This document shows, one piece after another, positions 1 to 64,000 of a stretch of DNA of 64,000 nt (positions are counted from its first letter, which is position 1; the number at the start of each line of letters is the position of its first letter). Made by a program: the position numbers and the translations under genes. This DNA comes from an uncultured delta proteobacterium (GTDB taxonomy: Bacteria > Desulfobacterota > Binatia > UBA9968). The notes under the pieces are model-generated. The model worked only from the letters and a program-made list of their open reading frames with translations. It did not search any database and was not told the DNA's origin. The stretch is taken from NCBI GenBank assembly GCA_963804165.1, contig CAWDPO010000042.1, positions 32,001 to 96,000 of the forward strand, written 5' to 3'.

Positions 1-114
1 GAGGTTACTTGAAATAACGGGCAGAGGTATCAGCATCAGGACAGTTTCAGACTGAGTTTACCGTCGGTGCTTGCCGATAGATGATCCGCCTTCTAAACTT
101 TCTCGGTATATCTC

Positions 115-477
115 TCAATCGAAAATCAGCAACAGCCAGACTGTCGCCGCCAGGACGATCGAACAGAAAACCGCTGCTGACCCGAGATCCTTGGCGCGGC
201 CGGAAAGTTCGTGATGCTCGCTGCCGATGCGGTCGACGACGGTCTCGATGGCGGAATTGATCAGCTCGACAAGCACCACTTGCAAACAACTGCCGATCAA
301 GAGCGCCCTTTCGCCGCCGTTTGTTCCAATAACCCAGGCAATCGGTACGGCAACCAGGAGAATGTAAGACTCGTAGCGCAACGCGGGTTGCGTGCGCCAG
401 CCCTCACTTAATCCCTTAAACGAGTACCGCATCGCATTGAGGATACGCTCGATCGGTGCGAAGTCGCCGCGCGCCAT
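115..477 (-). CDS. dgkA: Diacylglycerol kinase (prokaryotic membrane type)
   Basis: 120 aa; motifs ELINSAIETVVDRIG and SGRAKDLGSAAV; three hydrophobic helices. Confidence 0.95.
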   Translation of the reverse strand: MARGDFAPIERILNAMRYSFKGLSEGWRTQPALRYESYILLVAVPIAWVIGTNGGERALLIGSCLQVVLVELINSAIETVVDRIGSEHHELSGRAKDLGSAAVFCSIVLAATVWLLLIFD

Positions 478-546
478 ACAAAAACTGAAAGCTCAACGGC
501 GCTTAACCGATGAGCCGCATCACGAGGTCTGAACCCGGTAGGTTCG

Positions 547-2771
547 TCATCGTCCCTTGAGCGCGTTCAATACTTTTTCAGCCGTGATCGGCAATGATTT
601 AATCCGCACTCCGACCGCGTCCTCGACCGCGTTGGCGATGGCCGCCGCGGTGGGGATCAGCGCGGTCTCGCCGATGCTCATGCTGTTATACGGCCCGCTG
701 CCGAAGTCGGACTGTAGTATGGCCGTTTTGAGCTCCGGGATATCCTGGATGTTCGGGATCTTGTACTCGCCGAGATTGGCAGCCAGCACTTTTCCACTTT
801 CGTCATAGGCGAGATCCTCAATCACTCCATAACCCAGTCCCATGATGACCGCACCGTCGATCTGGCCTTGATGCGTCAGTGGGTTCAGGATCGTCCCCGT
901 ATTGTGCGCCGTCGTGAGTTTCTTTACGCGCACTTCGCCGGTGTCCTCGTCGACCTCGACTTCGGCCACCTGCGCCACCAGCGAGGCTTCCGGCCCGTCG
1001 GCCATATTCATGTAGTGACCCTCGGCGATCAACGGCTTGCCGTTGGCCCGGGCGATGTCGGCGTAGGTCATGCGCCGCTCGGCGCGGCCGTGGGTCACCC
1101 CGCCATCGTACAAGATCAGCTCGCCCTCAGCTGCATTCATTACGCGGCCGGCAATTTTGAGAATTTCTTCACGCAACCTGCGCGCGCGCGTCGAGCGCCG
1201 AGTGACCGTGCACCCGCGTGCTGCTGCTGCCGCGCACGCCGGTGTCTTTAATGACCTCGGATGAGTCGAGCATCTCGACACGGATCGAATCGAGCGGCAC
1301 TTTGAGCTCTTCGCCGACGATCTGGCGCATCATGGTAAAAACCCCGGGGCCGGTGTCGGTCACCGCAGATGAGAGGGTGATCGCGCCTTCTTCGTCGACT
1401 TTGACGCGCACGTACGATTCGCCGCCTTTGGAAACCCAGTCCGCGATCGCGCAGCCGCGGCCGATGCTTTTCGTTTTGCTGCGGCGAAAACCCGATTCAT
1501 CCAAAGCTTTCATCAGTGTTTCGGTCGCTTTGACGTGCGGGATGACTTCACCCAAGCGGCGAGGTGTCGCCGTCATGCATCAAATTCATGCGGCGAAACT
1601 CGACGGGGTCGATTCCCAATTGCCGCGCCACTAGATCGGCTTGGCTTTCGCTGGCAAACATCGCCTGCAGATGACCCGGGGCGCGCATGTAACCGCACGG
1701 CATCTTATTGGTGTAAACGTATTTTTCTTCGACCAAACAATTGGGCACGCGGTAAGGACCCGGCGCGTCGTGGGCGCCGACGAGAAATCCCTGCGGCCGG
1801 TAGGCGCCATAGGCGCCGCTGTCGAAAATAAACTGCACGTGCTGAGCGATCAGGATGCCGTTTTTCTTCACGCCGGTCTTGACCTTGATCACCGCGCCAT
1901 GGCGCGGATTGCCCGCGATCAATTCCTCGGTGTAGTCAATGACCAGCTTGACCGGCCGGCCGCTTTTCTTCGCCAGGGCATAACAAAGTGCGACGTCATT
2001 GCCGTCGCCCTTACCGCCAAAGTCGCCGCCGACATAACAGGGATGAATGATCAGGCTCGTCGGCAGAACCTGTAAGGCATTGCCAACCTGATCGCGCATC
2101 CCGAACGGACTTTTGTTCGACGACCAGATTTCCGCCGTGCCGTCAGAGTTGACCCGCACGAGAGATGAATGCGGCTCGATATACGCCTGATGCACAGGGG
2201 GGACCGTAAAAGTATTTTCGACGACCACGTCGGATTGCCGGAAGCCTTCCTGCACTTCGCCCTTCTTCCAGTTGAGTTGGACAAACACGTTGCTCGGCGT
2301 CTCGATCTTGTGCAGCAATCCCTTGTATTCGGCGAGATTCGGATGGAGCAGAGGCGCTCCCGGTTCCATCGCGTCGAGCGGATCAGTGATGACCGGCAAG
2401 TCTTCGTACTCCACTTCGATTAAATCGACCGCTGCTTCTGCGATCGCTTCGCTCTCGGCTGCGACGGCGGCGATTTTTTCGCCGATGTAGCGCACCACGC
2501 CGTCGGCGAGGATCGGCATGTCGACGATCTTCTTGCCGATCTTGGCGCCGGCAAGATCCGCGCCGGTTAGAACGGCATTGACTCCCTGCAGCGCGATCGC
2601 TTTTGACGCATCGATTTTCTTGATTCGGCCGTGCGCGATAGGGCTGCGCAGCACCTTCGCCCAAAGCATATCCGGCAGCCTGACGTCGACTGCGTATATG
2701 GCGCCGCCGCCGACTTTTTGCTCGCCTTCCACTCGCGGACTCGGAATACCGACGCTACGCATCTCATTCAT
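547..2771 (-). CDS. Xanthine dehydrogenase/CoxL-family molybdopterin-binding subunit, split over three ORFs by two frameshifts
   Basis: LRSPIAHGRIKKID, VGGDFGGKG, YMRAPG, GQIDGAVIMGLG, AIANAVEDAVGVRIKSLPITAEKV in ORFs 1548-2771, 1169-1576 and 547-1281. Confidence 0.9.
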
Positions 2772-2960
2772 GTGAAATAACCTCGATGTTTTAGCGGGCT
2801 ACAATAAAACAAATCGCTACTTTTTCTTCGCTAACTTTCTTACGTCGTTACAAATTCTTACTTATTTTACCTTATACTTGTTTTCAAATCACATCTATGG
2901 TTTGTGGTAGTTACAACAAGCCAACATTCGTCGCAAGCAAATTTAAGGAGGATATATCTC

Positions 2961-3248
2961 GTGGACGACGTTAAGAGTCAGATGGAAGGCGTAACTCGCG
3001 TATACATCGAACTGGACAATAAAATCTCCGACAAAGGCGGCGTGCAAAATCTGTTTGGCATGAACCGCAAAATTCGCCAAGCGCTGGAGTCCATTAGCAT
3101 CGGCGAACTCGACTCCATGCTCGCGGAAATTCATCGCGCCAAAGAAGGATTGACCCGGCTACAGGAAGACGTCGTTGAGATCAGGGTTTTAAAAGAGGTC
3201 CTCTCCTCCCCGATGTCAAAACCGATCAACGGCCAATCCCGACCGTAG
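2961..3248 (+). CDS. Hypothetical helical/coiled-coil protein (~95 aa)
   Basis: Strong SD (AAGGAGG) ahead of GTG at 2961; AT-rich upstream region; hairpin downstream (~3282-3306). Confidence 0.7.
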   Translation: MDDVKSQMEGVTRVYIELDNKISDKGGVQNLFGMNRKIRQALESISIGELDSMLAEIHRAKEGLTRLQEDVVEIRVLKEVLSSPMSKPINGQSRP

Positions 3249-3380
3249 ACCCACGCCAGAGCAGCTCACATTCCGTGCGGTGGATCGCCCCAACGTTGGG
3301 TGATCCGACTGCTTGTATTTGGCTGTGTCAAAATACTCACGGCCTACATCCATCCCGGTAGGCTGGCAGCGCTTTTGCCG

Positions 3381-6300
3381 TTAAAAACCGCCCGGTGAGC
3401 TTTGTTGCGGCGCCACTGGAAGCTGGAGTCGGCTGACCAGTTCTCCCAACGAACCCGCGCCGATAACACTGCCATTTTCATAGGCGATGGCTTGATTTGA
3501 ATACGGTGAGAGCCGCGCGCCAGGGGTGAGTATTCCTACCAAGTTGAGCGGGTCCGCCGATGAAACGATCACGGGTCCTGGGCGCGCGGCAATGCGCCGC
3601 AACCCGCGCAACTCCTCGACAGCTTGCGGCAAGGCAAACTGCTCGCCGACAAACCCATCGATGAAACGTCCGCCGCGGATTTCGCCGCGCGCTTCCAATC
3701 GCCGGTAAATACTCAGCAAATTGCGCCACGACGGCATGATGATTTCACGCGCGAGTAAATCGCGAAAGACGACTCCGTAACGCTGTAGCAATTGCCGCGC
3801 TCGCCGCTCCAAGATCGTGTCGCCGCTCACCCGCTGGTCTGCCGGCCCGTTTCGCCACAGCGACCAGCGACCCACGGGCATGAGTCGTTCGGGACTCCTG
3901 CCTCCGGAAATGATCCGAAGACTGCGCCGAGCGACTCTCTTGTGATCCGGCGTTAGGAGTACTCTCAGGCCGCCGATGCCATCGCCGGTCGCAAGTCCAT
4001 GCGCGACCAATTGCCACAGGGCTTGTTCTACTTTGACCTTCAGCAGGCCGGTGCCGCGGGCGACGTCGTCCAGAAACGACGCGCCATGCCGATCGAGATA
4101 TTGGGCGACTTCCACGGCCATCGGCGATAGCGTTTTAACTTCGTCAAAACGTAGCCCCGACGCTTCCAGGAAAGTATCAAGATCTTCACGCAACAGAAAT
4201 GAGATCGGCGCGTTTCGCCCCGGCGCCAGCAATCTCCGAGCGCGTCTCGAGGTGGCGGGTGGACGGGAGGGTTCCTCCACGGTAGCCGCGCCCCTTTGCA
4301 GCCGCCCCCACGCGATCACACCGGCAAGACATAACTGCTCGAGATCGGCGGGATCGTAATGTTCGATTCGCGCCGGCAAAACATGCTGTTCCCAGGCGGG
4401 CGCGGGCAATTCGAGTCCCTGCAACTGTTCGATCACGCGCAGTATGCCGTCCCGTCCGCGCAATTGTGTTGCCGGTGCGACATGCTGCCATCCGAGCAGA
4501 AATCTCATGAACTCTACCGCCGACACCGGCTCGATTTCTTTGCGCATGCGCCCGAGGGTCAACCGATGAATCCGCGCCAACAGAACTCTATCGCACCACT
4601 CCATCTCGCGGGACGCGGCGCCGGAAGGCGTGAATTCGCCACGCATCGCCACGCCGGCGCTTTCCAAAGCAATCAAGGCCGCCTCAATCTTGCTGGATGG
4701 AAGGGCCAAGCGCGCGGCGAGATTGGTGACGATGATCGGACCGCTGACCTCCAGCCATCCCTGGACAATCTTGCGAAACGCATCTTCCGCCGATGCAATC
4801 GTCTCATTGAAGCCGAGGGGCAGCTCCACCGGTGGATTAAGCGAGACATCGGTGATCACGAGACGGATTAGATCGCTGTGCTCGGCGGCAACGTAGGCAC
4901 GTCTCTCGATATTTTCGTCGTGCCAAGCGGCCACGCTGGCACGGCCGTTTTTAATTAATTCTTCAGCCAGCGGTAGCCAGTCCGAACGAAAATCCACCGG
5001 CAACAAACAGACGCCGAGCAACAGATCATGCAACTCGTCGGCGTTACGCACTTCGGGCCAAGCCTGTCTGCGCACTTCGTCGATCGCGGCTTGATCGAGC
5101 CGGCCGAACTCACGTCCTAACCAGGGATCGACCCGGCGCAGCGAAACCGCCCGCGCACGCCGTTCTTCCAGCGGCGCATCATCCAAGAAAGCGTACGGAT
5201 TGGCGTTGAGAATTTCATGCGCCATGGGCGACGGCGCGGGAGTGTCGATGGCGACAGTCTGGATCGCACCACTCTCGATACGCGCCAGGATCTCGGCCAA
5301 GCCGTCCATGTCCATAGCCTCGTGCAAACAATCACCGATGGTTTCTTTGACCAGGGGATGATCGGGTAGCTCCACCGGGCCGCTGCGATTGTCCTGGCAC
5401 ATCACTTGTTCGGGAAACACGGCCGCGAGCAAGTCCTCGGCGCGCATGCGCTGCAGCGCCACGGGAATTTTGCGGCCGCCGCTATGGCGCAGCACCGCCA
5501 GGGCGCGGCTCGCATTCCAGCGCCAGCGGTTGGTAAACATCGGCGAAACGAGCGCCGCCTGAGTCAAATTGGATTCGAGAATCGCCGGTTTCAACATCGA
5601 AAACACGTCGCTCAAAGGAAACGAATGCTGCTCGACCAGAGAAATGCAAATGCCGTCGTCGGTCGCCGCTGCCTGCAGCTCGCGGTCGAAGCTCACGCAA
5701 AAACGCTTGCGCAGCGCCAAGCCCCAGGCGCGATTGATGCGCCCACCCCAGGGTGAATGGAGAATCAACTGCATGCCGCCGGCCTCGTCGAAGAACCGCT
5801 CGGCAATGATTTTTTCCTGCGACGGCACGGTGCCGAGCGTCGCCACGGTATCGGCGACATAATTGACGATTTGCTCGGCGGCGCCCGGCGGCATGGAAAC
5901 TTCTTCGATCAGCCATTGCGCTGCTCTCGCTCGGTCCCTCAACTTAGCCGCGACGGCTTCGCGCAAATCGGCAACCGCTTTCGATAGTTCCAGTGTCCGG
6001 CCCGGCGCTTCGCCCATCCAGAACGGAATCGTCGGCGGCAGCCCTTGAGCGTCTTCAACATGAACTTTGCCAGAACCGACGCGGCGGATACGCCAGGACC
6101 GGTTACCGAGCAGAAAAATATCGCCCCCGAGACTCTCGATCGCGAAGTCTTCGTGGACCTTGCCGACGAAGGTTTCACTCGGAAACTCGATGACATCGTA
6201 GTCAGCGGTATCGGGAATCGCGCCGCCGTTGGTGATCGCCGTCAAGCGGGCGCCGCGACGGGCCCGCAGCACGCCGTGAATCCGATCGCGGTGAAGATAG

Positions 6301-7757
6301 GCGCTTCTGCGGCTGCGCCGGGTTTCCACGCCCTCGCTGAGGATTTCGAGCAGCTGTTCGTACTCTACCCGAGTGAGATCTCTGTATGGATATGCGGAAC
6401 GAGCCAGCTGCCATAACGCATCTTCCGTGATGCCGTCTGGCTCATGGCTGCGCTTCTTGCCGGCGACTCTTTCCGACGGTGTCATGCTCGCCACCGTCGC
6501 CACCATTTGCTGGGCCAAGACGTCGAGCGGTTTCTTGACGACCGCCAGCTTATCCAATTCTCCCTGGCGCACGGCGCGAATCGCCGCCACCGATTGCAAA
6601 AGATCGTCGCGGGTCAACGGATAGAGAATGCCTTTGGGAATCGCGCCGAGCCAGTGGCCCGACCTGCCGACGCGCTGCAGCAATACTGCCAAATTACGCG
6701 GCGAACCGATGTGACAGACGACGTCGACGTGGCCGATGTCAATGCCGAGCTCCAACGAAGCTGTCGCCACCACGACGGGGAATTGCCCGGACTTGAGTTT
6801 TCCTTCGACCTCGAGACGAGTCTTGCGCGACAAGCTGCCATGATGCGCCCCGACTTTGCCCTCGCCGAGCCGTTCGGTCAATTGGTGCGCCACCCGCTCG
6901 ACCAAACGGCGCGTGTTGACGAAAATCAAGCTCGTGTGGTGCGTCCGGATTTGCTCGACAATCTTGTCATAGACCGCCGCCCAAATATCCTGGCGAATGA
7001 TCGGGCCAAGCTCGTCATCGGGAATCTCGATGCGCAATTCCATCTCACGCTGATGACCGACGTCGACGACGGCGCAGTCGGGCGCGCCGTCCGTAGAGAT
7101 ATTGCGCGTGCCCACCAGCAGCCGCGCGATCTCTTCGATCGGCTTTTGTGTCGCGCTCAAGCCGATTCGTTGCATTCGACGTCCCGACAGTGCATCGAGC
7201 CGTTCCAGCGACAGCGCGAGATGCGCTCCTCGCTTGTCTTGCGCGATGGCGTGAATCTCATCGACGATCAGCGTCTCGGCAGTTTTCAGGAAGTCGCGGC
7301 TGCGCGCCGCCGTGAGCAGGATATAGAGCGATTCCGGCGTGGTGATCAGAATGTGCGGCGGCCGGCGCACCATCGATTGGCGTTCGTGCGCCGGCGTATC
7401 GCCGGAACGAACAGCCACGCGGATGGTCGGCAGGAGAATCCCTTCACGTCCGGCGAGCTGGTAAATTTCCGCTAGCGGCGCCTGTAGATTTTTGGCGATG
7501 TCGTTGCCCAGCGCCTTGAGCGGCGAAACGTAGACGACACTGGTTTGCTCATCGAGTCCGCCATCGAGCGCGCGCTTGATCAACCGGTCGATGGACCAGA
7601 GAAACGCCGCAAGCGTTTTGCCTGAGCCGGTCGGCGCCGCGATCAGCGTCGACTTGCCCGCGGCGATAGACTCCCAGCCTTGCGCTTGGGCCGGCGTCGC
7701 AACTTGAAAGCGCTCGGCAAACCAGCGTCGAACCAAAGGGTGAAAAGGTGTTTCCAA
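3381..7757 (-). CDS. lhr: Lhr-family ATP-dependent DEAD/H helicase (long form)
   Basis: 1458 aa; APTGSGKT, ITTPESL, DEIH, SLELGIDIG, QRVGRSGH; C-terminal RGGRFIDGFVGEQFA. Confidence 0.95.
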   Translation of the reverse strand: METPFHPLVRRWFAERFQVATPAQAQGWESIAAGKSTLIAAPTGSGKTLAAFLWSIDRLIKRALDGGLDEQTSVVYVSPLKALGNDIAKNLQAPLAEIYQLAGREGILLPTIRVAVRSGDTPAHERQSMVRRPPHILITTPESLYILLTAARSRDFLKTAETLIVDEIHAIAQDKRGAHLALSLERLDALSGRRMQRIGLSATQKPIEEIARLLVGTRNISTDGAPDCAVVDVGHQREMELRIEIPDDELGPIIRQDIWAAVYDKIVEQIRTHHTSLIFVNTRRLVERVAHQLTERLGEGKVGAHHGSLSRKTRLEVEGKLKSGQFPVVVATASLELGIDIGHVDVVCHIGSPRNLAVLLQRVGRSGHWLGAIPKGILYPLTRDDLLQSVAAIRAVRQGELDKLAVVKKPLDVLAQQMVATVASMTPSERVAGKKRSHEPDGITEDALWQLARSAYPYRDLTRVEYEQLLEILSEGVETRRSRRSAYLHRDRIHGVLRARRGARLTAITNGGAIPDTADYDVIEFPSETFVGKVHEDFAIESLGGDIFLLGNRSWRIRRVGSGKVHVEDAQGLPPTIPFWMGEAPGRTLELSKAVADLREAVAAKLRDRARAAQWLIEEVSMPPGAAEQIVNYVADTVATLGTVPSQEKIIAERFFDEAGGMQLILHSPWGGRINRAWGLALRKRFCVSFDRELQAAATDDGICISLVEQHSFPLSDVFSMLKPAILESNLTQAALVSPMFTNRWRWNASRALAVLRHSGGRKIPVALQRMRAEDLLAAVFPEQVMCQDNRSGPVELPDHPLVKETIGDCLHEAMDMDGLAEILARIESGAIQTVAIDTPAPSPMAHEILNANPYAFLDDAPLEERRARAVSLRRVDPWLGREFGRLDQAAIDEVRRQAWPEVRNADELHDLLLGVCLLPVDFRSDWLPLAEELIKNGRASVAAWHDENIERRAYVAAEHSDLIRLVITDVSLNPPVELPLGFNETIASAEDAFRKIVQGWLEVSGPIIVTNLAARLALPSSKIEAALIALESAGVAMRGEFTPSGAASREMEWCDRVLLARIHRLTLGRMRKEIEPVSAVEFMRFLLGWQHVAPATQLRGRDGILRVIEQLQGLELPAPAWEQHVLPARIEHYDPADLEQLCLAGVIAWGRLQRGAATVEEPSRPPATSRRARRLLAPGRNAPISFLLREDLDTFLEASGLRFDEVKTLSPMAVEVAQYLDRHGASFLDDVARGTGLLKVKVEQALWQLVAHGLATGDGIGGLRVLLTPDHKRVARRSLRIISGGRSPERLMPVGRWSLWRNGPADQRVSGDTILERRARQLLQRYGVVFRDLLAREIIMPSWRNLLSIYRRLEARGEIRGGRFIDGFVGEQFALPQAVEELRGLRRIAARPGPVIVSSADPLNLVGILTPGARLSPYSNQAIAYENGSVIGAGSLGELVSRLQLPVAPQQSSPGGF

Positions 7758-8030
7758 AGACCTTGCTCCGATGAAGCGGTGAAATCCAGCGTAAGCGGAA
7801 TATCAGAACGGGTCAACAGAGAAGCAGTGTACAACCGTCAACCGCGGGGCGCCCCCTCGCAGCTTGTGCGCGATCCGATCAATTGCCAACCGCCGATCCC
7901 ATCCTGGACCTACACGGATTTCATTCTTGCCGGGAGTTCGTCGTTTGCCGCCGCCGACACCCGCGGCTAAAAAAATGTAACGGCTACGTTCTGCAATCTC
8001 GTGCGAGAGGCAGCGGGAAATCGCCAAAGG

Positions 8031-8432
8031 CTATTTGGCGGATTTGGTCTCGGCTTTTGCGGGCGCCTTCGTTTCCGGCGCTTTGGTTTCCGGGGTCTTT
8101 GCTTCAGGGGCGAAACCGATGCCACGCTTTTGCAGCTCTTCCATCACCATCCTCGCGCCGGCATGGCCTTGATCCGCAAGTTGGCTGGTTTTTGTCACGA
8201 GGGTCTTAAATTGCAGCTGGACCTTTTGCGCTTCCTGAATCGCCGCCTCTTGATTGCTCTTGACCGCTGCCAGATTGCTTCGTTCGCTCGCGAATTGCAG
8301 CGTTTGAAACCCGAAGTGGAGGGTCAGTGCCAGAAGAGTCATGATCAACGGCAGATTCGAAACGGTTTTTTCCCCGGGAACCGCATCCTGCGTCTGCTCT
8401 TGTGCCGCGATGTTTTCGTTTTCGTCAGCCAT
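8031..8432 (-). CDS. Hypothetical single-TM coiled-coil protein with PETKA repeat tail
   Basis: TM segment LPLIMTLLALTLHFGF, then Q/E-rich heptads. Confidence 0.75.
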   Translation of the reverse strand: MADENENIAAQEQTQDAVPGEKTVSNLPLIMTLLALTLHFGFQTLQFASERSNLAAVKSNQEAAIQEAQKVQLQFKTLVTKTSQLADQGHAGARMVMEELQKRGIGFAPEAKTPETKAPETKAPAKAETKSAK

Positions 8433-8438
8433 GTGATC

Positions 8439-8726
8439 TCACTTTTTCGCCGGCGCGTTCTCCGGCGCGTTGCCGAGATTGACGCCGCTCTCGGCCAGGA
8501 TTTTCTTCAATTGCTCGTCATTCGTTTTCACGGCCAGGCTCGCGAGTACCGTGACCAGCTGGCGATTGAGAGTTTCGAGTTGAATGGTCTGGGCAATTTC
8601 CTGCTGGCGCTCGCTCAGTTCGGCTTGAATCGACTGATTGCCGAGGGAGATTAGGATATTGATGACGACCAATACGAGAATCAGCGACGACCAGAGGGTC
8701 AGGAAGATTTTGGCCTTTTTACTCAT
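8439..8726 (-). CDS. Hypothetical single-TM coiled-coil protein
   Basis: N-terminal TM helix then coiled coil; 6 nt from the next gene. Confidence 0.75.
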   Translation of the reverse strand: MSKKAKIFLTLWSSLILVLVVINILISLGNQSIQAELSERQQEIAQTIQLETLNRQLVTVLASLAVKTNDEQLKKILAESGVNLGNAPENAPAKK

Positions 8727-8980
8727 AGATTGATGTCCGTCCTAGCTGGGTGCTTGCGTGTCGTGTAAGATTCGCCGCATGGCCGCTTGAAGGCCTGTCC
8801 TTTTATACAATAGTGCTGGAAGCATCGTGCCGCTGATGACCGGCACGCCGACCGTCAACACGTTCGAGGGAGGGATGGTCGCTCGCTTACCGTTCACCTC
8901 TGATCGATCAACCGACGCAAAACACCACCGCACCGTAAGCCAATCCTGCGCGTTGCCGCCCCACACAGAATCGAAGATTT

Positions 8981-9617
8981 CTAATAAATCAAACTGCCCA
9001 ACCGCTCCCAACGCACCCAGCGATCGATGCCGTCCCAGGACCAATAGATCAAAAAGGCTTTGCCGCGCACTTCGTTCAGATTGACAAAACCCCAAAAGCG
9101 GCTGTCGTAGCTGCGATCCCGATTATCTCCCATGACGAAGATATGGTTTTCCGGAACCACCTTTGGCCCATAATCGTCACCGTTTCCCGTCGCGCCCACT
9201 TGGGGATCGTAGACCCGCGAAATGGGCGTGCGAATCTTCGACCTGCTTGCCGTTGATGAAAACCTTCTTGCCGCGCACCTCGACGGTGTCGCCGGCGACA
9301 CCGATCACCCGTTTGATGAAATCTTTCGAGCGGTCTTCCGGGTAAATGAAGACGACCACATCGCCGCGCTGCCGGTGCGCAGTATTCGCACCAGATAGCG
9401 TTCTAAAAAAGGTATCCGCACGCCGTAGGAGAGTTTGTTGACCAGGATATGATCGCCGATCTGCCAAGGTCGGAATCATCGAACCCGACGGAATCTTAAA
9501 CGCCTGCACGATAAACGTGCGAATAAACAGCGCCAATACCAGCGCCATCAAGATCGCTTCCGCATATTCGCGAAACGTCGACTTTGTCTTCACCGTTGGC
9601 GAGCTGTCCCTCACCAT
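8981..9617 (-). CDS. lepB: Signal peptidase I (frameshifted)
   Basis: AFKIPSGSMIPTL, DFIKRVIG, FVMGDNRDRSYDSRFWG. Confidence 0.93.
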
Positions 9618-9667
9618 TTTGCTCTTTTACTTTATTCACCTTTTCCACGCCATTAGCAACCCCCGAG

Positions 9668-11468
9668 TTACACTTTGAGCGCCGCAAGAAAAGCTTCTTG
9701 GGGAATTTCCACTTTGCCGACTTGTTTCATGCGCTTCTTACCTTCTTTCTGGCTTTCCAGCAGTTTGCGTTTGCGCGTGATATCGCCGCCATAGCATTTC
9801 GCGGTCACGTTTTTGCGCAGCGCCTTCACCGACTCGCGGGAAATGATCCGGCTGCCGATAGCGGCCTGGATAACCACTTCGAAAAGCTGGCGCGGGATCA
9901 GCTCGCGCATTTTCTGCACCAAATCGCGGCCGCGGTAATAAGCTTTGTCGCGGTGCACGATCATCGACATGGCATCGACGACGTCGCCATTGATGCGCAC
10001 GTCGAGTTTGACCAGATCAGCCTCGCGATAGCCGGCCAGCTCGTAATCCATCGACGCATAACCGCGGCTCACCGATTTAAGCCTATCATAAAAATCGACG
10101 ACAATCTCGTTGAGCGGCAACTCATAGGCCAGCATCACCCGCTTCGGGCCCAGGTAGCGGATTTCTTTTTGCGTGCCGCGCTTCTCCTCGCAGAGTCTTA
10201 AGCACCGCGCCGAGAAATTCCTGTGGCAAGTGCATCGTCGCCTGGATCATCGGCTCTTCGATCCGCTCGATCTCCGCCTCGTTGGGCAGCTTGCACCGGA
10301 TTGTCGATCATGCAGACTTCGCCGGCGGTGGTCACCCGGTAAACCACCGTCGCCGCGGTGGTGATCAGGCTCAAGCTAAATTCGCGCTCGAGCCGCTCGC
10401 GCACGATGTCCATGTGCAGCAGGCCCAAAAAACCGCAGCGGAATCCGAAACCCAACGCCTGCGACGTTTCCGGCTCGATATGTAAACGACGAATCGTTGA
10501 GACGGAGTTTTTCCAGCGCGTCGCGCAACGCCTGATACTGTCCGACTCGGTCGGATAGAGACCGCTGAAAACCATCGGCTTCATCGGTTTGAAACCGGGC
10601 AGCGGCTTTGCTCGCGGGATGATCGTCCAGTCGTAATCGTATCGCCGATGCGCGTTTCGGAGACTTCTTTGATGCCGGCCATGATAAAGCCGACTTCGCC
10701 GGCGTTGAGTTCGGGGGTTTCCACCGGGCCCGGGCGAATAGACGCCGAGCCGGAGCACTTCAAAGCTCCGGCCGCTCGACATCATGCGAATCTTCGTGCC
10801 CTTTTGCACTGGGCCGTCGAACACCCGCGTCATCACCACGGCGCCATGATAGGGGTCAAACCAGCAATCGATGATCAATGCGCGCAAGGAGCGCGAAGCG
10901 TCGCCCTTGGGCGGCGGAAAGTGGTGCACGATCGCCTTCGAGGATATCTTCCGTGCCGATCGCCTTCTTTCGCGCTCGCGCAGGACCGCATTCGAAGCAT
11001 CGAGGCCGATGACATCTTCGATCTCGGCTTCTGACCCGTTCCGGCTCGGCGCTCGGCAAATCGATCTTGTTGATCACCGGCAGGATTTCGAGATTGTGAT
11101 CCAACGCCATGTGAACGTTGGCGACGGTCTGCGCTTCCACGCCCTGGGCGGCGTCGACCACCAGCAGCGCGCCTTCGCAGGCCGCCAAACTGCGCGACAC
11201 TTCATAGGTGAAATCGACATGGCCCGGCGTATCGATCAAGATTGAGCTTGTACTCTTTGCCGTCTTTGGCGCGATAGCGCAGGCAGACCGGGCTGGCCTT
11301 GATCGTGATGCCGCGCTCGCGTTCAAGGTCCATGCTGTCGAGAATCTGCTCGGTTCTTTCGCGCGCGCTGACCGCGCCGGTGAATTCCAGCAGCCGGTCC
11401 GCCAAAGTCGACTTGCCGTGATCGATGTGCGCGATGATGGAGAAATTTCTGATATGGTCGAGTTTCAT
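9668..11468 (-). CDS. lepA: Elongation factor 4 LepA (multiple frameshifts)
   Basis: [50 protein letters not shown]. Confidence 0.96.
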
Positions 11469-12398
11469 TGGCCAACGGTTCGCGATAATAGGCCGCCGTG
11501 CGTTGCAGTCCGTCCGCGAGTGCCATTTGCGGCCGCCAGCCGAGAACTTCTCCGGCGCGGCCGTTATCGATGCAGCTGCGCCGCTGTTCGCCCGGTCTTT
11601 GCCGGGCCATGCTGCGCTTCGAGCTCGACTGCCCAAGGCGTCGCGCAAATGATTGAAAAATCGTCACCACGTCGGTTTCGACGCCGGTGCCGATGTTGAT
11701 CGGACCGACAAACGACGACTGTCAAGCGCCGCGACATTGGCCGCCACGACATCGCCGACGTAAACATAATCGCGGGTTTGCTTGCCGTCGCCATTGATGA
11801 CCGGCGTTTTACCCGCCAGCAGCATGGACAGGAAAATCGCCACGACTCCGGCCTCGCCCTTGGCCGACTGGCGCGGCCCATAAACATTGGCATAACGCAG
11901 GGCGATATACGGTAACCCGAACGCCTGGTGATAATACGAAAGATAGAGTTCGCCGGTGCGCTTGCTCACGCCGTAGGGACTCGCCGGCTGCGTCGCATGG
12001 CTTTCGGCCGCGGGAAAACTCTCTTGCTCGCCATAGACCGCGCCGCCGGAAGAAGCGAAGATCACTCTTCTTCACGCCGGCAGTTTTTACAGCCCTCCAG
12101 CAAATTAATAAAACCGAGAATATTCACGCGCGCATCGAAAGTCGGATCGGCCACCGAATGGCGCACATCCATTTGCGCCGCGTGATGACTCAAGACATCG
12201 GGCTTGATTTGCTCGATGAGCTGAGCTGCTTTGCTGTCCGCGATATCGACCTGGTGCAGCGTCGCTTTGGCGTTGACATTGCTCCGTTTGGCCGGTGGAA
12301 AAATCATCGAAGATATGAACTTCGTGGCCGCGCTCGAGATAGGCGTCGACGATGTTCGAGGCGATGAAGCCGGCGCCGCCGGTGACGACGATTTTCAC
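11465..12398 (-). CDS. NAD-dependent epimerase (UDP-glucose 4-epimerase-like), frameshifted
   Basis: [17 protein letters not shown] (YxxxK), [23 protein letters not shown]. Confidence 0.88.
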
Positions 12399-12409
12399 GG
12401 CTTTCGCTC

Positions 12410-13329
<920 letters not shown>

Positions 13330-13345
<16 letters not shown>

Positions 13346-14650
13346 TGTTCCGTCCTATGGAGTAATAGGTAAAGCCCAGTCTTGCGCAGATCCGCGGGAT
13401 CGTAGATATTGCGGCCGTCAAAAATGACCGGATGGGTGAGCAGGTTTTTGACCCGAGCAAAATCCGGCCGGCGAAACTCATTCCATTCCGTGAAGATCAG
13501 CAGCGCCGCCGCGCCATGCAGCGCGTCATAGTTTCGATGGGTATATTGGATGCGGTCGCCGAAGATTTTTCGCGCTTCTTCCATCGCTTCGGGATCGAAG
13601 GCTTGCACCCTCGCGCCCGCGCCGAGCAGCGATTCGATGACGGTGATCGCCGGCGCGTCGCGCATATCGTCGGTGCGCGGTTTGAATGCCAACCCCCAAA
13701 TGGCGAACGTCAGTCCGGACAAGCTCGGCGCCGAAGTGGCGCTTGACTTTTTCGAACAGCAGTCCCTTTTGCCGCTCGTTGACTTGCTCGACCGCTTTGA
13801 GCAGCACCATTTCCGGCTCATCTCCGCCCATGCTGATCATGGCGCGGATATCCTTGGGGAAACAGGAGCCGCCGTAACCGACGCCGGGAAAAATAAAATG
13901 CGGCCCGATGCGCCGGTCCAAGACTGATCGCCCGGCGCACTTCGCCGATGTCGGCGTTGCATCTGCTCGCACAGCCGGGCGACTTCATTGATAAAGGAAA
14001 TTTTGGTCGCCAGCATGGCGTTGGCGGCGTACTTGCTCATCTCCGCGCTCCGGCTGTCCATGATCAGGATGGGATTGCCGGTGCGGACAAACGGCTCGTA
14101 GAGCTCCTTCACCGTCGCCAGGGCCTCTGCATTGTCGCCGCCCAAGACAACCCGGTCCGGCTTCATGAAGTCTTCGACCGCCGCGCCCTCTTTCATGAAA
14201 CTCCGGATTGGAAACGACCGCAAACGGCTGTGCCGTCTCTTCGGCGATCCAGTCGTTTGATTTGGTCCGCCGTGCCCACCGGAACCGTGCTTTTGGTGAC
14301 GATGATCTTGAAACGAGTCCATAGCTTTAGCGATGCCTTTGGCGGTGGCATGAACGTATTCGAGATTGGCATCTCCGTTGGCGCCCTGCGGCGTGCCGAC
14401 GGCGATGAAGATAACAGCCGATTTCTTCACCGCATCGGCCAAATCGGTGGTGAAGATAAGCGCTGCTCTTCAGCGTTGCGTCGCACCATCTCTTCCAAGG
14501 CCCGGCTCGTAAATCGGCACCTTGCCCGCCTTGAGCATAGTCAATTTTTGTCTCATCGATATCGACGCAGATAACATCGTTGCCGCTCTCGGCGAAACAA
14601 GTGCCGGCAACCAAGCCGACATAGCCGGTGCCAACTACAGCCAAATTCAT
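13330..14650 (-). CDS. ugd: UDP-glucose 6-dehydrogenase, frameshifted
   Basis: [49 protein letters not shown]. Confidence 0.92.
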
Positions 14651-15608
14651 AACCTCCTCTCGCCCTCGCAGAATTTCACCGACGACATAAACTGGACGGT
14701 CCTGAGACTCGTGATAGGTCCGCGCCAACATTTCACCCAGTAAACCCATGGTGATGAATTGAAAACCGATAAAGATCAGCAGTATCGCCAGCAACAGCAG
14801 CGGCCGGCTGCCGATGTCCAGATCGTAAACGAATTTTTGCACCGTCAAATAAAGCGCGATGGCAAAGCCCGTCAGGCCGCTGATCAATGCCGATCGGTCC
14901 GAACACATGCGCCGGCCGGGTCGAATAGCTGCTGAGAAACTTCACCGTCAGCAGATCCAACACCACGCGCAGCGTCCGCGTGATGCCATACTTCGATTGT
15001 CCGCGAAATCGGGGCCGGTGGTTGACTTTGAGTTCGGCGATCTGCGCGCCGCTCTCGTAAGCGATGGCCGGAATGAAACGATGCATTTCACCGTACAGGC
15101 TGCAGACCCTTCGCGACATCTTGTCGCATCGCTTTGAGCGTACAACCGTAATCGTGCAAATTCACGTTCGTGGTCCAGGATATCAGACCGGTTGGCGATC
15201 ATTGAAGGCAGACGCCGATTGAGAAACGGGTCCCGCCGGTTAAACCGCCAGCCCGCCACCAGATCGTTGCCCTCCTCGTAGCTTAGCGAGCAAGGCGGGA
15301 ATATCGGCAGGATCATTTTGTCCATCACCGTCCATGAGGACAACGATATCGCCTTGGGCGTAGAGCCAAACCGGCCGCCAGCGCCGCCGTTTGGCCAAAA
15401 TTTCGCTTGAGACGCACGACCTTGAGCATGGATTCTTGCGTGTAAACGGCGCTTCAACGCGGCGAACGTGCCGTCGTTGCTGCCGTCGTCGACGGCGACG
15501 ATCTCGAAGGCTTTTGCCCAAGGGTGCCAGGACACCGTCGATCTCGCGAATCAGCGGTTCGACGTTATCTTCTTCGTTATAAACCGGAATGACGATCGAA
15601 AGCTCCAT
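14647..15608 (-). CDS. Glycosyltransferase family 2 (polyprenol-phosphate glycosyltransferase-like), frameshifted
   Basis: [43 protein letters not shown]; C-terminal TM helices. Confidence 0.9.
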
Positions 15609-15612
15609 CGAC

Positions 15613-16520
15613 TCAGGAATGAAAATCGGTCAGCTCGACGAACCGTTGGTAACGCTCTTCAATCTCTGCAGCGAGACATCGGTCAGCCGTTTGACGCCAA
15701 AATCCTCAACGGTAAACGACGCCACGACGGAACCGTAAACGATCGCCCGGCGCAGGCCGCCCTGGCTCTGGTCGCCGGAGCGCGCCAGGTGGCCCATGAA
15801 ACCGCCAGCGAAGGAATCGCCCGCGCCGGTGGGATCGAACACCTCTTCCAATGGATAGGCCGGCGTCGCAAAGACCGAGGAATCGGAAAATTGCAGCACG
15901 CCATACTCGCCGCGCTTGATCAGGACCATCTTCGGCCCCATCTTCAGTATCGCCCGCGCCGCCTTGACGATATTATCGTAGCCGCTGAGCAACCGCGCTT
16001 CAGAATCGTTGACGCACCAGAATTTCGATGCGCTTGAGCACTTTTTTTAATTCCTCGTTGCTCTCGCGGATCCAGTGATCCATGGTGTCGCAAACCACCA
16101 GCTTCATGCGACGAAGCTGGTGCAGCACTTCCATTTGCATCGACCGGATCGATATTGCCGAGAAAAACGTATTCGGCGTCGCGATAGCGTTCGCGGCAGT
16201 TTCGGCTCGAAACCGGCCAAGACGTTGAAGTGCAGCTCGATGGTATCGCGCTGATTGATATCTTCATGATAGCGGCCGCGCCAGTGAAACGTATCGCCTT
16301 TCTCGCGCTGAATGCCTTCGATATCGATGTTGCGCTGGTTAAAAAGGTCAAGATAATCCTGCGGAAAATCCTGGCCGATCACGCCGACGATGCGCACCGG
16401 AGCGAAAAAACTCGCGCCCAGCGCGAAATAGGACGCCGATCCGCCCAGGATGCGCTCGGCCGAACCAAAAGGCGTTTCAATCGAATCGAATGCAACCGTT
16501 CCAACGACGAAGACACTCAT
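15613..16520 (-). CDS. PfkB-family carbohydrate kinase, frameshifted
   Basis: [35 protein letters not shown]. Confidence 0.9.
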
Positions 16521-17380
16521 AGATATTTTCCGATAATGGGCCGCAATTGGACGCGAAGTTTCTTTGGAATACGGGCACGTTCGGTAATGATAGCATCCTT
16601 TAACGCCGACGCACAGCTGCAGGAACGCGTTGAAGGTAGTTTCGCCACGGCCCGCCGGATCGTTCGCTGCGCCAGATCCACGTTGTGCTTCAGCACGGTC
16701 GAGTACATGCTCGATTTCAACATCGCCGGCGTCCTGATTCCAACAATCGTAATCGGTCGCCAACGCCAGAGTGCTGAAACAGATTTCCGCCTCGCGCGCC
16801 AGTTTTGCTTCCTGAAGATTGGTCATGCCAATCACGTCCGCGCGCCAACTTCGATACAGCTGCGACTCCGCCCGGGTCGAAAACTGCGGTCCCTTCCATG
16901 CAAAGGTAAGTTCCGCCGGCGTGAACTTTCGCGCCTTCGGCAGTCGCCGCATGCAACGAGAATTCCCGACAGTTCTTTGCAAAAGGGATCCGCCATGCTC
17001 ACGTGCGCGACCAGTCCACGACCAAAAAAAGTGCTCGGCCGCTGCGTCGTGCGGTCGATAAATTGATCGGGAACAACCACATGCCCCGGCGCGATTTCTT
17101 GACGCAGGCTGCCCACCGCGCTGATCGAAAGGATTCGTTCCACGCCGAGTTTCTTCATCGCGAAAATATTCGCGCGAAAATTGACTTCGGTCGGCAGCCA
17201 GCGATGTCCCCTGCCGTGGCGCGGCAAGAATACCAATTCGGTTCGTCCCAAGCGGCCGCGAATCAATCGATCCGAGGGTTTGCCGAACGGTGTTTTTACG
17301 TCTATTTCCCGCACTCGCTCGATTTCGGACATCTGGTAGAGGCCGCTGCCGCCGATGACGCCTATGATAGGTGAGGCCAT
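16517..17380 (-). CDS. mtnP: S-methyl-5'-thioadenosine phosphorylase, frameshifted
   Basis: [49 protein letters not shown]. Confidence 0.92.
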
Positions 17381-17386
17381 ACCAGA

Positions 17387-18454
17387 TCAACTGACCGCGG
17401 CGGAAATTGGTCTTGCCGGCGCGCGCCCATGTTCGTCACCCTGAAGCTGCCCGCACGCGGCTTGAATATCGTCGCCTCGGGGCCGGCGCACATTGACCTG
17501 CACACCCGCATCGTGCAGGACGTTTTGAAAGCGCGCGACCTCCGCGTCCGTCGGTCTGAGATAGGCGCTGCCGGGATGAGGATTAAAAGGAATCACGTTC
17601 ACTTTGCTGGGAATACCCTGGAGAAGGTTGGCGAGCTGGCGCGCCTGTTGCTCGGAATCATTGATACCACGCAGCAACACATATTCAAAAGTGATGCGCT
17701 TGCGTCGTGGAATCGGCAGCGCCCGGCAGCAATCGAGCAGCCTGGACAGTGAATATTTGCGATTGACCGGCATCAGCTCGCCGCGCAGTTCATCGCTTGG
17801 CGCGTGTAGTGAAATCGCCAAATTGACCCGCGTCTCCGCCATGAGTTTTTGGATTTGCGGCACCAGACCAACCGTGGATACTGTGACTCGACGCGGCGAA
17901 ATGCCGACGCCCCACTCGCCATCAGTGATGATTTGCAGCGCGCTCAAAGTCTGGTCGTAGTTGGCCAGCGGTTCGCCCATCCCCATAAGAACGACGTGGG
18001 TGATGCGCCGGTCATCGCTCAGCGTACGACTGGCTTCTAGTATCTGATCGACGATTTCGCTAGCCATTAGATTTCTTGTAAGACCCAAAACCGCCGTGGC
18101 ACAAAAGGCGCAACCAAAACCGCAACCGGCTTGGGTCGAGACACAGAGCGTTAGCCGCTTGCTCTCCGGGATCAGCACACTTTCGATGCTGGCGCCGCCG
18201 GTGAGACCGAAAAGAATCTTCACCGTGCCATCGCGCGACTCGGCGCGCCGCAGCGTTAGCAAGCGTCCGATGATGAACTTTTCGTCTAACTCCTCGCGCA
18301 ACACGCGAGAGAGATTTGTCATCTCGGCAAATGTCGTCGCCCGCTTCTGAAACAGCCATTGGCGGATCTGCTTGGCGCGGTAGACCGGATGGTTGTGTTC
18401 GCTCAGAAACGCCGTCAGTTCTTTGAAGCTCAAATCTTTGACGTTGGGCTTCAC
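17387..18454 (-). CDS. rlmN: 23S rRNA A2503 C2-methyltransferase (radical SAM)
   Basis: [33 protein letters not shown]. Confidence 0.96.
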
Positions 18455-18489
18455 GTTTAAATAGCGCTCGCAGTAAACGTTAGGGGCCT

Positions 18490-18516
18490 GTAGGGGCCGA
18501 CCCTATGTGGTCGCCC
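18490..18516 (+). repeat. GTAG-type REP-like palindrome
   Basis: GTAGGGGCCGACCCTATGTGGTCGCCC in the ndk-rlmN spacer. Confidence 0.55.
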
Positions 18517-18536
18517 GCAACAGATATGGCGGCCGG

Positions 18537-18956
18537 TCAAAAAATCTCGTCGGGCCTGAAAAAAAAGGCAATCTCACCGGCCGCGGTTTCCGGCCCGTCT
18601 GAGCCGTGGACAGCGTTCTGCTCGACGTCTTTGCCGCAATCTTTGCGAATCGTTCCCGGCGCGGCTTTCGCGGGATCGGTGGCGCCCATGATCTCGCGAT
18701 TTTTCGCGATCGCGCTTTCGCCCTCGAGAACTGACACAAAGATCGGTCCGGACGACATATAAGCACACAGGCTGGCAAAAAACGGCCGCTCCTTATGCAC
18801 CGAATAAAACGCCTGCGCTCGCTCCGGCGACAACCTCAGAAGTTTTCCTGCGGCGATGCGGAGACCAGCGGACTCGAACCGGCGCAGAATTTCGCCGATC
18901 AAATTGCGTCCCACTGCATCGGGTTTGACAATCGATAAGGTTCTTTCGACACTCAT
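18537..18956 (-). CDS. ndk: Nucleoside diphosphate kinase
   Basis: [15 protein letters not shown] ... NAVHGSD. Confidence 0.97.
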
Positions 18957-19828
18957 TACTTTCCTAACGCCTCCTGCATCATTGCGCCGATCGTCGCCGG
19001 TGAAGATGCCATACAAATCCCCGCCGCTTTCATTGCGGCAATTTTTTCCTTGGCGGTGCCTTTGCCGCCCGAAATGATCGCGCCAGCGTGGCCCATTCTT
19101 TTTCCCGGCGGCGCCGTCTGACCGGCGATGAAACCAACCACCGGCTTTTTCATGTTGAGCTTGATCCAAGCCGCGGCTTCTTCCTCAGCGCTGCCGCCGA
19201 TCTCGCCGATCATAACGACGGCGTCGGTTCCACGGTCCTGGTTGAACATTTTCAGAACGTCGACGAATTCAAATCCATGCACCGGATCACCGCCGATGCC
19301 CACACACGTCGACTGCCCCAACCCGAGCCGGGTCAACTGGTCTACGGCTTCGTAGGTCAACGTGCCGCTGCGCGACACCACGCCAATGGTTCCCTCTTTG
19401 TGAATGTGTCCGGGCATAATACCGATCTTGCATTCTCCCGGGGTAATCGTGCCCGGACAATTCGGACCGAGCAATTGCGAGCTTCTACCCTCAAGGTAGC
19501 GCTTCACCTTCACCATATCGCGCACTGGCACGCCCTCGGTAATACAGATAATCAAGGCAATTCCGGCATCAGCCGCTTCGAGGATCGCATCCGCGGCGAA
19601 CGGCGGCGGTACATAGATCACGCTCGCGTTAGCGCCCGTCTCCCGCACCGCCCGTTCAACGGTGTCGAAGATGGGAATTCCTTCGAACGCCGTCCCGCCC
19701 TTGCCGGGTGTCACACCCGCCACCATCTGCGTGCCGTATTCTTTGCACGCTTTGGTATGAAATTGTCCCGTCGCTCCCGTAATACCTTGCGTCAAAACTC
19801 GCGTTTGTTTGTTGACCAGGATGGACAT
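18956..19828 (-). CDS. sucD: Succinyl-CoA synthetase alpha subunit
   Basis: [29 protein letters not shown]. Confidence 0.97.
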
Positions 19829-19896
19829 TCTTCAAACCGAAAAGCGTGAGGAGTTAAGCGTTAGGCGTCGTCCCCTCACCCCTTGCGCTTTACTCC

Positions 19897-21060
19897 TTAC
19901 TTTCCTACCGCTTTCACAATTTTCTCGGCCGCCTCGGCCATCGTTTCAGCGGAAATAATCGTCAAACCGGACTCAGCGAGGATTTGTCGGCCCTGCTCCA
20001 CGTTGGTTCCCTGCATGCGCACGACGAGTGGCACGTTGATGTGGAGTTCCCGTGCGGCATCGACAACGCCTTGAGCCAACACGTCGCAGCGCATGATGCC
20101 GCCGAAAATATTGATCAGCACGCCGCGCACCCGCGCATCGGCGAGAAGGATCTTGAAAGCCTGCGCGACCTTTTCCTTGTTGGCGCCGCCGCCGACGTCG
20201 AGAAAATTGGCCGGCTCGCCGCCGTAGAGCTTGATGATATCCATGGTCGCCATCGCCAAGCCGGCGCCGTTGACCATACAGGCGATGTTGCCGTCCAACG
20301 AAATGTAGGAGAGATCGTATTTGCTTGCTTCGACCTCGCGCGGATCTTCTTCATCCAAATCGCGCAGCGCAACGATATCTTTTTGCCGGAAAAAAGCGTT
20401 GCTGTCGAAATTCATCTTGGCGTCGAGCGCGATCACCTGGCCTTCCTTCGTTATGATCAGCGGATTAATCTCGGCGAGCGACGCGTCGCATTCTTCGAAG
20501 GCGCGATAAAGTCCCTGCATCACGCCAACCAATTTCCCGGTCAGCGCAGACGGAATTCCCAATGCAAATGCCAAGCGGCGGCATTGAAAGCCGGCCAAGC
20601 CGATCACCGGATCGATGGTTTCTTTCAATATTTTTTCCGGATGATGGGCCGCGACTTCCTCAATCTCAACGCCCCCTTCCGAAGAGCAAATCACCGTCAC
20701 GCGGGATTGCACCCGATCCAATACCATGGCCAGATAAAGCTCACGCTCGATGTTTACCCCTTGCTCGACAAGTACCCTCCGCACCTGGCGGCCCTCCGGA
20801 CCAGTTTGATGCGTGACAAGGTTTTTGCCGAGCATCTCCCGCGCTTTTAATGCCGCTTCTTCAGGACTCTTGACGACTTTGACACCACCACCCTTGCCGC
20901 GCCCGCCGGCATGAATCTGCGCTTTGACGACGCTCACGCCACCGCCCAGTGATTGCGCCGCCGACTTGGCTTCGTCCGGTGTGGTCGCGACGAGCCCCCG
21001 CGGCACGCTGACGCCGAAGCGCTTGAGAATTTCCTTCGCTTGGAACTCGTGGATGTTCAT
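19897..21060 (-). CDS. sucC: Succinyl-CoA synthetase beta subunit
   Basis: [41 protein letters not shown]. Confidence 0.97.
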
Positions 21061-21139
21061 CGTTTCAGGCGTGATACAATGAGACCCTAAGACTAAACGA
21101 TTGGCCTCAGGGTCTCAATACTACGGAATCTTAATTGTG

Positions 21140-22084
21140 TTACGCAACGCCCAACACGCGGTTCATCGCCTGCACGATATCTTTAACGTGACTGAGCGAT
21201 TCATCGAAGGCCTTCTTGTCGGCGGCATTGAGATTGATGTCGATGACTTTTTCCACACCGCCGGCGCCGATCATCACCGGCACGCAGAAGTAATAGCCGC
21301 TGACGCCGTACTCGCCTTCGAGCAACGCCGCGCATGGAAGAATTTCCTTCTTGTCGAAGAGAAAGGCCTCTGTCATTTGAATCGCCGCGGAAGCGGGTGA
21401 GAAATACGCCGATCCCGTCTTCAATAATGCAACCACTTCGCCGCCGGCGTTGCGCACCCGCGCCTCAATCTCGTCCAGACGCTGCGCCGGGATTAGTTTC
21501 TCCACCGGCACACCCCCGACAATGCAGGAGCTGCGCACCGGCACCATGTCATCGCCGTGACCGCCCAGAACCATCGCGTGTACGCTTTTCACGGAAACGT
21601 TCAGTTCCTTTGCAATGAAAGAGCGATAACGCGACGAATCGAGAATCCCCGATTGACCGACGACCCGGTTCTTCGGAAAGCCCAGGGCGCGCTGCATCAG
21701 CGTCACCATCGCGTCGAGCGGATTGGTGATGACGATGACGAAGGAGCTGGGCGCGTGTTTTTTGATGCCGTCCGCGACTGACGTCAGAATCTTAGCGTTG
21801 GTGCCCAGCAAATCGTCACGGCTCATGCCCGGCTTGCGCGCGATTCCTGCCGTCACGATGCAAACATCGGCGCCGGCAATATCGTCGTACTTGTTGGTGC
21901 CAATAACATTACCGTCGAAACCTTCGATCGGCCCGGCGTGGGATAAGTCGAGCGCTTTACCCTGCGGCAATCCTTCGATGACATCGAACATCACCACATC
22001 GCCAAGCCCCTTCAATAGCGCTAAATGGGCCATCGATCCGCCGATATTCCCAGCGCCGATAAGCGTTATTTTCTTCCTTGCCAT
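21140..22084 (-). CDS. mdh: Malate dehydrogenase (LDH-like)
   Basis: IGAGNIG, RKPGMSRDDL, VLGGHGD. Confidence 0.96.
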   Translation of the reverse strand: MARKKITLIGAGNIGGSMAHLALLKGLGDVVMFDVIEGLPQGKALDLSHAGPIEGFDGNVIGTNKYDDIAGADVCIVTAGIARKPGMSRDDLLGTNAKILTSVADGIKKHAPSSFVIVITNPLDAMVTLMQRALGFPKNRVVGQSGILDSSRYRSFIAKELNVSVKSVHAMVLGGHGDDMVPVRSSCIVGGVPVEKLIPAQRLDEIEARVRNAGGEVVALLKTGSAYFSPASAAIQMTEAFLFDKKEILPCAALLEGEYGVSGYYFCVPVMIGAGGVEKVIDINLNAADKKAFDESLSHVKDIVQAMNRVLGVA

Positions 22085-22158
22085 AACTCCCTCAAAACGA
22101 TTTGAATCTAGCTACAACCGAATCCTTCTGCACTCGACCCTCGTCACTCGACGCTTCC

Positions 22159-23565
22159 TCACATATTCGCGATGATGGCGTCGCCGAATCCGGAACAACT
22201 CACCAACTTCGATCCCGGCATCAAACGCTCGAAGTCGTAGGTCACGGTCTTGGCGTTGACCGCACCCTCGATCCCTTTGATGATCAAATCAGCGGCTTCC
22301 GACCAACCCATGTAGCGCAGCATCATCTCGCCGGAGAGGATTACCGATCCCGGATTCACTTTATCGAGGTCAGCATACTTCGGCGCCGTGCCGTGGGTCG
22401 CTTCGAAAACCGCATGGCCGGTTTCGTAGTTAATATTGGCGCCGGGTGCGATGCCGATGCCACCCACCTGCGCCGCTAGAGCGTCGGAGAGGTAGTCGCC
22501 GTTCAGATTCAATGTCGCAATGACATCGTAGTCTTTGGGCCGGATGAGCACGAACTGCAGCGTCACGTCGGCGATGGAGTCCTTGAGCATCAGCTTTGAC
22601 TTCCACTTGCCGTCGCCATGGGTCGGCCAAAGTTTGAGCGCCTCTTCGACTTCCTTTTTTATATCGCCCTGCTGCGCCGGTGACATCATGTCGAAGCCCG
22701 GATCGATGAGCTTGGCATTTTCTTCCACCGAAATATTCGGTTTGGCTTCTCTGTTACCGAGGATCCACGACTCGCGCTCGGTGACCACGTCGTTGCGGAA
22801 TTCGCGCTTGCCGAGGGCGTAGCCCCACTCCATAAAAGCGCCCTCGGTATACTTCATGATATTGCCCTTATGGACGAAGTTAATGTTTTTCCGCTTGTTA
22901 TCCAGAGCCCACTGAATCGCCGCCCGGACCAAACGCTCGGTGCCTTCGACCGAGACCGGCTTTAAGCCCACGGCTGCCGTGTTTGGAAAACGAATCTTGG
23001 CATATTCTTTTGGAAAATTTTCCTTGAGCAGCGATTTGAACTTAGCGTTGGCTTCGGTGTCGTTGGGAAACTCGATGCCGGTGTAAATATCTTCGGTGTT
23101 TTCGCGGAAAACCGCCATGTCGACAAACTCAGGATGCTTAACCGGCGATGGCACGCCGTTGAAGTAGCGTACGGGCCGTAGGCAAACGTAGAGATCGAGC
23201 AGCTTACGCAGTCCGACGTTGAGCGAAGTCATACCGCCGCCGATGGGCGTCGTCAGTGGTCCCTTGATGCCGACAAGAAACTCGGTGAACGCCGGCACGG
23301 TTTCTTCGTGCAGCCAGCTATTGTACTGCTTGAAAGACTTCTCACCGGCATAAACTTCCATCCAGTGGATTTTCTTTTTGCCCTTGTAGGCCTTTTCCAC
23401 GGCTGAATCGAACACGCGGACCGACGCACGCCAAATATCGCGGCCAGTGCCGTCACCTTCAATATACGGAATGATCGGATTATCCGGGACCTGAAGCTTT
23501 TTGTTGGCCCCCATCGTAATCTTCGCACCGCTCGTTGGGACTTTTACCACTTTGTACTCTGCCAT
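22159..23565 (-). CDS. icd: NADP-dependent isocitrate dehydrogenase
   Basis: [42 protein letters not shown]. Confidence 0.97.
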
Positions 23566-23695
23566 GTTCTCCTCACCTGCAAAAATAGCCTAAGGGCCTT
23601 TTGCAAATCTAAACGCACCTTAGGCTATTTGCTTAAAAATGAATTTTTAACTGCTCGAAACTAACTGATAAACTAAGGCGAGTCAAGGTGACTAA

Positions 23696-24370
23696 CTACT
23701 CGTTTTTCTTCTGCTCTAGCCATCTTTCCAGATAGCGGCCGGCGACGTCTCTGCCGCCCAAACCAAAGGCTAAGGCCAGCGCTAAACAGACCGCGCCGAA
23801 GACTAAAATAAATGCCCAAATGACGATCTCCGAAGCGATATCGAGAATCTCAAAGATGCCGGCGATGACAAAAATCGCCGTGCCGATATACGCCGCGCGT
23901 CCGATTGACCCTGCGGCCTCCAGGCCGGCATTGGCGCACGAGGTCCGGGTTACCGTTTCCAAAAAATTCGCGAAGTAAAGTCCTAGGATGAGCGTGACCA
24001 GAGCCGCTACGATCTTGGGAATGTAGAGATAGATCGTGTGTAATGTATCGGTTGCGCCGCTTAGGTTGAGCGTCTCCAAAGTGGTCACGATCGCAATCAA
24101 AAATAGAAACCAGAACACGAGCAGTCCGATGATATCCGACGTCGACTGCTTGATGCCGCCCTTCTCCAATATTTGCTTGATGCCGGCGCGTTCCGCTAAG
24201 TTGTCGAATTGGCAAAGCTTAAGCAAACGCACGACGACTCTCTTGATGACATTGCAGATCACCCAGCCGAGCAGAAGGATTGCGATGGAAAAGAATAAAT
24301 TCGGCAGAAAAACTGCGATTTTGGTGACAAAGGCATCCCAAAACCCTGTCACAGTGACGATGGGATTCAT
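23696..24370 (-). CDS. TM-helix repeat membrane protein (CmpX / small mechanosensitive-channel-like)
   Basis: FLPNLFFSIAILLLG and YIPKIVAALVTL repeats; ALAFGLGGRD. Confidence 0.85.
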   Translation of the reverse strand: MNPIVTVTGFWDAFVTKIAVFLPNLFFSIAILLLGWVICNVIKRVVVRLLKLCQFDNLAERAGIKQILEKGGIKQSTSDIIGLLVFWFLFLIAIVTTLETLNLSGATDTLHTIYLYIPKIVAALVTLILGLYFANFLETVTRTSCANAGLEAAGSIGRAAYIGTAIFVIAGIFEILDIASEIVIWAFILVFGAVCLALALAFGLGGRDVAGRYLERWLEQKKNE

Positions 24371-24557
24371 TCATTCCTCCTTAAGGACGACTCCGGGTCG
24401 CAACTACTAAATAGGGGAGTTGCGACAATAATGTCAAACAAAGGTGAAGAAAATCCCTAATTCGACCGCACTTGAAACCAGATGTTTCACTCAATATAGT
24501 CGGTCGACCGACTCTTGGGCGTTATAAGAAATCCTGTCCTGCCGTCGAGACCTGACC

Positions 24558-25265
24558 TTGCGTCTGTCCATTGACAAACTTTCCAAAGCCTACGGTTTTC
24601 TGTGGGCGCTCAGAGACGTGGATCTTGACCTTCAGTCAGGCCAGCTCGTCGCGCTTCTCGGACCGAACGGCGCCGGTAAGACAACCTTGTTAAAACTGTT
24701 CTCGGGATTGCTATTGCCCACCGCGGGCTCGATCCAATTTGACGGCGTTACGTTCGCGCCCGGCGCGATGGAGTTGCGCAGGAAGGTCGGCTTGTTATCG
24801 CCTGCGGACCACTTATACGAAAATCTCACGGTCAGCGAAAATTTGCGCTTTTTCGCTTCGCTCTATCACCGCCGCCATAGTCCCGCCGCGCTCGTCGAAA
24901 CGCTCGAATCCGTCAATCTCGGCTCTCGCCGCGATGACTACGTAGCAAATCTCTCCAGCGGCATGAAGTGCCGTCTCTCCATCGCCAAGTGGCAGCTTTT
25001 GCAGCCCGAGCTCCTGTTGCTCGATGAGCCCTACGGCGTGCTCGACGGCAGCGGCGTCGACTTGCTTGAAGGCTTTCTGCGCGCACAGTGCGCGCGGGGC
25101 GGTGTCGTCATCATGGCCTCGCACCATGTGTCGCGCGTGCTGCAGCTTTGCAGCCATGCGCTGATTTTGCATCAAGGGCGGTTGACCTTTAACGAAGCCA
25201 AGCAGCAGCCGTGGCCGAGTTTCGATAAAGCGTTCAGCGAATTTTTGCCGCACGGAGGATCATGA
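24558..25265 (+). CDS. ccmA: Heme exporter ABC ATPase
   Basis: GPNGAGKTT, LSSGM, LLLDEP; first gene of the ccm operon. Confidence 0.88.
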   Translation: MRLSIDKLSKAYGFLWALRDVDLDLQSGQLVALLGPNGAGKTTLLKLFSGLLLPTAGSIQFDGVTFAPGAMELRRKVGLLSPADHLYENLTVSENLRFFASLYHRRHSPAALVETLESVNLGSRRDDYVANLSSGMKCRLSIAKWQLLQPELLLLDEPYGVLDGSGVDLLEGFLRAQCARGGVVIMASHHVSRVLQLCSHALILHQGRLTFNEAKQQPWPSFDKAFSEFLPHGGS

Positions 25266-25939
25266 GGCTGCTGTCGGAAACGTATTTGTTGCTGCGCAAA
25301 GACTTGCTTCTGGAGCTGCGCCGCCGCGACAGCCTCTTGACGATGTTCTTTTTCGGCACGCTGCTGTTATTCGTCTTTCATTTTTCTTTCGATCTCCCGC
25401 CGGATAAGGTGGCCGAGATGACGCCGGCGCTGCTTTGGTTGGCGTTCCTCTTTACCGGCACCTTGGGTCTCGCCCAACTTTTCAACGCCGAGCGTGAAAA
25501 TCACTGCCTCGATGCGTTGCTGCTCTCCCCCCTCGATCGCGGGGCGCTTTTCCTCGCCAAGACTTGTTTCAACTTGATCTTAATGGTCCTGGTCGAGATC
25601 GTCGTCATCCCGCTTTTTTGGATTCTTTTCAATTTAGATTCTTGGAATTTGCTACCGCAATTGTTTCTCGTTACTTTTCTCGGTACCGTTGGCTTTTGTG
25701 TCCTGGGAACGATTATGGCGGCCATCACGCTAAAAGCGCGGGCGCGCGAGCTGCTCTTGCCGCTGATCTTGTTTCCGCTGATGATTCCGATCATTTTAGC
25801 GACCATTCGCTGCATGGAAAATATTTTACGAAGCGGCGGATTCGACGATGGGCTGCCCTGGTTGCGCCTCCTTTTAGGTTTTGATGTGATATTTTTAACT
25901 GTCGGAGTGCTAATCTTTGATTGGGTCATTGAGAGTTGA
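25262..25939 (+). CDS. ccmB: Heme exporter permease CcmB
   Basis: KDLLLELR, LLLPLILFPLMIP; position in operon. Confidence 0.92.
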   Translation: MRLLSETYLLLRKDLLLELRRRDSLLTMFFFGTLLLFVFHFSFDLPPDKVAEMTPALLWLAFLFTGTLGLAQLFNAERENHCLDALLLSPLDRGALFLAKTCFNLILMVLVEIVVIPLFWILFNLDSWNLLPQLFLVTFLGTVGFCVLGTIMAAITLKARARELLLPLILFPLMIPIILATIRCMENILRSGGFDDGLPWLRLLLGFDVIFLTVGVLIFDWVIES

Positions 25940-25940
25940 A

Positions 25941-26648
25941 ATGGCTCAGGCGACGCTACCTCAAAGAAAACGGAAAGGAATTCTCGGAGCTTTGGCGCTG
26001 GTAGCTATTGCCGTGGGTCTGTATTGGGGCTTGATCGTCGCGCCGCCAGATGCTTACCAGGGCGATGTGCAAAGAATAATGTATCTGCACATCCCTACTA
26101 TAGTGGCTGCGTATCTTTCGTTTTTCCTGGTGTTCGTTGGGAGCTGCCTCTATCTGTGGAAAAAAGAAAAACGAGACGACATTCTTGCCTATGCAGCGGC
26201 TGAGATCGGCGTGCTCTTTACTGCGTTAGTGATGGTAGAAGGGTCAATTTGGGGCAAGCCAACCTGGGGCGTTTGGTGGACTTGGGATGCGCGGTTAACA
26301 ACGACCGCTATCTTGCTTCTTATTTTTGTTGGATATCTAATGCTCCGCTCATTAATTGAGGATGAATCGCGCGCTGCTTCTGCAGCCGCAGTACTGGGAA
26401 TTATCGGCGCTCTCGACATACCGTTAATCCACATGTCGGTCTATTGGTGGCGCACCTTACATCAACCTCCTTCAATTTTTCGTCCTGACAAAGCTCCCTG
26501 GGAGAATGTTGCTTGGCCGCTTTTGATACCTTTGACTATCAATATTGCCGCGTTTTTGATTCTCTTATTTTATCTTCTCTCGTTGCGCTACCGCTTGGGC
26601 GAGATGCGCGAAGAGATCAAAGCGCGGCGGCTCGATCGAGGTGGATAA
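25941..26648 (+). CDS. ccmC: Heme exporter CcmC
   Basis: RIMYLHIP, WWD motif WGKPTWGVWWTWDARL, WWRTLHQP. Confidence 0.95.
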   Translation: MAQATLPQRKRKGILGALALVAIAVGLYWGLIVAPPDAYQGDVQRIMYLHIPTIVAAYLSFFLVFVGSCLYLWKKEKRDDILAYAAAEIGVLFTALVMVEGSIWGKPTWGVWWTWDARLTTTAILLLIFVGYLMLRSLIEDESRAASAAAVLGIIGALDIPLIHMSVYWWRTLHQPPSIFRPDKAPWENVAWPLLIPLTINIAAFLILLFYLLSLRYRLGEMREEIKARRLDRGG

Positions 26649-26803
26649 TGGGAGCCTGGGGTTTTGTTTCGTTGGCGTACGGTATCGTATGGGGTGCGAT
26701 CTTGATATATCTGATTGTGCTCAAGCGCCGCTATGCGAGTGCGGTGGCAGAGCTTGCTGCGCTGCGGTCGGCGGAGGCTACGAGTCGCGATGTCAAAAGG
26801 TAA
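26648..26803 (+). CDS. ccmD: Heme exporter protein D
   Basis: 51 aa MGAWGFVSLAYGIVWGAILIY...; single TM; lies between ccmC and ccmE. Confidence 0.8.
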   Translation: MGAWGFVSLAYGIVWGAILIYLIVLKRRYASAVAELAALRSAEATSRDVKR

Positions 26804-27233
26804 ACGTTTTTTAATCGGTGGGATCATCATCCTCGCCGCAATCTCCTACCTGGTCGTTGGCGGCATGAAGGAAGCCATCGTTTATTTCGTCACCCCGTCC
26901 GAGCTCAGGGCCAAAGAGAGTTCATCGGCCGACAAATTTTTGCGCATGGGCGGCATGGTCGTAAAGGGCTCGCTGCAAAAAGACTTGCAGAATCTTACCT
27001 ACCGTTTCGAGCTCAGCGACGGCACCGCGACGTTCCCGGTGTTTTTCAAGGGCGTTCCTCCGGATCTGTTTACCGAAGGCAAAGGCGCAGTGGTTGAGGG
27101 ACGCATCGGCCGCGACGGAGTATTTCAGGCGACCACGATCATGGCCAAGCATGCCGAAGAGTACAGCCCCCACGCCGACGGCAAGGAAGCGGCCAAGAGC
27201 TTTATTCCCGCCAAGGAAGCAAGCGTCAAGTGA
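26790..27233 (+). CDS. ccmE: Heme chaperone CcmE
   Basis: YFVTPSEL, PDLFTEG, heme-binding AKHAEEY (HxxxY). Confidence 0.95.
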   Translation: MSKGKRFLIGGIIILAAISYLVVGGMKEAIVYFVTPSELRAKESSSADKFLRMGGMVVKGSLQKDLQNLTYRFELSDGTATFPVFFKGVPPDLFTEGKGAVVEGRIGRDGVFQATTIMAKHAEEYSPHADGKEAAKSFIPAKEASVK

Positions 27234-29168
27234 CCGCGATTCTGGGCCATAGCTCAATTCTACTGGCTTTAATCGTGGCGCTTGCGGGGATTGTCGCTCC
27301 CATCATTGCGGCGCGCTCGGGCGACCGACGATACTTGTCGCTCGCGCGTTATGCGATTCTTGCCCAGTTCGTTTTGGTCACACTGGCTTCCTCCGCCTTG
27401 ATCTACGGCCTGGTCGCCACCGACTTTTCCATCAAATATGTCGCCTTCAATACCACCCGCGCGACGCCGATTTACTATCGCGTCACCGGTCTATGGGGCG
27501 CGTTGGAAGGCTCGCTGCTGCTCTGGGAATGGATTCTGATCATTTTTTCAGGCATCGTCGCGTGGATTTATCACGACCGCCACAAAGACTTAATGCCGTG
27601 GGTGATCATGATCTTTTGTATCGTGTCGGCGTTTTTTCTCGGCGTCGTCGGTTTTTTGTCAAATCCCTTCGAGACGATCTCGCCGATCCCGCCTGACGGC
27701 CGGGGTTTGAATCCGCTGCTCGAAGACGCCAACATGATGACCCACCCACCGCTCCTCTACACCGGCTTCGTCGGCCTCACCGTACCGTACGCGTTTGCCA
27801 TGGCGGCGCTGATCGTCGGCAAACTCGACGAAGCATGGATCGTCAGCACGCGGCGGTGGACGATCATCGCATGGTTTTTTCTCACCGCCGGAAATCTCGT
27901 TGGCGCCTGGTGGTCCTATCATGTCCTTGGCTGGGGCGGTTACTGGGCGTGGGATCCGGTTGAAAATGCCGCGTTCATGCCCTGGCTGCCCGCAACCGCC
28001 TTCTTGCACTCAATCCAGGTTCAGGAACGAAGGCGGATGCTCAAGGTGTGGAATCTGTCATTGATCATCGTCGCCTTCAGCCTGACGATCTTCGGAACCT
28101 TTCTTACACGCTCGGGTATTATTTCTTCGATCCATGCCTTCTCGTCCGGACCGGTGGGTGGTTTTTTTCTCGCCTTTCTCGCCGTGATCCTGCTGGCGTC
28201 CTTCGGCCTGGTGGCCTACCGCGCCGATCTGCTCAAGGAGCAGCCGGAGCTCGACTCCATGGTCAGCCGCGAGTCGGCTTTCTTGCTGAACAACATCGTG
28301 CTGGTCTCGGCGCTATTTACGATTTTTCTCGGCACGATTTTTCCTTTGATCTCCGAGGCCGTCGCCGGCGTTCAGGTCAGCGTAGGCGCGCCTTATTTCA
28401 ACTCCGTCACCGTGCCGCTGTTTCTATTCTTGGTTTTTCTCATGGGGGTCGGACCGATGATCGCCTGGCGACGCGCCTCGTGGGATAATCTGAAACGCAA
28501 TTTTTTCTGGCCCGCGACCGCTTCGTTGGTGTTGGGATTGGCTTTGTTCATCTGGAGGGTGCGAGATTTTTTGCCTTTGTTGGGATTTACACTGTTGGCG
28601 TTTGTCGTGTTTTCGATTCTCTACGACACGGCGCTGGCGCTGCGCGCACGCAAGCGCCTCGCCGGCGAAGGCATCCTCCGCGGCCTCGTGACTCTGGCGC
28701 GGCGCAATCAGCGGCGCTACGGCGGATTCGTCGTTCATCTGGGCATAGTGTTGATCATGATGGGCATCGCCGGCTCGATGACCTATAGCCTGGAAAAAGA
28801 CGCGACGATGGCCGTCAAGCAGGAAATGCAGCATCGGCAACTACCGTGTTCAGTTCGAAGGCTTAAAAGGCTCCCAACAACCGACCCATTTCCGCGTCGA
28901 AGGCGCCTTCCGAGTGTTTCACAACGGCAACGATCAGGGCATTTTGAACCCGGCGCTTAAGTTTTTTCCCACCCAGCAATCCCCTGTGGGCCGCGCCGTG
29001 CATCAGAGCAGTTTGGACGAAGATATCTATTTGATTCTTTCCGGCTTCAGCGAAGTCGACCGCAACCAAGCGACGTTGAAAGTGCTCGTCCGCCCGCTGG
29101 TCATCTGGATGTGGATTGGCGGTTTCGTCATCGCGCTTTGGCACGATAATTTGCATTTGATCCGATGA
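27230..29168 (+). CDS. ccmF: Cytochrome c synthetase CcmF (C-terminal frameshifts)
   Basis: WGALEGSLLLW, HPPLLY, LGWGGYWAWDPVEN, GTFLTRSG, PLVIWMWIG. Confidence 0.95.
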
Positions 29169-29267
29169 GGAAAACAGATTTTTCAGAGACATGAATTTTC
29201 GGAAGTTTAAATCTGAAATTCGGCATTCGCCATCTGGAATCCGCCATTCCGAGCAAAGCGAGGACTA

Positions 29268-29838
29268 ATGCCCTGGCGACGTCTAGTGATCACGATTGCG
29301 CATCATCGCGCCGATCTTGGCGTTGCTCGCCTATGGATTTACCCGCGACGCGAAGTACATCATGTCGCCCTTGATCGCCAAACCGGCGACGCCGTTCACG
29401 ATCACGCTCTATGACGGCAAGAAGGTTGACTCTGGATGAATTCCGCGGCAAAGCGGTATTCCTAAATTTCTGGGCGTCCTGGTGCTTGCCGTGCCGCGCC
29501 GAAGCCCACGATCTCGAAGTCGCCTGGCAAAAGGTCAAAGACAAGAACATGGTGTTTCTCGGCGTCGCCTTGCAAGACACCGATCAGAAACTCCAGGCAT
29601 TTCTAAAGGAATTCAACGTCACCTATCCCAACGGTCGCGACGAGTCCGGCAAGATCGCCGTCGACTACGGTACTTGGGGCATCCCGGAAAGTTTTTTCAT
29701 CGACCCCCAGGGTCGAATCACCTACAAGCATGTCGGCGGCATCCGCGCCGCATTGGTCATTACCAAACTTGAAGAAGCCGCCAAAGGCATCGCCAGCGCC
29801 CAGGAAGGCACGAGGCGACTACTCAGGGAGTGCGATGA
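29268..29838 (+). CDS. ccmG: Thiol:disulfide oxidoreductase TlpA/CcmG (frameshifted)
   Basis: NFWASWCLPCRAE, YGTWGIPESFFID. Confidence 0.88.
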
Positions 29839-31520
29839 CGACGATGGGCCTGCGCAGCAATGTTTGTCTTTCTTGTCCTCTTAGCCATATTCGCGGCACC
29901 TCTTCACGCCGCGCCAGCGCCCGATCTCGAAGATCGAACCCGCGAGATCGCCACCGAGCTGCGCTGCGTCGTCTGTCAAAATCTTTCAGTCGCCGACTCG
30001 CCGTCCGAGATGGCTCAGCAGATGCGCGCCATCGTCCGCGAGCAGGTACAGGCCGGCAAGAGCGCCTGAGCAGATCAAAGAATTCTTCGTATCGAAATAC
30101 GGCGAATGGGTACTGCTCAAACCCAAGACTACCGGCTTCAGCGCGCTGCTGTGGATATTGCCGTATGTCGTTCTTCGTTGGCGTCATCGCCGCGCTATGG
30201 TTCATGCGCCGCTGGGTGACAAAAAAGAAAACGAGTCAAGATATGTCCACCAGCGAAAGCGCCGGCTTAGCAGCCAAGTCCGCAGCGCGAATTATTGCGA
30301 CAAGAAGTCCAGCTGCCGGATATCGAAGATCGAGCACCAGCGCGCTGCTGCTGCGCGAGCGCGGCCGCGTGCGGACCGAGCTAATGAGATTGGAGTTCGA
30401 TTTTCAATCGGGCAAGCTTTCCGAGACGGACTACGCGGGGCTAAACAGGAGATCGAAAGCAAAGGCGCGCGGTGCATGCAACAACTTGATTCGCTTCCGG
30501 CCGGAGCCCGAATCCAAAACCAGCAACATGCCAGCAAATCAGCGCCAGAAAGGGCAACGCCATCACCGGCCAGTCTCAATTCCGCCGCTGGCAACTGATC
30601 GGCGGTGGCGTGTTTCTCATGCTCTTCGGCTTGGCGCTTGGGCGTCATGCTCACCCAATCGATCCGCCAGCGCGCCAAGGCGAAGGCGATACCATGACTG
30701 GCGATTTCATGACCGGCACGACTCCCGCCAATGGCGACGTGCGCGCTGCACTCAGCCGAAGGCAAACAAGCCTTTGGCAACGTCAGGAATTTCCCAAGGC
30801 CATCGAGGCGTTCAAAAAAGTTCTCGCCGCCGATCCGGAGCATCCGGAAGCGCACAGCTACATGGGATTCATTCTCATGCAGGCCGGCCACGGCGACGGC
30901 GCGTTGATGGCTTTCGAAAAGGCCCTATCGCGCGCGCCGAATTTTCCCATGGCGCTGTGGGGCAAAGGCATGGTGCTTTATCAGGACAAAAAAGATTTCG
31001 CCGGCGCTCGGGAAATCTTTGAGCGGCTACTGAAACTCGTGCCACCGGGCGAAGAACGAAACGAAATCGCCAAAGTGCTCGCCGAAATCCCAGCCGCCGG
31101 CGTGCGCGAAACCGAAATCACCGCCAGCTGCAACCGCTCCCGCTGCCGGCTCGCTCCGGCCAAACCATCTCCGGCACAATCACCATCGATGCAAAGATAA
31201 AAGATAAGATCGATCCCCAAGCCGCGCTTTTTATCATCGCCCGACCCGCAGGCGGCACCGGCGGCCCACCGCTAGCCGTCAAAAAAATCGACAAGCCGAC
31301 GTTCCCGTTGGATTACTCCCTCAGCCAAGAAAACGTCATGATGCAAGGCACGCCGTTCACCGGCAAGATCAACATCACCGTCCGTTTAGACAAAGACGGC
31401 AACCCGACCACCCGCGGCGCCGGCGACATGACCGGAGAGTACAAGAAGAATCCCGTGGAGGTTGGGCGCGAAAAATGCGGACATCGTGATCGATCAACTC
31501 AATGCCAGCCGTACTCGAAA
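29835..31520 (+). CDS. ccmH: CcmH plus CycH/CcmI-like TPR and C-terminal domain, apparently one gene with many frameshifts; 3' end approximate
   Basis: LRCVVCQNLSVADS (CcmH), LEFDFQSGKLSETDY (CcmI-like), TPRs (AIEAFKKVLAADPEHPEA), FPLDYSLSQENVMM...VRLDKDG. Confidence 0.78.
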
Positions 31521-31609
31521 TGTCTCGGTTCAGCCCAATTCGCCGAACCGAACACGCACCCGCGAAAATCCCTTTTGGCAGGTATATCGTAATACACTGG
31601 TCGGTGGCT

Positions 31610-32237
31610 ATGTGCACTCTTTACCTGAGTGATTACTCTGTTCTTCGAAAACTCGTCGGAACTCGCGTGCGCCAGCTCGTGTGGGACCTGAAGATGTATA
31701 CTTTGTCCACGACAAGAGCATTGCGAAAGTTGAAGCGTGGGTGGAGCATCCGAACGTTCCCACCGCCGACGCAGGCAACGAGCTGATGTCCATAGTTTTG
31801 TCGCAGGAGCCGCCTGATGCTGGCAGTTTTCAAATGAAGGATGCGATGGATACGCGTATCGAGTTGTTGCAAGTGAAACTTGGTGGACAAAATTGAAGTC
31901 GCGAGAACTATGATTCTGTATCCAAGTGAGACGACGGTCGCACCGAGATCGCAAACTACGAAAGAGGGGATCGTATGCGACTGCGGCATTCTAGCCACTG
32001 TCGGCTCCCTGGTATTGCCAGCAGTTCAGCTCGGTAACAGCTTTGGGTTTGCAGGCTGGTGGCCGAATGTTCGCCTGTACTCAAGAGAGGAAGCTTTGTC
32101 TATTCTAGGTGAGCCGTATGAGCTGTTTGCACTCGAACGGGCTGCATACGATCGGCTTAGAGGAAGATCTTCGACCCGCCCGCTGGTCTCGTCCTCTCAG
32201 CCTAATACGTCATGCCGCACATACTTCCGAATCCTAA
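31610..32237 (+). pseudogene. Hypothetical accessory gene, frameshifted and interrupted near its 3' end by IS1634
   Basis: Consecutive ORF pieces at 31610, 31681 and 31880; at the reconstructed empty site the frame reads ...YFRILITHFNQND* ending at 34269. Confidence 0.45.
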
Positions 32238-34239
32238 CCCGACTTCGCGGATTCGCGGGGTTCAAAGGTTATAAGTAGTTGATAAATCAATCAGAGACTC
32301 CCCAAGGTCTGCACTACAGAGCAGTGGCTGAGGTGGCTTGAGCAGCGCTGATCTTGGGCGACGGTTGTGCCGGTAGTCTGTAGCTTGAGTTTGTCCAACA
32401 GCAATCTTAGTTCGGGCTGGGGTTGGCTGGTGCGCGTAAGAATGACCTGGCGACCGTCGCTGGTAGGCAGATGCACGTCGATCATTTGCATAGCGGCGAC
32501 CTGCTCCAGCACACTGCGTGTCGTCAGTCCTGGCGCGAGCGAACCTAACCGTTTCCCAGCGTCACGTGCAGACAATAGGCCAGAAACGATACGAAGATGT
32601 GCGCTTCGACACGCTTTTCGTTTTGATGAAAGATCGGCCGGATCGCCAGATCGCCCTTGAGGTTCTTGAACGCCTCTTCCACCGCCACCAGTTGCAGGTA
32701 CAAGCTCCACAGCTTGGCCGGATCGCTCTCGGTCAGATTGGTGCGCAGCAAGTAGCGCCCTTCGCGTCGCCGCGCTCGACGCAGTTTTTCCCTGTGCAAG
32801 CGATAGGTGAAAGAGGCGCCTGGTTTGGCCACCTCTATTTTGATTAAGCGCCAAGCACTGGGGGCTGCCTGTTTTGCCGCGCCGAGCTTCATGAGCTAGT
32901 TCTTCACGCGTGAGCGTCATGGCGCTCAGTTGCTTGAGCCTTGCCCACAGCCACTTTAGTCGGCGCCGGCGCATCGAGCGCTCCTTGGCGATCCGATCGT
33001 GGCTCTCGGCCAGTACGTACAGCTCCCTTATTGCGCCAACGGTTTCACTTTGACTACGGGTCGCGCGCTGCGCCAGGGCTTATCCACAAGTTGCTTCTCT
33101 AACCGGGTTAAACATCCCCTGGGCGTACCTACCAAATACTTGACCGGCGGACCACTGTGGCGCATCTCGTGGAGCACTGCTTCGGTCGGGATGCCCCGAT
33201 CCATTAGCCAGATGCGCTCGGCCTTGCCGTATTGGGTTTCGATCTTTTGCAAAAACTCCCTCAGCGTCGTTTTGTCCGAAGTGTTACCCGCCAGCACTTC
33301 GTAGGCCAGCGGAAAACCCTGCGGTGTCACGATCAGCGCGATCACCACCTGCACACAGTCGCTGCGCTTGTCGCGGCTGTGGCCAAAGCGCCGCTTGTCG
33401 TTCTCATCTTGCGGCGGATCGCACTCAAAATAGGTGCTGGTCAAGTCTAGAGCGCACCTCGAAGCTGGCGTTGAACAGATCGCGCCAGCGCCCTACCAGA
33501 TGATCGAACAACGCCTGTTTGTGTTCAAGCAAAAGATCATGGCAGGCATAGAGCTTGTGGGACTCCGCCAGGCTGAAGTCCGATCCGAGCAAATCAGCGA
33601 GTGCGCAGCCTCCGAACCACTGGCGGTGAAGCCGCACTCGCTGCCCGGTGCGATAAACCGGTAGGCCACCAGCACTAACAGCACTTGATCCCAGCGCGTC
33701 CCTTTGCGGCTGGGAGAAAGACGCTCGCTCCAGAATCGATCCAGCTCCAACTCCTGCCACAGCTTGACCACCAGCCAGCACGCGCCCCACTGGCGTGGCC
33801 GGCAAAGCTCCGGCTCCGATGACCGCATCCGCATCACCGACTCATGGAGATCACCGATTCACAGCGATCTGTCGGAAACGGCGCCATCGTACTCGGTCGC
33901 TGCTGGCCGTCTACGAACCCTTCAATCGATTTACGCCACGCCAACTCTTGTCAAGAATTGATCTCGCCCAGATAAAGACTTGGCGTTGCACCACGCCGCA
34001 TCGGCCACGCGCTAGTTCTCGACAATGGTAAAGTAGCGGTGTTCTTTGCCGTCTTTCTTGCGGGCTGAGCAGCGCAGGAACATGATGCCCTTGGATTATC
34101 CACATCCTGCTGAGCTTGAACAGAGGTAAGCTTTGCACTACAAGCCGTTTCGCCTGCTTCGGCTCACCACATTTTTCTTAAATCCAACCACTTACACGAG
34201 CGATATTATTTTACCTAGCATCGAATCCGCGAAGTAAGG
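32238..34239 (-). mobile_element. IS1634-family insertion sequence (~2.0 kb)
   Basis: 18-bp imperfect terminal IRs CCCGACTTCGCGGATTCG (32238-32255) and CGAATCCGCGAAGTAAGG (34222-34239); CTAA duplicated on both flanks (32234-32237, 34240-34243). Confidence 0.88.
32291..34083 (-). CDS. IS1634-family DDE transposase (multiple frameshifts)
   Basis: MFLRCSARKKDGKEHRYF, RPRQWGACWL, DLTSTYFE, GHSRDKRSDC, MDRGIPTE, VEEAFKNLKGDLAIRPIFH. Confidence 0.92.
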
Positions 34240-34261
34240 CTAATTACTCACTTCAATCAAA

Positions 34262-34584
34262 ATGACTGACGAGATTGTCTCAACTCCGGGCGACAGCAGC
34301 GTTATCGCAACCATCCGCAAAGAATTGAGCGTGCGAGCACGTCACGCAAACGTAGAATTGGTGAACGCTTCATCGTCGCAGCGATTGGCAGCATTCCCTG
34401 GATCGGCGGTTTCATCGCGGGGGTCATTAGACAGTCCCGAGACGTCAACGAGGTTGGACAGTTCTTACGAAAGCGACCCGTGAAGCGTCGCGGATCGCCA
34501 CCAACCACCATAGAGTCCGCCTTTGAGGACTCGAAGCAGTACGTGCTAACCAACTCGTCAAGCAGTTTATTCACTACACGATGA
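34262..34584 (+). pseudogene. Hypothetical protein fragment (frameshifted, probably truncated)
   Basis: MTDEIV... shifts frame to RKRRIGERFIVAAIGSIPWIGGFIAGVIR; ATG overlaps the reconstructed stop of the upstream gene. Confidence 0.4.
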
Positions 34585-34774
34585 ACGAGACGGTTGCACG
34601 GCTCGCTGGAGAAATCTCGCAGCGACCTGAAGGCACGTGCGGCATAGCAAAGGTGTCGCGGATAAACGTCCTGGATTGACGTGAGCAACATCGGCCGCGC
34701 AGCTTACACCTTGGTCATTTGCCGCTGAATCAGCCTCTGCTGATAGTCGGGTACCGCGAATGGCTCGAATTCAA

Positions 34775-35128
34775 TTAGGGCTGGGCGTATTTCTTGTAGA
34801 TCACATCCGTCTTGGCTGCCATGATGAAATCGTTCTTATGTAGATTTTTGATCTTGTGCGTCCACCAAGTGACGGCGACTTTGCCCCACTCCGTCGTGAG
34901 GCGTGGGTGATGACCTTCTTCTTCCGCCGTTTCGCCGACCTCGTCTGTAAACGCAATGGCGTCTTTGAAGTTTTTGAACTTGTATAATCGATCCAATTTC
35001 GGAATCCCGTCTTCGGTGATAACTTGCCAATCCGGCACCTGCGGCTTAAGGGCTTTCATCTCTTCTGCCGTGACCGACGGGGCACCGACTTGGCAAGCTA
35101 CGCATTTTTGTTCGGTGAGCTCTTCCAT
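34775..35128 (-). CDS. phhB: Pterin-4-alpha-carbinolamine dehydratase
   Basis: [27 protein letters not shown]. Confidence 0.94.
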
Positions 35129-35168
35129 GTCTTAATTCCTCCCGTACGTTCAATCCTCCTGCCGTAAA

Positions 35169-36222
35169 TCACAACTTCGGCATCACATCTTGAGTAAAGC
35201 GCTGCATCGAATCCATTACAAGCGGATGCGGCACGGTTCCAATATTAAACCACGTAAGTAGATGCTTCGCGCCGGTGCTTTCTGCCAGCTCTTTAAGTTT
35301 CTCCACCGCCAAGTTGTCATCTCCGATAACCGAGTGCTTCTCACACACAGTGTCGAACCCAACCATGGCGCCCGCGGCGGTACGGAGCCGCGCCGGTAAC
35401 TCGACGCCGCGGCGATTTAGCCAGTCAGTATAATCCAGGCGCAAATCGAGAATGGTTTTGAAGTAACTCATCACGCCGGCTACCGACCGCGCCTTGGCTT
35501 CCGCGGTTGTCGCGGCTAAATGCATCGGCACCAATAGTCCTAGCTCTCTCTGTTGTGGATCATGTCCATGGTCCTCTAATCCCGCCCAGTACGCGTTCGC
35601 ATATTCGACGACTTGTTCCGGTGTCCGAGTGTGAATTGGTAGGAACATGTTTATCCCGAGGCGCGCGCCGACTTCGACGCCGTCGAGCGAGCTGGTTGCC
35701 ATGTAAAACGGAGGCAACGGTTGTTGGACCGGTTTCGGATTGACGATCACTTCAGGGATTTGAAAAAACTTGCCGTTGTGGATGAGTGTCGGTTCCGACC
35801 ACGCTTTGCGAATCACCTCAAGGGACTCGGCCATCACCTCGTGAGTAGATTTGTGGTCGGCGCCGAAGCATTCGTACGCTCGGCTGTGCGGATGTCCTCC
35901 GCCGGCGGCGAAATCCATCCGGCCGTTGCTGACCAGATCGAGCATCGCCGCTTCTTCCGCCAGCTGCACCGGATGGTGCACGGGTAAAGTGTTAACCGCG
36001 ACGCCGAGGCGAAGCCGTTTGGTTCTCTGCGCCACCGCGCCGAGCACGACATAAGGCGCGGACAACAGCGAAAACTTCGGCTGACAGTGAATCTCGGCGA
36101 TCCAGTAAGTGGAGAATCCCAAGCGATCGGCCAGCTCAGCTTGTTCCATGAATTCTTCGAGCCGTGCCGCCGGGGACGATCCCGGCGGGCATTGAATTTC
36201 GGTAAACAGGCTGATATTTCAC
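35169..36222 (-). CDS. LLM-class (luciferase-like) flavin-dependent monooxygenase; frameshift near the start
   Basis: ADRLGFSTYWIAEIH, HPVQLAEEAAMLDLVSNGR, PKPVQQP. Confidence 0.9.
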
Positions 36223-36261
36223 TTTTTGCCTTTCCCTTCGTCGCCGCCGACCCTACGAAAG

Positions 36262-37107
36262 CTATGACTTCTTGTTGCGTTTTTCATTGGCATCGACAAC
36301 GCGATTGGCCGACGCAGCTAACTGCCGGGTGATCGGGACATCAATGTCGTACAGCCGCGCCAGCTCCGCGACGAGTGGAATGTCTTTGTTCAAAACGTTC
36401 CGCCCCGATCTCGGCAGCGGATCGTTGCCCGAAGGATCGAACGTGCGCTGCCAGCGGTTGAGCACACTGTTGTGGCCGATGCGGCGCATCACCTCTAACG
36501 CTTTCGGATACGGAATACCGCCGGCCAAACCGATTTGAATCGCTTCGTGCACGATCAGCGTCTCAGCGCCGCCGAGCATGTTCACGATCAGCTTCCCCAC
36601 AGCTCCGGTGCCAAGCGGCCCCATGTGAAAAACTTCTTTGCTCATTTTGAGCAGATGCGGCTTCGCGCGTTCGCACCAAGTCGTCCGCTCCGCCGACGAC
36701 AAAACACAATTCGCCGGCGCGCACCGTGTCCGGTACGCCGGTCATACAAGCGTCGATCACGTGCACGCCTTTGCCGCTTGCTGCTTGCGCGACTTTAATC
36801 ATCGTCTGCGGCAGTATCGAACTGTGCAGCAGCAACAGAGTTCCCGGCTGCGCAATTCGCCAAAACACCATGCGAGTCCGATAACGCAATCGAGCATGTC
36901 CTCATCGGTGCGTACGACGATATCGATCAGCGTCGACTCCGCGGCAACTTCCGCCGCGCTGCCGACAGTTCGCATGCCCAATGCCCCCGCCTGCTCCAGC
37001 GCCGGCGCGTAGGCGTCGTAGCAGACGGCGTTAACGCCCGCGACCTTGAGCCGTTCCAACAGCGCCAATCCCATGGCGCCGGTGCCGATCATGCCGATCT
37101 TTTCCAC
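36262..37107 (-). CDS. 3-hydroxyisobutyrate dehydrogenase-family NAD(P) oxidoreductase (frameshifted)
   Basis: IGMIGTGAMG, DACMTG, GPLGTGAVGKLIVN. Confidence 0.85.
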
Positions 37108-37183
37108 GTTTACTCCTATGTCGGTCGGAACGGTGAAGCGTTATCCTTTGAGCAGGTTAAGGGAAGCGGCGGTGATTCGTGAA

Positions 37184-38788
37184 TCAATAGCCCAACGCGT
37201 AGGCGACGCGGCGCGGGTCGGCGCCGCCGAGCCAGCAGCCGTTTTCTTGGTCGCTGACGATCACTTTCGCGCTGCCGAACGACCAACGCTCGACAACCGA
37301 CACATCGTGACCCTTTTTGCGCAAATCATCGAGCGTTGCTTGGTCCAAGCCTTCTTCCACACGCAGTGACTCCGGTAACTGATCGCGCGGCGGCGTGCCG
37401 GGCTGGTGGCTCCAGCGCGGTGCTTCGACAGCGCTTTGCGGATCCATTCCTAGATCGACGAGATCGTGAATGATTTGGAAGTTCGTCTGCGGCTGTTCGT
37501 CGGCGCCCGGGCTGCCGCCCACGGCGAAGACTTCGTTGCCGCGGAAGACCATGTAGGTATTCAGCGTGTGCGCCGGGCGTTTTCCCGGCTTGAGTGCGTT
37601 GGCCTTCTCGGATCGAGACCGAAACTGCACAGGCGATTATTCATGATCACGCCGGTATCGCCGGCGATCACGCGCGAACCGAACGGCGCGAAGATGCTTT
37701 GGATAAATGAAATCGCGTTGCCGTCGTGATCCGCCGCGCAAAGATACGTCGTGTCGCTGCTCTGATTCGCGACCGTTGTCGCCGGCCGATTCATGACGTC
37801 ACCGAATAGTTCACGCCGCTTTGCTGCATGCTCTTTGGAAATCAGCATGGCGATTTTCGGATCGCCGAATTTCGGATCTTCCAAGATAGCGGATGCGGTC
37901 CTCGAAAGCCAGTTTCTTCGCTGCGACTTGACAATGAATCATATCCGCCCGGCTCATGCTGCCGTCGTGGAAGGGCCACGCCTCGGCGATGTTGAGCATC
38001 TCGAGAACCATGAAGCCCTGGGATACCGGCGGTTGCTCGTAAACCAGGGTGTTACGGTACGTCGAGCTCACCGGATCCAGCCACTGACAAACTGATCGGC
38101 TGCAAATCTTCGGGCGCAAGAATGCCACCTTCGGCTTTGATCGTCGCGCAGATCTTATCGGCGATTTCTCCGGCATAAAATCCGTCGCGACCTTTTTGCG
38201 CGATTCTTTCGAGCACGTCGCCCAAACCCTTTTGCACGAGAATCTTTCCCGGCTTCGGCGTGCCGAAAGGCTGACGATAACATGCGATCGACCCAGGGAA
38301 ATTCGACGCTGAACTCGTCGATACTTTCGGCAAATTCCTGTGAGATCGGAAAACCCGTGCGCGCGATGCGAATCGCGTCGGCCATCAATCGCGCCAAATC
38401 TTTTGTGCCGTATTTTTTGTGCAGCTCCAGCCAGCCATCGACGGCGCCCGGCACGGCGATGCTCAGCGGCCCATATTGCGGAATGGTTTTCAATCCGCGC
38501 TCGTGAAAATATTCGATGCTCGCCTTCGCCGGCGCCGGGCCGCTGGAGTTGAGCGCTTCCACTTTGCCGGTCTTTTTCATGTAGACCAGCGCAAACAGAT
38601 CGCCGCCGGGACCGCTGGTTTCAGGTTTAACTACCGCCATAACGAACGCCGCGGCGAGCGCGGCGTCGACCGCATTGCCGCCTTCCCGGAGAATATCGAC
38701 GCCGCTAAGCGCCCCTAGTTGATGGCCGGAGGAAACCATGCCGTTCTGCCCCATGATCACCGGCCGTGCCGCTTTGGCGAAATTTCAT
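37184..38788 (-). CDS. ggt: Gamma-glutamyltransferase family protein (frameshifted)
   Basis: GGNAVDAALAAA, GPGGDLFAL, VPGAVDGW, DTTYLCAADHDGN, GSPGADEQPQ, GADPRR. Confidence 0.9.
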
Positions 38789-38795
38789 GTGGCTC

Positions 38796-39813
38796 CTAAT
38801 TCCAAGAACTCTCGCGGCATTGCCGCCAAGAATTTTTTCTTTGTCGATTGTATTGAGATCGAGTCCGTCAATCGCTTTGAGACTGTTTTTTACCAGCACA
38901 CAACCTTCTTCCGGACCATAGGGATAATTGGTTCCCAAAACCATTCTGTCCGGGACCGAAAAAATCTTTCACGCAGCGAAGTGTCGACGCCGGATGATCC
39001 GCCGTATCGACGTAAAATCGCCGAAACGAGTCGAGAGGATTTTCTTTGAGACCGTATTTGTGGCGAATCTCGTCGGTGCGGCCGGTGTAGATGTTGATCG
39101 CTCGCTGGGCGAAGAATGCCAACACGCCGCCGACGTCGGCGACAACCCAGTTGATCTCCGGAAAGCGCTCCAGCACCCGGCCATAAACCAGCCGCGTCAT
39201 GGCCACGGTGCTGTCGAAAGCCCAGCCGAAGATCAGTGTCGGCATGATGTCGATGCCGGTCGCTTCCGTCGCCAGCGGCGCGGTCGGATGGATATAAACC
39301 GGCAGCTTGTATTTCGCCAGCCGCTCGTAAATCGGAAACAGTTCTTCGCGGTCAAGAGCCTGACCGTTGAAATTGGCAAAGCAGCCGAAACCGCGCAGTC
39401 CAAGCTCGTTAACCGAGCGTTCCAGCTCATCAAGCGACGCTTTGATATCACAAGTCGGCAGCGTGAAAGAAGCCGATGAAACGGTTGGGATGCTTACGCG
39501 CGATCGCGGCGATGGCGTCATTGGCGACGCGGGCGATTTTGATGGCGCCCTCGCCTTCGAAACGGTCCGCGCCCGGCGCCGGAATCGTCAGCACATGGAC
39601 GTCGATACCCAGCTGATCCATATGCATGAAGCCGTTTTCGATATTTTGTCCCTGCAACGTCGCCGTGTTGATGCGGCACTGCAGTTTCTTGTCATAAAAA
39701 TAGGTCATGCCGCTATGCGGGTCGGGCTCTTCGAAAATCACCGCGCCGTCGAGCCGCTTCATCTCGGCGAGATAGGCTTCGGGAAACACATGTGCTTGAA
39801 AATCAATGATCAT
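38796..39813 (-). CDS. Amidohydrolase 2 family protein (frameshifted)
   Basis: MIIDFQAH, PVYIHP, GTNYPY, ILGGNAAR. Confidence 0.85.
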
Positions 39814-39822
39814 AAAACATTC

Positions 39823-39898
39823 GTTCAAGGTTCCGGGTTCAAAGTTCAAAGCTCAGAATTCTTTCGCAACTTGGAACCTTGAAGGTTGAACTTTGAAC
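39823..39898. repeat. Inverted arrays of heptamer repeats (GTTCAAR / YTTGAAC)
   Basis: gttcaag gttccgg gttcaaa gttcaaa gctcaga ... ttggaac cttgaag gttgaac tttgaac. Confidence 0.8.
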
Positions 39899-39974
39899 TG
39901 AAAGTAGCGCCGCCAACCCGAAGTCGTTCATGGTTGTAAAGGTCCTGCCTCGCCTGAATACCGCGCGACAATTC

Positions 39975-41009
39975 TTATAGGCCATATAACGCGCGCGCGT
40001 TGTCGTCGAGAATCTTGTTGACGACATGCGGCGGCACCGTGCCGTCTTCTTTGAGTTTGCGCAGCGCGAGGATCTCCGACGAAGTATCGTTATGGCCGTA
40101 ATCCGTGCCGATCACCAGCATGTCGTCGCCGGAATATTTGAGCACATAGGGCAGATCGTCATCGGTCTGGCAGGTGACCCAGATTTTGTTCTTGCGCAGC
40201 ACTTCGCTCTTGTCGACCTTGGCGCCGTTGCGCTCGAAGCGCCGCGCGTAGTCGTGGATCGCGTAGGGTACCCACTGGGAACTGACTTCGATAAACGCCC
40301 ATTTGGTCTTGGGAAATTTTTCCGGAATCCGGTTGAAGATCAGCGAGTGAAACGAGCCGACCACGGCAAGCTTGAATTTGTTAAAGCCGCACTCGTGGCG
40401 AAAGTAATCGTGCACCGCGAAACTGCCAGTGGCGGAATGCACGCAAACCGGCAGGTCGAGTTTGCCGGCTTCCTCATAGATCGGAAAAAAATGGTCGTCG
40501 CTGCACGCGCTTGTCGCCTTCCAGGCCGCGCATGAAGATGCCGCAGGCGCCGTTCTCCTTGGCAAAGCGCGCTTCTTCCATCGCTTTGTCCATGGAAAGC
40601 AGCGGCAACACCGCCACCCAGCGCAACCGCTCCGGCGCCTTTTTCCAAATATCGATCAGCCAACGATTGTAGCTTCGGGTCACAGCCAGCTCGACCTCCG
40701 GGCGGCGGGTGAACGGCCGCAGGAAAATCGTCGGATAAAGCACTTGGACATCGATGTCGAGCTCGTCCATATGTTTAAGGCGCGCTTTGATATCTTCCAT
40801 TTCGCGGGATTCGCGCGACGGTATCGTGGCCGACGTTGCGCGCTTTGCCGATATAGGTGCCGTCGACCAGCCACGATTCACCGCCCGATGCGGAGTCGTT
40901 CGGCGTCGGCACGATGCGCGGTTTGCGCATATGCGCGTTCCGACTCCAACATGTAGTCCCAGGTGTGTTCGGTCTCGAACACATGCGCATCCGAATCGAT
41001 CACTGCCAT
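39975..41009 (-). CDS. Amidohydrolase 2 family protein (frameshifted)
   Basis: MAVIDSDAHVFE, IDVQVLYPT, PVCVH, GTDYGHND, ILDDNARALYG. Confidence 0.88.
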
Positions 41010-41022
41010 CGCTAAAACCCTC

Positions 41023-41231
41023 CTAATCGCGAGCGTGGATTTCTCGCCGCCGGATCGACACCCGGCCTTCTCGGTTTTCGAACCCACCGAACTATTGCAT
41101 CCCTGACAGGTGTAGTCATACAGCTCGCCATCGGGCAGCACCAGCAACAACGTCTGGCGCACCGGCATGGCGCGGCCGCATTTATTACAGTAGAGCAAGC
41201 TCGCGTTGAATTGATCGTAGGACTGCTCCAT
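41023..41231 (-). CDS. Small zinc-ribbon protein; 3' end approximate
   Basis: LYCNKC...YTCQGC (two CxxC); starts 9 nt downstream of EF-G2. Confidence 0.7.
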
Positions 41232-41240
41232 ACAGTCGCC

Positions 41241-43345
41241 TCAAGCCTTGTGTTCGCCGTTATGCTCCGCCGCCTTGCTCGCCTTGGCTTCTTTGATGAC
41301 TTTTTCCGCCAAATGCGCCGGCAACTCTTCGTAGTGCGCAAACTCCATATGGAACTCGCCGCGCCCACTGGTGATGGAGCGCAGATCCGGCGCATATTTC
41401 AACACCTCGGCCATGGGCACTTGCGACTTGATCACCTGGGTGTGACCTTTGGTGTCCATACCCAGCACTTTGCCGCGCCGGCTGTTAAGATCGCCGATCA
41501 CGTCGCCCATGCATTCGTCGGGCACCGAAATTTCCATGTTCATGATCGGCTCGAGCAGTACCGGTTTGGCTTTTTCGACGGCATTTTTAAATCCCATCGA
41601 TGCGGCGATCTTAAACGCCATATCTGAGGAATCGACATCATGGTACGAGCCGTCATACAAGGTCACGCGCACATCGACCATCTGATAACCCGCCAGATAA
41701 CCGCCCACCATTGCTTCTCGGATGCCTTTTTCCACCGCCGGGATATAATTGCGCGGGATCGCGCCGCCGACGATCTGGTCGACGAATTCAAATCCTTTAC
41801 CCGGCGGTAGCGGTTCGACCTTGAGCCAGGTATCACCGAACTGGCCGCGCCCGCCGGTTTGTTTTTTTTGCCTTCCTTGGGCGCTGGCGCTGCCGCGAAT
41901 GGTTTCTTTGTACGGCACCTTGGGCGCTTTCAGCATGACCTCCGCGCCGTATTTACGTTTCAATTTCTCGACGATGATCTCAATATGCTGCTGGCCCATG
42001 CCGGAAAGAATAAAATCGCGGGTTTCCTCGTCGCGGTGCATCTCGATGGTCTGATCTTCCTCCCTCATGCGATGCAAGCCCTGCGGCAACTTATCTTCAT
42101 CGGCTTTGCTTTTCGGCTCCAAGGCGAACGAAATGTTCGGCGAGAAATGGGCCGCGCCTTCGTAGCGGATCGGCGCCTTTTCGTCGCACAGCGTATCGCC
42201 GGTAGCGATGTCCTTGAATTTCGCCGCCGCGACGATTTCGCCGGCCACCGCTTCCTTCACCGCCTCTTGCTTCTTGCCTTCCAGGCGAAACAAGTGGCCC
42301 ATTTTTTCCTGCACTTGGCGGTTCGGCACATAGCACGTCATGTCTGGACGCGATTTTTCCCGACATCACCCGCATGATCGAAAGCTTGCCGGCAAAAGGG
42401 TCGATGACCGTCTTAAATACATACGCCGAAAACGGCGCGTTGGGATCGGCCGCGCGTTTGATCGTTTCGCCGTTGGCGGGGTTGTCACCCTCGGCCTCGC
42501 CTTCGTCGAGCGGCGACGGCAGATAATCAGTGACGGCATCGAGTAGTTGCGCCATGCCGATCTGGCGCAGCGGCGCGCCAAAAAGGATCGGATAGATTCT
42601 TCGCTCCCGGGTGCCTTCGCGGATCGCTTTCTTTAACTCTTCGGTGCACAACTCTTTCCCGTCGAGAAACTTTTCGAAAAGCTCGTCATCGGTTCGGCAA
42701 CGTCTTCGACCATTTTCTGCCGCCACTCGTCTGCAGCGTCCTTCAGATCGGCAGGGATTTCGGTTTCGGGAATTTTCCCGAGTCGCCCTCGTAGATATAG
42801 GCCTTCATCGACAAAAGATCGACGACGCCTTTGAAATTCGCCTCCGCGCCGATCGGCATTTGCAGATAAATCCCTTTGGCTTCCAAAGTTTCCAGCATCG
42901 GCGCGATACGCGCTTCGACGTTGGCCTGTTCATGGTCCATCTTGCTGACGAAAACAAGCGGCTCACACGGTCTTCATTGGCTCTCGCCCACAAGTCGCTC
43001 GGACTCGACACGCAGTCCGACCGAGGGATTGAGCACGAACACCGCGCCACTACAGGCGCGCATGCTATTGATCGAATCGGCCAGAAACGCCGCGTAGCCC
43101 GGCGTGTCGATCAAGGTGATGGCATGTTTCTTCCAAGATAAGGAGTGAAACGCCGTCGAGATCGACACGCGATGCTTGATCTCTTCCGGCTCATGATCCA
43201 ACACCGAGGTGCCGTCTTGAACCTTTCCCAGTCGCTGTGTCGCCCCGGCCGCAAACAACATCGCTTCTCCCAAAGAGGTTTTACCTGAACCTCCCTGACC
43301 CAGAATGCCGACGTTACGAAGTTTATCTAGCTCCGTTGCAGCCAT
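41241..43345 (-). CDS. fusA: Elongation factor G paralogue (EF-G2 type), frameshifted
   Basis: GQGGSGKTS, DTPGY, KKQTGGRGQFG, DGSYHDVDSS, GDLNSRRG. Confidence 0.92.
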
Positions 43346-43373
43346 GACAATGGGTTCCTCCCTTGAAAATTTT

Positions 43374-44166
43374 CTAAGTTTGCGCTCTTGCTCTTACCTC
43401 TTGGAGCGAATTTCTTTCGTGGATAATCCGCAACCCTTCAAGCGTTAAAAATTCATCCACCTCGTCGATGCTGGAACACTCCGATGCAACCAACGGCGCC
43501 AACCCGCCGGTGGCGACAACTTTGGCTTGCAGCCGTGTTGGTTCTTGAATGCGCTTCACGATGCCGTCGACCAGACCGACGTAGCCGTAAAAAATTCCGG
43601 CTTGGATCGAGTTGATCGTGTTGCGCCCGACCACCTCTTTGGGCTTGACGATCTCGATGCGCGGCAATTTCGACGCCCGCTGAACCAACGCTTCCAGGGA
43701 GATGGACAATCCCGGCGCGATGGCGCCGCCGATGTATTCGCCTTTTTTTGAGATCAGATCGATGGTCGTCGCCGTGCCGAAATCGACGATGATGCAAGTG
43801 TCGTGATATTTTTCGTACGCGGCAATGCCGTTGACGATGCGGTCGGCGCCGACATCCTTGGGGCTCTCGTAGAGAATCGGCATGCCGGTCTTGATCCCGG
43901 GCCCGACGATCAGCGGCTCGAGGTTGAAGAATTTCAGCCCAGCTCTTGGGTCGTCGTCAGCATCGGCGGCACGACGCAGGAGACCACAATGGCAGAAATT
44001 TGCGGCAGCGATAACCGGCATAGTCGATCAGCTGGGAAATGATGACGCCATACTCATCGGCGGTGCGCTCCGCCTGGGTCGCCAAGCGCCAGTGGGTAAT
44101 CAACTTCTTGCCCTGGTAGAGACCAAGAACGATGTTGGTGTTACCGATATCGATGGCCAGAAGCAT
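43374..44166 (-). CDS. coaX: Type III pantothenate kinase (frameshifted)
   Basis: [34 protein letters not shown]. Confidence 0.94.
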
Positions 44167-44178
44167 GGATATTCGATA

Positions 44179-45021
44179 TCAACTCTCCAGCGGAATCACA
44201 TCGCCGGCGATAAATACTTTGCAGCTACTCCGCGCTCGTCTTCAATGAATCAGCGCGCCGTCCCGGTCGATGCCTCGCGCCCGTCCGGTGATAATTTGAT
44301 CGAGCAACTCGACGCGCACGCGCCGCCCGCGCAAGCCAAAGTGCGCCTTCCCAACGCGGCCCGCAGAGCCTCAAAGCCGGATTCTTCAAGCTCTCCATAG
44401 CACCGGTCGAGGGCTTGAATCAATCGTCTGCAGAAAGCTTTCGCGGTCGAATCCACCTGCGTCAAATCCGCGATCGAAGTCGCGCGCTGGCGAATCTCCT
44501 CCGGCATCGAATCGATGCGGTAGTTAACATTAACACCGATGCCAAGAATGACATATTCCATGCGTTCCGGAGCGCAAGCGGCTTCGGTGAGAATGCCCGC
44601 CAGCTTTTTGCCGTCGACCAAAATATCGTTGGGCCATTTGATCGTCGGCGCTTGCGGGATGAACGATCCGACGGTTTCAGCCAGCGCCACGGCGGCCATC
44701 AAAGTAATTTGCGGCGCATGGGCCGGCGCCAGAGTGGGACGAAGATGATCGAGAAATAGAGATTGGCGAAGCGGCGGCGATTCCCAGCGCCGGCCCAGCC
44801 GGCCGCGCCCTTGGGTTTGCGACTCAGCGATCACCACCTCGCCTTCGCCCGCACCTTTCTCGGCAAGCTCGCGGGCGTAGCTGTTGGTCGAAGTCGAGTT
44901 CGGCGAAGTAATGAAACTTGGCATCGAGCCGGTCGCGCGCCAAACGTTGGTGAATTTTCCCGGCGTCGAGCGGTGCGCCGACCGCCCCATCTGAAATGAA
45001 ACGGGGATTATTTGGCGACAT
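44179..45021 (-). CDS. birA: Biotin-protein ligase (frameshifted)
   Basis: STNSYA, AESQTQGRGRLGRRW, IKWPNDI, KKLAGIL, GIGVNVN. Confidence 0.92.
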
Positions 45022-45867
45022 TCATGGTAATCTTCATGTTGAAATCGACCACCGGCGCCGAATGGGTGAGCGCGCCGGAGGAAATAAAATCAACACCCGT
45101 GTCGGCGACTTGGCGAATCGTCTCGAGCGTAATTCCACCCGAGGCTTCGACCCACGCCCGCTTATTGACGAGTTTCACGGCTTCGGCCATCTGCGCGAAG
45201 GTCATGTTGTCGAGCATGATGACGTCGGCGCCCGCATCGATCGCTTCTTGAACTTGCTTCAAGTTGCTCGCCTCCACTTCGACCTTGGCCATGAACGGCG
45301 CATGGCGGCGCACTGCTTTCACCGCCTCGGCAATCGAGCCCGGTCGCTTCGATATGATTGTCTTTCACCAGACGCGGCGTCATACAAACCGATCCGATGA
45401 TTCATGCCGCCGCCCATGCGCACGGCGTATTTCTCCAGCGTACGCAGTCCCGGCGTGGTTTTGCGCGTGTCGAGCACTTTGCAGGGAAAATCTTTGACCG
45501 CCTCAACGTACTTGCGCGTCAAGGTCGCGTTGCCGGACAAACGTTGGAGAAAATTGAGCGCCGTCCGTTCGGCGAGCAGCAACGCGCGCACGGGTCCGAT
45601 CGCTTCGGCCACCACCGTGCCTTGAGCTGACCTGCGCGCCGTCCTTGGTGCAGCAAGCGCACCTCGACCCTATGATCGATGAAATAGAAAATTCGGTCGA
45701 GCAAAACCAAACCTGCCACGACTCCATCTTTTTTGGCGCGAAATAACCCCGTGCCGCGCGATTCCGCCGAGATCGGTCGCCATCGTCGCCAGATCGCCGG
45801 CGCCGATATCCTCGTCCAATGAATCGCGAATCAATCTTTCGATCTGCGGGCTGACGTGAATATCCAT
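45008..45867 (-). CDS. nadC: Quinolinate phosphoribosyltransferase (frameshifted)
   Basis: [42 protein letters not shown]. Confidence 0.95.
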
Positions 45868-45871
45868 CGGC

Positions 45872-48633
45872 TCAATTCCTTCCCGCTTGGATTTCCTGAA
45901 TTTTCTCCAAGCTGTTTCTAAGCGTGCGAATCTTTTCCTCGAACTGGCTCGCCTTTTCCCGCTCCTTTGTGAATCACTTCTTGCTTGGCTTTGGCGAGGA
46001 AGTCGGCATTGGCGAGTTTCTTTTGCACTCGCGCCAGCTCGTCTTCGATCTTGCCCACTTCTTTCGCCAGCCTCGCCCGCTCCTCGTCGAGATTGACGAG
46101 ATCGTCCAATGGCAAATAGATTTCCATCGCTCCAACCACCGCGGTCGCCGCTCCCTTTGGGCGATCGCCAGCTCGACGAAACTCCGACGCGCCGACCCGC
46201 GCAAGCGAGCGTAAGTATGCTGCGTGCTCGCGTAGAAAGGCGAGATCGGCGTCGCTGGCCACAAAAAATCACGCTTACTTCTTTTCCCGGCGGGCAGTTC
46301 ATCTCGGTGCGGAGATTCCGGATGGCGCGAATCACGCCCATCAAAAACTTCATTTGCTTTTCCGTTTCTTCGTCAATCCAGCTGGCTTGCGCGTCGGGAT
46401 AAGGCTGGACCATGATGCTTTTACGGTTGTCGCCGAGCACCTGCCAAATCTCTTCCGTGACAAACGGCATTACCGGATGAAGCAGCAAAAGAATCTGATC
46501 CAACAGCTCCTGCAAGAGTTTTCGGCTTCTGGCCGCGACTCTTGCGTCCGTGCCGTTGAGCGCGAGCTTGCTCATCTCGATATACCAGTCACAGAACTCA
46601 TGCCAGGTGAACTGATAAAGCACGTTGGCGTAATCGTTAAAACGATAAGCCTCGATCGCGTTGCGCGATTCAGTGATGGCGAACGCCAGCCGTGAGCGAA
46701 TCCAGCGCTCGGCAAAGCCAAGATGGCGATCGTCGAGAACACTGCTGGTATGGTCGCCGGTGCCATTTGCACCGCCCAAATTCATCTGCACGAATCGCGC
46801 TGCGTTCCAAAGCTTGTTGACAAAATTTTGATAACCGGCGATGCGATCCTCGGCGAGCTTGATATCGCGCCCCATGGCCGCCATCGCGGCCAGAGTGAAG
46901 CGGAACGCATCGGTGCCGCATTGACTCATGATCTCAAGCGGATCGATGACGTTGCCCTTGGATTTGGACATTTTCTGGCCCTGTTCGTCGCGCACCAAAG
47001 CATGGATGTAGACGTCGCGAAATGGCACGTCGCCCATGAATTTGAGTCCCATCATAATCATCCGCGCGACCCAGAAAAAAAGAATATCGAAGCCGGTCAC
47101 AAGCGCTGAAGTCGGATAAAAAGTCTTCAAGTCCTCTGTCTGATCCGGCCACCCTAAAGTCGAGAACGGCCACAGGCCAGAAGAAAACCAGGTGTCGAGC
47201 ACGTCGGGGTCTTGGATCAGCTCCTTGCCGCCGCATAGAGGACACGTTGCCGGAGCCTCGCGCGCAACGATCGGTCTAGCGTCTTTGGCGAGCCGGTATT
47301 CGCCGTCCGCGCCTTTGATCAAGTTCGGCGCCTCGCAGCGCTTGACAATACCAGGCGGGAATTTGATGACCCCACCAAATTTGCCGCGAGATGCACCAAT
47401 CTTTGATGTTTTCCATCCAGGCGAAATAGGAATTGCTCCAGCCTTCGGGAACGATCTTGATCTTGCCGTCGCGCACCACGGCCATCGCCGGCTCGGCCAG
47501 CGGTTTGATATCGACGAACCACTGCGGCGTTAAGTACGGCTCGATGACCGTTTGGCAGCGGTAACAGCGGCCAACCATTAGCTTGTGCGCGTCGGCTTTT
47601 TCTAGAAATCCCCCATCTTTCAACTCCGCGACGATCAAGTTTGCGCGCTTCGAAGCGATCCTTGCCGCGGTAACGTTCGATCCAATCCGCCGCTTTCGCC
47701 GCGGTCCAAGAATGCAGCCGCGTCAATGCGTGCATCGGCGTCGAAGATGCTGATCTTATCCAAACCGAATCTTTCGCCGATGTCGAAGTCGTTGAAGTCA
47801 TGTCCCGGCGTGATCTTGAGCGCGCCGGTGCCGAACTCTCGGTCGACGAAAGGGTCGGCGATGAGCGGCACGATTCGTCCAGTGATCGGCAAACGAATTT
47901 TCTTGACCGACCCATCCTTGATAACGCTCGTCATCCGGATGCACCGCGACCGCGGTATCGCCGAGCATGGTTTCCGGGCGCGTCGTCGCGACCACGAGTG
48001 CCTGCGACGGATCGTCAGCCAACGGATAGCGAATATGCCAGAGATTGCCGTCGGCCTCTTCGTGCACTACTTCGATATCGGCGAGCGCCGTTTTGCAGCG
48101 CGGGCACCAGTTGATCAGTCGTTGCGCCCGATAGAGAAGCTTGTCTTCCCAGAGTTTGACAAATGCTTCGCGCACCGCGCGCGACAGCCCTTCGTCCATG
48201 GTGAAGCGCTCGTGGCTCCAGTCGCAGGAAACACCCAGCGCTTTTAACTGATGCAAAATCGCGTCGCCGGCTTCCTGTTTCCACTGCCAGACTTTTTCGA
48301 TGAATTTTTCCCGCCCGAGCTGCGGCGCGGGTCATCTCCTTTTGCGCCAGTTGGCGCTCGACAACATTTTGGGTCGCGATGCCGGCATGATCGGTGCCGG
48401 GAACCCAAAGCACACGAAACCCGTCCATCCGCTTGTAGCGGCAGAGAATGTCTTGCAGCGTGTTATTGAGTGCGTGCCCCATGTGCAGCGAACCGGTAAC
48501 GTTCGGCGGCGGAATCACAATCGAAAAATACCGCCGCCGTCCCTTTGGCCGGCGCGAAAAGCCCGGCATTGAGCCAATGGCTATACCATTTGGATTCAAT
48601 ATCCTTATGACTGTATGCCTTCGAGAGTTGCAT
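45872..48633 (-). CDS. valS: Valyl-tRNA synthetase (multiple frameshifts)
   Basis: [50 protein letters not shown]. Confidence 0.97.
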
Positions 48634-48679
48634 AGCTGTTTATCTCTTGCTGCGACGACTTCGAGCTCCGAACCGCTTC

Positions 48680-49168
48680 CTATTCGACGACGTCCACCAA
48701 CTCGATAAACTTCTTCTCGCCGTCGGCGGGTCGGGATGATTTCAATTCTGCGCGGCTTTCTCTTCGTTGAAGCCGGGGATCCTGCTCGGCTCTTGATCGG
48801 AGAATCAGCCATCCGTTCGACCCGTTGACTCGTCCCAAGCACTCCACTATCGCTTTTTTGAGCGCATCCTTATCGATCGGCCACTTTAAGTGGAGCAGCC
48901 TGTCGCCGCCCGGGACTTGCGTCTCCGCACCCGCGTCGATCCAGATAATCGGAAATTTCCAGTTTTGTACCGCGTCGAACGTTGCTGGGGCGTCAATGAG
49001 TTTCGCTCCCGCAGCGCCGCTCCATCGACAATCACTAGATCGGGGTCTGACAATGTCTCCGCCTCCGCAATGGTAGTTACAACGTCGACCTGATGATCGT
49101 TCGAACAACGCCACGGCAAATGCGTGTCGTAACATTTTGTAAGGTTCGATGACTAAGATCCTACTCAT
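48680..49168 (-). CDS. Hypothetical protein with a degenerate receiver-like fold (frameshifted)
   Basis: MSRILVIEP..., [25 protein letters not shown]. Confidence 0.55.
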
Positions 49169-49194
49169 GAAATCCCGAGACGCTCCTCCTAAAC

Positions 49195-49227
49195 TTGACA
49201 AGGGCAACACCGCACGTTAGATAAAAT
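49195..49227 (+). promoter_or_regulatory. Putative sigma70 promoter of tRNA-Leu
   Basis: TTGACA (49195-49200), 17 nt, then TAGATA/TAAAAT. Confidence 0.5.
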
Positions 49228-49255
49228 CCTTAACAAGTGGATGATGTCTGAGTTT

Positions 49256-49342
49256 GCGAAAGTGGCGGAATTGGTAGACGCGCAGGATTCAGGATCCTGT
49301 GGCTGAAAGGCCGTGGGGGTTCAATTCCCCCCTTTCGCACCA
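49256..49342 (+). tRNA. tRNA-Leu (CAG)
   Basis: GCGAAAG/CTTTCGC acceptor stem, anticodon arm CAGGA-TT-CAG-GA-TCCTG, long variable arm, encoded CCA. Confidence 0.96.
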
Positions 49343-49586
49343 TACAAGCGATTATCTATCATACAAACCCGAGTTTCTCTATCGGCTGCGAGCCTCTTCC
49401 GCATGATCGTTGCGTAATTCGCAACTCACCCGACCGCTCCGCTCGGTTCTGAGTCAATCCATACGATTGGAGAAGTAAAAATTTCTTAGAGAAACTCGTG
49501 ATACGAATCTCATCGTATCAGCGCCGGCCGGAACCGGTTTAGATATCACCCGGCGCGATTACAGAAAGACTCCGATCGAGCGGCTC

Positions 49587-49937
49587 ATGAAAGTAAGACT
49601 ATCGATGAAAATTCTGACGCTGGTGCTGGCGATTGTTTGGCTTACCGGGTGTTCCAAGGAATCAAAGGACTCCTCGAGTTCAGGAGCAGATGCGGACGCG
49701 GAAAGAGGCAGGGCTGTGTATCTAGCAAACTGCGTCGCTTGCCACAACAACGACCCATCCAGAGATGGCCCTATCGGTCCCGCCATCAGGGGATCGTCCA
49801 AAGAATTGTTGGAATCCCGCGTGCTCAGCACCGCCTATCCACCGGGCTACAAACCAAAACGCCCGACGAAGGTGATGCCGCAATTCCCTTATTTGAAAGA
49901 CGAGATTCCGCACCTGGCCGCCTATCTGGCCAAGTAA
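49587..49937 (+). CDS. Monoheme cytochrome c lipoprotein
   Basis: Lipobox LTGC; CVACH; distal Met in VMPQF. Confidence 0.9.
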   Translation: MKVRLSMKILTLVLAIVWLTGCSKESKDSSSSGADADAERGRAVYLANCVACHNNDPSRDGPIGPAIRGSSKELLESRVLSTAYPPGYKPKRPTKVMPQFPYLKDEIPHLAAYLAK

Positions 49938-49947
49938 TTCTGACGAC

Positions 49948-50652
49948 TTATGTTAGCCCGAGCGTCAAGAGATACAGAATCCCGGTCAACAGGAAACCAT
50001 ACCACAGCGCTCCCTTCACCGAATCGAGCGGCTGCTTCGCCACGCCTTGAGTTCCTATCAGCGCATTACATTCAAAGGCCGCCACAAGCACGATCACAAT
50101 AAACCAAAAATATCCGTGTGACTCCCTCGGGCCCATTGAGCTCACCATCGCGGAATAATGACTCGCCGCGCCCATGTAGAACAGCATGGGGATCGAGAAG
50201 ACGGTATTGGTTCTCGAAGTCAGCGCGGCTCGACGACCCGCGCCAGCAGCGGCCGGCAATGCCTGACCGCCCCCAGCCACCTGATTAGCGAAGCGATCAC
50301 GATCTGCTGATTGGGCCAAATTACGAGCCAAACGTTGAGAAACATCAGGGTACCGATTAAACCGCCCACGGTTATCGTCACGCCGTAAGAGGATGAATAG
50401 AATAGCGCAGCGCCCATTTCGCCCATCCGCATGGTATAAATCGAGATACCGGAAAGAAAAGTGAACATCGCGCCCCAGCGAAACCACCAAAGTGCTCGCG
50501 GCACGAGCTTTTGAATTGCCGCCGTCCTGATCCCGGCCTTCAGTCTCGGCAAAAAATGGCGTCTGGACGAAATTGAAATAGTAAAGAATGCCAATCCAAG
50601 TGATACCGGCTAAAAAATGAACCCACCGAAGTATAAACAAGGTAAACTCCAT
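49948..50652 (-). CDS. Urate-oxidase N-terminal (PuuD-like) membrane protein without a cytochrome domain (frameshifted)
   Basis: RWVHFLAGITWIGILYYFN, RALWWFRWGA, MFLNVWLVIWPNQ, SRTNTVFSIPMLFYM. Confidence 0.82.
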   Translation of the reverse strand: MEFTLFILRWVHFLAGITWIGILYYFNFVQTPFFAETEGRDQDGGNSKARAASTLVVSLGRDVHFSFRYLDLYHADGRNGRCAILFILLRRDDNRGRFNRYPDVSQRLARNLAQSADRDRFANQVAGGGQALPAAAGAGRRAALTSRTNTVFSIPMLFYMGAASHYSAMVSSMGPRESHGYFWFIVIVLVAAFECNALIGTQGVAKQPLDSVKGALWYGFLLTGILYLLTLGLT

Positions 50653-51012
50653 GTCTCTCCCCTCCTTCAACGCCGTTGGAAACCATATTAAACAGCAAAT
50701 CATGAATGTTGCTTGGCGTTTATATATTCGGGGTTGCTTATTATTGTCAAGAAAAAACCTCCGCGACTTGTTGCCGCCGCCGAGCGAATTTAGATTCAGA
50801 TTGCAGGAATCACCTGCGCTCAGCCGATGTACGCCGACGAATCAGCCAAACGATCTTCAGCTCGCGAAGCTTGGCTTGACCAATCCGGTGATCTATGCCA
50901 TTTTTCTGCTAGATTTTAACCCCTGCGCGGAGTTTTTCTGATTCAAGAAAGCAAATCGAAAAGACTGCAAACCGCTTCCACAATCGCTCCCGATGTCAGG
51001 CAAAGAATTCCA

Positions 51013-51981
51013 TTGCTACATGGGGCCAACGATCCGTTCCGCTGTGTCAGCGACGCGCTGCAACTCGTCGAAGAAAATTTGGCGCGCGCGGTTCGATCGC
51101 GCGAACAAGCCCTCACCGACATTTCGGCTCATCTCATCGACAGCGGTGGGAAGCGGGTGCGACCGATGGTCACCCTCTTGGCGTATTCTGCGTTTGACGG
51201 TCAACATACCCAAGACATCGTCGATATCGCAACGGCCATCGAGCTTATCCATACCGCAACGTTACTGCACGACGATATCATCGATGGCGCCGAAACGCGC
51301 CGCGGTAAAGAATCAGCATTCAAGAAATTCGGCCTCAAGTCCACTTTAGTCGCCGGAGATTTTCTCTTCATCAAGGCTTTTGAATTCGCTGGTAAATTCG
51401 ACGAGAGCGTAGTGCAGTGGACTGCCGATGCCTGCACGCTATTGACCGAAGGTGAAATTCTGCAAGGCCACTTCAATCGGAATCGCACGGTAACCATCGA
51501 CGATTACCTCGAGATCGTCAAACGGAAAACCGCATCGCTCTTCCACACGGGAGCCAAGGTCGGCGCGTACCTCGCAGGCGCTCCGTCGACCTTCGTCGAT
51601 GAAGCCGAACGCTACGGGCTCAATATGGGCATCGCATTTCAGATGGTCGATGACATTCTTGATGTGGTCGGCCACGTGGATCTTCTGGGTAAACCCATCG
51701 GCATGGACCTGCGTGACGGCAATCCCGCGCTACCGATCATCCTGGCGGTAATCAACGGCGATCCTGCGGTGTGCGACGCCTTCGAAAGTGTCAAGCCGAC
51801 CGAAGCGCAGATCGGCGCAGCGCTCGCGGCCATCAAAACCGGCCCTGCGATTCAGGAAGCAAAAGCGCTTTCTAAACGCTACGCCAAGGAAGCTCTGAAA
51901 TCGGTAAAACAACTGCCGCCATCGATGTACCGTAACGGGCTCAAGACTCTGGTCCAGTTGATCATCGATCGAGATTTCTAA
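51013..51981 (+). CDS. Long-chain polyprenyl diphosphate synthase
   Basis: GGKRVRP, LLHDDIID, FQMVDDILD (two DDxxD motifs). Confidence 0.94.
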   Translation: MLHGANDPFRCVSDALQLVEENLARAVRSREQALTDISAHLIDSGGKRVRPMVTLLAYSAFDGQHTQDIVDIATAIELIHTATLLHDDIIDGAETRRGKESAFKKFGLKSTLVAGDFLFIKAFEFAGKFDESVVQWTADACTLLTEGEILQGHFNRNRTVTIDDYLEIVKRKTASLFHTGAKVGAYLAGAPSTFVDEAERYGLNMGIAFQMVDDILDVVGHVDLLGKPIGMDLRDGNPALPIILAVINGDPAVCDAFESVKPTEAQIGAALAAIKTGPAIQEAKALSKRYAKEALKSVKQLPPSMYRNGLKTLVQLIIDRDF

Positions 51982-52029
51982 CTCCATTATTTGCTCTTCG
52001 CGCAGTGCCTATCGTAAGCATCCCGGCCG

Positions 52030-52761
52030 ATGTCCGACGTTAACGCTTCGCGCGACCGATCCGTTCAAAATATGTTTGACCGGATTGCCGGTCGCTATGA
52101 CCTGCTCAATCGCGTCATTAGCTTTCGCCTCGACACACGGTGGAGGCGCCAAGCCATTCGTGCCGCGCTCACGGGCATGCACCCTCGCATCCTCGATATC
52201 GGCACCGGTACCGGCGACTTGGTTTTGAACGCCGCAACGACCGCCAAAGGCAATGGGCACTTCGTCGGATTGGATTTCTCACTGCAAATGTTAAAGCTAG
52301 CGCAAGCTAAGCGGGCACGGGCACGGTATGGTGCAAGCACCGCCTTCATCATGGGCAGTGCGATGTTTGCGCCCTTTAAGAATTCGCTTTTTGACGGCGC
52401 GATGGCGGCGTTTGTTCTGCGCAACGTTTCCGATTTGCCGCTGTTCTTCGCCGAGTCGTTTCGTGTCATCAAGCCCGGCGGAAAATTTGTCTCGCTCGAT
52501 ATGTTCCCTCCCCCCGCGAGCTGGTTTGCGGCGCTATACTCAATCTATTTTTATTGTTTAATGCCGTCCATTGGCGGATGGCTCTCGCAGGATCGCATGG
52601 CGTACCAATATCTTTCCGATTCGGTGCGGCAGTTTCATCCTCCCGAGAAAGTGGCGCAACTTATCCAGGAAGCCGGTTTCGAACATGTCGCCGTGCGAAA
52701 ATTTTTGAGTGGCGCGGTTTGCATGCACGTCGCCGAAAAGCCCCGCGGGCCGGCGCGCTGA
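52030..52761 (+). CDS. ubiE: Demethylmenaquinone/ubiquinone C-methyltransferase (UbiE/MenG)
   Basis: MFDRIAGRYDLLN, LDIGTGTGD, AFVLRNV, AYQYLSDS. Confidence 0.9.
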   Translation: MSDVNASRDRSVQNMFDRIAGRYDLLNRVISFRLDTRWRRQAIRAALTGMHPRILDIGTGTGDLVLNAATTAKGNGHFVGLDFSLQMLKLAQAKRARARYGASTAFIMGSAMFAPFKNSLFDGAMAAFVLRNVSDLPLFFAESFRVIKPGGKFVSLDMFPPPASWFAALYSIYFYCLMPSIGGWLSQDRMAYQYLSDSVRQFHPPEKVAQLIQEAGFEHVAVRKFLSGAVCMHVAEKPRGPAR

Positions 52762-52771
52762 ATGTAACTCC

Positions 52772-53602
52772 ATGCAAGGATTTTCCAGCAGTTTTCTGAT
52801 TTTCTTTTATCAAGTGGCGTTGGGCGGTCTTTTCGCCTTGGCAGGAACGCCGTTTCACGAGATCGAGCGCGCCTTTTACAAATCGACGGCTGCCGTTCTC
52901 TATGTCATCGCCTTGCTCGGGTTATGGGGCAAAAGCTCGCTCTATTGGGACAGCTTATCGCAACGTCTGAGCTGGGGAGTCGGGCTCGAAGTCTGTCTTC
53001 ATGTTGCGTTCATTATTTTCTTTTCATGTTACATGATGTCTCTGTGGACTGAAAACCAGGCTTTTCGGGCGCGCAGCTTTGCCTCAGCCGTTCTTGCCGG
53101 TTCCGCCGGCTTGATTCTCAGCGCCCACAGCTTTTATGACGCGGCATTTTTCTCGATTGAGACCGTGGTGTATCCCACCACCTTTTTTATATCTTCTCTG
53201 CTGCTCGGCGGCGTCACCGTCGGTATGCTGATCGGCCATTGGTATCTCATCGATACTGGGCAGAGTCTGGATCCTTTTATTCGAACTTATCGATTCTTCG
53301 TGATGTCGTTAATCGCGCAATGCGCGTTTTTGGCGCTATCGCCGCTCATCCTATATTTTTTTGGAACCGCGCAAACCGCCATCGCCATGGAGCGCTTATG
53401 GCAACATCATTCAACGCTGTTGATCACGCGGGCGATGGTCGGCCAAGTCGCACCGCTGATTCTGTCTTGGATGATCTGGCGTACCTTGCTTATACCCCAC
53501 ACCATGGCCGCCACCGGTTTGTTTTATATCGCGTTATTGGGAGTGTTCGTCGGAGAGATCTTGGGCCGGCAGATTCTTGCTTTAACTTCGTTGCCCTTCT
53601 GA
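52772..53602 (+). CDS. Polytopic membrane protein of unknown function
   Basis: About 8 TM helices; GMLIGHWYL and TMAATGLFY motifs. Confidence 0.8.
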   Translation: MQGFSSSFLIFFYQVALGGLFALAGTPFHEIERAFYKSTAAVLYVIALLGLWGKSSLYWDSLSQRLSWGVGLEVCLHVAFIIFFSCYMMSLWTENQAFRARSFASAVLAGSAGLILSAHSFYDAAFFSIETVVYPTTFFISSLLLGGVTVGMLIGHWYLIDTGQSLDPFIRTYRFFVMSLIAQCAFLALSPLILYFFGTAQTAIAMERLWQHHSTLLITRAMVGQVAPLILSWMIWRTLLIPHTMAATGLFYIALLGVFVGEILGRQILALTSLPF

Positions 53603-53893
53603 ATCAGGCGCACCGATGTCACCTTTCGACTTCGGATAAGTCTTTAGCTTGGTGATTCGCAGACCGGCAGAAGTCCACCCCAAGTCGTAACCCACAGGCT
53701 CGCCGACATACAGGTCCAGCGGCGATTTTGCTTCGCCCGAAAGCAGCACCAATTCGTACGAGAACGTCAATTCGCGACCGCTCTCAGTCTTGACGACGCC
53801 CGTATTGTTCGACGGGAAAAGTTTGGTGATCACGCCCTGGTGGTAAAAATCTCCGCGTGCCGACTTTAAAGGGTCTTTGTCTTCTGGAGCCAT
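53582..53893 (-). CDS. Cold-shock-domain-like OB-fold protein
   Basis: HQGVITKLFPSNNTGVVKTESGRELTF...LYVGEPVGYD resembles the CSD strand pattern. Confidence 0.6.
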   Translation of the reverse strand: MAPEDKDPLKSARGDFYHQGVITKLFPSNNTGVVKTESGRELTFSYELVLLSGEAKSPLDLYVGEPVGYDLGWTSAGLRITKLKTYPKSKGDIGAPDSEGQRS

Positions 53894-54000
53894 TTTTCGG
53901 ACTACCGCTTAAAGTGGCCAGAGATCCGGGTGAATTTCATCCCGTCACATTGAAACCTGGCGGCTTGGTTATAACATTATCGCGCAATTGTCGATCGCGC

Positions 54001-54510
54001 CTAGCCGATCGGCTGTTTCTGGGAAGCGATACGGCTTTGTAGTTCCATCAGGCCGTCGAGTACAGCTTCAGGCCGGGGTGGGCAACCGGGCACATAAACA
54101 TCGACAGGGATAATCCGGTCGATTCCCTGCACCGTAGCATAGTTATCATAAAAGCCGCCGCTGGCGGCGCAGGCGCCAAAAGCCATGACCCACTTAGGTT
54201 CGGACATCTGTTCATAGACTCGCTTCAAGACCGGGGAGAGTTTGTGGTTCACCGTCCCGATCACCATAAGCAAATCAGCTTGTCGCGGACTGAAGCGCGG
54301 CAGCAACGCGCCGAACCGATCGATATCGTAGGGTGACATCGACAGTGACATGTATTCCATCGCGCAGCAGGCCGTGGCGAACGGATACGGGAAGAGCGAA
54401 TATTTCCGCGCCCATCCTATAGCCTTGTCTAAGCGCGTCAGGGCTACCGTTTCGGCGAGTAACTTATCCTGTCCATAACGCGAAGTCGTTTCAGGTATTT
54501 TAGTATCCAT
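54001..54510 (-). CDS. nuoB: NADH-quinone oxidoreductase subunit B (stand-alone)
   Basis: TACCAMEYM, SPRQADL, PKWVMAFGACA, DVYVPGCPPRPE. Confidence 0.95.
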   Translation of the reverse strand: MDTKIPETTSRYGQDKLLAETVALTRLDKAIGWARKYSLFPYPFATACCAMEYMSLSMSPYDIDRFGALLPRFSPRQADLLMVIGTVNHKLSPVLKRVYEQMSEPKWVMAFGACAASGGFYDNYATVQGIDRIIPVDVYVPGCPPRPEAVLDGLMELQSRIASQKQPIG

Positions 54511-54794
54511 AGTAAACGATTCGTTCCCTCAGGTTACGATGCATTTTATCGCGCTTTTCGCCTCAATGCAGAAATCTACAATTTTTACCTGGATTAAACA
54601 AATTGGGGCGCGACGCGGGAAATACTACGGACGCGGGATATCGAGACTTTTTATCGTGATGTGAACGTGCGATCACCGGTCGGAAAATCGAGAGGAAATT
54701 TCCTGGAGAAGGCTAGAATGACTCGGATTCGTCACGCCAATGGCGGCCGGCGGATCGGCTGCGCACGCTTGGCGTGACGCCGGTCTCAACGCGT

Positions 54795-54995
54795 TTACTT
54801 TTTTATAACGTTAACGGCTTGGGGACCCTTGTCGCCTTGGGCGATTTCAAAATCGACGCTCTCGCCTTCGTTGAGGGACTTGAATCCCTCCCCCTGAATC
54901 GCGCTGTAATGAACAAAGACGTCGCCCCCACCTTCCTTTTCTATGAAGCCGTATCCCTTCGCATTGTTAAACCATTTAACCTTACCAGATGCCAT
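54795..54995 (-). CDS. csp: Cold shock protein
   Basis: [31 protein letters not shown]. Confidence 0.97.
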
Positions 54996-55166
54996 TGAAC
55001 CTCCTCGCACGCAAAGCCCGTTAAGAAAATTCGCCCGCCTCAGTTCCGCAAAATTATCGCTACTTTTCCTCTATTTTTGATTCCAGTAGCGAAAGCTCGG
55101 CGCCGCCCGCAGGCGCACGGCTAGCTGCGAACAAAAAACAGAGAAACCCAAATTTTCCGGGGCGAG

Positions 55167-55195
55167 ATTAGGAAAACCTGACCACAATTGTCAAG
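55167..55195 (-). promoter_or_regulatory. Putative sigma70 promoter of csp, giving a ~165-nt 5' UTR
   Basis: Minus strand TTGACA-attgtggtcaggttttc-CTAAT; a long UTR is typical of csp genes. Confidence 0.5.
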
Positions 55196-55204
55196 AAAAA
55201 AATT

Positions 55205-55458
55205 GCCGTTCGAGTTGAACCGGTGCTCGGTCTCACCGAGTGCGAACCGATGTAAACTCGAAAGAGGTCGCCGCGTTGAGCTCTCAGGTCTTGATAATTG
55301 GACCTACCCGCAGATTGACGCTCGATTTCCACAGGTGTCGGTGCGATGAGCGCCATACTCCGTTTCTAGCCATTCCCAAGGCGTGTTTTCGGACCTGAGG
55401 GGTCGTTTGTGCGGGCTCCGAAATCCTCCGGCTCGCGGATAGGGGCCGCGGATCGACC
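55205..55458 (-). ncRNA. Candidate structured ncRNA, family unassigned
   Basis: Dense nested and crossing complementarity, G-U pairs only on the minus strand, 3' long hairpin followed by a U-tract; no credible ORF. Confidence 0.55.
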
Positions 55459-55751
55459 AATTCTAGCGATAATCAACCCATAAATGGTTATATATTCATG
55501 GTTAATTCGTTGTGCTGGTTTGTCGGGCCAGAATCACGATTTCGCGACCTTTGATTGTGAAAATCCGCCACGAATCCGGATTGGTTGGTCAAAGGCCGAG
55601 GGCGCCCTGAGCGATTTCGGTTCGGATAACGGGGGGCACGCGATTCAACGCTCAGGGGGTCATTTCTCGAGTTATGCCGAAGAATAAGCAAAGGTTAACT
55701 TGCCTAGTTACCTCTAAGTCATTGATCTATTTAAATAAATTATAAGCAATA

Positions 55752-55780
55752 TTGACCTGGAGTAAGTTTTCCGTTATAGG
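55752..55780 (+). promoter_or_regulatory. Putative sigma70 promoter of thrB
   Basis: TTGACC-N17-TATAGG with AT-rich upstream sequence. Confidence 0.45.
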
Positions 55781-55855
55781 TAGAGAAGTTAGCATGCAGA
55801 ATTTTCCACGTCTCCTTAAAGCGTCAAAGTTGGCAGGATGATAGAAGACCACTGA

Positions 55856-56878
55856 ATGGCGATTTATACCTCACTTTCGAAAAGGGACATTACCAGGCTC
55901 ATCGATGAGTTTGCGCTGGGCGAGTTCGTGTCTTTCAGCGGAACGCGTACTGGCTCGGTAAATACCCACTATCTCATTGAGACAAAGCGCGCAAAATTTT
56001 TTGCCAAAATCGATGAAATCAAAAGCGAAGTTGAGGTAAAACAAGAACTTGATCTATTACTGCATTTGAGAAAGCAAAATTTTCCATGTCTTCAGCCGCT
56101 CAAGACCAAAAGCGGCAGGTACCACCTGGAATTTCAAGGAAAGTGTGTCACCGTGACGCGCCATCTCGACGGCGTCGAATTGCCTGTGGAATCAATGACC
56201 GCTACGCACTTGAGTTCATTAGGACATGCTCTTGCCAACTTGCATTTAATAGGTCGAAGCTACAAGAAAGGCATCGATAACCGATTCGGTTTCAACCGGA
56301 TCGTTGCGATTTATCGCGATGTGCGTCGGCAGTTGCCTTCACACCTGAAAAATATCGTCAGGGTTTTGGACGACGAGTTCTCATATTTGGAGAACTACCT
56401 CGATAATAACTTGCCAAAGGGAATCATTCACGGCGACTTGTTCCCCGATAACGTAAAATTCAAGGGGAACCGCCTGACCGGCGTGATGGATTTTGAAGCG
56501 GCTTGCCGGGGAAAGTTGATCTACGACCTCGCCACCGCAGTTAATGCACTCTGCTTTCTCGACGACCGCTATCGCATCGACAGATTCGAAGCCTTGATCT
56601 CCGGCTACGAGAGCCTGCGGCCACTCTCACTGCCGGAATGGGATTCATTTCCGAACGAATTGCGCTTTTCGGCCTTGCGCTTTACCGTAACCCGCATTAA
56701 AGATTTTTATCTTCGCAGTGCAGATGACAGCCAGCGTGTCTATAAAGATTTCAAAGAATTTTATGACCGTTTGTTGATTTTACGACGTGAAAAAAGCGGC
56801 GGGATGGAAGACATTTTGTTAGCCATGGCGACCGGCTATGACTATCGCAAATATCAGAAATCCAAGCCCTCTAAATGA
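55856..56878 (+). CDS. thrB: Homoserine kinase type II (APH fold)
   Basis: MAIYT, GSVNTHY, LPKGIIHGDLFPDN, MDFEAAC, ALRFTVTR. Confidence 0.85.
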   Translation: MAIYTSLSKRDITRLIDEFALGEFVSFSGTRTGSVNTHYLIETKRAKFFAKIDEIKSEVEVKQELDLLLHLRKQNFPCLQPLKTKSGRYHLEFQGKCVTVTRHLDGVELPVESMTATHLSSLGHALANLHLIGRSYKKGIDNRFGFNRIVAIYRDVRRQLPSHLKNIVRVLDDEFSYLENYLDNNLPKGIIHGDLFPDNVKFKGNRLTGVMDFEAACRGKLIYDLATAVNALCFLDDRYRIDRFEALISGYESLRPLSLPEWDSFPNELRFSALRFTVTRIKDFYLRSADDSQRVYKDFKEFYDRLLILRREKSGGMEDILLAMATGYDYRKYQKSKPSK

Positions 56879-56893
56879 CTAATCAATTTTAGA

Positions 56894-57295
56894 TCAGCTT
56901 TGCTCGCCAGAGGACTCCTCCAGCAGACGTTTGACCTTTACCTGAGTATCTCGACGAATGAGGTACACCATCGCCGTTAACGTCAAAAGCGCGCCAATAA
57001 TGAACAACGCCCTCCCTCCCGTCAAAACGATATAAAAAAAATTGAGTTTCACTCTCGCTCCGTTGTATTTCTCTCGATCTTCATTGATGCGCCGCAGCAC
57101 TTCTTCGTTTTTTTGGTGATCCAGTTGTTGAAAATTGCGGTAACTCTCTTCCAATCCGGTGCGCGCCGTCTTGTATAACAGAGCTTGGTACTTGGAGGAT
57201 TCGATTGCCCCGACCGTCCAATTCCCAATGCCCATCACCAGGCAAACGATCCCTGCAACCATGAGATTACTTGAATACATTTCGCGCGCTTTCAC
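56894..57295 (-). CDS. Hypothetical membrane protein (2 TM)
   Basis: Hydrophobic N- and C-terminal helices flanking a soluble loop. Confidence 0.7.
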   Translation of the reverse strand: MKAREMYSSNLMVAGIVCLVMGIGNWTVGAIESSKYQALLYKTARTGLEESYRNFQQLDHQKNEEVLRRINEDREKYNGARVKLNFFYIVLTGGRALFIIGALLTLTAMVYLIRRDTQVKVKRLLEESSGEQS

Positions 57296-57397
57296 AATAT
57301 TGCTTCTCCTCAGGCCAGAATACCGGGCATTGACCTTTTTTTCCAGCCATCCCGGTGATCATTGCACAGACCCACGGAGTGGCTTAGGATTCTCAAC

Positions 57398-58123
57398 ATG
57401 AGCCGTTATGTCGTCGGCGATATTCATGGCTGTGTGGACGAGCTTCGCCGTTTAATTGAGACGTTGCCGTTAGCGCGCGGCGACCGCGTGGTTTTTCTGG
57501 GTGACTACGTTGATCGCGGCCCGGATTCCTCAGGTGTAGTTTCCTACTTGATATCGCTTCAAAAGCAACGCAATGACATTGACCTCGTATTCCTGAAAGG
57601 AAACCATGAGGACATGTTTTTGTCCTACCTCGGGTTAAACGGCCGACACGGCGACATGTTCTTGATCAATGGCGGAAAGGCGACACTGGCTAGCTACGGC
57701 CTTACAGCGGACAGATTTTCGGCGCCGCAAGCGTTGGCGGCGATGCCGGCCGAGCACCTGGATTTTTTCGAAGGTCTCGAAAGGTACTATTCCATGGATT
57801 CGTTCCTGTGCGTACACGCCGGGATTCACCCGCAAAAATCTCTCGCGGATCAGACGGACGAGGAACTATTTTGGATCCGCAACACATTTATTTTCAACTC
57901 TCACGGCCTTCCCTACACGGTTTTGTTCGGACACACTCCGCAGCCGACCGTTTTATACGATCTCCCCTACAAAGTTGGCTTAGACACCGGGCTAGTATAC
58001 GGCAACATGTTGACATGTCTCGATGTAGATGAGAAAGTCCTCTACCAGATCAACCGAGGAAGGAAGAGCATTCATCGAACTTCCGTGCAGCGGAGGTGGA
58101 ATCCGTCTGCGGCCCTTCCCTGA
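57398..58123 (+). CDS. PPP-family Ser/Thr protein phosphatase (metallophosphoesterase)
   Basis: GDIHG, GDYVDRGP, LKGNHE, VHAG, FGHTP, LDTG. Confidence 0.93.
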   Translation: MSRYVVGDIHGCVDELRRLIETLPLARGDRVVFLGDYVDRGPDSSGVVSYLISLQKQRNDIDLVFLKGNHEDMFLSYLGLNGRHGDMFLINGGKATLASYGLTADRFSAPQALAAMPAEHLDFFEGLERYYSMDSFLCVHAGIHPQKSLADQTDEELFWIRNTFIFNSHGLPYTVLFGHTPQPTVLYDLPYKVGLDTGLVYGNMLTCLDVDEKVLYQINRGRKSIHRTSVQRRWNPSAALP

Positions 58124-58165
58124 CAGATTGATCTTTTCCCCAATTCATCAAAACTTGAATGCCTT

Positions 58166-58242
58166 GGCGGTGTAGCTCAGTTGGTCAGAGCACGCGGCTC
58201 ATATCCGCGGCGTCGACAGTTCGAATCCGTCCACCGCCACCA
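58166..58242 (+). tRNA. tRNA-Met (CAT), elongator type; probable integration site
   Basis: GGCGGTG/CACCGCC acceptor stem, CGCGG-CT-CAT-AT-CCGCG, CCA end; one T-stem mismatch. Confidence 0.93.
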
Positions 58243-58308
58243 ATTCTTCTCTCGGTAAGATCACGAATTCCATAGGTACTTTGCTGTGTTGCTAGCATCC
58301 TAGCCAAC

Positions 58309-59598
58309 TCAGCCATTTTTGCTTGAATGCTGTTTTGTACACTTTTTTGCCCCCAAGTTGGACGTTTTCAGACTTGCCCCCAAAGAAATTTTAGGCGACT
58401 CCCCAAGCCTGAGACCGCTATCTTTCATGCGCTCCTGCATCGCGCGCAGATACTTTGTTGTCGTCGTCAAGTTCGTGTGTCTCATCAAGCTCATCAGCAC
58501 GCGCGGGTCATCTGGTCTGAACCGTGCTAGCGAAGTAATCGCGCATGTCCTTCGGTCGCAGCTTCACGCTCGGCTGAATATTGCTCGATCCACAGGCAAA
58601 GCAACCAATGCCTTCGTCGACGTTGACCGACCTACATTTCGAGCAGCAATGGATGCGCGAGACGGCTTCGATTCGTTTGCAGTCCCGGCAGTGGCGACGC
58701 TTGCCGATGTTGCCGCCCGAACAGTCCGTGCAGCGAGAAGTAAGCCGCTCGATCTTCTCGAACAGGCGCCGGCGCGAATAGATTTTTTTCCCTTGGTCTG
58801 AGCCGATCGGCCGGCAAAGACATAATCAGACATGCTCCCAGCCTTGTGCTTTTTGAGACTTTCAATCAATGCCGGCGCCAACGGAAGGTATGCGTCGGAC
58901 TCGTCAGTCTTCGTGCCGCGGCAATGAAAATAACCTTCATCGAAGTTAATATCTTCCCATCGGAGCCGGTTCGCTTCGTCCTTCCGTAATCCGCTGAAAC
59001 GTAGAAAATCAAAGTAAGCTCTATCGGCCGGATTCTCGATGCTCTCTGCCGCTCTTTCCACTGCGGGTAGATTTAGCGGCGCCTTCTTCGGTTTCGTGCT
59101 GCCGATGATGCTTGTATCGAGTGCATCAACAGGATTTTTCACGAGCAGGTTTTTTTCAATCGCCCAATTGAGCAGCGCCCGAAGGTTTGTCACGTCATGC
59201 CACACCGTTTTCGGCTTAACGTTTCGCTCTCGCTGTATCACGAGCTTTTGGACCTGATCTGACGTAATGGATCCGATCGGCGTTGCCGCACCGAAGAACG
59301 GAATGATGATCTTGTCGAAGTTCCATCTCATGCCGTCGATTCGCCACCCGGAACGGCCTTTTTCTGCGGATTCCACGAGGTACGCGCTGACCACGGTTAT
59401 CAGTGCCGTTGGCGGTAACTCCGGCGTCTTGGGTCTGCTCGCCACCTCTGTCTTGAGCTCAATGAGTGCCGCCTTCGCCTCTTCCCGCGTTGCCCAGACG
59501 TAGCGCTTGTAAGTGCGCCCTTGTAGGCAAACCCTGTAACCCCAGCGGTCCCGCTCCGCCCGATACTCGATTCCGTTTCTCTTTTTTCTCTTTGCCAT
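58309..59598 (-). CDS. Tyrosine recombinase/integrase with an internal 4xCxxC insertion (two frameshifts)
   Basis: Arm-type N-terminus, SGLRKDE, RGTKT, YVFAG, RPKDMRDYFAS, MRHTNLTTTTKY. Confidence 0.88.
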
Positions 59599-59773
59599 CG
59601 TTCCCCCGCTGGTAGTGAACGCGTAGATTTATATATGTGTCTACGTCCTCTTGTCGATAACGCCTAACGCCCTTTCCGGCGCCTACTCTTACGAACGGTA
59701 TCCCGAGAGTTGCAACGGTTCGCTTTTTTACTTGCAGCTGCGCCGCGACTTGTCTGTCCGTGAGAAGGATCAA
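59459..59773 (-). CDS. Excisionase-like winged HTH protein
   Basis: LLTDRQVAAQLQVKKRTV...IPFVRVG...RRYRQEDVDTYI; directly upstream of int. Confidence 0.75.
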   Translation of the reverse strand: MILLTDRQVAAQLQVKKRTVATLGIPFVRVGAGKGVRRYRQEDVDTYINLRVHYQRGNDGKEKKEKRNRVSGGAGPLGLQGLPTRAHLQALRLGNAGRGEGGTH

Positions 59774-59945
59774 CGCCCGCCTCCTTTGCGACGAACGAAA
59801 TCAACAGCTCCATCGGCGGCGTGACGATCATCTCGCCCCGCTCCATGCGCGCAACCGAATTGCGGGTCATTCTTACCTTGGCCGCAAATTCGTGCTGCGT
59901 AACCCCCAATGCACGGCGAATGTCGCCTAGCTGTTTGCCGGTCAT
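59664..59945 (-). CDS. XRE-family HTH regulator
   Basis: QLGDIRRALGVTQHEFAAKVRMTRNSVARMERG. Confidence 0.85.
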   Translation of the reverse strand: MTGKQLGDIRRALGVTQHEFAAKVRMTRNSVARMERGEMIVTPPMELLISFVAKEAGVDPSHGQTSRGAAASKKANRCNSRDTVRKSRRRKGR

Positions 59946-60016
59946 GATACATAACGTATACTGCTTTTGTGTAACCCTGTCAATGCTAATGAACGCCCCG
60001 GGCCATCAAATGTGGC

Positions 60017-61291
60017 TGTAGTAGCAACGTGATTATGACAGGGGCTAACGGCAACGTAATTATGTCAGGGTGGGAGGATGACAACCCTGACGATGCAAGA
60101 CGAGAAGCGACTAGACGTAATACAACGAGTGAATCGAAGCGAGCTGACCGTGGTGCAAGCGGCACTGGTGATGGGACTAAGCGAACGGCAGTGTTACCGG
60201 ATCAAAGCATGTGTCGGTAAAGCCGGAGCCAAGGGAATCGTTCACGGTAACCGCGGACGGCCCTGTAAACGCAAGACCAAGGAGAAGACGGTTAGACGTG
60301 TCTTGGAATTAGCCCGAGGTAAATACCAAGGCTTCAACGACCATCATCTGACCGAGAAGCTCAAAGAACAAGAACAGATCGAGCTCAGCCGTGAGAAAGT
60401 CCGCCGTATCCTTCGTGCCCACGGGATCGGCTCCCCCAAGAAGCGTCGCGGGATTAAGCACCGAAGCCGCAGAGAAAGACGGGCCAGTGAGGGGATGATG
60501 CTCCTGCCACGAGCAAAGTCATGGGAGCCTTTTTTGCCCCGGCCGAGAGTTCCTGGGGTTACTTCCATCTGTTCTCCGAGATCTTCAAGCAGCATGGAGT
60601 ATCCCAGTCGATCTATACGGACTGTCACTCGGTATTCTGGACCGATCGGGAACCGACGTTAGAGGAGCAGTTGATCAACAGAAAACCCACCACCGAAGTC
60701 GGTCGAGGCTTGGAAGAGCTCGGGGTGACCTTGATCCTAGCCCATTCCCCTCAGGCCAAGGGGAGAATCGAGAGACTGTGGAACACTTTCCAGGACCGGC
60801 TGGTCAGTGAGCTGCGGTTGGCCAGGGCCAAGAGCGTGCAACAGGCAACCGTGGTCCTGGATCGTTATCTCCCCGTGCATAACCGTAAGTTTGCTAAGCC
60901 CGCTAAAGCACAGCCGGCCTGGAGAAAAGTCAGTGCTCTTAAGATCGAACGAGATTTGTGTTTCAAACAACAGCGCACAGTGGCTAAGGACAACACGGTA
61001 ACTTTCGAACGGACGGTTTTGCAGATCCCAAGACCTCGCCCTTTCGTTCTCACGCCAACAAAAGAGTCGAGGTCAACGTGATGTTGGACGGTGCGGTGGA
61101 GATTTTCTACAAGACTGAGAAAATCGCAACCTTCGATTCAAAAACAACGCACGCAATTGGCCTATATCGAACGATCGGAAAAAAGGAGGGGTTCCGCTAT
61201 GGTCCGCTTTCTAGGCTGGCCATTCAACCTGAGGTGTCACCCTGACATTTTTACCTTGCTGTTAACATGACATATTGACGTTGCTACGACA
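60017..61291 (+). mobile_element. IS1202-family (ISNCY) insertion sequence with 16-bp target duplication
   Basis: TGT...ACA ends with imperfect IRs and repeated subterminal motifs; GGCCATCAAATGTGGC at both 60001-60016 and 61292-61307. Confidence 0.9.
60078..61245 (+). pseudogene. IS1202-type DDE transposase with internal deletion and frameshift
   Basis: HGNRGR, YQGFNDHHLTEKL, SIYTDCHSVF, AHSPQAKGRIERLWNTFQDRL; the expected DGS...IDD segment is absent at ~60505. Confidence 0.85.
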
Positions 61292-61394
61292 GGCCATCAA
61301 ATGTGGCTTGTTAACATTCTCACTAGTCCTGTATGCTAAACTTGGTGTATCCAATGGCATAGGCTGCCCAACGGCAACAAAGCCACAGCGAGCA

Positions 61395-61826
61395 ATGGCA
61401 GAAGCAGAAGCTCTTGAGACCATTCTCGGCTCATTCGTCGTCGGTGGATTCGCCATCGCGGTTGTCTACTTCGCGGTTAGGGTCCGGGCGCGTAGAACCG
61501 CCCAGGCGCTCTTTGTCGATTCCGTCCACGAGATCTTGTTCGACATATATCCCGAACCGCCTAACTGGCCGAAAAATAGTCGGCAAGTATTGCAAGAGCG
61601 CATGCCCGAGATGCAATTCGCGATCAACCAATTGCGCCCACACCTTCGCAAACGAGAAGTCGCTCGCCTGGACGACGCATGGACCAAATATAAGAACTAC
61701 TGTCGCCAAATTAACGATACAGAAATAGCTGCTCTCCCTTTTTCTCAATCGACTTCGTCTGTGGATCAAAAAGGGCGATTCAAAGCTCACGTCGATCAAC
61801 TCCTGTCGTATGCAAAGCACATTTAA
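61395..61826 (+). CDS. Hypothetical protein with N-terminal TM helix (element cargo)
   Basis: TM segment ILGSFVVGGFAIAVVYFAV then a helical domain; opposite strand to the element core. Confidence 0.65.
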   Translation: MAEAEALETILGSFVVGGFAIAVVYFAVRVRARRTAQALFVDSVHEILFDIYPEPPNWPKNSRQVLQERMPEMQFAINQLRPHLRKREVARLDDAWTKYKNYCRQINDTEIAALPFSQSTSSVDQKGRFKAHVDQLLSYAKHI

Positions 61827-61905
61827 AATTTTCGCGTATTCTTCGTTGCGGATCTGATCGACCAAAAGGTCAAACGGACTCTTGGCCGGCTCGCCCATTT
61901 TTTAT

Positions 61906-62310
61906 CTACGCGCCCACGCCGGCGAACTTCTCGCGAAACGCTTGATAGTCCCTATTGAGCGCCTGTAGCTGGGTGGTCCGCTCGGCAACCTTCCTGTCTA
62001 GTTCCTCGATGCGAAGCCGACGCGCGTCCATGGTCGCGTACTGCTCATATTCTTTTTCCCAAGTTGCGAGTTGGCTTTTCTTTGCTTCGATTTGCGACTC
62101 AAGCGCTTTGATTTCGGCGTTGCGCTTATCCCATGCTTCATTGAGTATTTCGTTGGCTTGCTTCAGCTTTTCATTCTCTTCGGCGCTCGCCTGATATTCG
62201 ATCGCACTGCGCAGTGTGCTTGCTTGCCACTCGGCGAATTCCAAAAATTTGGCTAATTCTTTTTGCTTGTCCATCGTCTTGCTTTTCCCTTTCGTGTTTT
62301 TGTTACTCAA
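61906..62310 (-). CDS. Hypothetical coiled-coil protein
   Basis: Continuous E/K/Q-rich heptads; 4-nt overlap with the upstream gene. Confidence 0.75.
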   Translation of the reverse strand: MSNKNTKGKSKTMDKQKELAKFLEFAEWQASTLRSAIEYQASAEENEKLKQANEILNEAWDKRNAEIKALESQIEAKKSQLATWEKEYEQYATMDARRLRIEELDRKVAERTTQLQALNRDYQAFREKFAGVGA

Positions 62311-62882
62311 ACAGTCTTTTGTCGCGCGTTGAATTTGGTGTTGATGCTCAATGGCTCCGGCCGTTCTGCAGGCGCGGTGATCGCAACCGGTGCCGCACGT
62401 TCACTGATCGCGGCGCAGTCAGCGAGCGCTTGAATGTAGCCGCCGACCTGGCGCATGTAGCGCCGACAAGTACCCTCCACGTCGCCCGGCGAAAGGAACG
62501 CGCCATACTCCCGAATAAGCGTTGCCCGCTTAACTCGATCAACCTCGTCCACGTAAACCGTTTGCCTGATGTGCTGCCAGCCAAGCTTGCTAAAATGGCT
62601 GACCGCGTTGCGGATCTGGTTTGGCACCTCGAATAACTTTTCGATTTCCCACAGTAGGTGAGAAATTTCCTGATGAGCGATATTGGCCGCCTTTACCTCG
62701 GCAACGAAGGGCTTGGCCTCTTTCTGAAAGAACGCGTCCAAGGCTGTTGCACGTTCGATTCCTTTCGGCGTTATTGCGTCGAGCTCCTTACGAAACTCTT
62801 TGACTGCCTCGGCCTTTCGCTTTTCGATTTCCTCGTCTGTAGGCCCGCCGACTACTTTTAGCTGGTCAGAGAAAGAATTCAT
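62307..62882 (-). CDS. Hypothetical protein
   Basis: 191-aa ORF with AAGGAGG SD. Confidence 0.75.
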   Translation of the reverse strand: MNSFSDQLKVVGGPTDEEIEKRKAEAVKEFRKELDAITPKGIERATALDAFFQKEAKPFVAEVKAANIAHQEISHLLWEIEKLFEVPNQIRNAVSHFSKLGWQHIRQTVYVDEVDRVKRATLIREYGAFLSPGDVEGTCRRYMRQVGGYIQALADCAAISERAAPVAITAPAERPEPLSINTKFNARQKTV

Positions 62883-62895
62883 GAATATCCTCCTT

Positions 62896-63372
62896 TTACT
62901 TTTGTGTCGCGAAACGGTGAATTAATTTGATGATGTCTGGATCATCGAACAAGCCTGGATAACGCTCGTAGAGCGCCTGGCCTTGCTCCATGGGTATGTG
63001 CTTCAGTGCAAAACCGTGAACAACGGCGATATTATCGTCGTACCGATCGGCCCAATCAGATCGGAGCACTCCCTCTGACGCTGCGCGCGCTGCAATGGGA
63101 TCTTCATGGCTCTGGGCGTCGAAGTCGCGAGCAGCCGCCGCCATCTGCTGTTCAAGTTGTCCGCCGCCAATCACTTCCTCGCCGGGATATTTCAAATCAA
63201 AAAGTGCATCCACCAGCGCCTTAGCCTCAGCGTCGCCCGCATGAAATTTGTGATGCATCGCATGAGATGAGTCACGGATAATTTTTTCCGCCTCTTTGAC
63301 GGCGCCCTCGGAAGTCGGCATTTGTCCCTGAAAGTAGCTGGGCAAATCGATTCGCCCGGTGATTTCGCTCAT
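62896..63372 (-). CDS. Hypothetical protein resembling phage capsid scaffolding proteins
   Basis: SD AAAGGA; LRSDWADRYDDNI...GLFDDPDIIKLI motif. Confidence 0.6.
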   Translation of the reverse strand: MSEITGRIDLPSYFQGQMPTSEGAVKEAEKIIRDSSHAMHHKFHAGDAEAKALVDALFDLKYPGEEVIGGGQLEQQMAAAARDFDAQSHEDPIAARAASEGVLRSDWADRYDDNIAVVHGFALKHIPMEQGQALYERYPGLFDDPDIIKLIHRFATQK

Positions 63373-63509
63373 AGTGTTTGTTCCTTTCTTCCATGTGTGT
63401 TTTTTCCAGATTTTGCTGTCAAACCGTCAAAACGATTTATGAGTTCGACACTTGAGTCGTTTTTTCATGTGTCAAATGGATTCCCCTTTTGACAGATAGA
63501 AAAATCACT

Positions 63510-64000
63510 TCAGTCTTTATTCTTATTGCTGTCTTGACGGTTTGACGGATAAATCTCGATATTATCGGGAAGGTAACGCGCGCGCAGCTCCTTGACCCAT
63601 TCACGCCCGATGGAATAACCCCTACTCTTGCCGTCTTTTGACGGCCTGGGGTATGCCCCAAACTTCTTTAACTGTCCAGCGAGCTTTCGCGTCGAATCGA
63701 TCCAAGACAGTTCAGCCGTTACCCTCGCGAGTAGATCCGCCGATAGAACGAATATGGTTTCCTCATCCGGCTTTTCGTTGAGACATGCCTCTAAGACGGT
63801 AACGAGTCCGGAAAGCGTAGAGTCTTCCGACGCGGTGCCCTTCGTGCCGGCCATGTCGCGCAGTAGGTCGCAGAAGCGCTCAGTTACAGCACCGCGTCCG
63901 TTGGAAAACTCGCAATCTGAAAAGATGGCAATTGTTAGCAGCGGTTCAACGATGTCTAAAAATCTATCGTCAAGGTCCTTAAGTCTATCGGTTGTCGCCA
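63510..64000 (-). CDS. DUF3631-like replication protein, C-terminal part (runs off the window)
   Basis: LDDRFLDIVEPLLTIA...SADLL...RKLAGQLKKFGAYP...RGY...RARYL. Confidence 0.65.
   Translation of the reverse strand, partial: ATTDRLKDLDDRFLDIVEPLLTIAIFSDCEFSNGRGAVTERFCDLLRDMAGTKGTASEDSTLSGLVTVLEACLNEKPDEETIFVLSADLLARVTAELSWIDSTRKLAGQLKKFGAYPRPSKDGKSRGYSIGREWVKELRARYLPDNIEIYPSNRQDSNKNKD

Follow-up and report, generated by a model that had tools for sequence, protein, structure and literature searches.

The window analysed here, a 64,000-nucleotide stretch of the genome of an uncultured bacterium, carries a tyrosine integrase gene beside a tRNA-Met gene, at the edge of a phage-like island of approximately 15.5 kb. 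It is 83 to 86% identical to integrases P0002 to P0005, three of which are full-length at 430 to 471 aa. The features on which the analysis rests are the following:

58185 to 59598, minus strand: tyrosine integrase gene with a match to PF00589, broken into at least four to five frame segments in the assembly.
58790 to 59598, minus strand: N-terminal part, with a predicted beta-sheet-plus-helix N-domain, core-binding helices, box I, the Lys hairpin and patch III.
58975 to 58992, minus strand: box I Arg, GLRKDE.
58900 to 58917, minus strand: Lys hairpin, GTKT.
58810 to 58824, minus strand: patch III, YVFAG.
58783 to 58789: T7 run (A7 on the coding strand), the first frame break, one base short compared with homologues.
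58739 to 58792, minus strand: basic helix GKKIYSRRRLFEKIERLT directly before the insert, aligned with the helix before AGI/AGV in XerD/XerA.
58565 to 58744, minus strand: insert, 60 aa as modelled, with its eight-Cys core (four CxxC) at 58592 to 58732.
58526 to 58558, minus strand: RPKDMRDYFAS, the H-x-x-R box with Lys replacing the first His, aligned to tPHqLRHsFA of XerA and sPHvLRHaFA of XerD.
58514: extra base, the second frame break, opposite a gap in locus L021 and missing from an independent metagenome contig.
58450 to 58512, minus strand: box II with the second His and the catalytic Tyr, DDPRVLMSLMRHTNLTTTTKY, in a different frame from the Cys segment.
58188 to 58367, minus strand: C-terminal tail frame, ...QKSVQNSIQAKMAELARML...GGGGRIRTVDAADMSRVL, its final ~19 codons antisense to tRNA-Met.
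58166 to 58242, plus strand: tRNA-Met (CAT), the integration target, with the attL repeat at about 58196 to 58245.
Elsewhere in the island: a small HTH-like ORF, an XRE-type regulator, a broken IS-type transposase, a CHC2 primase finger, a DUF3631 protein, an ATP-dependent DNA ligase and a large terminase subunit.

A 50-base repeat of the tRNA 3' part lies 15.5 kb away at G000:C42:105699-105748, 94% identical and with all three differences in the T arm. Since the integrase adjoins an intact tDNA and the far end holds a displaced piece of its 3' part, this is a tRNA-gene integrating island of the Islander type, seated in the 3' part of the tRNA-Met gene of an uncultured soil bacterium. In homologues, the integrase ORF overlaps the final ~58 bases of the tRNA gene on the opposite strand, and integrases extending across attP are known from Mx8 and SSV, as a passage of PMC4383910 records. 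The N-terminal ORF in the window matches PF00589 at 36.2 bits (cut-off 27.1), and the intact homologue P0004 reaches 50.1 bits with PF00589, its match falling in two stretches that flank the insert; phrog_1 integrase matches at E 3e-37. Residues R (GLRKDE), K (GTKT), R (PKDMRD), H (RHT) and Y (TKY) align with XerA and XerD, and the first His of the RKHRH pentad is Lys in every aligned family member, leaving five of six catalytic residues canonical. Model match, predicted fold and these five residues place the protein among the tyrosine recombinases.

The frame upstream of the T7 run reads MAKRKK...GLRKDE...GTKT...YVFAGRSAQTKGKK. Downstream of the run, the minus-strand translation of 58511 to 58825 includes GKKIYSRRRLFEKIERLTSRCTDC and reads GKKIYSRRRLFEKIERLTSR-CTDC-...-CRDC-...-CSKC-...-CFAC-...VKLRPKDMRDYFAS, with the four CxxC motifs at 58721-58732, 58679-58690, 58634-58645 and 58592-58603. 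A first-pass annotation of the window, made from the letters alone, had placed the run at 58783 to 58789 and the four motifs within 58592 to 58732; the run lies where it was said to lie, and those two limits are exactly the outer ends of the last and the first Cys codon. The same annotation held that a frameshift at the T7 run hides the gene and that a single restored base would mend it. The frameshift is there, but one base is not enough for the whole gene, which has further breaks at about 58514, about 58420 and 58356 to 58400. The Tyr segment at 58450 to 58512 stands in another frame from the Cys segment because of the extra base at about 58514, and so returns to the frame upstream of the T7 run; alignment with the intact relative L021 places another extra base near 58420, further length changes at about 58356 to 58400 precede the tail, and the tail (...AELARML...GGGGRIRTVDAADMSRVL) is in a third frame. 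The integrase reading frame in the window is thereby interrupted by at least four to five frame changes, which bears on this copy as assembled and not on the integrase family.

Other genes in the window are truncated as well. EF-G is split within domain 2, with profile positions 1 to 38 in one ORF and 39 to 83 in the next, pieces of a class I aminoacyl-tRNA synthetase turn up in at least three ORFs, and the DNA ligase and large terminase subunit within the island are also split. Since no genome can live with a broken EF-G, this assembly (a MAG of 46 contigs, 81% complete) evidently holds many single-base indels. In one public soil metagenome, run X1, a 226-base contig of depth 3.5 spans 58463 to 58689. 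Apart from one substitution, its sole difference from the window is that the base at 58514, precisely the site of the second break, is missing; the read evidence thus concerns the 58514 break only and comes from one contig, possibly from the source sample itself, the T7 site (58711 to 58812) and 58252 to 58455 being without cover in the four runs. Because EF-G and the synthetase are broken alike and the X1 contig is without the base at 58514, the breaks are probably assembly errors, and we regard consensus errors, not decay, as the most likely origin of those in the window copy. Real decay of this copy is possible, and in many metagenomic copies of the integrase family the frame is shifted elsewhere.

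A word-indexed search with the 344-aa ORF found 40 proteins at E<=1e-5, 24 of which were retrieved. Thirteen carry the four CxxC pairs in an uninterrupted ORF of 438 to 519 aa, six have a different insert of ~30 aa (TAVERYLKEHPG...ALEACKAEKFRGG) and five have no insert (...LTGIKLRPKD...). The first-pass annotation had assigned the Cys frame to the integrase, and the intact homologues, of 430 to 520 aa and from soil metagenomes and Binatia MAGs, which encode the module in one uninterrupted ORF, bear this out; the ~47-aa insert that it described is real and conserved and lies between patch III and the K/H-x-x-R box, and the comparison of homologues with and without the insert that it called for recovers both forms. 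Among eight insert segments 32 to 66% identical to the window copy, the eight Cys, one His and a CGS after the last knuckle are invariant. Its question of whether the Cys residues are conserved is answered by a larger alignment, in which all eight are kept in 26 of 27 insert-bearing rows, the exception being the 183-aa fragment P0044, in which R stands in place of one Cys. Across 16 full-length proteins, 8 to 9 of the 8 to 13 Cys in each fall within the ~60-aa module stretch. Scans of genome and metagenome contigs yielded a divergent spacing subtype, C-x2-C-x12-C-x2-C-x7-C-x2-C-x9-C-x2-C, in L030, L033, L035 and P0050; the two subtypes share 32 to 38% identity, yet both keep the eight Cys, the His and the CGS, a pattern that speaks for purifying selection maintaining a folded unit with a function. 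At the level of sequence, the four CxxC pairs are a genuine conserved protein module of ~47 to 60 aa, far beyond chance.

The module is narrowly distributed. An exhaustive module-profile search of 1,835,955,588 representatives returned 14 matches at E<=1e-3, 12 of them members of this integrase family or fragments and two of them unrelated CxxC-repeat proteins (P0053 and P0055, E~1e-4), and all nine matches in a word-based region search with the module are integrases. As far as these searches reach, it is confined to one integrase family. It occurs in 3 of 401 genomes of the class to which the window genome belongs, the window genome included, and no second copy was found in that genome. Named relatives are MAGs of Candidatus Binatia, Verrucomicrobiia, Acidiferrales and Chloroflexia, the Binatia MAG L012 belonging to the same GTDB family as the window genome, and every metagenome run that holds the family is from soil. 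Known phage genomes searched by tblastn with P0004 gave 32 records, all below 30% identity and none covering 80% of the query, and none of the matches listed extends past query residue 304, that is, beyond the first part of the insert. The ESM Atlas gave no usable look-alike for the insert, and no Pfam or NCBIfam model covers it, PF00589 being merely split in two around it. The Pfam double zinc ribbon DZR (PF12773) scores 14.2 bits against a cut-off of 27.3 (E 0.05; residues 61 to 81 only) and is without a match at E<=1 in three Cys-insert proteins and one helical-insert protein of the family; TackOD1 scores 16.9 bits against a cut-off of 32. In the literature on tyrosine recombinases and zinc or Cys, we found no description of a ribbon in the catalytic domain; what zinc ribbons and integrases brought up together was confined to serine integrases and ALOG. 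The annotation did not recognise the insert from characterised integrases, and by the models and publications searched the module is rare and apparently undescribed.

Family members without an insert align to XerA (4a8e) and XerD (1a0p) by HMM with no gap through LTGIKLkPKDLRDyF, the aligned partners being ...ferikrltGiklkPKDLRDyFas in the family, vkkygrkAGveLtPHqLRHsFA in 4a8e and GIdseKLsPHvLRHaFA in 1a0p, and with a mixed profile the HMM alignments to XerA and XerD split around the insert. Typical integrases had been said to have a short linker here, and indeed the no-insert members, XerA and XerD have only a GI turn. Since the no-insert alignment is gapless, the insert takes the place of the turn that links helix YSRRRLFEKIERLT to the strand running into the K-x-x-R helix; it begins after that basic helix and ends six residues before the K-x-x-R active-site helix. 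The helix preceding the turn is presumably the counterpart of helix J of Cre. PMC5766204 names helix J "the DNA recognition helix". An AlphaFold model of P0004 (mean pLDDT 71.5) places a helix at 276 to 287, then the insert (pLDDT ~50 to 68), then a helix at 350 to 360, and its N terminus forms a three-strand-plus-helix unit resembling an arm-binding domain. By Foldseek, the whole model comes closest to full-length lambda Int, Tn1549 Int, XerA and Brujita Int, and it also matches Xer, at E 3.9e-10 to 1e-6 overall, with 1z1b, 6en2, 5hxy and 5vfz as top entries.

Modelled alone with 27 sequences, the insert reached a pLDDT of 88.4 in its best model and 51 to 57 in the other four. Strands in the best model run into the second and fourth CxxC, from which we infer two consecutive knuckle-hairpin-knuckle ribbons. 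The module would thus probably fold as two small Cys4 metal ribbons in tandem, with zinc the most likely metal, and not as the nested two-zinc hairpin that the first-pass annotation had pictured, though the tandem arrangement comes from the one confident model of five. Neither Foldseek (best E 0.37) nor VIA-align (Z<=3.3) found a significant match for the isolated insert. Half of the module fits reverse gyrase and Trf over 29 to 32 residues at 1.1 to 1.5 A, with non-significant E values, and the weak neighbours that could be recognised from entry titles all have a zinc ribbon or zinc finger, for example the N-terminal domain of MCM, reverse gyrase, L40e, Trf, HypA and Nob1. The 27 inserts carry a mean net charge of +6.0 (range 0 to +9), and a KRR is conserved ahead of the second knuckle.

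To follow the insert through the family, we built a maximum-likelihood tree of 40 distinct full-length members with the insert removed (7 of 47 sequences were dropped as duplicates), four of the insert-state assignments being made by eye. The three states, Cys, helical and none, need at least 11 changes on the 40-row tree, and the starred branches alone force at least four changes for the Cys state. Sisters differ in state in the pairs P0011 (Cys) and P0014 (none; support 100/97) and P0002 (helical) and L011 (none; 99/96), as well as between P0041 (Cys) and L045/L049 (helical; 100/100), and sisters of this kind are ~75 to 80% identical and share the same tRNA target. ARAGORN found a downstream tRNA-Met(CAT) at 28 of 49 loci, tRNA-Val(CAC) at 8 and none at 13. 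The tRNA-Met(CAT) adjoins all eight scanned intact Cys-insert loci, and also the helical-insert loci L021, L022, L036, L038, L054 and L055 and the no-insert loci L011, L013, L016 and L060; the Cys protein P0041 has a tRNA-derived tail in common with helical-insert loci at tRNA-Val(CAC). Because all three forms share tRNA-Met(CAT), the module does not decide the tRNA gene and catalysis is evidently independent of it, and because close relatives use the same target without it, it looks like an optional accessory. The earlier suggestion that the insert alters target recognition is weakened accordingly. The helix before the module co-varies with state, reading FEKI in Cys forms and mostly FERI in helical and no-insert forms, which could reflect co-adaptation or simply the extent of exchanged tracts. 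Where the insert begins and ends, a DNA alignment of 11 loci revealed no short direct repeats and nothing else to suggest a mobile mini-cassette.

We propose that the module is a family-confined, optional pair of ribbons making accessory DNA contacts without choosing the target, with the breaks in the window copy being assembly errors, and as a whole we judge this explanation somewhat better than an even bet. Two predicted Cys4 metal sites, probably holding zinc, would form a basic ribbon unit hanging off the presumed equivalent of helix J. Most likely, this unit would add non-essential contacts to the DNA flanking the core site and so tune affinity or the stability of the complex; its partner would more probably be the DNA beside the core site than a protein, and it would neither provide catalysis nor choose the tRNA target. 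That the module is so often lost or replaced might just as well indicate that its role is slight. One step further, the loop after the recognition helix may act as a cassette site at which close relatives swap paired Cys4 ribbons, a helical hairpin or nothing, and the ribbons may form a new, self-contained DNA-gripping or regulatory unit, altering how tightly or under which conditions the island integrates and excises, an idea that we hold tentatively and consider rather doubtful. If true, it would be a case in nature of a tyrosine recombinase re-tuned by exchangeable modules within the catalytic domain, and metal or redox state could set the conditions for island integration and excision.

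Zinc ribbons often mediate protein contacts, and the module might instead touch a protein: the neighbouring protomer in the synaptic tetramer, the small DNA-binding or excisionase-like protein of the element, or a host factor. The alternative cassettes of close relatives (Cys, helical or none) would suit a partner-matching surface, as would the co-variation of the preceding helix with insert state. However, the small HTH-like ORF upstream accompanies both a Cys form (P0021) and a helical form (L045), and the strong basic charge suits nucleic acid better, so that we think a protein partner improbable. A near-neutral decoration of a tolerant surface loop, folded around metal and with little role in recombination, would account for the repeated gain, loss and replacement among such similar sisters at one tRNA, and for the rarity of the module. 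It sits poorly with the retention of eight Cys, the His and the CGS across subtypes as diverged as those described above, and we hold it to be unlikely.

Eight conserved thiols lying six residues from the active-site helix also invite the idea of a redox or metal sensor, in which oxidation of the Cys4 sites or loss of metal would switch the integrase, and the CxxCG knuckle fits rubredoxin-type iron sites as well. Neither sequence nor context gives any pointer to sensing, though, and relatives at the same target manage without the module; a sensor thus appears very unlikely. The break at the A7 run could, for its part, be a programmed -1 frameshift on A AAA AAA, or the Cys frame an out-of-frame artefact. 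GGA AAA AAA on the coding strand is a canonical slippery heptamer, and a -1 slip would give exactly ...GKKIYSRRR. Against this, the homopolymer is present in 0 of 44 motif-matching homologous loci, all of which have mixed AAA/AAG/AGG codons at the site; this absence excludes a conserved programmed frameshift. The homologues also carry the module in one uninterrupted frame, a slippery site explains none of the further breaks in the gene, and essential genes nearby are broken too. The codons and uninterrupted frames of the homologues, together with the other breaks, largely refute both versions, which we give next to no credence.

The preferred reading, an optional accessory that contacts DNA beside the core site, is of wider interest given that tyrosine recombinases are engineering tools in which known catalytic-domain insertions, such as the I2 helix of IntI and the beta insertion of Tn916/Tn1549, matter for substrate handling. 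The family offers a natural, compact insertion, predicted to be a metal ribbon, at the end of the recognition helix, and its sisters that use the same tRNA target but have a helical insert, or no insert, are natural controls for module swaps. Should the effect of the module be nil, the family would still document a tolerant insertion site in the catalytic domain.

Compared with known systems, the integrase resembles the lambda-Int-type (arm-binding) integrases of tRNA-targeting islands and phages in its PF00589 catalytic domain, its overall fold and its use of the 3' part of a tRNA gene as the integration site, with a displaced ~50-bp repeat at the other end. Unlike lambda Int, Tn1549 Int, Brujita Int and Xer, it has a module of 47 to 60 aa with eight Cys where they have a short turn, and it further differs from lambda-Int-type and Xer recombinases in the Lys that replaces the first pentad His and in a tail of ~85 aa after the Tyr. 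Lineage-specific insertions in the catalytic domain are known; those described in the main text of PMC8138268 include the one of integron integrases, the beta insertion of IntTn916 and IntBPP-1, two extra strands in lambda Int and short insertions in archaeal groups, and the words "zinc" and "cysteine" have no occurrence in that main text. The integrase is not itself an IntI, since it scores 22.7 bits with TIGR02249 against a cut-off of 265. Of IntI4 (2a3v), only the N-terminal part aligned. It resembles IntI in having a lineage-specific insertion in the catalytic fold (the I2 helix or "additional domain", which in IntI serves substrate recognition), but the IntI insert is helical, Cys-free, essential and family-defining, whereas the module here is a predicted Cys4-plus-Cys4 unit that is missing in close relatives. 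With Pfam DZR and generic zinc ribbons the module shares four CxxC knuckles and spacers of 7 to 12 residues, differing from DZR in its sub-threshold score and the lack of a significant structural match. A further parallel lies in ALOG/DIRS1-type proteins, in which, according to PMC3537659, a zinc ribbon with a proposed DNA-binding role is inserted into a domain of a XerC/D-like tyrosine recombinase; that ribbon is single, eukaryotic and located in the N-terminal core-binding domain, whereas the two predicted ribbons described here belong to a bacterial integrase and sit in its C-terminal catalytic domain.

The integrase heads an island of about 15.5 kb that lies mostly beyond the end of the window. 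Island genes are listed in window coordinates or as positions in L100, the segment of the window's own contig that carries the island (G000:C42:90100-106200; window coordinate = L100 position + 58099).

Features in and beside the island
Window 58185-58242, minus strand: end of the integrase ORF inside the tRNA gene, also at homologue loci L011-L087
Window 59459-59773, minus strand: small HTH-like ORF upstream of the integrase, weak match to phrog_4745 "DNA binding protein"
Window 60078-61081: IS-type transposase with an HTH_28/HTH_29/HTH_32 N-terminus, inside the island
L100 5411-6811: DUF3631 protein
L100 6868-7476: CHC2 primase zinc finger
L100 8553-9535: ATP-dependent DNA ligase, split into two ORFs
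L100 12632-14862: large terminase subunit, split into two ORFs

The island ORFs that were scanned include no recognisable capsid or tail gene. The island is possibly either a phage satellite or the remnant of a prophage.

Broken reading frames recur both in this assembly and across the integrase family. Both the EF-G gene and that of a class I aminoacyl-tRNA synthetase are broken into at least two overlapping ORFs (window 41241-42726 and 45670-48842), and two further genes are truncated.

Truncated genes elsewhere in the window
38155-38760: gamma-glutamyltranspeptidase
43374-44021: pantothenate kinase

Single-base indels thus appear to be frequent in the window's assembly, so that any pseudogene call in this genome is not credible before polishing. 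The transposase consists of two overlapping ORFs of 194 and 186 aa, representing either a frameshifted insertion sequence or another assembly indel. Similarly, the frame of the HTH-like ORF, which has no Pfam match, remains open for 140 bases beyond the integrase start codon and is fused with the integrase in the homologous protein P0021; this overlap is either genuine or one more indel. Among homologues, tblastn frames showed a large share of the metagenomic and MAG copies of the integrase broken into between two and four frames, at positions that vary (loci L015, L019, L023, L026-L029, L032, L038, L044, L050 and L056, among others), which may reflect either degeneration of the elements after integration or errors of assembly.

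Residues of the helix preceding the insert (window 58739-58792 and homologues) follow the insert state: forms with the eight-Cys module carry ...LFEKIERLT, and forms with the helical insert or none mostly carry ...MFERIQ+xT, the exceptions being helical-insert loci L036 and L045 with FEKI. This covariation suggests either that exchanged tracts exceeded the length of the insert or that helix and insert co-adapted. Throughout the family (alignments A1/A2), the RKHRH pentad has Lys in place of its first His (window 58550-58552), within a P-K-D-[LM]-R-D motif that reads T-K-E-L-R-D in the subgroup beside tRNA-Val(CAC).

The tRNA gene itself contains the 3' end of the integrase ORF. The final ~19 codons encode GGGG-x-x-RT-x-DAADMSRVL and run antisense to the anticodon-to-3' part of the tRNA, which is also the att repeat, and the Met in this tail derives from the ATG opposite the CAT anticodon; the tRNA-Val subgroup has a different tail, ...RTYDLAHVRRAL. 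Integrases reaching across attP are already known from Mx8 and SSV (PMC4383910).
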